Shown: positions 1-36,411 of the stretch, piece after piece
How the letters are laid out: every line of letters begins with the position of its first letter
How positions within the stretch are numbered: position 1 is the first letter of the stretch
Origin: a virus
DNA: 36,411 bases
Direction: 5' to 3' (one strand)
Virus record (IMG/VR): IMGVR_UViG_3300029558_000072
Location: 1-36,411 of that record
Notes under the pieces: generated by a model
Seen by the model: the letters and a program-made list of their open reading frames with translations, nothing else
The model's database searches: none
Told to the model about the DNA's origin: nothing
Program-made: the position numbers and the translations under genes

Positions 1-99
1 CACGATGATACAGATTGTGTCCTTAACGACATAAATCAGCCTTTTGTTTTAGGGGCTGGAGACGCAAATCCGGAAACGGGTTATCCGGGAGAGTATGCT
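1..99. repeat. 99-bp terminal overlap identical to 36313..36411 (closure of a circular contig)
   Basis: Read directly: bases 1-99 (cacgatgatacag...gagtatgct) equal the last 99 bases. The repeat lies inside an ORF that reads through the junction. Confidence 0.95.
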
Positions 100-132
100 G
101 AAAAATGGAACAGGAGGGAGGAAAGAACATGA
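1..132 (+). CDS. 3' part of the Lar-like zinc-ribbon gene that starts at 36208 and wraps the junction
   Basis: Frame 1 is open from base 1 to TGA 130-132 and continues the frame of 36208..36411. The C-terminus ...AEKWNRREERT resembles the WNRR ending of Lar-family proteins. Confidence 0.6.
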   Translation, partial: HDDTDCVLNDINQPFVLGAGDANPETGYPGEYAEKWNRREERT

Positions 133-320
133 CGAAGCGTTTTTGTGATCTTTGCGGAAAAGAAATACACAAGATTCAGGATACTTATAGGGTCATCGTG
201 GAGAGCAACGTAAGCATTTCCTGCGCAAGCGACCCGAACATAGTGGATGTGAGGGAAATATGCCCTGCCTGCGCAAAGCGTATCCGCCAGACTGTGCAAG
301 AGCTGAAACAGGTGGTCTAA
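129..320 (+). CDS. small zinc-ribbon protein, function unknown
   Basis: ATG 129 overlaps the upstream TGA (ATGA), with GGAGGGAGG upstream. Two CxxC pairs (CDLCGK ... CPACAK). Confidence 0.7.
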   Translation: MTKRFCDLCGKEIHKIQDTYRVIVESNVSISCASDPNIVDVREICPACAKRIRQTVQELKQVV

Positions 321-321
321 C

Positions 322-687
322 ATGGCTGAATACATTGAGCGCACAGAAGAACTCGTGCTTGCCATGAATGCCGGTGCGAGGGTAATCGAGAACACAAGGC
401 GCTATCACGGCACTGTTTACAGCAAAGATGTGTTCTCGGAGACACCACAGAAAATCCCGTACTTGCTGGCTGCCAAAGTGCTGCGGGGTGTTGAAGAGGC
501 ACCTGCCGCCGATGTGGCCCCGGTGGTACATGCCGAATGGGTAGTCTGTGGCGATGGCGATAACGTTCCGTGGATGTGTAGCCATTGCGGCAAGACAACG
601 GCTCACAAGTATAAGGTCATATATGGGAAATACTGCCCCCACTGCGGAGCAAAGATGGACGGAGGTGCTAACCATGCGGCTGATTGA
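322..687 (+). CDS. hypothetical protein with C-terminal zinc ribbon
   Basis: 121-aa ORF starting 2 nt after the upstream stop. Contains CSHCG...CPHCG near the C-terminus. Confidence 0.7.
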   Translation: MAEYIERTEELVLAMNAGARVIENTRRYHGTVYSKDVFSETPQKIPYLLAAKVLRGVEEAPAADVAPVVHAEWVVCGDGDNVPWMCSHCGKTTAHKYKVIYGKYCPHCGAKMDGGANHAAD

Positions 688-937
688 CGCAGAGTTATTG
701 GAAGAACAGTTTGGAATTTCCGATGCAGATATTTTGGCAAAAGAAGAAATCCGATACGCTCCCACCGTGGATGCCGTGATCGTGACGCGGTGCAAGGACT
801 GTGTACACTGGAATGATGACCCCGATACTTATGGGGCAGATGACGGCCCGAAAGGCAAATGTATGAAATCATTTGAAACGATGTGCGCAGATGACTTTTG
901 CAGCCTTGGCGAGAGAAAGGACGGCGGGGATGGCTAA
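674..937 (+). CDS. hypothetical Cys-rich early protein
   Basis: Internal ATG 674 of track ORF 548..937, preceded by GGAGGTG at 661-667. The upstream part overlaps the previous gene. Confidence 0.65.
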   Translation: MRLIDAELLEEQFGISDADILAKEEIRYAPTVDAVIVTRCKDCVHWNDDPDTYGADDGPKGKCMKSFETMCADDFCSLGERKDGGDG

Positions 938-1000
938 ACAATCCGCTTATTTGCAACGGCGGGACGCGCAGTTGGATGCGGTCTTCTGGGCCGGTGCGCG

Positions 1001-1267
1001 ATGGCAGCGCAGTTCGCCGTTGACACTTTGCAGATGACCATGCACCAGAAGGAAGGCTGGGGCTATGATCGCATCATGCGCGTCACGCATGAGTGGATGG
1101 AGACCCAGCGGGAATACAGACCTGCCTTAAACTGCAAGGACCCAGAGGCAGACGTCCGGCAGGAGCACATGGATCGGGTGCTTGCGGAGATCATCAGCGG
1201 GAAGGCAGAGCTGATCCGGTTTCCGGATCGGTATCCAAACGCGAAAAAGATCAAATACGGGAGGTAA
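1001..1267 (+). CDS. hypothetical protein (possibly the 3' part of a frameshifted gene starting at 930)
   Basis: 88-aa ORF with a weak RBS. A protein-like 35-codon ORF (930..1037, MAKQSAYLQRRDAQLDAVFWAGA...) with a better RBS overlaps it in another frame. Confidence 0.55.
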   Translation: MAAQFAVDTLQMTMHQKEGWGYDRIMRVTHEWMETQREYRPALNCKDPEADVRQEHMDRVLAEIISGKAELIRFPDRYPNAKKIKYGR

Positions 1268-1270
1268 GGC

Positions 1271-1561
1271 ATGGAAACTGAAAAAATGAGTTATGAACCA
1301 ATGGAAATTGATCGCGTACCGTATATGGGCTTGCCAGATTGCAAGGACTGCCCGGAAAAACGCTCAACGGTCATTGAGCATCGGTTGTATGGTAATTCTG
1401 GCTGTGTGGCAGTTGATACGCATGTGGAATGCGCAAAACTGGATCTTTGCCTCAAACTCAAGCAGCGTTTGATGGAAAGCCTTCGAGATGGGATCATCTG
1501 CGGGGAGGGCGACAGTAAGCCGCTGGGCCTGAGCCGTGCGGAGCCTCCTGCCGATGACTGA
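1271..1561 (+). CDS. hypothetical Cys-rich protein
   Basis: 96-aa ORF with GGAGGTAAGGC directly upstream and tight packing with its neighbours. Confidence 0.65.
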   Translation: METEKMSYEPMEIDRVPYMGLPDCKDCPEKRSTVIEHRLYGNSGCVAVDTHVECAKLDLCLKLKQRLMESLRDGIICGEGDSKPLGLSRAEPPADD

Positions 1562-1584
1562 TAAACAATGGAGAGGAGTAAATT

Positions 1585-1731
1585 ATGAGCGCACTGGCGT
1601 TTTTTTTAGTTCTGGTAGCACTGATTATTGATGCCGTATCGTTTTTTACTATAGGCGCGATTTATGGGCTTGCTGCCAGAATCAATCAACTTGAGAAAAT
1701 CGGCTATAAAGTAACAAAAAACGATGAATGA
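1585..1731 (+). CDS. 48-aa single-pass membrane peptide
   Basis: Hand translation: MSALAFFLVLVALIIDAVSFFTIGAIYGLAARINQLEKIGYKVTKNDE. GGAGAGGAG lies 6 nt upstream. The segment is AT-rich and too short for the ORF track. Confidence 0.55.
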   Translation: MSALAFFLVLVALIIDAVSFFTIGAIYGLAARINQLEKIGYKVTKNDE

Positions 1732-2428
1732 TCCATATGTATGCGTCCGGCAACGGGCGGGGCCATTGGTCAAGACACTGATTACGGACAATTACGCATA
1801 CCTGCGGCGTTATGGGCCTAATGCGGTGCGGGGCCGGTGTGGGCCGGCCCTCAGCCGCACCAGTCTGGACAAGTTGGAACTGCGGCTGGCGCTGTTTGGC
1901 TATGACGGTATTTTTTACGACCTAACCTTTGACGATGCCCATCTGCCGCCAAATCGGGCTGGTGTGGAGCGTGTGTGGGATGCCTTTCTCAAGCGGCTCC
2001 GACGATGGAAACGCGGGCCTGTGGATTTTTACGTCTATCGGATTGAGGGACTACACGGAGACAAGCGACTCCATATCCACGCATTTCTGCGGGACCAGGA
2101 CTTTCCACCGGCTGTGGTGCAATATCTGTGGACGTTCGGCTTTGCGTATGACAAGCCGTTTAACCGGGCCAGGGTGCTGTCAGAGGGCGGCTACCGTGGG
2201 CTGGCGATCTATTTCACCAAGGAGGTCCCGGAGGTGGGCCGCCACCCGTGGGGCTGCTCCCGGGCGCTGAGTAAGTACCTTCCGCCTCCGGAGGTGACCA
2301 CCTGCAAGAGTGGCATGGTGCGGCTGCCCAAGGGCGCCACACCGCTGCCCATGCAGGGCCGGGACCGTCCTCAGCTGGGCGTGTGGGGGCTCTATGGGTA
2401 TAGCCGGTATCTGCTTCCGGAAAAATAG
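1724..2428 (+). CDS. HUH-superfamily rolling-circle replication initiator-like protein
   Basis: Motif I-like FYDLTFDD (aa 64-71), HUH RLHIHAF (aa 115-121) and Tyr motif AIYFTKE (aa 161-167), in the canonical order and spacing. Confidence 0.6.
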   Translation: MNDPYVCVRQRAGPLVKTLITDNYAYLRRYGPNAVRGRCGPALSRTSLDKLELRLALFGYDGIFYDLTFDDAHLPPNRAGVERVWDAFLKRLRRWKRGPVDFYVYRIEGLHGDKRLHIHAFLRDQDFPPAVVQYLWTFGFAYDKPFNRARVLSEGGYRGLAIYFTKEVPEVGRHPWGCSRALSKYLPPPEVTTCKSGMVRLPKGATPLPMQGRDRPQLGVWGLYGYSRYLLPEK

Positions 2429-2461
2429 CGCTTTTATTTTAATAACAAAGTTTAGTATTAT

Positions 2462-2475
2462 CTATCTATAGATAG
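2462..2475. repeat. perfect 14-bp AT-rich palindrome CTATCTATAGATAG in the Rep-KTR intergenic region
   Basis: Read directly. It is embedded in the AT-rich spacer 2429..2536 immediately after the Rep stop codon. Confidence 0.8.
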
Positions 2476-2536
2476 CGTATCCTCTTGAAACCTAGGGGAT
2501 ATTTACGGACAACCGCAAGAAAGTGAGGGAAAAGCC

Positions 2537-2737
2537 TTGCAACCGATGAAAAAAGGTGATAAACTTGCCATAAAGGATGGATATGCAGTTTGCCCGGTCT
2601 GCCGACACAAGACCAGCCAGGCAATCAGACCGGACACTGTGGCGGACAATCTCCAGCTTTGGTGCCGAAACTGCAAAGCAATCCATCTCGTGAAAATTGA
2701 CCGTGGCCAGTGCTCGATGATTAGCCGGTGCCGATGA
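2537..2737 (+). CDS. cysteine-rich KTR-domain-like zinc-ribbon protein
   Basis: CPVCRHKT...LQLWCRNCK matches the CPxCxxKTR...CPKC pattern of the Cys-rich KTR family. TTG 2537 is 6 nt after GTGAGGGA; ATG 2546 is the alternative start. Confidence 0.6.
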   Translation: MQPMKKGDKLAIKDGYAVCPVCRHKTSQAIRPDTVADNLQLWCRNCKAIHLVKIDRGQCSMISRCR

Positions 2738-2775
2738 TCCCCAGCGTTGGGGGCATCGGTGCCGGTTTTTGTTTT
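2725..2775 (+). terminator. rho-independent terminator
   Basis: 12-bp stem ccggtgccgatg / catcggtgccgg (two G-U pairs) with an inner cccc/gggg extension, followed by TTTTTGTTTT. Confidence 0.8.
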
Positions 2776-2874
2776 GCATTGTTTTTGGCCTGTGCTCTTG
2801 TAGCCGGTGCTAATGCTCCGCCGTTGCGGCGGGTGTTGGCATCGGCTTTTGTTTTTGCCCGGAGGTGATAGCCC

Positions 2875-3246
2875 GTGGAACAGATGGCCGGTGCCGGTAT
2901 CTCCGGCGCAAGGCTTCGGGAGCTGGTCTCGCTGCTGGCAGCGGGCCATGAGTATAAATTTTATTCTTGGCCTGAGTGGCGGGCACTGCGGCTGGAAGTC
3001 CTCCGGCTGGATCGGTACGAGTGTCAGCACTGCAAGGCGGCGGGGCGTTACCGCAAGGGGTACATCGTGCATCACGTCAAGCACCTTCGGCAGCGGCCTG
3101 ACCTGGCTTTGAGCGTGTTTGACCCGGATACGGGCCAACGTCAGCTTGAGACGCTGTGCAAGCAATGCCACGAGCAGGAGCATCCAGAGAGCCAGCGGCA
3201 ATTTCGGCCGAAGGCCTTGCCAATCACCGCTGAGCGGTGGGATTAA
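2875..3246 (+). CDS. HNH endonuclease (terminase-associated type)
   Basis: CQHC...HHVKH...CKQCH HNH/zinc motif. GTG 2875 is 7 nt after GGAGGTG. Position just upstream of terS is typical of HNH-cos phages. Confidence 0.85.
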   Translation: MEQMAGAGISGARLRELVSLLAAGHEYKFYSWPEWRALRLEVLRLDRYECQHCKAAGRYRKGYIVHHVKHLRQRPDLALSVFDPDTGQRQLETLCKQCHEQEHPESQRQFRPKALPITAERWD

Positions 3247-3881
3247 CCCCCCATCGAGAAAAACGGCTTTACTCCGTTCGTTGCTAATCGGGTGGGTCCA
3301 GGACAAAAGATGGGCCGACGGGCGTGCGCGGCGCCGCGACGCGCAGGCGGCGCGGGCGCGGCAATGATTCTGCCGGGTGCAAGGGCACAGAAGCAGATTT
3401 GGTTACGGAAAGCGTCCAGCTGGGCCAGCAATATCTGGCAGAGCCCTGCGGAGTCTTGAGAAAGCCAGCCCTTCTTTTGGCTGAGAAGGCTACCGCCGGC
3501 CTTTGATCCCCTTAATCTGCTAAACCCGACTTGCAGGGCGAAGGCAAAGCTGATTTTGACTGATGGAAAAACACGATCCGGCTTGTGACCCGGCCCCTGT
3601 GCCGGCTTCACTCTTTCTTCCCTTCCGGTCTCCGTGCCCTACCACGGAGGCCGGGTCATGGGCCGGAGCTGCCGCCCTGCCTGCGCCGAAGGCCTGCGCT
3701 GGATGCGCGGGGTATTGACGTAGACGCGGTGGGGCGGCGCGGTCCGATTCGGACACATACTTCCGGTGTGCACGGCGGCGCTTGCGCCGCAGCGGGTTTG
3801 ATCCTCCTGTCGGCGGCTCTGGCTGCCATGCGAGAGCCGCCGTGTGCGCCGGACGGAAAGAAACGGGAAAGGAGGAGCCTT
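3247..3881. other. 635-bp GC-rich non-coding region, probable cos/packaging-initiation region
   Basis: No convincing ORF: the track ORFs here are Arg/Ala/Gly/Pro-rich. Contains the palindrome CGCGGCGCCGCG (3327..3338), a 12-bp hairpin (3625..3654) and one GTCCGATTCGGAC copy. Lies between HNH and terS. Confidence 0.5.
3742..3754. repeat. GTCCGAWTCGGAC palindrome, copy 1 of 8 (centre T)
   Basis: Exact match read directly. Located in the non-coding cos-type region. Confidence 0.95.
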
Positions 3882-4217
3882 ATGGAGCAGGCAAAGGACT
3901 GGAGAAAAACCAAACAGTACCGGGAACTAAAAAAGTCCATGCTGGATAATCTGGAAGCCAGAGGCCTTTTGGAAAAAGCGTACACCGACAAGGTGGACGA
4001 GTATCTGGACTTCTGGGTGCGGCGGCAGGAATTGCAGACGGATGTGGCTGAGCGCGGTCTTTCCGTGATGGATGATCGGGGCCGCATTACGGAAAACCGC
4101 AGCGTGTCTCTGGAAATTCAGGTGGCCCGGCAAATGCTGGCCGTATGGACGGCACTGGGCTTTAAGGACGCCGCCGCAAAATCGGACGTGCCGGGAGGCA
4201 TGGACGATGAGCTGTAA
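3882..4217 (+). CDS. terS: terminase small subunit (P27-like)
   Basis: ATG 3882 follows GGAGGAG. About 111 aa, helical and charged, directly upstream of and overlapping terL. The longer track ORF from 3585 is a GC-rich artefact. Confidence 0.75.
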   Translation: MEQAKDWRKTKQYRELKKSMLDNLEARGLLEKAYTDKVDEYLDFWVRRQELQTDVAERGLSVMDDRGRITENRSVSLEIQVARQMLAVWTALGFKDAAAKSDVPGGMDDEL

Positions 4218-5877
4218 GCTGCCGCCAGCGGTCACGGCGTATCTGGAGGCAGTGGAAGCAGATAAGCCCCGGGCCTGCCCGGAGCAGCACGCCCTGGCGG
4301 CGCATATCCGGCGGTGCTTCGAGACCGAAGATCTGCGGGTGGATACAGAGCAGCTTCGGCGGTACCTGAGTTTGTCCCGCTATTTCCCGTATAAAGACCT
4401 TTTCCTGTGGGAGCAATTTCTGACGGCGCTTTGGCTGTGCACCTACACCACTGACGGACGGCCCCGGTGGAAGACCCTGTTTTCCATGGTTGGCCGTGGC
4501 GCGGGAAAGGACGGATTTATCGCATTTGTCTCTATGTGCTCCACCTCTCCCTATAACCCGGTGGGCAGCTACAACGTAGACATCTGCGCCAATAACGAGG
4601 AGCAGGCCATGACGCCGGTGCTGGATCTGGTGAACACGCTGGAGCTTCCCAAGAACGAATCAAAGCTGAAACGGTTTTACTACCACACAAAGGAGCTGGT
4701 GCAGGGCCGGAAAAACCGGGGCGTGGTCAAGGGGCGCACCAACAACCCCAAGGGGCGGGACGGTATGCGCTCCGGCATGGTGATCTTTAACGAGGTCCAC
4801 CAGTTTGAAAACTACAACAACATCAAGGTGTTTATCACCGGTCAGGGCAAGGTGGCTCAGCCCCGCGTCGGCATTTTTACATCCAACGGCGAAGTCAATG
4901 ACGGGCCTTTGGACGATTATCTGGCCAGAGGACGGCGGATCTTATTTGAAAACGAGCCGGACAACGGCTTTCTTCCCTTCATCTGCTGTTTGGAGACCCG
5001 GGAGCAGGTACATGACCCGGAAAACTGGTACATGGCAAACCCGTCCCTGTTTTATCTGCCGGATCTGTTTCAGGAGACGGCGGACGAATACCGTGACTGG
5101 GTGGAGCACCCGGAGCAAAACGGCGATTTTCTGACAAAGCGAATGGGCTTGCGGGCTGGATTTCAGGAGATCAGCGTGACGGACTATGAAAAGATCCTCA
5201 AGACCAATAAGCCACAGCCTGATCTGCGTGGCTGGACCTGCACGGTAGGGCTGGACTATGCGGAGCTGAGCGACTGGGCGGCAGTCAACCTCCATTTCCG
5301 GCGAGGCGCAGACCGGTTTGACATTAACCACGCATGGGTTTGCCTGCAATCCAAAACCCTGCCGCGGATCAAGGCTCCGTGGCAGATGTGGGCAAAGGAA
5401 GGACACCTGACGGCGGTGGACGATGTAAGCATCGGCCCTGATCTGATCGCGGCATACATCCAGGACGCTGCCAAATGCTACAACATCAAGGCGCTGGCGA
5501 TGGACCACTACCGGTGGACGCTGGTTTCCGAAAGTATGCGGGCTATCGGCTTTGACGCGGCGGACAAGAACCGGGTGAAGCTGGTGCGGCCATCGGACAT
5601 CATGCAGGTGGAGCCAGTGATTCAGGAATGCTTTGACCGGGAGCTGTTTTACTGGGGCGATCAACCGCACCTTCGCTGGGGCGTAAACAACACCAAGCGG
5701 GTCCGCAGTTCACGGAAGCAGGGGGTCGATACCGGAAACTTTATTTACGCCAAAATTGAAGCGAAAAGCCGTAAGACAGACCCCTTTATGGCACTGGTGG
5801 CCAGTATGACGATTGAACCATTGCTGGGCACCGGCGCTCCGCTGGCGGCCCCGCTAATGGGAGCCATCAGACTATAG
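4207..5877 (+). CDS. terL: terminase large subunit
   Basis: Walker A VGRGAGKDG, 556 aa, overlaps terS by 11 nt. Confidence 0.9.
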   Translation: MSCKLPPAVTAYLEAVEADKPRACPEQHALAAHIRRCFETEDLRVDTEQLRRYLSLSRYFPYKDLFLWEQFLTALWLCTYTTDGRPRWKTLFSMVGRGAGKDGFIAFVSMCSTSPYNPVGSYNVDICANNEEQAMTPVLDLVNTLELPKNESKLKRFYYHTKELVQGRKNRGVVKGRTNNPKGRDGMRSGMVIFNEVHQFENYNNIKVFITGQGKVAQPRVGIFTSNGEVNDGPLDDYLARGRRILFENEPDNGFLPFICCLETREQVHDPENWYMANPSLFYLPDLFQETADEYRDWVEHPEQNGDFLTKRMGLRAGFQEISVTDYEKILKTNKPQPDLRGWTCTVGLDYAELSDWAAVNLHFRRGADRFDINHAWVCLQSKTLPRIKAPWQMWAKEGHLTAVDDVSIGPDLIAAYIQDAAKCYNIKALAMDHYRWTLVSESMRAIGFDAADKNRVKLVRPSDIMQVEPVIQECFDRELFYWGDQPHLRWGVNNTKRVRSSRKQGVDTGNFIYAKIEAKSRKTDPFMALVASMTIEPLLGTGAPLAAPLMGAIRL

Positions 5878-5879
5878 CG

Positions 5880-5892
5880 GTCCGAATCGGAC
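5880..5892. repeat. GTCCGAWTCGGAC palindrome, copy 2 of 8 (centre A); extends to a 17-bp palindrome 5878..5894
   Basis: Exact match in the 32-nt terL-portal spacer. Confidence 0.95.
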
Positions 5893-5909
5893 CGGAGAAA
5901 GGCTGAACT

Positions 5910-7106
5910 ATGGGATTGAGATTTTTTGAATGGCTGGCGGGAAAGGGCGGGCGAACCGCCACAGCGGAGGTCTCCTGTCAGGAGCTATTGGCAGCGGCTG
6001 AAGACTTTCAGGCGCGGCAGCTTTCCTTCTGGACCTGTGTGAACATGGTGGCCAACGCCGTGGGCCGCTGCGAGGTAAAGACTTTCCGGGGACGGGAGGA
6101 GATCCAGGAGCAGGAGTATTACCTGTGGAACGTGGAGCCCAACGTGAACCAGAACAGCTCCGCCTTTTGGCATAAGCTGATCGCCAAGCTGTTTTTGGAC
6201 AATGAAGCGCTGGTGATCTCCAGTAAGCGGCGGGACGGCATGGACGCGGTGATGGTGGCGGACAGCTGGCAGCAGAGCACCTTCTGGCCGATGCGGATGA
6301 ATGAATACATCAACGTGACGGTGGGCGACACCGCCTATGAAAAGACCTTCCGGGAAAACGAGGTTTTGCACTTAAAGCTCCACCACAATGCCATTCGCCC
6401 GGTGGTGGACGGCCTGTGCCAGTCCTACATGCGGCTGGTGGCAGCGGCTATGAGCCGCTATCAGTGGGAGCGTGGGCAGCACTGGAAGGTCCACGTAAAT
6501 CAGATCGCATCCGGCACGCAGGATTTTGAGCAAAATTTTGCCAAGATCATCGAGCAGCAGATCAAACCGTTTTTTGACAGCGGCGCAGCGGTGCTCCCGG
6601 AGTTTGACGGCTATGACTACCAGCAGGTCAATAAATCTGGCGATGGCAAGGTGGGCGACAGCCGGGACGTGCGGAACCTGATCGAGGACATTTTCGATTT
6701 TACCGCCCGGGGATTTCTGATCCCCGCTGTACTGGTAAACGGCACCGTTCAGGGCACAGCGGACGCCAACAGCCGCTTTCTGACCCAGTGTATTGACCCT
6801 ATCTGCGACCAGCTCCAGGAGGAGATCACCCGGAAGCGGTACGGCTTTGACGGTTGGAAGCAGGGCAACTTTGTCCGGGTGGATTCCTCCGCGATCCTCC
6901 ACTTTGACATGTTTGCCAACGCTGCCAACGTGGAAAAGCTGGTGGGCAGCGGCGCCTTCTCGGTCAACGATGTGCTGCGAGCGGCCAACCAGGCCACCAT
7001 CAACGAGCCGTGGGCCGACGAGCACTTTTTGACACTGAACATCGCGCGGATCCAAGAAGCCGCGCAGCAGATGAACGCAGAGAAAGGAGACAGCGGGAAT
7101 GAATGA
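5910..7106 (+). CDS. portal protein (HK97-type)
   Basis: 398 aa, positioned after terL and before the protease, with typical portal sequence character. Confidence 0.85.
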   Translation: MGLRFFEWLAGKGGRTATAEVSCQELLAAAEDFQARQLSFWTCVNMVANAVGRCEVKTFRGREEIQEQEYYLWNVEPNVNQNSSAFWHKLIAKLFLDNEALVISSKRRDGMDAVMVADSWQQSTFWPMRMNEYINVTVGDTAYEKTFRENEVLHLKLHHNAIRPVVDGLCQSYMRLVAAAMSRYQWERGQHWKVHVNQIASGTQDFEQNFAKIIEQQIKPFFDSGAAVLPEFDGYDYQQVNKSGDGKVGDSRDVRNLIEDIFDFTARGFLIPAVLVNGTVQGTADANSRFLTQCIDPICDQLQEEITRKRYGFDGWKQGNFVRVDSSAILHFDMFANAANVEKLVGSGAFSVNDVLRAANQATINEPWADEHFLTLNIARIQEAAQQMNAEKGDSGNE

Positions 7107-7905
7107 TCCCAAGCAGAAGGAACGGAGGATGTGGGCGCTGAAGCAGCGGGCGGAGGACGCCAAGACGCTGGAGCTTTACATCTACGGAGACGTGGAGGGT
7201 GACAGCTACGACTGGTGGACCGACGAGACGATCCAAAGCGAGACCAGCGCCAACGCCTTCCGGGACGCTCTGGCGGAGCATCCGGAGGCGACGGAGATCG
7301 CCGTGTACATCAACAGCTACGGCGGCAGTGTATTTGAGGGCACGGCCATCTACAACCAGCTCAAGCGGCACAGCGCCCACAAGACGGTGTATGTGGACGG
7401 CTTTGCCTGTTCCATCGCCTCGGTCATCGCAATGGCCGGCGACACGGTGGTGATGCCGCGCAACGCCCTCATGATGATCCACAACATGAGCATGGGTATT
7501 TACGGAAACGCAGCTGAGCTGCGAAAGGCCGCAGATAATCTGGACACCATCAATCAGGCGGGAATGGAAGCCTATCTCCAAAAGGCCGGGGACAAGCTGG
7601 ACCCGGATACCCTGAAGGAAATGTATGATGCGGAGACCTGGCTGACGGCGGAGCAGTGCATGGAGCTGGGATTGGCCGACCGCTACGCGGAAAAGGACGC
7701 GGACATGACCCAGGCTGCGGCTCTGCTGCAAAAGGCCAACCTGACCTTGGAGCAGCGGATCACCGTGCAGAAAAGCCTTGCCGCTCAGCTTCGGCAGTTG
7801 GCGGCGGACGCTGGTCCTAAACCGCCTTGCCCCCCTGATCCGAAAGGCCCGGAGCCTCAGCCCGAACCCCAGCAGAAAAACCGTATTATGAGCCTGTTTG
7901 GCTAA
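7099..7905 (+). CDS. ClpP-family (S14) prohead protease
   Basis: YINSYGGSVFEG, ...CSIASVIAMAGD and MMIHN motifs of ClpP-like serine proteases. Confidence 0.9.
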   Translation: MNDPKQKERRMWALKQRAEDAKTLELYIYGDVEGDSYDWWTDETIQSETSANAFRDALAEHPEATEIAVYINSYGGSVFEGTAIYNQLKRHSAHKTVYVDGFACSIASVIAMAGDTVVMPRNALMMIHNMSMGIYGNAAELRKAADNLDTINQAGMEAYLQKAGDKLDPDTLKEMYDAETWLTAEQCMELGLADRYAEKDADMTQAAALLQKANLTLEQRITVQKSLAAQLRQLAADAGPKPPCPPDPKGPEPQPEPQQKNRIMSLFG

Positions 7906-7923
7906 AAATGAAAGGAGAACACT

Positions 7924-9399
7924 ATGCAGAACAATGACATCCGGAGCCGCGAGGAGCTCCGCACCCTCATCCAGAAGGCCGTTGCCGACAATGACCCTGC
8001 CGGCTTTCAGGCGGCCTTTGACGAAATGCTCCAGCGTGTGGGCCTGGACGTAAAGCAGGAGTATGAGCAGCAGCTTGCCGACCTTCGCCAGGAAATGGAC
8101 AGCCGCATCCTGACGGCCCGGGGCGTCCACCAGCTTACCGGCGAGGAGCACGCCTACTACCAGAAGCTGGGCGAGGCCATGAAGGCCATCGACCCCCGGC
8201 AGGCTGTGACCGGCATGGACGCCGTGCTGCCCAAGACGGTGATCGACTCCGTTTTTGAGGATCTCCAGACCAATCACCCTCTGCTGAGCCGCATCAACTT
8301 CCGGGCCACCGGCGGCGCCGTGGAGATCATGGTGAACACCAACGGCCATGAGGAGGCGGCGTGGGGCGATCTCTGCGACGACATCGTCAAGGAACTGACC
8401 TCCGGCTTTAAGAAGATCCCCGCCCAGCTGCTGAAGCTCTCCGCATTCCTACCGGTGTGCAAGGCCATGCTGGATCTTGGCCCCGAGTGGCTGGACCGCT
8501 ATGTGCGCGAGGTGCTGTACGAGGCATTCGCCAACGGCATGGAGGCGGGCATCGTGACCGGCGACGGTGACAAGAAGCCCATCGGCATGACCCGTCAGGT
8601 TGGCGACAATGTGGTGCGTTCCGGCAACGCCTATCCCGAAAAGGCCTCCGTAAAGGTGCGGGATCTCAGCCCCGCCACCGTGGGCAACCTGATCTCCCTG
8701 CTGGCGGCAGACCCCAACGGCAAGGCCCGCCGTGTGGAAAACATTCTGCTGCTGGTAAACCCCCAGGACTATTACCAGAAGGTAATGCCCGCCACTACGC
8801 TGATGGCCCCTGACGGCACCTACCGCAATGATGTGATGCCCTACCCCATGACCGTCATCCAGACCCCCGCGCTGAGCCGGGGCAAGGCAGTGATGGGCCT
8901 CTCTAACCGGTATCTGGCTATGGCGGGCACCGCGCCCAACGGCCGCATTGAGTACAGCGACCACTACCATTTCCTGGAGGACGAGCGGGTCTACCTTATC
9001 AAGGGTTACGCCAACGGTATGCCTCTGGATAACAACGCCTTCCTGCTGCTGGATATTTCCGACCTGAAGCCTGCCACCTGGAAGGTTACTCAGGTGACGG
9101 AAACCGCGCCCTCTGATGATGCCACTCTGAGCGCCCTGTCTATCGGCTCTCAGGCCCTGTCCCCCGTTTTCGCCTCCAGCACCGTGACCTATACGGCGGA
9201 GACTACCAACGCCACCAACACCGTGACCGCCGTCCCCTCTGACGCAGGCGCGGAGATCGAGGTACTGGTGAACAACCGCAAGATCGACAACGGCAGCGCC
9301 GCCACCTGGCAGACCGGCAGCAACACGGTGAAGGTCAACGTCACCGCCGCTGACGGCACCGCCAAGAAGACCTACACGGTCACCGTCACCAAGAGCTGA
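7924..9399 (+). CDS. major capsid protein (HK97 fold) with C-terminal cadherin-like/Ig-like extension
   Basis: Lies after the protease and has an N-terminal coiled delta-like region. The last ~95 aa (DATLSALSIGSQALSPVF...TYTVTVTKS) match the cadherin-like beta-sandwich pattern. Confidence 0.85.
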   Translation: MQNNDIRSREELRTLIQKAVADNDPAGFQAAFDEMLQRVGLDVKQEYEQQLADLRQEMDSRILTARGVHQLTGEEHAYYQKLGEAMKAIDPRQAVTGMDAVLPKTVIDSVFEDLQTNHPLLSRINFRATGGAVEIMVNTNGHEEAAWGDLCDDIVKELTSGFKKIPAQLLKLSAFLPVCKAMLDLGPEWLDRYVREVLYEAFANGMEAGIVTGDGDKKPIGMTRQVGDNVVRSGNAYPEKASVKVRDLSPATVGNLISLLAADPNGKARRVENILLLVNPQDYYQKVMPATTLMAPDGTYRNDVMPYPMTVIQTPALSRGKAVMGLSNRYLAMAGTAPNGRIEYSDHYHFLEDERVYLIKGYANGMPLDNNAFLLLDISDLKPATWKVTQVTETAPSDDATLSALSIGSQALSPVFASSTVTYTAETTNATNTVTAVPSDAGAEIEVLVNNRKIDNGSAATWQTGSNTVKVNVTAADGTAKKTYTVTVTKS

Positions 9400-9725
9400 T
9401 GGCGGATCGGAACAGCCTGCCGCCCGGCCTGCTGTCCGATGTGGAGAACTACCTGAACATCACCTGGAGCGATGAGGCCACGGATACCAAGGTATCCGGG
9501 CTTATCGCCTCCGGGATCGGGTACCTGGACAAGAAGGCCGGAAGCCCGCAAGACTATACAGCGGACGGCGACGCCCGGACGCTGCTGATGGAATACGTCC
9601 GCTACGCCAGAGACAGCGCCCTGGACGTGTTTGAAAACAACTATCAATCTCTCATTTTGAGTATGCAGAGCGAAAGGCGGGTGAGCGCGTATGCCATGGA
9701 AAGCGCCGTATCGCCCTCGCCGTGA
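9399..9725 (+). CDS. head-tail connector (gp6-like)
   Basis: ATGA overlap with the capsid stop, 108 aa, synteny. Confidence 0.7.
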   Translation: MADRNSLPPGLLSDVENYLNITWSDEATDTKVSGLIASGIGYLDKKAGSPQDYTADGDARTLLMEYVRYARDSALDVFENNYQSLILSMQSERRVSAYAMESAVSPSP

Positions 9726-10089
9726 CAGCGAGATCACTCAGACCTATTCCGACGGACTGGTCAAGGTCTATGCCGTTGCAGATACGGCGGCGCCGGGCTA
9801 CAAGCCTGTGGAGGGTTTGACATTTAAGGCCGCTTTGCGATACGAGGAGCGGCGTCTTGGCATCCAGCGGTATTACGAGGGACGGCAGAATCAGGCTCAG
9901 ATCGAGCGGGTGCTGCGGGTTCCACGGGTCCCCGGCGTGAGCAGCCAGGACGTGGCTGTGACGGAGGACGGCAAGCAGTACCGCATCGATCTGATCCAGA
10001 CAACAACCGACGTTTTCCCGGAAAGCATGGATCTGACGCTGCTGCGGATCGAGCAGAAATACGAGGTGCCACATGACCACCTGGTATGA
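9691..10089 (+). CDS. head closure / head-tail adaptor protein
   Basis: 132 aa, by synteny. Overlaps the previous gene by 35 nt. Confidence 0.65.
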   Translation: MPWKAPYRPRRDSEITQTYSDGLVKVYAVADTAAPGYKPVEGLTFKAALRYEERRLGIQRYYEGRQNQAQIERVLRVPRVPGVSSQDVAVTEDGKQYRIDLIQTTTDVFPESMDLTLLRIEQKYEVPHDHLV

Positions 10090-10390
10090 GCGAGTGATCG
10101 CCGCCCACCGAGCGGTGACAGACGCAGTGAGCCACGCCGTCCGGCTCAAATCCGACCGCTATTTTGTGTGGCAAGAGGACGGCAGCCATGATCTTCCCGG
10201 AGACAACGGCCACGGAGAGACCGCCGTCACCGGCACCACGGATCTGTTTACCAAATCCGAGTTTGACCCATGGGTTGAGCAGCTGGGCGAGAGTTTCAGC
10301 GCCCACGGCATTTCCTGGACGCTGAACTCCGTCCAGTACGAGGCGGACACCGGCTTTATCCACTACGAGTGGGTGTGGGAGGTGACCTAA
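10073..10390 (+). CDS. neck/tail-completion protein (hypothetical)
   Basis: 105 aa, by synteny, with overlapping starts and stops. Confidence 0.6.
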   Translation: MTTWYERVIAAHRAVTDAVSHAVRLKSDRYFVWQEDGSHDLPGDNGHGETAVTGTTDLFTKSEFDPWVEQLGESFSAHGISWTLNSVQYEADTGFIHYEWVWEVT

Positions 10391-10878
10391 TGGCAACCAT
10401 CACGTTTAAAAGCGGCGAGGAATACATTCTGAAGCTCACCCGGCTGGAAAAAGAGGCTGTGGAGAAAGTCTGCGGCCCTGCTATCCATGACGGAGCAAAA
10501 GTTGTGGCTGATGCTATCCGGGCAGAATTGCAGAACGTGCCCACAGACGAGGGCTGGGGCACGCAGGAGAATCCAGTCCGCGGACCCAAGAAAACGCAAA
10601 AGGCTGCGCTGCTGGGAACCCTGGGCATTACCTCCATGCAGAAAGACAATGACGGAATGTATAACGTCAAAATCGGTTTTGACGGGTATAACAACATTCG
10701 ATCAAAGCGCTGGCCACAGGGCCAGCCGAATCAGATGGTTGCCCGGGCCATTGAAAGCGGTACCAGTTGGATGAGCAAAAACCGTTTTGTAGGCAAGGCA
10801 GTGAGCCGGGTGAAAAAGCAGGCGCTTGCCGCCATGCAGAAACGGGCAGAGTCCGAGATCAACAAAATTATGAAGTAA
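10390..10878 (+). CDS. HK97 gp10-like neck protein
   Basis: ATG 10390 overlaps the upstream TAA (TAATG). MATITFKSGEEY... starts the protein, with ...SKNRFVGKAV... near the C-terminus (sequence ends ...ESEINKIMK), typical of the gp10 family. Confidence 0.7.
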   Translation: MATITFKSGEEYILKLTRLEKEAVEKVCGPAIHDGAKVVADAIRAELQNVPTDEGWGTQENPVRGPKKTQKAALLGTLGITSMQKDNDGMYNVKIGFDGYNNIRSKRWPQGQPNQMVARAIESGTSWMSKNRFVGKAVSRVKKQALAAMQKRAESEINKIMK

Positions 10879-10884
10879 TCGCGT

Positions 10885-10897
10885 GTCCGAATCGGAC
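10885..10897. repeat. GTCCGAWTCGGAC palindrome, copy 3 of 8 (centre A)
   Basis: Exact match in the spacer between the neck gene and the major tail gene. Confidence 0.95.
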
Positions 10898-10915
10898 CGC
10901 GAGAAAGGAGCACAC

Positions 10916-11518
10916 ATGGCAACGATTGGCTTAAGCAAGCCCTATTTCAGCGTTTACAACGCAGCCGGGACTACGGTGAGCTACAGCAAGGGTGCTGTGA
11001 TGGGTAAGGCCACCGAGGCCAACATCGAAATCGATACGACTGAGGATAACAACCTTTATGCGGACAACGGCATCGCCGAAACCGACCGCACCTTTGCCGG
11101 CGGCACGCTGACCCTCTCCACGGATGATCTGAGTCAGGAGGTCAGCAAGGCCATTCTGGGCCTGACGGAGCAGGCCATCACCGGGATTGATGGCGTGACG
11201 GACACCTCTGTAAAAGAGCTGGTCTATGACGATACCCAGGTGACCCCGTATCTGGGCGTGGGTTTCATTATCAAGAAGAAGGTCGGCGGCGTGTTTAAGT
11301 GGCGGGGCGTAGTCCTGACCAAGGTCATGTTCTCCGTGCCGGAAGATGCAGCCACCACGCAGGGCGAGTCCATCGAGTGGCAGACCCCGGAGCTGACCGC
11401 CACCATCATGCGGGATGATTCGACCACCCACATGTGGAAGCGCGAAGCGACCTTTACCACGGAGGCTCAGGCGGAGGCGTATATCAAGAATCGCCTCTCG
11501 ATCACGGTGGCAGCATGA
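10916..11518 (+). CDS. major tail protein (phi13-like)
   Basis: ATG 10916 follows GAGAAAGGAG. MATIGLSKPYF...NLYADNG... resembles phi13-family major tail proteins. Confidence 0.8.
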   Translation: MATIGLSKPYFSVYNAAGTTVSYSKGAVMGKATEANIEIDTTEDNNLYADNGIAETDRTFAGGTLTLSTDDLSQEVSKAILGLTEQAITGIDGVTDTSVKELVYDDTQVTPYLGVGFIIKKKVGGVFKWRGVVLTKVMFSVPEDAATTQGESIEWQTPELTATIMRDDSTTHMWKREATFTTEAQAEAYIKNRLSITVAA

Positions 11519-11892
11519 GAACGGCCAGTATTGAGATCGGCGGAAAAGAACATCTGTTGTGCTTTTCCGCCCGGGTGGTCCGGGCAGTAACGGAACGCTA
11601 CGGCGGCGTGGAGAACATTGATACGGCACTCTCAGCCGGTGACCCGCTCAAGGCACTGGATGAGGCGGTGTGGCTGCTGGCGACCATGATGGACGGCGGC
11701 GCCCGGTATGCCAAACTAAACGGGCTGGAAACCGCGCCTCCGTTAACAGCGGATGAGCTGCTGGACGTGATGGATCTGAACGATTTTGGCCAGCTCCGGA
11801 CAAAAATCACGGAGGCTGTGGTCTCCGGCAGAGAGACTCACGTGGAGGCGGACCCCGGAAAAAACGCGGAAACCACTCCGGCGGCCCCTTAG
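11515..11892 (+). CDS. tail assembly chaperone (G-like)
   Basis: ATGA overlap with the major tail stop. Positioned before the tape measure. Confidence 0.8.
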   Translation: MRTASIEIGGKEHLLCFSARVVRAVTERYGGVENIDTALSAGDPLKALDEAVWLLATMMDGGARYAKLNGLETAPPLTADELLDVMDLNDFGQLRTKITEAVVSGRETHVEADPGKNAETTPAAP

Positions 11893-12065
11893 CGCCGGAG
11901 TGGTTTTTGTGGTATGGAATGGCCGTCGGCCTGTCCTACACCGAGGCGCTGGATGTGCCGTTCGGAGAGCTGCTGGACTATATCGCCATTGAGCAGATCA
12001 AGCGGGAGGGTTTTGCCCCCAAGCACGCTTTGACAGATGAGGAAATTATCCCAAATGTGAGGTGA
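11515..12065 (+). CDS. tail assembly chaperone frameshift product (GT-like), -1 slip at A_AAA_AAC 11859..11865
   Basis: The heptamer is in the correct zero frame (GGA AAA AAC). The -1 frame is open to TGA 12063-12065 and encodes ...WFLWYGMAVGLSYTEALDVPFGELLDYIAIEQIKREG..., typical of T extensions. Confidence 0.75.
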
Positions 12066-12069
12066 GACG

Positions 12070-13884
12070 ATGGCGGTCGATATTGGCCCGAAAATCGGCA
12101 TTGACGGCGAAAAGGAATTTAGAGAATCCCTCCGAACCATGGGACAGCAGCTTAAAACTCTTGGTACGGAGATGAAGGCGGTGACCTCCGCTTTTGACGT
12201 TGACAATGACAGTCAGAAAAAGCTGGCGGCGCAGTCCGACGTGCTGAACCGGCAGTTGGAAGTCCAGCAGCAGCGCTTGGGCGAGGTGCAGAAGGCTCTG
12301 GACTACGCCAAGGCCAACTACTCTGAAAACAGCAGTGAGGTACAGCGGTGGCAGCAGGCTTTGAACAACGCCACCACCGATGTAAACCGCACGAAAAAGC
12401 AGCTCAACGAGCTGGAGACCGGCGTGGAGGGCGTAGGCGACGCCATGGACGGCGCCGAACAGAAAACAAGCATCTTTGGCGATGTGCTGAAAGCAAATCT
12501 GCTCGGCAATGCCATCGTCTCCGGTGTCAAGGCAGTGGCCAGCGGGATCAAGTCTCTCATCAGCGGCGCTATTGAGGGCTACGGTGAGTATGAGCAGCTG
12601 GTGGGCGGCGTGGAAACGCTGTTTGGCAGCTCTGCCGACACGGTGATCAAAAACGCGGAGACTGCCTACAAAACGGCAGGCCTTTCTGCCAACGCCTATA
12701 TGGAAACGGTGACCAGCTTTTCCGCGTCGCTGCTCCAGTCCATGGGCAATGACACGGAAGCCGCGGCTAAAAAGGCGGATCAGGCGCTCACGGATATGTC
12801 CGACAACGCCAACAAGATGGGCACGGACATGCAGTCCATCCAGAACGCTTATCAGGGCTTTGCCAAGCAAAACTACACCATGCTGGATAACCTGAAGCTG
12901 GGCTACGGCGGCACCAAGGAGGAAATGCAGCGGCTGATCGATGACGCCAACGCGCTGAACGCCGCTCAGGGCAACTACACCAATTACAGCATTGAGAGCT
13001 ATGCGGACATTGTGGACGCCATCCACACGGTCCAGACGGAAATGGGGATCACCGGCATCACGGCACTGGAGGCATCCACCACCGTGGAGGGCTCTATCAG
13101 CTCTATGAAGGCGGCATATCAGAATTTTGTCACGGGTTTGGGCGATCAGAACGCCGATATCGGCGCTCTGACCGAGGAACTGATCCAGAGCGCCGGAAAC
13201 GTGGCGAAAAACGTGCTGCCGGTTATTGAGTCCGTAGTGAAAAACATTGCAGAAACCGTAAGGGAGCAGGGGCCGGACATGATCACAAGGTTTGTGGCCT
13301 ATGCTACGGAAAAGCTGCCAGAGGTGCTGAAGCTTGGCGTCCAGCTGATCGTATCGCTGGTAAAGGGTCTGGCGCAAAACCTGCCGGAACTGCTCCGGGG
13401 CACGCTGGCGCTGGTGGATGCCATCATCAGTGCCTTTCTGGATTCCCTGCCGGACATCATTGAAGTCGGCAAGGACATCGTCCGGGGGCTGTGGGAAGGC
13501 ATTAAGGCTATGGCCAGCTGGATCGGAGAAAAGGTCTCCGGCTTTGTCGGCGGCCTCGTTGACGGCGTCAAGGGCGTGCTGGGGATCCACTCGCCCTCCC
13601 GGGTGTTTGCCGGAATCGGCCAAAATATGGCGCTGGGTCTGGGGCAGGGCTTCGAGCGGCAGATGCAGCGCGTTTCCTCCGGGATCCAGGACGCCATCCC
13701 CACGCCGACGGTGGACACCGTCTACAATGCGGCGGCTGGGATGGTCAACGGGCTGGCACTGGCCGGAGGCGGCGTCTACCGGGTGGAGATCCCGCTGTAT
13801 ATCAACGGCGTGGAATTCTACCGGGCGAGCATTGACGATCTGCGCACGGTGCAGAGATCGAATCCGGAGGTGTTGGATGACTAA
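12070..13884 (+). CDS. tail tape measure protein
   Basis: 604 aa, Ala/Gln-rich and helical, positioned after the chaperones. Confidence 0.9.
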   Translation: MAVDIGPKIGIDGEKEFRESLRTMGQQLKTLGTEMKAVTSAFDVDNDSQKKLAAQSDVLNRQLEVQQQRLGEVQKALDYAKANYSENSSEVQRWQQALNNATTDVNRTKKQLNELETGVEGVGDAMDGAEQKTSIFGDVLKANLLGNAIVSGVKAVASGIKSLISGAIEGYGEYEQLVGGVETLFGSSADTVIKNAETAYKTAGLSANAYMETVTSFSASLLQSMGNDTEAAAKKADQALTDMSDNANKMGTDMQSIQNAYQGFAKQNYTMLDNLKLGYGGTKEEMQRLIDDANALNAAQGNYTNYSIESYADIVDAIHTVQTEMGITGITALEASTTVEGSISSMKAAYQNFVTGLGDQNADIGALTEELIQSAGNVAKNVLPVIESVVKNIAETVREQGPDMITRFVAYATEKLPEVLKLGVQLIVSLVKGLAQNLPELLRGTLALVDAIISAFLDSLPDIIEVGKDIVRGLWEGIKAMASWIGEKVSGFVGGLVDGVKGVLGIHSPSRVFAGIGQNMALGLGQGFERQMQRVSSGIQDAIPTPTVDTVYNAAAGMVNGLALAGGGVYRVEIPLYINGVEFYRASIDDLRTVQRSNPEVLDD

Positions 13885-14254
13885 GCAGTTGATTTTGAAC
13901 GGGATCTTGCTGCCGGAGAGCAGCAAGGACCGGTTTTCCTGCTGGGAGGAGGATCTATCCGTGCAGGTGGACATGATCTCCGGCCGCCGGGTGGTGGAAA
14001 CCCGGGGGAAAATCTGGAAGGCGTCCTACTCCTTCGACTACATGGGCAATGAGAAACTGCGGCAGGTGCTGGCGGTGCTGCGGAGCGGCGGCCCGTTCCT
14101 CGCCTCCGTGCTGCCGGATGACCGGGACGAGATGGTTTCCAGCTATTTCCTGCTGGATTCCATCACCCAGCCCACGTTCGCCTTCTCCAAGGGCGGCGTG
14201 GGACTGTGGCACAATCTGGCGTTCACCCTCCGGGAGGTGGAGCCGCATGATTAA
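13877..14254 (+). CDS. distal tail protein-like
   Basis: ATG 13877 overlaps the tape-measure end. 125 aa, by synteny. Confidence 0.65.
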   Translation: MTKQLILNGILLPESSKDRFSCWEEDLSVQVDMISGRRVVETRGKIWKASYSFDYMGNEKLRQVLAVLRSGGPFLASVLPDDRDEMVSSYFLLDSITQPTFAFSKGGVGLWHNLAFTLREVEPHD

Positions 14255-16475
14255 GACGTCTCCCGCCTATCAGGCGGCCATCGTGGGCAGTCCCCGGCGG
14301 ATCGAGCTGCTGACGGTGGTGGATATCTCCGACCCGGACATGGCCTACGGCGAGGTAACCTCCAGCGGGCTGGCCCCGTGGAGCAAGCCCGAGGAGCTGC
14401 ATGACAAGAGCTACGACACCCCGGCCCGCTACGCCACGCTGGAGCGGGGGCGGTGGCTGCTGGACGGCTCCTTTGACATCTTCCCGGACGACTTCAAGGT
14501 GGAGGCCCCGATGGCAGTGGCCACGGAGGCCATCAGCGGAGACGACGGCACCTTTGCAGAGCCGGTATGGGTGCAGCAGAGTTTCTCGGATGTGGATGTG
14601 CTTCAGGCGTGCAGCGTGTTTTTCTCCACGGATCCGCTGGACGGCGTCCCGGCTGATTTCACGGTTGAGATCATCACGGCGGGGCAGGTATTCCACACGG
14701 AGCGGTTCACCGGCAACACGGCCACGGAGGTAGCCGTCACCGGCTTTACGGTGCAGACGCCGGATGCCATCAAGGTCACGGTGAGCAAGTGGAGCCTGCC
14801 GGGGCGGCGGATGCGTCTGGTGGAGATCCTCCCCGGAACCGTGGAGCGCTGGGCGCCCCGGATGCTGGCCAGCTTCTCCGTGGTGCAGCAGGGGGACTTC
14901 TCCTGTCTGGCGCTGCCCTACGGCAGCATGAGCCTCGCTATGGACAACGCCGACCGGCGCTTTGAGCCGCGAAGCAAAAACGGATTGTTTCAATCCATTG
15001 AGGAGCGGCAGGGCATTGACGCCTTTATCGGCGTCCGCACGGACACCGGCGCGGTGGTGCGATGCAAGGTGGGCCGGTTTTATCAGTCCGGGGACGGCTG
15101 GAAAACCGGCGACAACAGTCTGACCATGCAGTGGTCCCTCGTCGATATTATCGGGCTGCTGACGGACCGCACCTTTCTGCCCCCTTCTCCGCTGCCCACG
15201 ACGCTGGGCGGCTGGATCGGGGCACTGGCGGCCCAGCTGGGCGTGAATTTCAAGGACCGCTGGCACGTTGACCCGGCCTACACGGCTCTGCCGGTGACGG
15301 TGCGCACGGCAACGGACATTCAGGGGAAAAAGTGCGGGGACATCCTTCGGTGGGTGTGTCAGGCAACGGGCACATGGCCCCGGGCGGACGCCTCCACCGG
15401 AGATCTGACCGCTGAGCCTCTCTGGCGGGAGGGCAATAAGATCACGCTGGACAACCTGACGGCCTATCCCGTGATGAAGGCCAATGACCAGTTGGCCAGC
15501 CTGATTTTCAAGCTGGCGGACGGAAACAATACGGAGTATGTGGTTTCCGGCAACTCTACCAGCAGCGAGAAAACCGTGACCATCCAGAACCCCTTCCTGC
15601 ACACCACGGCGCAGGCGCTGGCAGCGGCGCGGCTGATCCTTTCGTGCTACGGCGGCAACGTGATCGAGACCACCGGGCGGGGCGACCCGTCCAGCGAGAT
15701 CGGGGACGTGGACACCATCTGGCTGGATGAGAGCCAAGCCACCACGGCGCGGCGGATGATGCAGAGCTTCCAAATGCAGAACGGCGTGCTGCAAGGCTGC
15801 CAGAGCAAGCTGCTACAGGCAGACGGCTCCTATCTCTATTCCCGCTCCGTGGTGCTGACGGAGAGCGGGACGTGGACGGCCCCTGCCGGAGTCACCCACC
15901 TGCGGGTGACCGTGGGGCAAGGCGGTCAGGGCGGCGGCTACGGCACCGACGGCTATGTGTACGGCTCCGGCTGGATGCCGGGGCAGGGCGTTGCTGCCGG
16001 ATACGGCGAGGACGGCGAGGACGGCATCGGCGGAAAAGTCTGGTACGATTCCCTTACCATCAACGCGGGACAGACCTTCGCCGTGACCATCGGCAAGGGC
16101 GGCGCGCCAGCCACCCGGAAGGGCGCGGCGGGGGCTGAGGGCGAGGAGAGCACCTTCGGGGTTTACTCCTCCGCCAACGGCAAGCGCTACGCCAACGGCT
16201 ACACCGACATCAACAGCGGCGACAGCTACGCCCGGACCGGCGTGGCAAAGCCCCTGCCGGGAACTGGCGACGGCGCTGCCGGCGGCAAGGGCGGCGATCC
16301 GGGGCAGGGCTACTGGAAAAAATACACCGTCAGGCCGAACCCTGCGAAGCCGGATGTGGTGAACACCAGCTATAAATTTATTATTACGAAACAGCCAGGG
16401 CCGGGGCATTCGGGGAAACCCGGCGGTGACGGCTTTGTGCTGATTGCATGGGACAAAGCGGAGGAGACGGCATGA
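14247..16475 (+). CDS. tail-tip/baseplate hub-like protein with C-terminal glycine-rich domain
   Basis: ATG 14247. 742 aa. The C-terminal ~200 aa read TAPAGVTHLRVTVGQGGQGGGYG...GGDGFVLIAW. Confidence 0.75.
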   Translation: MIKTSPAYQAAIVGSPRRIELLTVVDISDPDMAYGEVTSSGLAPWSKPEELHDKSYDTPARYATLERGRWLLDGSFDIFPDDFKVEAPMAVATEAISGDDGTFAEPVWVQQSFSDVDVLQACSVFFSTDPLDGVPADFTVEIITAGQVFHTERFTGNTATEVAVTGFTVQTPDAIKVTVSKWSLPGRRMRLVEILPGTVERWAPRMLASFSVVQQGDFSCLALPYGSMSLAMDNADRRFEPRSKNGLFQSIEERQGIDAFIGVRTDTGAVVRCKVGRFYQSGDGWKTGDNSLTMQWSLVDIIGLLTDRTFLPPSPLPTTLGGWIGALAAQLGVNFKDRWHVDPAYTALPVTVRTATDIQGKKCGDILRWVCQATGTWPRADASTGDLTAEPLWREGNKITLDNLTAYPVMKANDQLASLIFKLADGNNTEYVVSGNSTSSEKTVTIQNPFLHTTAQALAAARLILSCYGGNVIETTGRGDPSSEIGDVDTIWLDESQATTARRMMQSFQMQNGVLQGCQSKLLQADGSYLYSRSVVLTESGTWTAPAGVTHLRVTVGQGGQGGGYGTDGYVYGSGWMPGQGVAAGYGEDGEDGIGGKVWYDSLTINAGQTFAVTIGKGGAPATRKGAAGAEGEESTFGVYSSANGKRYANGYTDINSGDSYARTGVAKPLPGTGDGAAGGKGGDPGQGYWKKYTVRPNPAKPDVVNTSYKFIITKQPGPGHSGKPGGDGFVLIAWDKAEETA

Positions 16476-17587
16476 GTTTTGATTATGCAAGCCTTATCAC
16501 AGACCGGGCGCGGTCCGATTCGGACACCCTCAAGGCGCTGCTGAAAAAGCCCCTGACCGACTGGACGGAGGCGGAGCGGACGGCCTTTAATACCGCTATG
16601 CTCAAGGGCAGCTACGACTACACCGACCTCAACCGGGTGGACGCGTGCATGGAGGATCTGGTGGCTCGGCTGGGCAGGATAGGCTACAGCGTGCCGGGGT
16701 ATCAGCGGGTGAAAATTGAGCGGGCGGTGACGCCCAGTTCCCGTCTGCCGGAGGGGTATGCGGAAGTGCAGTATATCCAGAGCACGGGAACGCAGTATGT
16801 CGATACCGGGTTCAAGCCAAACCAAGATTCGCGTGTACTCATAAAACTATCTACGTCAGAAACCGGTAGCCATACAGTGTTTGGGGCAGATCTTGGTTGG
16901 ACTGATGATGGCTTTGCGCTTGGCGTTGGATTCACCCATTACGGAAAAGAAACCGGAACGATTTCCGGGTTGAATAATGGATCTCCGCATGAGGTCAGTT
17001 TTAACAAAAACATTATCTCTATGGACGGATCACCTGTTCTGACTATGGGGGGTTCAACATTTTCCGTCCCACACAATCTGGCACTTTTTGCAAATAACCG
17101 CGCCGGGGGGATTCAGGAAAAAACAACGATGGTGCTCTATTATTGCCGGATTTATGACGGAAATACCATTATTCGGGACTATATCCCCTGCAAAAACGCT
17201 GCCGGGGCGGTGGGGCTGTACGATCTGATCGGGCAGAAGTTTTACGGCAACGCCGGAACCGGCAGCTTCACGGCGGGGCCGGCGGTGACGGGGGACACCC
17301 CGGAGGAACCGACGGACACGCTGGACCCGTACACGTGGTATGAGAGCGATGTGCCGACGGTGTCCCTGTTGGCCCGCTATCGGGACAACGTGGCGGCGGT
17401 GCGGGGGGTGCTCCGGCTGCCGGAGGGGACGCCGGAAGTCCCGGAAACGCTGCGAAGGATGACGCAGACGGAGGCCAACAGTATTGAGGCGGTGCTGCTG
17501 GCCGTTGACCTGATTTTGAACCATATCCCTGCTGCCGTGCGCCACTGCGGCGTGACGGTGTGCGGGGGGAAAGGAGTGAGAGCATGA
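16472..17587 (+). CDS. tail fibre / receptor-binding protein candidate
   Basis: ATGA overlap. LPEGYAEVQYIQSTGTQYVDTGF motif. The central ~400 nt are visibly lower in GC. Confidence 0.65.
   Translation: MSFDYASLITDRARSDSDTLKALLKKPLTDWTEAERTAFNTAMLKGSYDYTDLNRVDACMEDLVARLGRIGYSVPGYQRVKIERAVTPSSRLPEGYAEVQYIQSTGTQYVDTGFKPNQDSRVLIKLSTSETGSHTVFGADLGWTDDGFALGVGFTHYGKETGTISGLNNGSPHEVSFNKNIISMDGSPVLTMGGSTFSVPHNLALFANNRAGGIQEKTTMVLYYCRIYDGNTIIRDYIPCKNAAGAVGLYDLIGQKFYGNAGTGSFTAGPAVTGDTPEEPTDTLDPYTWYESDVPTVSLLARYRDNVAAVRGVLRLPEGTPEVPETLRRMTQTEANSIEAVLLAVDLILNHIPAAVRHCGVTVCGGKGVRA
16513..16525. repeat. GTCCGAWTCGGAC palindrome, copy 4 of 8 (centre T)
   Basis: Exact match 41 nt into the fibre gene, read as S-D-S-D. 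Confidence 0.95.
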
Positions 17588-18786
17588 GAGATCGAACGCC
17601 TACGAAGGCCCTTGAAAACGGCGCGCTGCGCTACGGCGTGTACGCAGAGGACGGAAGCCTGCTGCGCTATGAGTATCTGGCGCTGGAGGATGACCCCGCA
17701 GACCCCGGCACGGAGCTGAGAAAGTCCACGCTGCTTCAGGATTCCACGGAGGTTTCCCTGTTCGGCGGCGCGGCGGACCGGACGGTGGACGAAGCCTTTG
17801 CCGGGATCGCCGGACAGCTGAAGCTCATCAAGTCCGATGTGGCGGCCATCACCCTGACGGTGCAGGATGCCAACGGCAAGCCCATTCCGGAGGTGCTGGT
17901 ACGGGGCATTTTAAGCGAGAGCGGACAGGCGGTGTACACCAACGCCAACGGCGTGGTGACCGGCTACATTGGTGAGGGTGCTCAGGTCATTAAGGTCAGC
18001 GGCTATGCAGATCTTGAGGATTACAGCGAGACCGTGACCGTGGTCAAGGGCACGACCATCAACAAGACGATCAAGCTGACAACCCGGAATTTTCTGAAAA
18101 TCACGGCCAGCAAAAGCGTTGCATTTTCCGGGAACGTTAAAACTGTTGATGTGAATGCTGTTGGCGGTGGCGGTGGCGGTGGATATGGCGCTGGCACCTA
18201 TCGAGGATCAGGCGGCGGCGGTGGCGGTGGTGGTGGGCACAGTGTAATTCAGACTGGCATCGCCGTTGAAATTAACACACCATATCTCTGTATTGTTGGT
18301 GCTGGAGGGGAGAGCAAAAGAGCCGAAAAAGCAACCGATGGAGGAGAATCATCATTCCTCAACGTTCGAGCATCAGGCGGTGGCGGTGGCCAATACGCAT
18401 ACGGAACACCATCTGGCGGCGCAGGATCCGGAAATGGAAATGGTGGTGCTGGCAATGGCGGAAGCGATGACGCATTTGATGGGACTGTCGGCACCGAACA
18501 GGGATTTTTATCTTTTTCCGAATCCGGATATGTCGGCGGCGGTGGCGGTGGTGGCAGCGGCTCCGATAGTGATGGAAATACTGGTTCTCCAGGAACCGGA
18601 AAAGGATACGGTGGAAACGGAGGTGGCCGCTCTGGAGACGCTACTAAAAATGAAGGCGAGCCGGGGGTCAACGGATACGGTGGTGGCGGCGGTGGTGGAG
18701 GTTCTTATTTAAGCAATTACAGTGCCGGAGGCAAGGGCGGCTCCGGCTGCATCGCCATCCGGATGCACCTGAAATCTGCGGCGTAA
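17584..18786 (+). CDS. second glycine-rich-domain tail fibre protein
   Basis: ATGA overlap. The C-terminal half carries poly-Gly runs and ends GGKGGSGCIAIRM, paralogous to the end of 14247..16475. Confidence 0.7.
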   Translation: MRDRTPTKALENGALRYGVYAEDGSLLRYEYLALEDDPADPGTELRKSTLLQDSTEVSLFGGAADRTVDEAFAGIAGQLKLIKSDVAAITLTVQDANGKPIPEVLVRGILSESGQAVYTNANGVVTGYIGEGAQVIKVSGYADLEDYSETVTVVKGTTINKTIKLTTRNFLKITASKSVAFSGNVKTVDVNAVGGGGGGGYGAGTYRGSGGGGGGGGGHSVIQTGIAVEINTPYLCIVGAGGESKRAEKATDGGESSFLNVRASGGGGGQYAYGTPSGGAGSGNGNGGAGNGGSDDAFDGTVGTEQGFLSFSESGYVGGGGGGGSGSDSDGNTGSPGTGKGYGGNGGGRSGDATKNEGEPGVNGYGGGGGGGGSYLSNYSAGGKGGSGCIAIRMHLKSAA

Positions 18787-18798
18787 AGGAGGGAGCCT

Positions 18799-19080
18799 AT
18801 GGAATACTGCATTGTAGAGGACGGCGTGATCGTCAACATGATCGTGGCCGAGGCGGACTTTGCGGAGGAGATCGGGGCGCTGCCCTCCTACAAGGGCGCG
18901 GCCATCGGCGGGGCGTACACACCGCCTCCCCCGGAGCCGGAGCCACCTACCACAGACGAGCGGGTGGCGAAGCTGGAGGCGGAAAACAAGCTGCTGCGGG
19001 AACAGGTGAGCGCGCAGGCGGATCAGGCGGAGTTCTACGAGGAGTGCATCGCCGAGATGGCGGCGATCGTCTATGCGTGA
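18799..19080 (+). CDS. hypothetical protein (Pro-rich linker plus coiled coil)
   Basis: 93-aa ORF with AAGGAGGGAG upstream. Confidence 0.6.
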   Translation: MEYCIVEDGVIVNMIVAEADFAEEIGALPSYKGAAIGGAYTPPPPEPEPPTTDERVAKLEAENKLLREQVSAQADQAEFYEECIAEMAAIVYA

Positions 19081-19138
19081 GTTTTGGGCGGGAAAAGCCC
19101 TGAACCTATATTTTTTACTATCGAAAGGAGCAAGAGAC

Positions 19139-19300
19139 ATGATGGCAATGTTGTTTGCGCAGAGAGTGATTCTGGAAAAAACCGAGTTTGAGAAGGTGCC
19201 CCCTAAGCTGAAGCAGCAGGTGGCGGACATTCTCATCAACGAGTGCGGCCTGCCGGAGCTGGTGCCTGCGGAGTTTGGGGGAACCGCAAAGGCAGAGTAA
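19139..19300 (+). CDS. small tail-module protein (hypothetical)
   Basis: ATG 19139 follows AAAGGAG. 53 aa. Confidence 0.55.
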   Translation: MMAMLFAQRVILEKTEFEKVPPKLKQQVADILINECGLPELVPAEFGGTAKAE

Positions 19301-19307
19301 CAAAAGA

Positions 19308-19324
19308 GCCGCCCAGCGGGCGGC
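19308..19324 (-). terminator. hairpin gccgccc-agc-gggcggc; on the - strand it is followed by TCTTTTG
   Basis: 7-bp GC stem read directly. A T-run is present only for leftward transcripts. Confidence 0.5.
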
Positions 19325-19332
19325 GTAGAAAA

Positions 19333-19361
19333 TTGACAAAGCAAGGCGAATCGTGTATGAT
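19333..19361 (+). promoter_or_regulatory. near-consensus sigma-70-type promoter TTGACA-N17-TATGAT
   Basis: Read directly (TTGACA 19333-19338, TATGAT 19356-19361), in a non-coding gap after the tail genes. Confidence 0.7.
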
Positions 19362-19414
19362 GGGGTTCGCCAGTAAGAGCGGTACGGTTGTTTCCCCGTA
19401 AAGGGGGTGACCGC

Positions 19415-19492
19415 ATGAGCACAGCAGAAACCATTGCGTTACTTATGCTTGTGATTGCGGCTATCAAATTAGGCGTTGACCTAAAGAAATAA
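19415..19492 (+). CDS. 25-aa hydrophobic peptide, type I toxin / holin-like toxin candidate
   Basis: MSTAETIALLMLVIAAIKLGVDLKK: a TM helix plus a Lys-rich tail. Its SD AGGGGGTGA can pair with the upstream CCCC. Confidence 0.55.
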   Translation: MSTAETIALLMLVIAAIKLGVDLKK

Positions 19493-19585
19493 CCGCCACC
19501 TAAATCGGCAGCGGCTTTTCTACGGATTCTAAATCTGTTGGGGAACGACCTGCACCGACCAAAGTGAGCCGTCCTTACTGGCCCT

Positions 19586-19615
19586 ATTATATACATGCCA
19601 ACGCCGCTTTGTCAA
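19586..19615 (-). promoter_or_regulatory. - strand promoter TTGACA-N18-TATAAT, convergent with the peptide gene
   Basis: The reverse complement of 19586..19615 reads TTGACAaagcggcgttggcatgtaTATAAT. Confidence 0.6.
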
Positions 19616-19636
19616 GGATGACAAGGCGGCTTTTTT
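19603..19636 (+). terminator. rho-independent terminator
   Basis: Stem gccgctttgtca / tgacaaggcggc (one G-U pair), loop agga, then TTTTTT. Confidence 0.8.
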
Positions 19637-19687
19637 GATTGGAAAAACATATAGGCGCCTTAAAACTGCAACTTTAAGGAGTGTGTT

Positions 19688-19912
19688 ATGACGGAGACGA
19701 TAATCTGCGCCCTCATCACAGGGGGGCTGACGCTGATGGGCGTGCTCATCGCCAACGGCAAACAGCAGGCGATCACGGACACGAAACTGGACGAGTTGAC
19801 CCGCGAGGTGCGGGAGCACAACAGCTTCGCCCAGCGGGTGCCGGTGATCGAGGAACAGATCAAGGTAATCAATCACCGGATCGAGGATCTGGAGCATATC
19901 AGTGAACGCTGA
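19688..19912 (+). CDS. N-terminal TM plus coiled-coil protein, lysis-cassette associated (holin-like)
   Basis: TAAGGAG RBS. One TM (IICALITGGLTLMGVLIA) followed by a charged helix. Confidence 0.6.
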   Translation: MTETIICALITGGLTLMGVLIANGKQQAITDTKLDELTREVREHNSFAQRVPVIEEQIKVINHRIEDLEHISER

Positions 19913-19924
19913 AAGGAGAACGCT

Positions 19925-20116
19925 ATGGAAAACATCAAGAAGCGGCTGGGCAATCTGCTGGCGGTAAAAAGCCTTGTGACCATCACCCTGACGGTGGTGT
20001 TCGCGGTGCTGGCCCTGCGGGAGAGCATTAGCGGCAGCGAGTTCCTGACCATCTTCACGGTGGTCATCGGGTTCTATTTTGGAACCCAGCGGGTAGCCGA
20101 GGACAAGAACGGTTGA
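19925..20116 (+). CDS. holin (two TM segments)
   Basis: 63 aa with two hydrophobic segments and a charged C-terminus, upstream of the lysins. Confidence 0.7.
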   Translation: MENIKKRLGNLLAVKSLVTITLTVVFAVLALRESISGSEFLTIFTVVIGFYFGTQRVAEDKNG

Positions 20117-20160
20117 AAACGGTTGGAGAATCAACCGAAAAATTTGAAAGGGGACATATT

Positions 20161-20487
20161 ATGAACAAGATCTATGAGAACATCATCAACGAGGGCAAGA
20201 AGAACGGCGAGGCCGTGGAGACCATCAACGCGGAGTTGAAGGAGGCCGGTGCCAACTTCCACTTGAATCCCGACGGCGGCGTGGCCGGTTGGACCGAGGA
20301 CGAAATGCGGGAGGGCTTCATCCCTGCGGAGACCGAGCCGGAGGACGTGAAGCACCTCCACGACTACATGAAGTTCAACCCCGCCAAGGCCAACACCGAG
20401 GAGGAGGTCTGGGTGCCCGAGGGCCATTACCGCATCACCTTCGACGAGGGCGGCCATCCCACCAAGGCCGTGAGAATCAATGGTTGA
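20161..20487 (+). CDS. hypothetical acidic protein
   Basis: ATG 20161 follows AAAGGGGA. 108 aa. Confidence 0.6.
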   Translation: MNKIYENIINEGKKNGEAVETINAELKEAGANFHLNPDGGVAGWTEDEMREGFIPAETEPEDVKHLHDYMKFNPAKANTEEEVWVPEGHYRITFDEGGHPTKAVRING

Positions 20488-21160
20488 TACGTTTGACTGC
20501 GCCCGTGCGCAGATCTACCACAACACCGGAAAGCTGACCCCGGCGCAGATCAAGGCCAAGACCGGCTGCACCCACATCATAAACGGCTATCTGTTCAACG
20601 GCAAGTTTCAGCCGGTGGGCTGGACGGTGATCGACGGTAAGATCATCAGCCGGGACAAATACCAGGACTGGGGCGTGTCCATTGGCAGTGACGGCAAGCC
20701 GCAGATGCTGACGGACCGGGGCGGATCGTTTTTGTCCGGCGTGCCCATCCTCAAGGGCGGGTCCAAGCTCTACCGGGGCCTGACCGCCGACGTGGCCCGG
20801 CCTGCTGCCCGGACGGCGGTGGGCTGGATGCCCAACGGCAAGGTATGCCTGTGGTGCGACAAGGCCAGCCTGACCCGTGAGCAGCTCCAGAACAAACTGC
20901 TGGGGCTGGGCGTGGTAGACGCCCTCATGCTGGACGGCGGCGGCTCCACCCAGGGCATTTTCCCCGGCGGGAAGGTGATCAGCAGCCGGAAGGTGCCCAC
21001 GCTGCTGCTGTTTTGGGAGCGGTCGGCAAAGCCGGAAGATCAAGCCCTCGTATGGGGGAAGTCTCACGGCCTGCTGACGGACACCAACGCCGGGGAGACC
21101 GTGACACGGGCCGACATGGTTCAAGCGCTGTATCAGATCTGGGGGGATAACCATGGTTGA
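20480..21160 (+). CDS. phosphodiester glycosidase (NAGPA/DUF2233-like) domain protein, lysis enzyme candidate
   Basis: ARTAVGW...ALMLDGGGSTQ motif pattern, located in the lysis cassette. Confidence 0.6.
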   Translation: MVDTFDCARAQIYHNTGKLTPAQIKAKTGCTHIINGYLFNGKFQPVGWTVIDGKIISRDKYQDWGVSIGSDGKPQMLTDRGGSFLSGVPILKGGSKLYRGLTADVARPAARTAVGWMPNGKVCLWCDKASLTREQLQNKLLGLGVVDALMLDGGGSTQGIFPGGKVISSRKVPTLLLFWERSAKPEDQALVWGKSHGLLTDTNAGETVTRADMVQALYQIWGDNHG

Positions 21161-21548
21161 GATCCACGCTTACAGCAAAGCCGCCTCCGGGGGCAAGCAG
21201 CTTTCCGCACATTTCAAGGTGCGGGAGTTTGCGTGTGGAGACGGCAGTGACGCTGTTTTGGTGGCGCCCCGGCTGGTGATGGTGCTGGAGACCATCCGCA
21301 CCCACTTCGACGCTCCGGTGGTCATCCACAGCGGGTACCGCACACCGCAGTACAATGCCAAGGTGGGCGGGGTGGCCCATAGTCAGCACTGCTATGGCAT
21401 GGCTGCGGATATCTCCGTCAAGGGCCAGGTTCCGGCAGGGGTGGCAGCGTTTGCCCGGTCGCTGATGCCCGATTGGGGCGGCGTGGGGGTTTATGACAGC
21501 TTTTGTCATATCGACGTGAGAGAGACCAAGGCTGACTGGAAAGGATAA
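21153..21548 (+). CDS. peptidase M15A-family cell-wall hydrolase (endolysin)
   Basis: F..REF.C, SGYRTPQYN...HSQHCYGMAADI and HIDVR zinc-ligand pattern. Confidence 0.8.
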   Translation: MVEIHAYSKAASGGKQLSAHFKVREFACGDGSDAVLVAPRLVMVLETIRTHFDAPVVIHSGYRTPQYNAKVGGVAHSQHCYGMAADISVKGQVPAGVAAFARSLMPDWGGVGVYDSFCHIDVRETKADWKG

Positions 21549-21615
21549 AACCGAAAGGAGGTCCAGAAGATGGCAACATCCACGCGGAAACGCGCTCTGC
21601 AAGTCTGGAGAACCC

Positions 21616-21852
21616 ATGGAGAAAACAAACCGAGAGATTCGGGCGCTGTTGTCATCCATGGCCCCGGCCCGGGCGGCGCAGGCCGTCCGGCTGGTAGGGC
21701 TGCCGCCTGACGAGGAGACGGCGGTGCTGGCGGTAGACGTCCACGGCCAGAGCTGCCTACAGGCGGCGGCGCTGCTCCACGTCAGCGTGGACGGGTTAGC
21801 TAAGATCCGGCGAAGGGCCTACGCCAAAATAGCGGATGATATGCAGGGATAG
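21616..21852 (+). CDS. sigma-70 region-4-like HTH regulator
   Basis: LPPDEETAVLAVDVHGQSCLQAAALLHVSVDGLAKIRRRAYAKI resembles a region-4 HTH. 78 aa. Confidence 0.55.
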   Translation: MEKTNREIRALLSSMAPARAAQAVRLVGLPPDEETAVLAVDVHGQSCLQAAALLHVSVDGLAKIRRRAYAKIADDMQG

Positions 21853-21858
21853 AGAAAA

Positions 21859-21887
21859 GCCGTGTCCGAATCGGACACGGCTTTTTT
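21859..21887 (+). terminator. rho-independent terminator built on palindrome copy 5
   Basis: 23-bp perfect palindrome gccgtGTCCGAATCGGACacggc followed by TTTTTT. Confidence 0.8.
21864..21876. repeat. GTCCGAWTCGGAC palindrome, copy 5 of 8 (centre A)
   Basis: Exact match, forming the core of the terminator hairpin. Confidence 0.95.
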
Positions 21888-21889
21888 CG

Positions 21890-21954
21890 GGCAGTTTGAG
21901 GGCAGAATACAGGCAGTTTCCGGGCAGTTTGGCTGTCCGGATTTTTTGTATCAT
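21890..21954 (+). promoter_or_regulatory. three GGCAGTTT direct repeats (plus a GGCAGAAT variant) and a TATCAT -10-like box upstream of the accessory operon
   Basis: GGCAGTTT at 21890, 21912 and 21923; GGCAGAAT at 21901; TATCAT at 21949-21954. Confidence 0.4.
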
Positions 21955-21980
21955 GAGGGTAGGAAAAAAGGAGGTGCGCT

Positions 21981-22388
21981 ATGGATCAGCAATTTGCGAT
22001 CGCAGGATACACGGGCTCCAGCTGCCTGATGTGCGCTATCGACGGCGCGGACATCTGGCAGGTGGACTATTTTGGCAACCGTCAGCAGCTCATCGGCAAG
22101 ACCTCAGCGGCCTACACGGAGCTGGAGAGCACCACTCAGCAGTACTATGACAAGCTGGTGGAGTTGGGCGTTATCACCCCGCCCAAGACGCAGGAAGAGC
22201 TGATGGGTGAGATGCAGTCGGCCATGAGCGACATGGCCGAGATCATCAAGGGCCTATCGGCCCAGGTAAAGGAGCTGAAGGAGAATGGATCTCAAACAGA
22301 TCATAGCGGCCGCGTCGAAGATGTTCCCCAGCGCCGACCTGCAAAACGCGGTGCAGAAGGCGGAGCAGGCGATCAGCGGGACGGCTGA
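21981..22388 (+). CDS. hypothetical protein (3' end uncertain)
   Basis: Strong RBS AAAGGAGGTG. The last ~35 aa are low-complexity and overlap the next ORF by 104 nt. Confidence 0.55.
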   Translation: MDQQFAIAGYTGSSCLMCAIDGADIWQVDYFGNRQQLIGKTSAAYTELESTTQQYYDKLVELGVITPPKTQEELMGEMQSAMSDMAEIIKGLSAQVKELKENGSQTDHSGRVEDVPQRRPAKRGAEGGAGDQRDG

Positions 22389-22629
22389 CACGCTGGAGGG
22401 CGTCCAGAGCACAGCCAGACGGCTGGGCATTGACCCCAATATCGCAAACAGCCTGTATGCCCGCTACGGGAAGACCATGCAGGCAAAGGCCCTGTGCGGC
22501 CTTCTGGGGACCACACCGGAGGCCTTGCGCTCCGATGCCAACAAGATCCTTGGCGGCGCACAGAACGGCTCCCAGCCCCCTCAGAAGGGGAAAGCGGGCG
22601 GTTCCATCAAATTCCCCCGGCTTAAATAG
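22285..22629 (+). CDS. hypothetical protein
   Basis: 114-aa ORF with protein-like composition and AAGGAG 10 nt upstream. Confidence 0.55.
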   Translation: MDLKQIIAAASKMFPSADLQNAVQKAEQAISGTADTLEGVQSTARRLGIDPNIANSLYARYGKTMQAKALCGLLGTTPEALRSDANKILGGAQNGSQPPQKGKAGGSIKFPRLK

Positions 22630-22665
22630 CCGGTTGGAATAAAAACACGAAAGGAGCACGAACAC

Positions 22666-23205
22666 ATGGAAGATCGTAGCACTGGTATGAGCTGGATTGC
22701 AGTCCTTTTTGTCATCATCGTGATTTTCGCCATTTTCGGCGGGAATTTCGGCGGCGGCTGGGGCTGGAATCGCGGCAACAATCCCTATCCCCCGCAGGAG
22801 GGCTGTAACCGGGTGAGCAACTGCGAGATCGAGAGACAGGAGATCGCCGACACGGCCCGGACCCAGTACCTCATCGAGCAGCAGAGCAATGACACCCGTA
22901 TGGCCATCAACGCCAGCACGGAGGCCATTACCTCTCAGGCCAGCCGGATCTATGAGCAGCGCCTCCAGGAGACCATCTTTGATCTCAAGATGGAGAACCA
23001 GAACCTCAAGAACGGCATTTTCACCAAGGAGCAGACCGACGCGCTGGCGGCGAAGATCTCCGACTGCTGCTGTGGCTTCAACCGCCGTCTGGATGCCATC
23101 GAGGGCCGGATGCTGACCAAGCCGAACCTGTACGGCGTTGCGTCCACCTGCGGCGGCCAGATTATTCCCGCATCCTGCGGCTGCAACGGCAGCGGCAACA
23201 TCTGA
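22666..23205 (+). CDS. membrane-anchored coiled-coil protein with Gly/Trp-rich juxtamembrane segment and Cys-rich C-terminus
   Basis: AAAGGAG RBS. TM WIAVLFVIIVIFAIFGG, then NFGGGWGW, then CCCG...CGG...CGCNG. Confidence 0.65.
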   Translation: MEDRSTGMSWIAVLFVIIVIFAIFGGNFGGGWGWNRGNNPYPPQEGCNRVSNCEIERQEIADTARTQYLIEQQSNDTRMAINASTEAITSQASRIYEQRLQETIFDLKMENQNLKNGIFTKEQTDALAAKISDCCCGFNRRLDAIEGRMLTKPNLYGVASTCGGQIIPASCGCNGSGNI

Positions 23206-23254
23206 GCAACTTTTTCCACATCGGAAACAGTTCAGGCCCCTTCGGCCGGGTAAT

Positions 23255-23285
23255 GGGCGGGGCCGGTGCCCCGCCCTTCAATTTT
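23255..23285 (+). terminator. hairpin gggcggggc-cggt-gccccgccc followed by TTCAATTTT
   Basis: 9-bp perfect GC stem read directly. The T-tract is interrupted. Confidence 0.55.
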
Positions 23286-23300
23286 GAAAGGAGAAAAATT

Positions 23301-23702
23301 ATGAGTTGTAAGTCTGCTTTATACGCTGCTATGCAGACCCCCACGGCGGTGGCTGTTGGCGGCGTCATCCCTCTGGGCGGCCTGATCCGGCGGTACGGCT
23401 GCGACATTGCCCTCAACGGCAACGCGGTCAACCTCTCCGGCGTCGGCTACTATGACGTGGACGCCTCCATCACCGCTACCCTCACGGCGGCCGGAGCCGT
23501 CACCGCCACACTCTACAAGGACGGCGTGGCAGTCCCCGGCGCCACCGCCACCGAGACCGGCGCGGCCGACGGCACGGTCAACCTGGATCTCACGGCGCTG
23601 GTGCGTCAGCCCTGCTGCGCTGCCGGCGCGGCTCTGACTTTGGTGCTGACCGGCGTGGAGGCCACCGTTGACAACGTGGCCCTGCGGGTTCAGCGGATCT
23701 GA
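23301..23702 (+). CDS. BclA-C-terminal/TNF-like (C1q-like jelly-roll) domain protein candidate
   Basis: GGAGAAAAATT RBS. The pattern IALNGNAVNLSGVGYYDV...ATLYKDGVAVPGA...LTLVLTG...VALRV is recognised by eye only. Confidence 0.5.
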   Translation: MSCKSALYAAMQTPTAVAVGGVIPLGGLIRRYGCDIALNGNAVNLSGVGYYDVDASITATLTAAGAVTATLYKDGVAVPGATATETGAADGTVNLDLTALVRQPCCAAGAALTLVLTGVEATVDNVALRVQRI

Positions 23703-23714
23703 CGGAGGCGCGGC

Positions 23715-23876
23715 ATGGTGCAGCTGTTAATTGGGATGCTGCTGGGCGTCATGGCTGCCACACCTACCGGCCGCAGCATTGGCAACCAGATCGGCAACGC
23801 TGCCATTGATAAGGTCAAGGAGGCCATGAAGGCCCCGACGGCCGGAGAGGAGGACAACCATGGAGAATCTGCATGA
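23715..23876 (+). CDS. 53-aa small membrane protein
   Basis: Hand translation: MVQLLIGMLLGVMAATPTGRSIGNQIGNAAIDKVKEAMKAPTAGEEDNHGESA. Confidence 0.4.
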   Translation: MVQLLIGMLLGVMAATPTGRSIGNQIGNAAIDKVKEAMKAPTAGEEDNHGESA

Positions 23877-24363
23877 GCAAATCAAGGCGTATATTCCCAA
23901 GCTGGAATACAGCATCCGGGAGTATATGCGGAACCCTGCCACCCCTAACGCGGCGCAGGGGATCATGGCGATGGTGGAATGCCTCAACATGCTCAAGGGT
24001 GCCGAGGAAGCGATCTGCACAGGCCGGGAGATGACAAAGGCCGACGCGGAGGCGTGGGCAGCTCATATGGTCAACGAGGACGGCACCACCGGCCCGCACT
24101 GGCCTATGGAGCAGACCACGGCGCTGGCGGAAAGCATGGGCCTTTCGTGGGACCATATTTCCCCGTGGTGCTGGTGGATCACCATGAACATGATGTACTC
24201 CGACTACGGCAGCGTGGCCATCCATTATGGCGTCAGCACGGCGGAGTTCTTCGCGGAGTTGGCCCAGGCGTTCCTTTTTGACAAGGACGGCCCCGGCCCC
24301 AAGGCGAAGCTGGCGGCCTACTACCACGGCATCGTCAAGGCGGGGAAGAAAAACGAGTTGTAA
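23860..24363 (+). CDS. hypothetical protein (Trp-rich, VNEDGTTGPHW motif)
   Basis: 167-aa ORF, last gene before attP. Confidence 0.65.
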   Translation: MENLHEQIKAYIPKLEYSIREYMRNPATPNAAQGIMAMVECLNMLKGAEEAICTGREMTKADAEAWAAHMVNEDGTTGPHWPMEQTTALAESMGLSWDHISPWCWWITMNMMYSDYGSVAIHYGVSTAEFFAELAQAFLFDKDGPGPKAKLAAYYHGIVKAGKKNEL

Positions 24364-24378
24364 TAGAGTTGTAATAGG
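24355..24378 (+). repeat. 24-bp direct repeat GAGTTGTAATAGAGTTGTAATAGG, left copy (itself 2 x GAGTTGTAATA)
   Basis: Identical to 24540..24563. Overlaps the stop codon of 23860..24363. Confidence 0.9.
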
Positions 24379-24424
24379 CTTCATTTTTTCTCGTTTTCCC
24401 GCCACTTTTCAAAAAATAAGAAAA

Positions 24425-24449
24425 GCCTGTAACCGTTACGGTTACAGGC
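24425..24449. terminator. bidirectional terminator hairpin gcctgtaacc-gttac-ggttacaggc
   Basis: 10-bp perfect stem with an A-rich run on the left and TTTCTT on the right. Confidence 0.7.
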
Positions 24450-24454
24450 TTTCT

Positions 24455-24500
24455 TGGTCCGAGTGGCGAGACTTGAACTCACGACCCCTTGACCCCCAGT
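24455..24500 (-). other. tRNA 3'-half-like segment (T-arm, acceptor 3' strand, CCA), probable attP core
   Basis: The reverse complement reads ...GTGAG-TTCAAGT-CTCGC-CACTCGG-A-CCA. No matching 5' acceptor strand occurs nearby, so this is a fragment. Confidence 0.55.
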
Positions 24501-24539
24501 CATTTAAAAAGCGTGTATTTCCAACGGACTGGCGGTTTG

Positions 24540-24563
24540 GAGTTGTAATAGAGTTGTAATAGG
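24540..24563 (+). repeat. 24-bp direct repeat GAGTTGTAATAGAGTTGTAATAGG, right copy
   Basis: Identical to 24355..24378. Abuts the integrase stop codon. Confidence 0.9.
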
Positions 24564-24569
24564 GCTCAT

Positions 24570-25724
24570 TCAAATTTTATCGGTAATTTGGCGCAGATCG
24601 TCCAGATCGACGTCCTGATAGTAGCGCAGCTGCTCCTCGCTGGCGTGGCCAATCAGGGACAGCTTGTCCTTGTCGGATCCAACGACACGCTTCATCAGCG
24701 TGGCAAAGGTGTGGCGGCAGCTGTGGGGCGTGTAGGTGTGTTTCTGGTGGCCGTTTACGTCAAAAGTGGGGTTCGGCAACTCCAGCGCGTCCAGCAGATC
24801 GTAAAACATTTGGCGGTAGGCTTTGAGATCCAGCGCTTTGCCGTCGGCGGCACAGAACACCTGCCCGGTGGCCCTCTCCCCTATCCGCTGATCGATGATG
24901 CTCTGGATCTTGGGCGATATGGTGACGGTGCGGCCTTTGCCTGCGTCCGTTTTCGCGCCGCCGGTAAAGCAGCGCTGCGCGCGGTCATAATCGGACACGT
25001 CCAGTGCCAGAAACTCAGAGGGGCGGAAGCCGAGGTAGCACTGCGCCAGCACATAGTCCGCGCCAGAGACGCTGCCGACGGCTTTCCGGATGGTTTCCAA
25101 ATAGTCCATAGGCAGGCCGACGCCTCCGGCTCCCTCGTCACCGGTAACGGTAAGGTATTCTGACAGGTTCAGCTTCTCCGGGAAATAGCCACGAGGGATG
25201 CCGTACTTATAGATCAGGCCCGCCGTGGTTTTCATATTTCGCCGGGTGGCCTTCCCCCGGGGGCACTCGTCGAGGCAGTCTTGCAGATCGTCCACGTCGA
25301 TATCGCCGCAACGCTCAAAGTAAAGGGGCGCGAAGTATTTCATGGCGGCTTTGTAGTTGCCCAGCGTGTCCGGCCCGGCCCGGTGGGTGGGGAGCCAGAG
25401 ATCATACAGCTCTTTCCACGTTGTCCGCTGCTTTTTATCAATTTTTGCTGCGGACCGCTTACTGGGATCCAGCAGCGGCAGCGCCTCCACCGCGTCCTTT
25501 TTTTTGGCAAAGGTCCGGGACACCGTGCGCCGCCGACTTTTTCCGGTCTCGTCCAGATACATCTGGACGCGGATTGCCTTATATTTCCCGTTTGGCAGGC
25601 GGTAGACACTCCCCTGCCCGTTGCCCCTGCTCTTGGTGTTTCTGGCGGCTGAGGCCTGCTTCGCCCCGCAGCGGAGACAGTACGGTCCGTCCGGGACTTC
25701 CTGCTTGCACTTTTTGCAGATCAT
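24570..25724 (-). CDS. int: tyrosine integrase with N-terminal zinc ribbon
   Basis: CKKC...CLRCG N-terminus. HSCRHTFAT and ...LIGHAS...LRYYQD catalytic-region motifs. Adjacent to the attP-like region. Confidence 0.9.
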   Translation of the reverse strand: MICKKCKQEVPDGPYCLRCGAKQASAARNTKSRGNGQGSVYRLPNGKYKAIRVQMYLDETGKSRRRTVSRTFAKKKDAVEALPLLDPSKRSAAKIDKKQRTTWKELYDLWLPTHRAGPDTLGNYKAAMKYFAPLYFERCGDIDVDDLQDCLDECPRGKATRRNMKTTAGLIYKYGIPRGYFPEKLNLSEYLTVTGDEGAGGVGLPMDYLETIRKAVGSVSGADYVLAQCYLGFRPSEFLALDVSDYDRAQRCFTGGAKTDAGKGRTVTISPKIQSIIDQRIGERATGQVFCAADGKALDLKAYRQMFYDLLDALELPNPTFDVNGHQKHTYTPHSCRHTFATLMKRVVGSDKDKLSLIGHASEEQLRYYQDVDLDDLRQITDKI

Positions 25725-25730
25725 CGGCAG

Positions 25731-26144
25731 CTATCCCCGCCAGAAGCCGACCTGGACGCAGCTGAAATCCAGATACAGGCCGTACAGGATGGCCAGGAAC
25801 AGGAGCACGATCAGGGCGGCAATGATGCGGTTCCGGGTCTTGACGCCCTGCTTTATCATCGTAATAATCTCACGTTTGTTGGATAGACGCTTCTCAAGGC
25901 CGACTTTCTCAGCCTGCAAGGTTTCTTCCGTGGCCGTATAGTGATTTCCTATGCCAAAAAACTCATCTATGGAAATCCCCAGGACAGCGCAGATCGGCCC
26001 TGCGGTATTGATGGACGGCGCTTTTGACGCATTTGCAAAAAAGTTATTGACTGTTGACAGCGGCACGCCCGATTGGTCCGCGATGTCTTGCGCCGTCATG
26101 TGCAATGCGGCTTTTTTATCCCTGCATAGATCTTGTATCGTCAA
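25731..26144 (-). CDS. membrane-anchored XRE-family HTH protein
   Basis: TTG start 8 nt after AGGAGGG. HTH MTAQDIADQSGVPLSTVNNFF and C-terminal TM IIAALIVLLFLAILYGLYL. The stop is 6 nt before the int start. Confidence 0.65.
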   Translation of the reverse strand: MTIQDLCRDKKAALHMTAQDIADQSGVPLSTVNNFFANASKAPSINTAGPICAVLGISIDEFFGIGNHYTATEETLQAEKVGLEKRLSNKREIITMIKQGVKTRNRIIAALIVLLFLAILYGLYLDFSCVQVGFWRG

Positions 26145-26169
26145 AAAATCGCCCTCCTGTGTTAAATTT

Positions 26170-26235
26170 CCCAATATGGGCAGGTAAAGTCTCAAATCCG
26201 GTCCGGCAGTATACTGCACATTTCCCCAATTTGGG
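26170..26235. promoter_or_regulatory. two inverted-repeat boxes CCCAAT(A/T)TGGG (26170..26180, 26225..26235)
   Basis: Shared context ATTTCCC(C)AAT(A/T)TGGGCA, 55 bp apart, in the gap upstream of the XRE-TM/int operon. Confidence 0.4.
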
Positions 26236-26313
26236 CATTGCGCTGCCAAACCCATTTCTGTTACGGTTTTCTTGCGGACAGGCAGACGCCCCCTCTGCCG
26301 GAAACGCAAAGTA

Positions 26314-26344
26314 CCCCCGCCGCTTGTTGCAGAGGCGACGGGGG
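26314..26344 (-). terminator. - strand terminator after the DUF4236 gene
   Basis: 10-bp stem cccccgtcgc / gcggcggggg (one G-U pair, - strand reading) followed by TACTTTGCGTTT. Confidence 0.55.
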
Positions 26345-26351
26345 CACTTAC

Positions 26352-26762
26352 TTATTTATCTTCTTCCGACGTCTCAGCAACAGGACGTTCCGGATTTTTG
26401 AGTTTTCTGCGGATGCACACGCCCCATCCGATTAGGGCGGCACCCACAAGGCACGTTACAAGCGCAGTTGCCGGGTCTTTGGTCCCATAGGCCGCGCCGC
26501 TTATGAGAAACAGCACGCCCCAGACGATCTTTGCCCGAAACCGGGGGCGGCGCTGGGGAGCGCTGTTTTTTACGCCGCTGCCGATTTTGTGCTCCGTCAC
26601 ATGGGATAGGCCACCGGGCAGCGTGACGGTCTCCCGGACGGTGCCCTTGGCGGTTTTGGTGACGCGGTAGTGTTTGCTTCCAACGCTGTACCCTATGCCG
26701 GATTTACTAAAGTTCAGGCGAAACGGGCCTGCCTTCGCGCTTTTACGGTATCTCCAGCCCAT
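26352..26762 (-). CDS. DUF4236-like membrane protein
   Basis: The N-terminus MGWRYRKSAKAGPFRLNFSKSGIGYSVG matches the DUF4236 signature. Two C-terminal hydrophobic segments. Confidence 0.7.
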   Translation of the reverse strand: MGWRYRKSAKAGPFRLNFSKSGIGYSVGSKHYRVTKTAKGTVRETVTLPGGLSHVTEHKIGSGVKNSAPQRRPRFRAKIVWGVLFLISGAAYGTKDPATALVTCLVGAALIGWGVCIRRKLKNPERPVAETSEEDK

Positions 26763-26765
26763 AGA

Positions 26766-27194
26766 TCAGTGGACGCACTTGTCGCAGGGCGTCAGGCCCA
26801 TGCCGGTGGCGGTGCTGTAAGGCACTTCCCAGTAGGTGCCGCCGTTGCAGTGGGGATCGTTGTGGTATTTGCTGCCGGTGCGGGTGATGTAGGTAGGCTT
26901 GGAGGCTTCCGGGTGCGTCAGCACCACGGTAGCGGTGGAGCCGTCCCACGCCACTTGAAGGCCCAGAGACTCCGCCAGAGCGCGGGCAGGGATGTAGTTT
27001 GTCCCGGCAAACATGAAGGGCTCCACGGTGTTGCCCTTGGCGTCCCGCAAATCCAGAACCTGACCGTCCAGAGATACCTTGATATCACGGTATTCGATCT
27101 CCTGCTGCACTTTGCCGCTGGTAGCGCCTGCCGTGCCAACCAGGCACATGAGCAGCAGCGTGGCCAGAACTCCGGCTAAGAATCCTCTTTTCAT
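26766..27194 (-). CDS. secreted protein: copper-amine-oxidase-N-like stalk domain plus C-terminal Cys/His motif
   Basis: ATG 27194. Signal peptide MKRGFLAGVLATLLLMCLVGTAGA. IKVSLDG...YIPARALAESLGLQVAWD stalk pattern. GSKYHNDPHC...CDKC at the C-terminus. Confidence 0.65.
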   Translation of the reverse strand: MKRGFLAGVLATLLLMCLVGTAGATSGKVQQEIEYRDIKVSLDGQVLDLRDAKGNTVEPFMFAGTNYIPARALAESLGLQVAWDGSTATVVLTHPEASKPTYITRTGSKYHNDPHCNGGTYWEVPYSTATGMGLTPCDKCVH

Positions 27195-27266
27195 GTCGTC
27201 CACATCCAATCTGTTAAAATTAGGCCCGAGGCTTGGGCCTTGAATATATGTTTGGGAGGCATCACC

Positions 27267-27434
27267 ATGAGCAACCAGATCACCTGCACTGTGTCCGATT
27301 CGGACCGCGACTACATGACCCTGGCGCTCTATCGCCAGTTGACGCCGGAGGAGCGTGAGCAAGTCAACGCTTACCTCGCGCAGCTATTAGCATCTCGATA
27401 TACTCCCGTGCCTTCTCCCGCTCCTCGCGGGTAA
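27267..27434 (+). CDS. possible 55-aa protein (uncertain)
   Basis: GGGAGG 7 nt upstream. Its 3' 71 nt overlap the convergent repressor gene. Confidence 0.35.
   Translation: MSNQITCTVSDSDRDYMTLALYRQLTPEEREQVNAYLAQLLASRYTPVPSPAPRG
27293..27305. repeat. GTCCGAWTCGGAC palindrome, copy 6 of 8 (centre T)
   Basis: Exact match between the secreted-protein gene and the repressor gene. Read as S-D-S-D if ORF 27267 is real. Confidence 0.95.
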
Positions 27435-27690
27435 GCAAGTCCCAGCACTCTGGACGCTCGTCCCCTTCGGGGGACGGGCGTTCCTTTTTGCCTAAGAGTT
27501 CCTCTTTTGTTATTTTGAAATAATCAGCCAATTTTTGCAAAATGGCATCAGTTGGGGCGTGGCCGTTTTTCCACCGAGTATTAGCTGATTTGCCTATTCC
27601 GAGTTCAAGCAAAACAGCAGACGGTGTTTTCCCAACGGAATTACATGCCCTTATGAAATTATCATAAAACACAAAAACACCGCCCTGCAC
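27364..27690 (-). CDS. CI-like XRE-family repressor
   Basis: HTH SPSAVLLELGIGKSANTRWKNG. Divergent from the Cro-like gene. GTG starts at 27690 or 27672 without a clear SD, so it is possibly leaderless. Confidence 0.8.
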   Translation of the reverse strand: MQGGVFVFYDNFIRACNSVGKTPSAVLLELGIGKSANTRWKNGHAPTDAILQKLADYFKITKEELLGKKERPSPEGDERPECWDLLTREEREKAREYIEMLIAARGKR

Positions 27691-27700
27691 TTTGTGTAAA

Positions 27701-27761
27701 GTACCGAAAGTAACAAAATAGTCCCGAAAGTGTTGACAGTACCGAAAGTACCGAGTATACT
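27701..27761. promoter_or_regulatory. immunity switch: operators GTACCGAAAGTA (27701, 27739), variant GTCCCGAAAGTG (27721), and rightward promoter TTGACA (27733)-N17-TATACT (27756)
   Basis: Read directly. One operator fills the promoter spacer. Confidence 0.7.
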
Positions 27762-27837
27762 ATAGCCATAGAGGACATAGCCCCGAGGACAATATACCAC
27801 ACCGGGGCAACGCCGTCAAGGCGGGAAAGGAGCAATC

Positions 27838-28041
27838 ATGATCGTTAACAGAGTCAAGGAGCTGCGGACGGCTGCCGGGATGACCCAGAAGGCGCTGGCG
27901 GATCAGCTGGGCGTCACCGTCCCCACGGTGAGCAAGTGGGAGCTGGGCCAGCGGACCCCGGAGCTGGAGAGAGTTTTCCGCATGACGCTGATCTTTGGCG
28001 TCCCCATTGAGGAGATCGTCCAGCGGACGGAAAGCGCGTGA
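27838..28041 (+). CDS. Cro-like XRE-family HTH protein
   Basis: 67 aa. MTQKALADQLGVTVPTVSKWELG. AAAGGAG RBS. Confidence 0.85.
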   Translation: MIVNRVKELRTAAGMTQKALADQLGVTVPTVSKWELGQRTPELERVFRMTLIFGVPIEEIVQRTESA

Positions 28042-28057
28042 GAAGGGAGCGAGAACC

Positions 28058-28258
28058 ATGACATTACAGGACATTGAGCAGATCCCCAAGGAGTTCCTGA
28101 CGGCGGCGCAGGTGGCGCCGATTTTAGGCTCCGACCCGCAGACCATCCGGATGCAGGCGCGGCTTCGGCCGGATCTCCTTCCCTTCCCTGCCGTCTGCCT
28201 GGGCAGTCGGGTCAAGATTCCCAAGGAGGCGTTCCTCCGGGTCATGCGGGGCCTATAA
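28058..28258 (+). CDS. excisionase-like small HTH DNA-binding protein
   Basis: ATG 28058. LTAAQVAPILGSDPQTIR...RVKIPKEAFLRVM pattern. Confidence 0.55.
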   Translation: MTLQDIEQIPKEFLTAAQVAPILGSDPQTIRMQARLRPDLLPFPAVCLGSRVKIPKEAFLRVMRGL

Positions 28259-28288
28259 TCACGTTACCATGGAAAGGAGGAAAAGACA

Positions 28289-28870
28289 ATGGAGCGAAAA
28301 TACCCAAATCTCTATCAAAGGGCAAGGCTGAGCACCGGATTGACGCAGGAACGTGCAGCGGAGCTGCTTGGGTTGTCCCCGGAAAGTCTGAAACAGTACG
28401 AGGGCGGCAAGACGGTGCCCAAGGACGAGACGGTGGCCAAGATGGTGGAGGTGTACAGCTGCCCATGGCTGGCATTGGAGCACGCGCAGGCCACGGACAC
28501 GCTGGGCGTAATGCCGGAGGTGACGCCAAGGCCTCTGCCCATGGCAAGCATCGCCCTGCGGAACCGTCTGCAAGACGCGACGGGCCGGTTGGACGCCCTG
28601 CTCCGGATCGCCGAGGACGGCGTGATCGACGAGGCTGAGCGGCCGGAGTTCGATTCCATCGTGGTGGAGCTGCGGGAGACTATGGCGGCCATCTATCAAG
28701 TGATCTACTCAGGCGCAAAAAAAGAACGCCCCGAGGCGGCAACCTCAGAGCGTTCAGGGGAAAAAGTGTGTGGTTTAGGGAAAACCACTGTTGGATGTAT
28801 CAATTATAGCACAAGGTCCACCACACACGCAAGCCCTAATTTTCGCCGGGAAGGGGGCGTATCCCTGTGA
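28289..28870 (+). CDS. XRE-family HTH regulator (3' extent uncertain)
   Basis: GAAAGGAGG RBS. HTH LTQERAAELLGLSPESLKQYEGG. The last ~45 aa are low-confidence. Confidence 0.65.
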   Translation: MERKYPNLYQRARLSTGLTQERAAELLGLSPESLKQYEGGKTVPKDETVAKMVEVYSCPWLALEHAQATDTLGVMPEVTPRPLPMASIALRNRLQDATGRLDALLRIAEDGVIDEAERPEFDSIVVELRETMAAIYQVIYSGAKKERPEAATSERSGEKVCGLGKTTVGCINYSTRSTTHASPNFRREGGVSL

Positions 28871-28965
28871 CCGGTTGGGCAATGTTTTTCATGGTCGTCG
28901 GCGTGGCTACCGTGGCGGCAATCCCGCTGCGGATCGTGGATCGGATGGAAAGATAGGGGGGCAAT

Positions 28966-29802
28966 ATGGCCTATGATTTGACGATGGGCGGCTTGTATGC
29001 CGTCATTCCCGCCGGGGTCTTGTATGACGACAGACTCCGGCCTGCCGCAAAGCTGCTGTATGGAGAGATCGTGCGGCTGGCGCAGAGCAGCGGATACTGC
29101 TACGCCACTAACAAGCAGCTGATGGGCGTCTGCAATTTGACGGACAAGTCCGTCTCGGAGTTGGTAAGCCAGCTCCGGGACTGCGGACACATCCGGGTGG
29201 AGATGATCCGGCGTTTCGGTGCCTCCGGAGATGTGGTTCAGAGGCGGATTTTTCTGGGGCAAATTCTGGCAAAAAATGGACCCCAAATCCATGGCGAGGA
29301 GGTCCAGGGAGGTATCCCGAAAAATCCGGATACCTCCCCCGAAAAATCGGGAGAGGGTATCCCGAAAAATCCGGAGGAATATAAAGGTATTAAGAATACA
29401 AGTATATATCCCCCTATAATCCCCCCAAAGGGGATGCGTGTGAAAACACGAAAAAGCAAGTCAACACCGGCATGGATGCCGGATGCTTTTGAGGCCTTCT
29501 GGAACCTGTACCGGACCCGTGGCCGGGCCGAGGACCGGGTGGGCGCTGTCCGGGAGTGGGACAGGCTCAAGCCGGATGAGGCCCTCATCCAGACCATGAC
29601 CCAGGCGTTGGAGACCCAGAGCAAGAGCGAGACCTGGCGGCGGGGCATCGGCATCCCTTACGCCTGCCGGTGGCTCAAAAACGAGCGATGGAAGGACACC
29701 ACTCCGGAGCGGTCCGAATCGGACCAGGAGGCGGAGCCGCCCCGGCGGCGCTACGTGGGCAAGCGGATCATCGACGGCCAGGAGGTGGACGTGTATGAGT
29801 AA
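28966..29802 (+). CDS. replication initiator / replisome organiser (winged-helix N-terminus)
   Basis: YCYATNKQLMGVCNLTDKSVSELVSQL N-terminal HTH. Iterons lie inside the gene and dnaB is immediately downstream. Confidence 0.7.
   Translation: MAYDLTMGGLYAVIPAGVLYDDRLRPAAKLLYGEIVRLAQSSGYCYATNKQLMGVCNLTDKSVSELVSQLRDCGHIRVEMIRRFGASGDVVQRRIFLGQILAKNGPQIHGEEVQGGIPKNPDTSPEKSGEGIPKNPEEYKGIKNTSIYPPIIPPKGMRVKTRKSKSTPAWMPDAFEAFWNLYRTRGRAEDRVGAVREWDRLKPDEALIQTMTQALETQSKSETWRRGIGIPYACRWLKNERWKDTTPERSESDQEAEPPRRRYVGKRIIDGQEVDVYE
29308..29422. repeat. candidate origin: 20-bp iterons GGTATCCCGAAAAATCCGGA (29311, 29356), partial copy (29336), inverted repeat GGAGGTATCC/GGATACCTCC, then an AT-rich tract 29376..29422
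   Basis: Read directly, inside the initiator gene in a lambda O/ori-like arrangement. Confidence 0.6.
29712..29724. repeat. GTCCGAWTCGGAC palindrome, copy 7 of 8 (centre A)
   Basis: Exact match near the 3' end of the initiator gene, read as S-E-S-D. Confidence 0.95.
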
Positions 29803-31093
29803 TTTTGCCAGCGTGGAGGCGGAGCAGGCGGTCCTTGGCTCCATGCTGATTGACAGCGGATGCGTCCGCCGGGTGGCGGCTATCCTGCGGGAGTCGGATT
29901 TCTCCGTGGCCCTCAACCAGGACATGTACCGGGTGATCGTGACCATGGACCGGGACGGTCAGCCCATCGACGGCCTGACAGTCTGTGCGGAGGCGCTGCG
30001 GCAGAGCCTGGCGGAGGAGAAGACGCTGCGGAAGTATCTGGCTCAGCTGATGGAGATTACGCCCACGGCGGCCAATGTGGAGATGTACGCCGACATCGTG
30101 GCCCGGACGGCCCGGCGGCGCGAGCTTAAAACGGCCCTGGAGGACGGCCTGGCGGCCCTGGCGGACCAGGCCCCAGAGGACGAGGTGCTTACTCAACTGG
30201 ACGCGGCTATGACGGCTAGCAGCCAGCGATTGGAGAGTGAGCTGCTTGCTCCCAAGGAGCAGGTGGACGGATTTTTGAACTACCGTGCTCAGATCGACGA
30301 GGGCAATTTCCCATACGTCCGGACAGGCATCAAGGCACTGGACAAGCTGCTGGGCGGCGGCATGGTGCAGGATGGATTGTACATCCTGGCGGGCCGCCCC
30401 GGCATGGGCAAGAGCGCCCTGGGAGTCAGCATTGCGGAGCATGTAGCCCAGACGGTGGGCAAGGTGGATTATTTCTCCCTGGAGATGTCCAGGGAGCAGA
30501 TCATGGCAAGGCGGCTGTCCAGCCTGAGCAAGGTGGACAGCAGGCTGATCCTGATGGACACCCTGACGGCAGATGAGTACAAGCGGATGATCGAGGCCAC
30601 CCGCAAGGCGGCAGCCACGCCGTTTTACTGCACCGACGGCTGCGCCAAGAGCGTCCAGCGGATCACGTCCATTGCTCGGGCGGGCCGGGACGTCAAGCTG
30701 GTGGTGGTTGACCATTTCGGCCTGATCCTCCGCCCCGGCAAGCGGCAGGATGCGGACGAGTCAAGAGAGATCGCCCACGCCCTCAAGCGGCTGGCCCAGT
30801 CCCTCAACCAGCCGGTGCTGTGCCTGGCACAGCTCAACCGGCAGAATGAGCAGAGAACGGACAAGCGGCCCACACTGGCGGACCTGCGGGCCACGGGCGC
30901 CATGGAGGAGGACGCCGACGGCGTGATCTTTGTCCACCGACCGGACTATTACCAGGCGGACTACAAGCGGGAGCGAGGCGCACCGGAGCGGACGGAGATC
31001 ATCCTGGCCAAAAACCGCCACGGCCCCACCGGACGCCTGGATTTATCTTTCTGGCCGGAGACCAACACCTTCAACCCGGCCTATGTGGAGTGA
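29795..31093 (+). CDS. dnaB: replicative DNA helicase DnaB
   Basis: N-terminal EAEQAVLGSMLID, Walker A GRPGMGKSA, 432 aa. Confidence 0.95.
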   Translation: MSNFASVEAEQAVLGSMLIDSGCVRRVAAILRESDFSVALNQDMYRVIVTMDRDGQPIDGLTVCAEALRQSLAEEKTLRKYLAQLMEITPTAANVEMYADIVARTARRRELKTALEDGLAALADQAPEDEVLTQLDAAMTASSQRLESELLAPKEQVDGFLNYRAQIDEGNFPYVRTGIKALDKLLGGGMVQDGLYILAGRPGMGKSALGVSIAEHVAQTVGKVDYFSLEMSREQIMARRLSSLSKVDSRLILMDTLTADEYKRMIEATRKAAATPFYCTDGCAKSVQRITSIARAGRDVKLVVVDHFGLILRPGKRQDADESREIAHALKRLAQSLNQPVLCLAQLNRQNEQRTDKRPTLADLRATGAMEEDADGVIFVHRPDYYQADYKRERGAPERTEIILAKNRHGPTGRLDLSFWPETNTFNPAYVE

Positions 31094-31096
31094 AAC

Positions 31097-31312
31097 ATGA
31101 AAATCGGAGATATTTTGAGCATCGAGCCGACATTGGAGGCAACCAGCGGACTGGGCACCATCGGGCCGATCCCGGCGCGGGTGATCTACATCCACCCGGC
31201 GGGGCGGTACTACACGGTTGAGTTCCGCAGTCCCATTACCGGCTACAACTGGCGGGAGGCCTTCTGGCCTGAGCTGGCGCCGCTTTTCAAGGCCGCAGGC
31301 GCTGCGGTCTGA
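31097..31312 (+). CDS. hypothetical protein
   Basis: 71-aa ORF starting 4 nt after the dnaB stop. Confidence 0.6.
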   Translation: MKIGDILSIEPTLEATSGLGTIGPIPARVIYIHPAGRYYTVEFRSPITGYNWREAFWPELAPLFKAAGAAV

Positions 31313-31338
31313 CGCAAACACAAGGGGGAAAGGTGAAC

Positions 31339-32112
31339 ATGAAAACAATCGCGGTATTGAATTTCAAGGGCGGGGTCGGCAAGACCGTCACCACCGCCAC
31401 GCTGGCGTATTTGCTGGCGAAGCAGGGCAAGCGGATTCTGCTGATCGACGGGGACAGTCAGGGCAACCTGAGTATGTCCTTCGGGATTGACGCGGAGGAA
31501 GGCGCGGACACGCTGGCCCTTTTGACCGAGGGCGCCGGGTACTATCCGGAGTTTGTGACGCCCACCATTTTTGACGGGATCGACCTGATCCCCTCCGACA
31601 TCAACCTGCTGGTGGCAGACCGGCACATGGCCCAGAGCGGCGTAGGCCGGATGCAGCGGGCCATCGCGGATCTGCGGGACGCCATCGAGGAGGACGCGGA
31701 TCAGGACAACGCCTACGATCTCATCCTGATCGACTGCCCACCGGCACTGTCGGCAGCCTGCACGGCGGCGCTGGCCGCTGCGGATGAGGTGATTATCCCC
31801 ATCCGGCTGGACTACTACTCCACCGGCGGCATGGCCAATCTGGCGGAGCAGCTCCAGCACATGCGGGCCATCAACCCCCGGCTGTCGGTGCTGGGCGTGT
31901 TGGTGACGCAATTCACCCACATGGCAGATGAGAAGGAGGCCCTCGCGGCCATCCGGGGCGGAGCGCTGCCGGTGTTTGAGACGGTGATCCGGTTCTCCAA
32001 GGCCGTCCCCAGCGCGACCTTCCAGAAGGTACCGCTGCCGGTGGCCCGTCCCTACTGCGCGGCCAGCAAGGACTACGCCGAGCTGGTGAAGGAAATCTCC
32101 GGGAGGTGTTGA
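31339..32112 (+). CDS. parA: ParA/Soj-family ATPase
   Basis: Deviant Walker A NFKGGVGKT. ATG 31339 is 6 nt after GGGGGAAAGG; the track start 31333 is GTG. Confidence 0.9.
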   Translation: MKTIAVLNFKGGVGKTVTTATLAYLLAKQGKRILLIDGDSQGNLSMSFGIDAEEGADTLALLTEGAGYYPEFVTPTIFDGIDLIPSDINLLVADRHMAQSGVGRMQRAIADLRDAIEEDADQDNAYDLILIDCPPALSAACTAALAAADEVIIPIRLDYYSTGGMANLAEQLQHMRAINPRLSVLGVLVTQFTHMADEKEALAAIRGGALPVFETVIRFSKAVPSATFQKVPLPVARPYCAASKDYAELVKEISGRC

Positions 32113-32114
32113 GG

Positions 32115-33308
32115 ATGGAAAAGCGGAAATTTAACGTGATGGATGTGCTGGGTGAGCAGCTGGCCGGCGTGGCGGACACCATGCGGGAGATCTCCATCGA
32201 CAACATCCGGGACAACCCCCGGAACTTTTACCCGACGCCTGACTCTCAAGCGCTGCGGGCCTTGGCGGACTCCATCCGGGCCAACGGCCTTTTGGAGCCG
32301 CCTACGGTTGTCCCTGCCGGTGACGGCACCTATCGCCTGATCTCCGGCCACAGCCGTCTGGCTGCCATTAAGGCCCTCCGGGAGACGGAAATCCCGGATC
32401 AGTGGGCAACCGTGCTTTGCCGGGTGCTGCCCCCCATGTCGGAGGGGCAGGAGCAGGCGGCGGTGATCGAGGCCAACCGCCAGCGGGTGAAGTCCAATGC
32501 CCTGCTGGCCGATGAGGCGGAAAAGCTGACGGCGGCTTATATTAAGCGCCGGGAGGCCGGTGAGGAACTGCCGGGCCGCATCCGGGATCATGTGGCTGCA
32601 GTCCTACAGGTCAACGCTACGAAGCTGGCCAACCTTGCGGTCATCAAGAAGGGGCTGAAAGTGCCGGGGATGGTCCGAAAGTGGGAGGCGGGAGACATCC
32701 CGGAGGCGGTGGCTCTGGAGATTGCACGGATGGACATTGAGGAGCAGTACCGTCTGCTGGACTGGACGATTGAGGGCGAATCGCATTACTACAGTATTCG
32801 GGACGTGAAGATGTTCCACACCCTCTGGACCATGTTCCCTCACAACTGCCCGGAATCCTCCGGCCTGTGCCCCAACGCCGGACCGATGTATGACCGGTTC
32901 TACACATACGGAGCGCTGAACAACTGCGCAGGGTGCTGTCGCTCGTGCAACAAGAGGGACACCTGCAAGACGGTATGCCAATATTTCAAGCCGGAGACAC
33001 AGGCGGAGCCTGAGCCGGAGGTCAAGCGCAACCCGGCGGTGGCGGATCCTCGCCTGGACTACAAGGTGATGGTTCCCACCTTCTGCCAGCGGGTGAAGGA
33101 GCTGCGGATCCAGACCGGCATGAGCCGGAAGGAATTTGCCCAGAGCATTGACGAGTTCCCGGGGACGTACAGCGCGTGCGAGAACGCCTCCATGTGCGGA
33201 TCGGAGAAGATCGCCAAGCTGGCGCTGTGCTTTGGCGTCAGCACGGATTACCTCTACGGCCTGACGGATGATCCTACGCCGTCAGCGCAGAAAGGAGCGG
33301 ACACATGA
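32115..33308 (+). CDS. parB: ParB/Srx-like N-terminal domain protein fused to a Cys-rich segment and a C-terminal XRE HTH
   Basis: GLLEPPTVV...YRLISGHSRLAAIKAL (ParB-N). C-x6-C...CAGCCRSC...C-x3-C cluster. C-terminal MSRKEFAQSI...GVSTDYLYGLTDDP. Confidence 0.75.
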   Translation: MEKRKFNVMDVLGEQLAGVADTMREISIDNIRDNPRNFYPTPDSQALRALADSIRANGLLEPPTVVPAGDGTYRLISGHSRLAAIKALRETEIPDQWATVLCRVLPPMSEGQEQAAVIEANRQRVKSNALLADEAEKLTAAYIKRREAGEELPGRIRDHVAAVLQVNATKLANLAVIKKGLKVPGMVRKWEAGDIPEAVALEIARMDIEEQYRLLDWTIEGESHYYSIRDVKMFHTLWTMFPHNCPESSGLCPNAGPMYDRFYTYGALNNCAGCCRSCNKRDTCKTVCQYFKPETQAEPEPEVKRNPAVADPRLDYKVMVPTFCQRVKELRIQTGMSRKEFAQSIDEFPGTYSACENASMCGSEKIAKLALCFGVSTDYLYGLTDDPTPSAQKGADT

Positions 33309-33421
33309 GATACACAGGGCGCGGGAAGCGCCGCAGCCGGGTCCTCCCGGTGCTGACTCTGGCGGCCGCCGTGGCTGCCGTGATCCTGCTGACGGTAGCG
33401 GCCAAGGGCGTGGCCCTATGA
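33305..33421 (+). CDS. 38-aa membrane peptide
   Basis: ATGA overlaps on both sides. MRYTGRGKRRSRVLPVLTLAAAVAAVILLTVAAKGVAL. Confidence 0.45.
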   Translation: MRYTGRGKRRSRVLPVLTLAAAVAAVILLTVAAKGVAL

Positions 33422-33633
33422 CCGCGCCGCCGTGTCTGGCCTGCCCGGATCGCCGGATCGGATGTCACGATCCGGCGGTCTGCCCCCAGTGGGCGGCCTA
33501 CGAGGAGATCCATAGGGCAGAGCTGGCAGCCATGCCGTCCCGTAAGGAGTGGGTGGACATGGTGGAATACATCCATGATCGGCGGCGACGCTATATGCCG
33601 GGCCGCTGGAAAAAAGGAGACAAATCATGCTGA
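33418..33633 (+). CDS. small Cys-rich protein
   Basis: ATG 33418 is the internal start of track ORF 33268..33633. MTAPPCLACPDRRIGCHDPAVCPQW... Confidence 0.55.
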   Translation: MTAPPCLACPDRRIGCHDPAVCPQWAAYEEIHRAELAAMPSRKEWVDMVEYIHDRRRRYMPGRWKKGDKSC

Positions 33634-34025
33634 ATCATATCGTACTGATGGGCCGTCTGACCCGTGACCCGGAGCTGCGGCACACCGGCAGCGGGCTGGC
33701 CGTGGCGTCCTTCTCTCTGGCCGTGGACCGGGACTTCAAGGGCCAGTCCGGCGAGAAGGAGACGGACTTCGTGGACATCGTGGCGTGGCGCTCAACGGCG
33801 GACTTCGTGAACAAGTTTTTCACCAAGGGCCGCATGGCCGTGGTGGAGGGCCGCTTGCAGCTACGGGACTGGAAGGACAAGGACGGAAACAACCGGCGCT
33901 CCGCCGAAGTGGTGGCGGAGCATGTGTATTTCGGGGACAGCAAGCGGTCCGAATCGGACACACCGCCTGCGTCTGGGGACTTCCGGGAGATCCCGGAGGA
34001 TGAGGAAGGAGAGCTGCCGTTTTGA
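33627..34025 (+). CDS. ssb: single-stranded DNA-binding protein
   Basis: NHIVLMGRLTRDPELR OB-fold start and acidic tail ...DEEGELPF. Confidence 0.95.
   Translation: MLNHIVLMGRLTRDPELRHTGSGLAVASFSLAVDRDFKGQSGEKETDFVDIVAWRSTADFVNKFFTKGRMAVVEGRLQLRDWKDKDGNNRRSAEVVAEHVYFGDSKRSESDTPPASGDFREIPEDEEGELPF
33947..33959. repeat. GTCCGAWTCGGAC palindrome, copy 8 of 8 (centre A)
   Basis: Exact match in the linker region of ssb, read as S-E-S-D. Confidence 0.95.
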
Positions 34026-34402
34026 GAGATCAAGAACTCGTAAATGCGCTGCGGACACAAGTGGAGGTAGTGCGGAAAATAGGACTTTACCCGGGCAAAT
34101 CTGGGATATGGGCAGTGATTGAGCAGGCATCCGACCGGATCGCCAACCAGAGCACCCACATCGCGGCGCTCCAGCAGAAAATTGAGAAGCTGCGGGGGCA
34201 GAATAGACAACTGATTCTTGAACGCAACTATGTTATGTCGATAATTGCGGATGTCAGAAAAGGCGGAAAGACGTGGATGTGCCAGTATTGCTCTCATTGC
34301 AAGGGCATCGTAAGCGGCATGGCTGACTGCGATTCCAAAAAGCTGTGTGTTATGCCATATAGTCAGTTTGAGCTAAAAAGGCCGAAACCGCCGGAGGTGT
34401 AA
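34022..34402 (+). CDS. hypothetical coiled-coil/Cys-rich protein (paralogue of 35465..35731 at its N-terminus)
   Basis: TTG start overlapping the ssb stop. Shares MRD..LVNALR and an 18-nt identical stretch with 35465..35731. Confidence 0.55.
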   Translation: MRDQELVNALRTQVEVVRKIGLYPGKSGIWAVIEQASDRIANQSTHIAALQQKIEKLRGQNRQLILERNYVMSIIADVRKGGKTWMCQYCSHCKGIVSGMADCDSKKLCVMPYSQFELKRPKPPEV

Positions 34403-35276
34403 TGATGTCAGACCTTGAGCAGACCGCAATCGAGCGGCTGAAAGCGGCATCGGATATGAGCCTGCGGCTTTTTGAGAAGCCGTTGGTAATCACTTACTCC
34501 GGCGGCAAGGATAGCGATGTGCTGTTGCATCTGGCAAGGGCCAGCGGCATCCCATTTGAGGTATTGCACTCCCTCACCACGGCGGATGCTCCAGAGACGG
34601 TGCGCCATGTGTACGATACGTTTTATCGGCTGGAATGCAAGGGAATCAAGTGCGACGTGGACAAGCACGTCCAGCCGGACGGCTCCCGCATGACCATGTG
34701 GAAACTGATTCAAAAGAAGCTCATGCCGCCCACACGCCTGATGCGGTACTGTTGCGCCGTCCTTAAAGAGGGGGGGGCAAGGATCGGTTTATTGCTACGG
34801 GCGTTCGCTGGGCGGAATCCACGGCCAGAAAACGCCGTGGCGGCTTAGAGGTATTAACGCCTAAGCCACAAAACAAACTGATCCTATCAAACGATAACGA
34901 CGAGGACCGCCGATTATTTGAAACGTGTCAGCTCAAGGGGAAACGAGTAGTAAACCCCATTGTGGACTGGCAAACGGCAGATATTTGGGATTACGTCGGC
35001 GCCGAAAAAATCCCCATGAACCCGCTGTACTGCGAGGGATTCTGCCGGGTTGGCTGCATTGGCTGTTTTATGGCATCCAAAACCAGAATCATGGAATTTG
35101 CCCGCTACCCAGAGATCAAGGCAGCGTGGATTCGTTCGTTTGACAAAATGTTGATAATACGGATCGAAAGGGGCATGGAGGCATACTCTTGGCGCTCCGG
35201 TGTAGATGTATTCCACTGGTGGATGGAGGACGGCGTTCTGCCGGGGCAGGAAGTGCTTGGGGGGTTCGAGGAATGA
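34402..35276 (+). pseudogene. PAPS reductase / PP-loop ATP pyrophosphatase family gene interrupted by a frameshift at a G8 tract
   Basis: PP-loop ITYSGGKDS. The frame changes at GGGGGGGG 34770..34777. The -1 frame continues KDRFIATGVRWAES...NPIVDW...RVGCIGC to 35276. Confidence 0.8.
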
Positions 35277-35455
35277 CAAACTTTGAGTTTTACACGGAAA
35301 ACGCAGCCAGATTGGGTGAGCTGATCGAAAAAGCCGTGGATGACGCGCTGGAAGCAAAGGGCTGCTCACTTGATCTGAAATACCCGGAGAAACTGTCCAA
35401 TACCGATGATACACGCATGGTGACGTGGGCAAGCTGGCTGAATGAAGAAATGTAG
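35273..35455 (+). CDS. hypothetical acidic protein
   Basis: ATGA overlap with the upstream stop. 60 aa. Confidence 0.55.
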   Translation: MTNFEFYTENAARLGELIEKAVDDALEAKGCSLDLKYPEKLSNTDDTRMVTWASWLNEEM

Positions 35456-35464
35456 GGAGGAACT

Positions 35465-35731
35465 ATGAGAGATACAAAAAACCTCGTAAATGCGCTGCGG
35501 CGCTGTGCAGGCGGCTCATTGTGTAAATGCTGCAAATGCGAGTTGTATTGCGAGAAAAATTGTGTGGGCGTACTGAAAAACGCTGCTGCTGACTTGATCG
35601 AGAACCAGCAGCGGCACATCGAGGCGCAGGCGAAAGAGATTGACGCGCTGCGGAACGAACTGTGCCTGAAATGCGGAAACTACACGCTGGCCCATGAGGG
35701 GGCCTGTAACGGATGCCGGTGGAGGAGGTAA
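35465..35731 (+). CDS. hypothetical Cys-rich protein
   Basis: GGGAGGAACT RBS. CKCCKCELYC...CLKCG...CNGC. Confidence 0.65.
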   Translation: MRDTKNLVNALRRCAGGSLCKCCKCELYCEKNCVGVLKNAAADLIENQQRHIEAQAKEIDALRNELCLKCGNYTLAHEGACNGCRWRR

Positions 35732-35735
35732 GAAG

Positions 35736-36215
35736 ATGGAACGATTGACTTTTGACGGTAATTTCTGCGATATCGTCCAGTGTGAAAACACCCCCAACGG
35801 GAGTTACTGCGAAAGCGACGGCAGCTGCTTCCTGCGGAAAGTGTGGGAGAGGCTAAAAGCCTACGAGACCACGGGGCTGACGCCGGAGGCGTGCGCTGAG
35901 GCACGGGAAGCCGGAAAGGTGCTTTCCAGCTGCGACATATCATTCAGAAGGCTTGCGGAACTGCTTACAGCCGACAGAGCCGGTCGGCTGGCGGTGCTGC
36001 CGTGCAAGGCGGGAGATACGGTGTACCGAATCGTTCGGGACGCAGACCTGCATATTGCACGGGACGAAGTGAGAAATATGTACTTTGCTGACGATATGAC
36101 GTTGTGCGTTGAGCTGGTCGGCGGGCGGATTATCTTGTCGGAGAAATTTGGTAAGACCGTATTCATGACCCGCGAGGAGGCGGAGAAAGCATTGGGGGCG
36201 ATGAAGGATGAATGA
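35736..36215 (+). CDS. hypothetical protein
   Basis: ATG 35736 follows GGAGGAGG. 159 aa with a ...LPCKAGDTVY... motif common in phage early genes. Confidence 0.65.
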   Translation: MERLTFDGNFCDIVQCENTPNGSYCESDGSCFLRKVWERLKAYETTGLTPEACAEAREAGKVLSSCDISFRRLAELLTADRAGRLAVLPCKAGDTVYRIVRDADLHIARDEVRNMYFADDMTLCVELVGGRIILSEKFGKTVFMTREEAEKALGAMKDE

Positions 36216-36411
36216 CCTAAAGCCGTGCCCGTTCTGCGGCGGTAAACTGAACTTTTACCGGGAGAACTATGTGAATCGTTTCGGAAAGCGCATCATTGAG
36301 CAATACTGGATGCACGATGATACAGATTGTGTCCTTAACGACATAAATCAGCCTTTTGTTTTAGGGGCTGGAGACGCAAATCCGGAAACGGGTTATCCGG
36401 GAGAGTATGCT
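36208..36411 (+). CDS. Lar-like restriction-alleviation zinc-ribbon protein, 5' part (continues at 100..132 across the circular junction)
   Basis: MNDLKPCPFCGG... N-terminus and ...WNRR C-terminus after wrapping. The frame is open to the window end. Confidence 0.6.
   Translation, partial: MNDLKPCPFCGGKLNFYRENYVNRFGKRIIEQYWMHDDTDCVLNDINQPFVLGAGDANPETGYPGEYA
36313..36411. repeat. 99-bp terminal overlap, second copy of 1..99
   Basis: Exact identity read directly. Confidence 0.95.

Follow-up and report, generated by a model that had tools for sequence, protein, structure and literature searches.

Sequence comparison indicates that 19300..19636 of the window (the whole 36,411-nt stretch of viral DNA that was analysed) is very probably an autonomous cassette of the type I toxin–antitoxin kind, which a temperate phage of gut Oscillospiraceae carries as a 'moron'. 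Genes for an integrase, an HTH regulator, a terminase and an endolysin mark the window as a temperate phage. Comparison of the cassette with its relatives shows that the small ORF is coding, that conservation and covariation extend over its promoters, terminators and RNA helices, and that the antisense strand is under structural selection, while the transcripts, the toxicity of the peptide, the RNase III step and the biological role are what we infer. The elements of the cassette, in window coordinates, are as follows.

19300..19324, minus strand: distal terminator-like hairpin at the left edge of the cassette (stem 19308..19324, T-run 19300..19307)
19333..19361, plus strand: toxin-mRNA promoter, TTGACA-N17-TATGAT, 11/12 consensus matches, predicted start at about 19368
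19368..19636, plus strand: predicted toxin mRNA of about 269 nt with a compact fold (MFE -99.8 kcal/mol, z = -4.9 versus shuffles)
19369..19383, plus strand: 5' strand of P1, GCCAGTAAGAGCGGT, the long-distance 5'-3' closing stem, pairing with 19568..19582
19386..19393, plus strand: 5' strand of P2, GGTTGTTT, pairing with GAACGACC; alternative partner GAAATAACC at the stop codon
19394..19407, plus strand: SD-sequestering hairpin (anti-SD CCCC 19394..19397, loop GTAAA, SD GGGGG 19403..19407)
19415..19492, plus strand: ORF of the putative type I toxin, a hydrophobic, Lys-tailed peptide of 25 aa, MSTAETIALLMLVIAAIKLGVDLKK
19483..19516, minus strand: predicted antisense terminator, a hairpin (19516..19491) and then TTATTTCTT, overlying the stop codon
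19483..19579, minus strand: predicted antisense (antitoxin) RNA of about 96 nt with three stem-loops (fold -33.1 kcal/mol, MFE well defined)
19543..19550, plus strand: 3' strand of P2, GAACGACC; on the minus strand the same bases are part of antisense stem-loop 1
19568..19582, plus strand: 3' strand of P1, GCCGTCCTTACTGGC, adjoining the antisense -10 box and containing the predicted antisense start
19586..19615, minus strand: antisense-RNA promoter, TTGACA-N18-TATAAT, 12/12 consensus matches, predicted start at A (19579)
19603..19636, plus strand: intrinsic terminator of the toxin mRNA (stem 19603..19630, then T6), whose stem includes the antisense -35 box

The cassette lies directly 5' of two small membrane-protein genes and the endolysin gene. 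It is carried by only 12 of 80 and 15 of 79 related phages, it is flanked by sharp homology breaks at 19284 and 19657, and most phages with flanks more than 85% identical are without it. Terminators stand on both of its sides, and its promoters are its own and of the sigma-70 type. A scan of the locus for tRNA and tmRNA genes found none, and a 295-aa minus-strand ORF that spans the locus (18709..19596) was disregarded as spurious because it runs antisense to three plus-strand genes in GC-rich DNA.

Pattern scans of IMG/VR and of GTDB genomes yielded more than 60 distinct copies, which were reduced to a non-redundant set of 32. The copies come from gut phages and from genomes of Agathobaculum, Butyricicoccus, Dysosmobacter, Ruminococcus and other Oscillospiraceae; among the Oscillospiraceae of the gut and in their phages the family is common. 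A. butyriciproducens DSM 100391 has a chromosomal copy on contig NZ_QEKJ01000001.1 (3976-4217 of locus L266, minus strand). Copies at non-phage sites include one beside a GH3 hydrolase gene in A. butyriciproducens, and a copy in an Oscillospiraceae MAG lies between starch synthase and SLH protein genes. Some copies form tandem arrays with no lysis genes nearby, full modules are in places accompanied in tandem by units that comprise just the 3' half, and in some members the plus-strand transcript may read into the downstream gene. Scanning with the palindromic closing-stem pattern retrieved close relatives only, plus four chance matches (L181, L192, L194 and L195); it was replaced by patterns drawn from the 3' module, and the false positives of these, such as L223 and L224 in the viral scan and L267, L271, L280, L285, L290 and L297 in the genome scan, were removed by requiring an ORF. 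Since GGTTGT, AAATAACCGCC and ACGACC were among the search patterns, their invariance in the collected set is partly circular; GGTTGT was absent from the pattern of the viral scan and is present in all ten family copies of the viral-scan cluster alignment. The first-pass annotation had read the locus as a type I toxin with a cis-antisense RNA, and the conservation of the convergent promoters, the ORF and the SD hairpin in 32 diverged copies supports that reading.

The two promoters that this annotation had placed facing each other, at 19333..19361 on the plus strand and 19615..19586 on the minus strand, are both present. On both strands of the whole 36.4-kb window only three sites score at least 11/12 and two of them are this convergent pair, which lies beyond chance because shuffled sequences lead us to expect 0.115 such sites per 36-kb window. 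At a loose threshold of 9/12, the surrounding 2-kb region holds 2 sites against 1.0 expected. A plus-strand promoter of at least 9/12 occupies the equivalent relative position in 30 of the 32 copies, and a minus-strand promoter of 10-12/12 stands at the equivalent position in all 32, even in copies that have no plus-strand terminator around its -35 box. The plus-strand terminator was found where it had been claimed; it is conserved in the closest subfamilies, and a strict scan detects it in 9/32 copies. The hairpin reported at 19308..19324 is likewise there, with its T-run on the minus strand only, and 15/32 copies have a comparable minus-strand terminator 5' of the plus-strand promoter.

The pattern of change in the small ORF shows coding selection. 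The 25-aa reading frame that had been proposed is present in the window, with its SD 7 nt 5' of the ATG, and every one of the 32 copies keeps a hydrophobic ORF of 25-30 aa ending in KK-stop, at an SD-to-start spacing of 5-11 nt. Differences within the family fall 262:150:412 over the three codon positions, a third-position bias, and 256 of 573 differing codons are synonymous; among near-identical copies only two sites vary, one by a synonymous change and the other from Val to Ile/Leu. The peptide pattern (M-S/T/V-x-x-E/D, hydrophobic core, KK tail) is kept despite strong nucleotide divergence. The window peptide could be attenuated, since all others in the family are longer and its hydrophobic stretch contains a Lys and an Asp.

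The two ends of the predicted toxin mRNA are joined by P1, which is kept with compensatory changes in 31 of 32 copies. Both sides have changed at 14 of its 15 pairs across the family, and P1 duplexes average -27.5 kcal/mol for cognate strands as against -18.4 kcal/mol for non-cognate ones. The first-pass annotation had missed this conserved 5'-3' closing stem. P2 shows covariation from U-A to C-G in 7 sequences. The GGTTGT of its 5' strand can also pair with GAAATAACC, as it does in the single-sequence MFE; GAACGACC was nevertheless preferred as the main partner, since in the GGTTGTCC clade compensation is seen for that pairing alone, and the two may be alternative structures that both form. 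As had been suggested, the upstream CCCC (19394..19397) can pair with the GGGGG of the SD (19403..19407), and the SD lies in a local hairpin, of differing stem sequences, in 32/32 copies, with covariation at the three pairs that were scored. Taken as a whole, the named structure is 86.5% paired, compared with 37-52% when slid along the sequence, and both sides have changed at 24 of its pairs; on four of five measures the observed values were reached by none of 500 shuffles. The SD hairpin and P1 would supply cis elements against premature translation, which T1TAdb uses as a criterion. With the antisense target blocked, the predicted cost of opening the SD in the window copy rises from 3.6 to 8.3 kcal/mol.

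On the minus strand, the antisense RNA most likely runs from about 19579 to 19483 (about 96 nt), with its 3' end at the terminator over the stop codon, and would therefore be complementary to the toxin mRNA over its 3' UTR and final three codons. For the family as a whole, lengths of 91-101 nt are predicted. Read in reverse complement, the Lys-Lys-stop codons (AAGAAATAA) make up the U-tract of the terminator, and AAGAAATAACCGCC shows no variation among the collected copies, though it was included in the search pattern. This second minus-strand terminator-like hairpin (19516..19491) had been overlooked in the first-pass annotation, which had the antisense transcript run from the minus-strand promoter to the hairpin at 19308..19324. 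That promoter is conserved in 32/32 copies; the longer course is improbable, as every copy has the proximal terminator whereas just 15/32 have the distal one. Read-through is possible, and the distal hairpin is likely a fail-safe stop for it, or an insulator. The antisense 3' module folds better as minus than as plus strand in all 32 copies (-38.0 versus -27.3 kcal/mol), G.U pairs are fixed on the minus strand, and the comparison shows strand-specific structural selection on a minus-strand transcript. At the sequence level, the locus has a putative antisense RNA gene, encoded in cis, whose product would be complementary to the toxin mRNA.

We propose that the host-type promoter would give rise to an mRNA of about 269 nt for the 25-aa hydrophobic, Lys-tailed peptide, and that this mRNA would be poorly translatable as made, with the anti-SD/SD hairpin hiding the ribosome-binding site and the 15-bp 5'-3' stem and the helix GGUUGUUU/GAACGACC holding the whole RNA compact. 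The convergent consensus promoter in the 3' UTR would produce the antisense RNA of about 96 nt and three stem-loops, ending at a terminator whose U-tract is supplied by the reverse complement of the Lys-Lys-stop codons. Fully complementary to the 3' region of the mRNA, the antisense RNA would pair with it and cause the toxin mRNA to be cleaved by an RNase III-type enzyme and degraded, a step proposed because of the analogy with RatA, SR4 and SR5; in the window copy it may also tighten SD sequestration. Loss of the prophage or a fall in antisense synthesis would allow ribosomes to translate the stable mRNA into a membrane peptide harmful to the cell, and the outcome would be prophage maintenance or abortive infection.

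Database searches place the cassette at some distance from described families. Rfam 15 gave no match at the locus at gathering thresholds and, at E<=10 over 19200..19750, only two chance-level matches, both outside the module core. Searches of GenBank phages with the locus (blastn) and with two family peptides (tblastn) returned no relevant match. In the comparison with Fst, TxpA and holin-like toxins that had been advised, 1 of 19 family peptides passes PF16935 Hol_Tox (25.2 versus a cut-off of 23.3 bits), and 2 match it weakly. The window peptide falls outside PF16935 and matched nothing in Pfam and NCBIfam, Hol_Tox and Fst included, at E<=10, nor did its 34-aa TTG-start extension match in these libraries. 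An Fst/RNAII (par) system would have an Fst-type peptide and an antisense RNA pairing by way of 5' direct repeats besides the shared terminator; the locus does not fit it, with no Fst match in Pfam or NCBIfam, no match in Rfam, and no arrangement of direct repeats on reading the locus. TxpA itself matches PF16935, and Fozo et al. 2010 (PMC2887945) counted 'holin-like toxin' proteins among the TxpA family. When the peptide family was aligned by hhalign with TxpA and with BsrG, neither comparison was significant (probability 3-4%).

By layout, the locus belongs with TxpA/RatA and BsrG/SR4, which represent the Gram-positive arrangement with a 3'-overlapping antisense RNA (PMC6562991, PMC8594479): a convergent antisense RNA is predicted on the 3' side, overlapping the 3' UTR and the end of the ORF, and the sequences diverge from those of known members. 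The descriptors that T1TAdb applies to type I mRNAs are a 3'-overlapping antisense RNA, an SD/anti-SD hairpin and 5'-3' interactions (PMC8594479). Like the cassette, txpA/RatA of the Bacillus subtilis skin element has convergent genes overlapping at their 3' ends, a toxin mRNA of about 270 nt and a prophage-like setting, and the mRNAs of txpA, bsrE, bsrH and bsrG measure 255-294 nt (PMC6562991, Table 1), a range that the predicted window mRNA fits. TxpA and the present peptide family are both hydrophobic with an MST-x-E-type N-terminus. In contrast, TxpA has 59 aa and the window peptide 25, RatA has 222 nt and the predicted window antisense about 96, the two loci share no nucleotide or Rfam similarity, and the hosts are Bacilli in the one case and Oscillospiraceae (Clostridia) in the other. 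RNase III dependence, shown for RatA, is extended to the window antisense by analogy.

The bsrG/SR4 (SPbeta prophage), bsrE/SR5 and bsrH/as-bsrH modules of B. subtilis encode toxins 29-38 aa long, of which BsrG has a C-terminal Lys run (QKKK) recalling the KK of the window peptide, and the Bacillus antisense RNAs, like that of the window, overlap at the 3' side and have several stem-loops including the terminator; the antisense RNAs of the SR4 group are 163-200 nt long, compared with about 96 nt here. In the bsrG mRNA the SD lies in a short helix that SR4 binding extends (PMC6562991). The window copy is predicted to resemble it, but SD opening cost is predicted to rise on antisense binding in only 16/32 family copies, and tightening of the BsrG/SR4 kind is not claimed as the mechanism of the family. 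The nearest antitoxin in size, likened by description, is that of E. faecalis EF3263, where an RNA of about 110 nt was detected over the 3' UTR of a divergent TxpA-family peptide (PMC2887945); EF3263 is chromosomal and mazEF-linked (PMC6563280). The C. difficile prophage modules (e.g. CD0977.1/RCd11 of phiCD630-1), compared by general features, share the clostridial prophage setting and toxins with a hydrophobic N-terminus and a Lys-rich C-terminus (PMC6563280), and a role in prophage maintenance has been shown for them experimentally (PMC7699646, PMC6563280). Unlike the locus, they include SigB-dependent promoters, and their toxins (34-59 aa; 30-56 aa in phage homologues) are longer than the 25 aa of the window peptide.

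In hok/Sok and aapA1/IsoA1, the full-length mRNA is locked by a 5'-3' interaction and SD sequestration (PMC8594479), and locking of this kind is common to those systems and the locus as predicted here. Their antisense RNAs, unlike that of the locus, lie within the mRNA and act at its 5' or translation-initiation region, and their peptides are unrelated to the window peptide. The hok and aapA1 mRNAs are activated by 3' processing; by analogy, such processing is a possibility for the activation of the window toxin mRNA.

An explanation that we consider unlikely takes the peptide for an accessory of the adjacent lysis cassette (a holin, antiholin or lysis-timing factor), with the antisense RNA delaying its expression until late infection. 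The two small membrane-protein genes and the endolysin gene immediately downstream would suit it, and 3 of 19 family peptides weakly match the holin-annotated PHROG phrog_3488 (E=0.0016). Streptococcal prophage Hol_Tox genes adjoin lysis or paratox regions, and one Hol-Tox protein was reported to complement a lysis-defective phage (PMC11357604). Against this, the cassette has its own sigma-70-type promoters and bracketing terminators, and it is missing from most phages whose flanks are otherwise more than 85% identical. The holin-like accessory that the first-pass annotation had offered as an alternative is disfavoured because copies also stand at non-phage chromosomal sites, between housekeeping genes, and in tandem arrays without lysis genes, and we did not find the cassette to be a member of a holin/antiholin lysis cassette.

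It is quite improbable that the products are RNAs only, that is, a structured plus-strand sRNA or leader and/or a trans-acting minus-strand sRNA, with the ORF untranslated. Strong conserved structure on both strands, an SD that no predicted state leaves exposed (opening it costs about 7 kcal/mol), the units of the 3' half alone beside full modules and the possible entry of some plus-strand transcripts into a downstream gene would all agree with it, but the ORF is kept in 32/32 copies with its SD at 5-11 nt, the codon-position bias and synonymous changes given above are those of a coding sequence, the peptide pattern outlasts nucleotide divergence, and one family peptide scores above the Pfam Hol_Tox threshold. 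Chance, in the form of promoter- and terminator-like motifs around a spurious short ORF in an intergenic spacer, can be given next to no probability. Consensus scans are weak on their own, as the counts at the 9/12 threshold illustrate, but at 11/12 and above two sites face each other where 0.115 are expected per 36 kb, and comparison of 32 diverged copies, drawn from different genera and genomic settings, finds all the elements conserved and covarying; these data effectively refute the explanation.

The type I toxin–antitoxin reading may be taken further, though we do so tentatively and think the extension somewhat doubtful: the cassette would represent an undescribed and widespread family of gut Oscillospiraceae and their phages, where one set of bases serves a separate function on each strand. 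The U-tract of the antitoxin terminator may be supplied by the Lys-Lys-stop codons, and the ACGACC box may close a helix of the mRNA and make a different stem of the antitoxin. Since the antitoxin is predicted to start inside the 5'-3' clamp of the mRNA, its 5' end would therefore mimic the 5' end of the mRNA. The tandem antitoxin-half units suggest orphan antitoxins, which could act in anti-addiction or in cross-immunity between competing prophages.

To our knowledge, nearly all type I toxin–antitoxin systems characterised so far come from Proteobacteria, Bacilli and C. difficile. A large in-silico survey in 2010 found almost none in other Clostridia (PMC6563280). The locus leaves the type I concept itself unchanged; it adds a family, defined by sequence, from butyrate producers abundant in the human gut (Agathobaculum, Butyricicoccus, Dysosmobacter) and from their temperate phages, which the annotation libraries queried do not recognise (nothing in Rfam, 1 of 19 peptides in Pfam). 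The family has a clear RNA architecture and a culturable host, and in it one stretch of DNA would satisfy coding, terminator and two RNA-structure constraints at once. It could matter for the stability of gut prophages and for phage–phage competition.

The window is a temperate siphovirus-like phage or prophage, and its gene calls agree with the first-pass annotation in placing the cassette (19300..19636; a putative toxin peptide ORF with a convergent antisense RNA gene) between tail and lysis genes:

4072..5877, terminase
14049..18786, tail-fibre-like proteins
19139..19300, CD1375-like small protein
19688..20116, two small membrane proteins
21153..21548, endolysin-type peptidase
24570..25724, - strand, integrase
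28289..28870, HTH regulator

In relatives with flanks more than 85% identical, homology was lost exactly between 19284 and 19657, where unrelated GC-rich sequence stood instead, and among phages retrieved via two neighbouring genes the cassette was present in only 12 of 80 and 15 of 79, respectively; the cassette thus counts as accessory DNA, inserted at a variable site. This slot, 19285..19657, has the CD1375-like gene on one side and the first membrane-protein gene on the other, and in two relatives (L014, 2504..2970; L020, 2752..2983) it holds GC-rich, hairpin-rich repeats such as GGCCCTCTCCCTTTGGAAACCCGCTCCCGGAGACGGG; the L014 slot may also contain a small - strand ORF. Elsewhere in the window, a full-length match to the DUF3800-VIII RNA (Rfam RF03075; 54.7 bits, E=1e-7) was found at 3671..3738 (+), just 5' of the large terminase gene and overlapping the start of the listed ORF 3585..4217. 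A 408-aa tail-fibre-like protein (phrog_863) at 17560..18786 (+) carries very long glycine runs, e.g. GGGGGGGGGG, and the protein at 23253..23702 gave a weak, sub-threshold BclA_C-like match.

The elements from which a type I toxin-antitoxin module had been proposed were recovered. A promoter scan returned the + strand promoter at 19333..19361 (TTGACA-N17-TATGAT, 11/12) and the facing - strand promoter at 19615..19586 (TTGACA-N18-TATAAT, 12/12); these are two of only three sites of at least 11/12 on both strands of the entire window, for which block shuffles gave a chance expectation of 0.115 per window. The peptide ORF (19415..19492, product MSTAETIALLMLVIAAIKLGVDLKK) has GGGGG 7 nt 5' of its ATG, with which a CCCC is able to pair, and both the + strand terminator (19603..19630, then T6) and the hairpin at 19308..19324, whose T-run is confined to the - strand, were present. 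Overlooked earlier was a - strand terminator-like hairpin at 19516..19491, followed by TTATTTCTT and lying directly over the ORF stop codon. The remaining promoter-like site, 27733..27761 (+), faces a - strand 10/12 site (27819..27791); this pair stands at the 5' end of a - strand ORF (27760..28245), ~470 nt upstream of the HTH regulator gene, and the region is probably a lysogeny switch.

Copies 96-98% identical to the cassette were found on ~26 IMG/VR contigs, and in this near-identical set the transcribed core was less variable than the flanks. Scans with patterns built on conserved 3' motifs returned about 100 viral loci and, in species-representative genomes, 34 loci, 26 of them with a peptide-ORF-bearing copy. 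The sources of these family loci are Oscillospiraceae and further Clostridia, among them Agathobaculum, Butyricicoccus, Dysosmobacter, Ruminococcus and Pseudoscilispira, and on some contigs there are two to four copies. Filtering and clustering left 32 non-redundant copies (alignment A4). Since GGTTGT, AAATAACCGCC and ACGACC served as scan motifs, their invariance in this set is partly by construction, yet GGTTGT, which was not in the viral scan pattern, was found in 10/10 family copies of that scan's cluster alignment. Low-GC members (L197 ~6400..6470; L232; L237) are without the + strand terminator, and the SD and ATG of their downstream ORF (MAKTKAEIQRDYEKR...) overlap the antisense-promoter -35, so that the toxin mRNA could continue into that ORF.

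All 32 copies retain a 25-30-aa ORF, with M-[S/T/V]-x-x-[E/D] leading into a hydrophobic core and [K/R]K-stop as the tail; in one divergent copy (L124) the promoters, RNA elements and stop-codon region were kept with a very different peptide, MVTYADMFTYSLVLIGLASLIFTVTRHKK. Among copy pairs differing by up to 35%, differences were distributed 262:150:412 over the codon positions, and 256 of 573 differing codons were synonymous. Two ORF sites varied in the near-identical set: an Ile codon, synonymously, and a Val codon, replaced by Ile or Leu. On sequence grounds, the ORF is coding.

The - strand promoter scored 10-12/12 in 32/32 copies, even without a + strand terminator around its -35, and its -10 box is nearly invariant in A4. 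The predicted antisense RNA (96-97 nt, three stem-loops) begins with an A at 19579, 7 nt from the -10, and would end in the U-tract after hairpin 19516..19491; its fold is -33.1 kcal/mol, the MFE structure making up 12% of the ensemble, and an equivalent RNA of 91-101 nt was predicted in every copy. The first-pass annotation had placed the antisense end at the hairpin 19308..19324, but this has a counterpart in only 15 of 32 copies and 19516..19491 is preferred; the distal hairpin may stop read-through. In all 32 copies the antisense RNA was predicted to fold more stably than the complementary + strand segment (means -38.0 vs -27.3 kcal/mol), and its consensus helices contain G.U pairs fixed on the - strand that would be A.C mismatches on the + strand, an asymmetry that is difficult to account for without a - transcript whose fold is important. 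Because the terminator U-tract is the reverse complement of the Lys-Lys-stop codons, AAGAAATAA is invariant at the DNA level, and the constant KK tail is perhaps also due to this constraint.

The + strand RNA (19368..19636) is predicted to fold at -99.8 kcal/mol (z = -4.9). In each of the 32 copies a local hairpin holds the SD, its stem sequence varying and its loop often a GNRA-type tetraloop, and the mRNA 5' end is predicted to pair with the 3' UTR (19369..19383 with 19568..19582 in the window), a closing stem found in 31/32 copies despite wholesale sequence change. Closing-stem duplexes averaged -27.5 kcal/mol when cognate vs -18.4 kcal/mol when non-cognate, and in the GGUUGUyC/GrACGACC pairing seven sequences showed a compensatory U-A to C-G change. 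Over the named structure, 86.5% of cells were paired vs 37-52% with the partner slid, and both-sided changes affected 24 of 44 pairs, including 14 of 15 in the closing stem. On four of five measures, none of 500 shuffles matched the real structure; the number of additional pair types was not above the shuffles. T1TAdb identifies mRNAs of type I toxins by their SD/anti-SD hairpins, long-distance 5'-3' interactions and terminator stem-loops at the 3' end (PMC8594479). For GGTTGTTT (19386..19393) there are two conserved partners that cannot be paired at once, GAAATAACC at the stop codon (19484..19492) and GAACGACC in the 3' UTR (19543..19550), and the last three bases of GGTTGTTT can lengthen the SD hairpin via a conserved GAC after the SD; these alternative pairings hint at a possible RNA switch.

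By analogy with known systems, pairing of the antisense RNA with the mRNA 3' region would promote RNase III-type decay. Blocking the antisense target in the window copy raised the predicted SD-opening cost from 3.6 to 8.3 kcal/mol, but the cost rose in only 16 of 32 family members, and BsrG/SR4-like SD tightening was therefore dropped as a family-wide prediction. Copies also occur flanked by housekeeping genes or arrayed in tandem, which, together with antisense-half-only units in arrays, points to an autonomous module rather than a component of the lysis cassette. Such 3'-half-only matches, covering the antisense-RNA gene (L279 549..1296, L294 4898..5570, L276 4968..5485, L268 2527..2645, L283 484..606), lie beside full modules as tandem units and could be either orphan antitoxin genes or toxin copies that have decayed. 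C. difficile prophage modules have been shown to act in prophage maintenance (PMC7699646), and such a role has been proposed for TxpA of the skin element (PMC2887945). For the present cassette, maintenance and abortive infection are plausible roles.

In architecture, the cassette matches the Gram-positive 3'-overlap group (txpA/RatA, bsrG/SR4, bsrE/SR5, bsrH, yonT/SR6, EF3263): toxin and antisense genes converge, the antisense RNA covers the 3' UTR and ORF end, toxin mRNAs measure 255-294 nt, and a prophage location is frequent (PMC6562991, PMC8594479, PMC2887945). No Rfam family matched the cassette, and GenBank phages held no similar DNA or peptides. The comparison with TxpA and holin-like toxins gave a divided answer: one family peptide (Agathobaculum, MVTYSDLFQFGLLIVGVIGLCFMYRKK) passed PF16935 Hol_Tox with 25.2 bits vs a threshold of 23.3, and two others matched this domain, which B. 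subtilis TxpA carries, weakly, but the window peptide matched no Pfam or NCBIfam model and the peptide-family profile was insignificant against TxpA or BsrG. Membership of the TxpA family, to which Fozo et al. assigned proteins annotated as 'holin-like toxin' (PMC2887945), is thus marginal for the family at the peptide level and does not extend to the window copy.

Family-wide conservation of ORF, promoters and RNA structure supports the type I reading, which we hold with considerable confidence; the proposed layout stands overall, but the antisense 3' end probably differs and the mRNA has a further predicted 5'-3' clamp. Judged by its sequence features, the locus is probably a divergent type I toxin-antitoxin member, with the TxpA/BsrG group as its nearest known relation. 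The family that it defines, in gut Oscillospiraceae and their phages, is missing from Rfam and goes almost wholly unrecognised by Pfam/NCBIfam.
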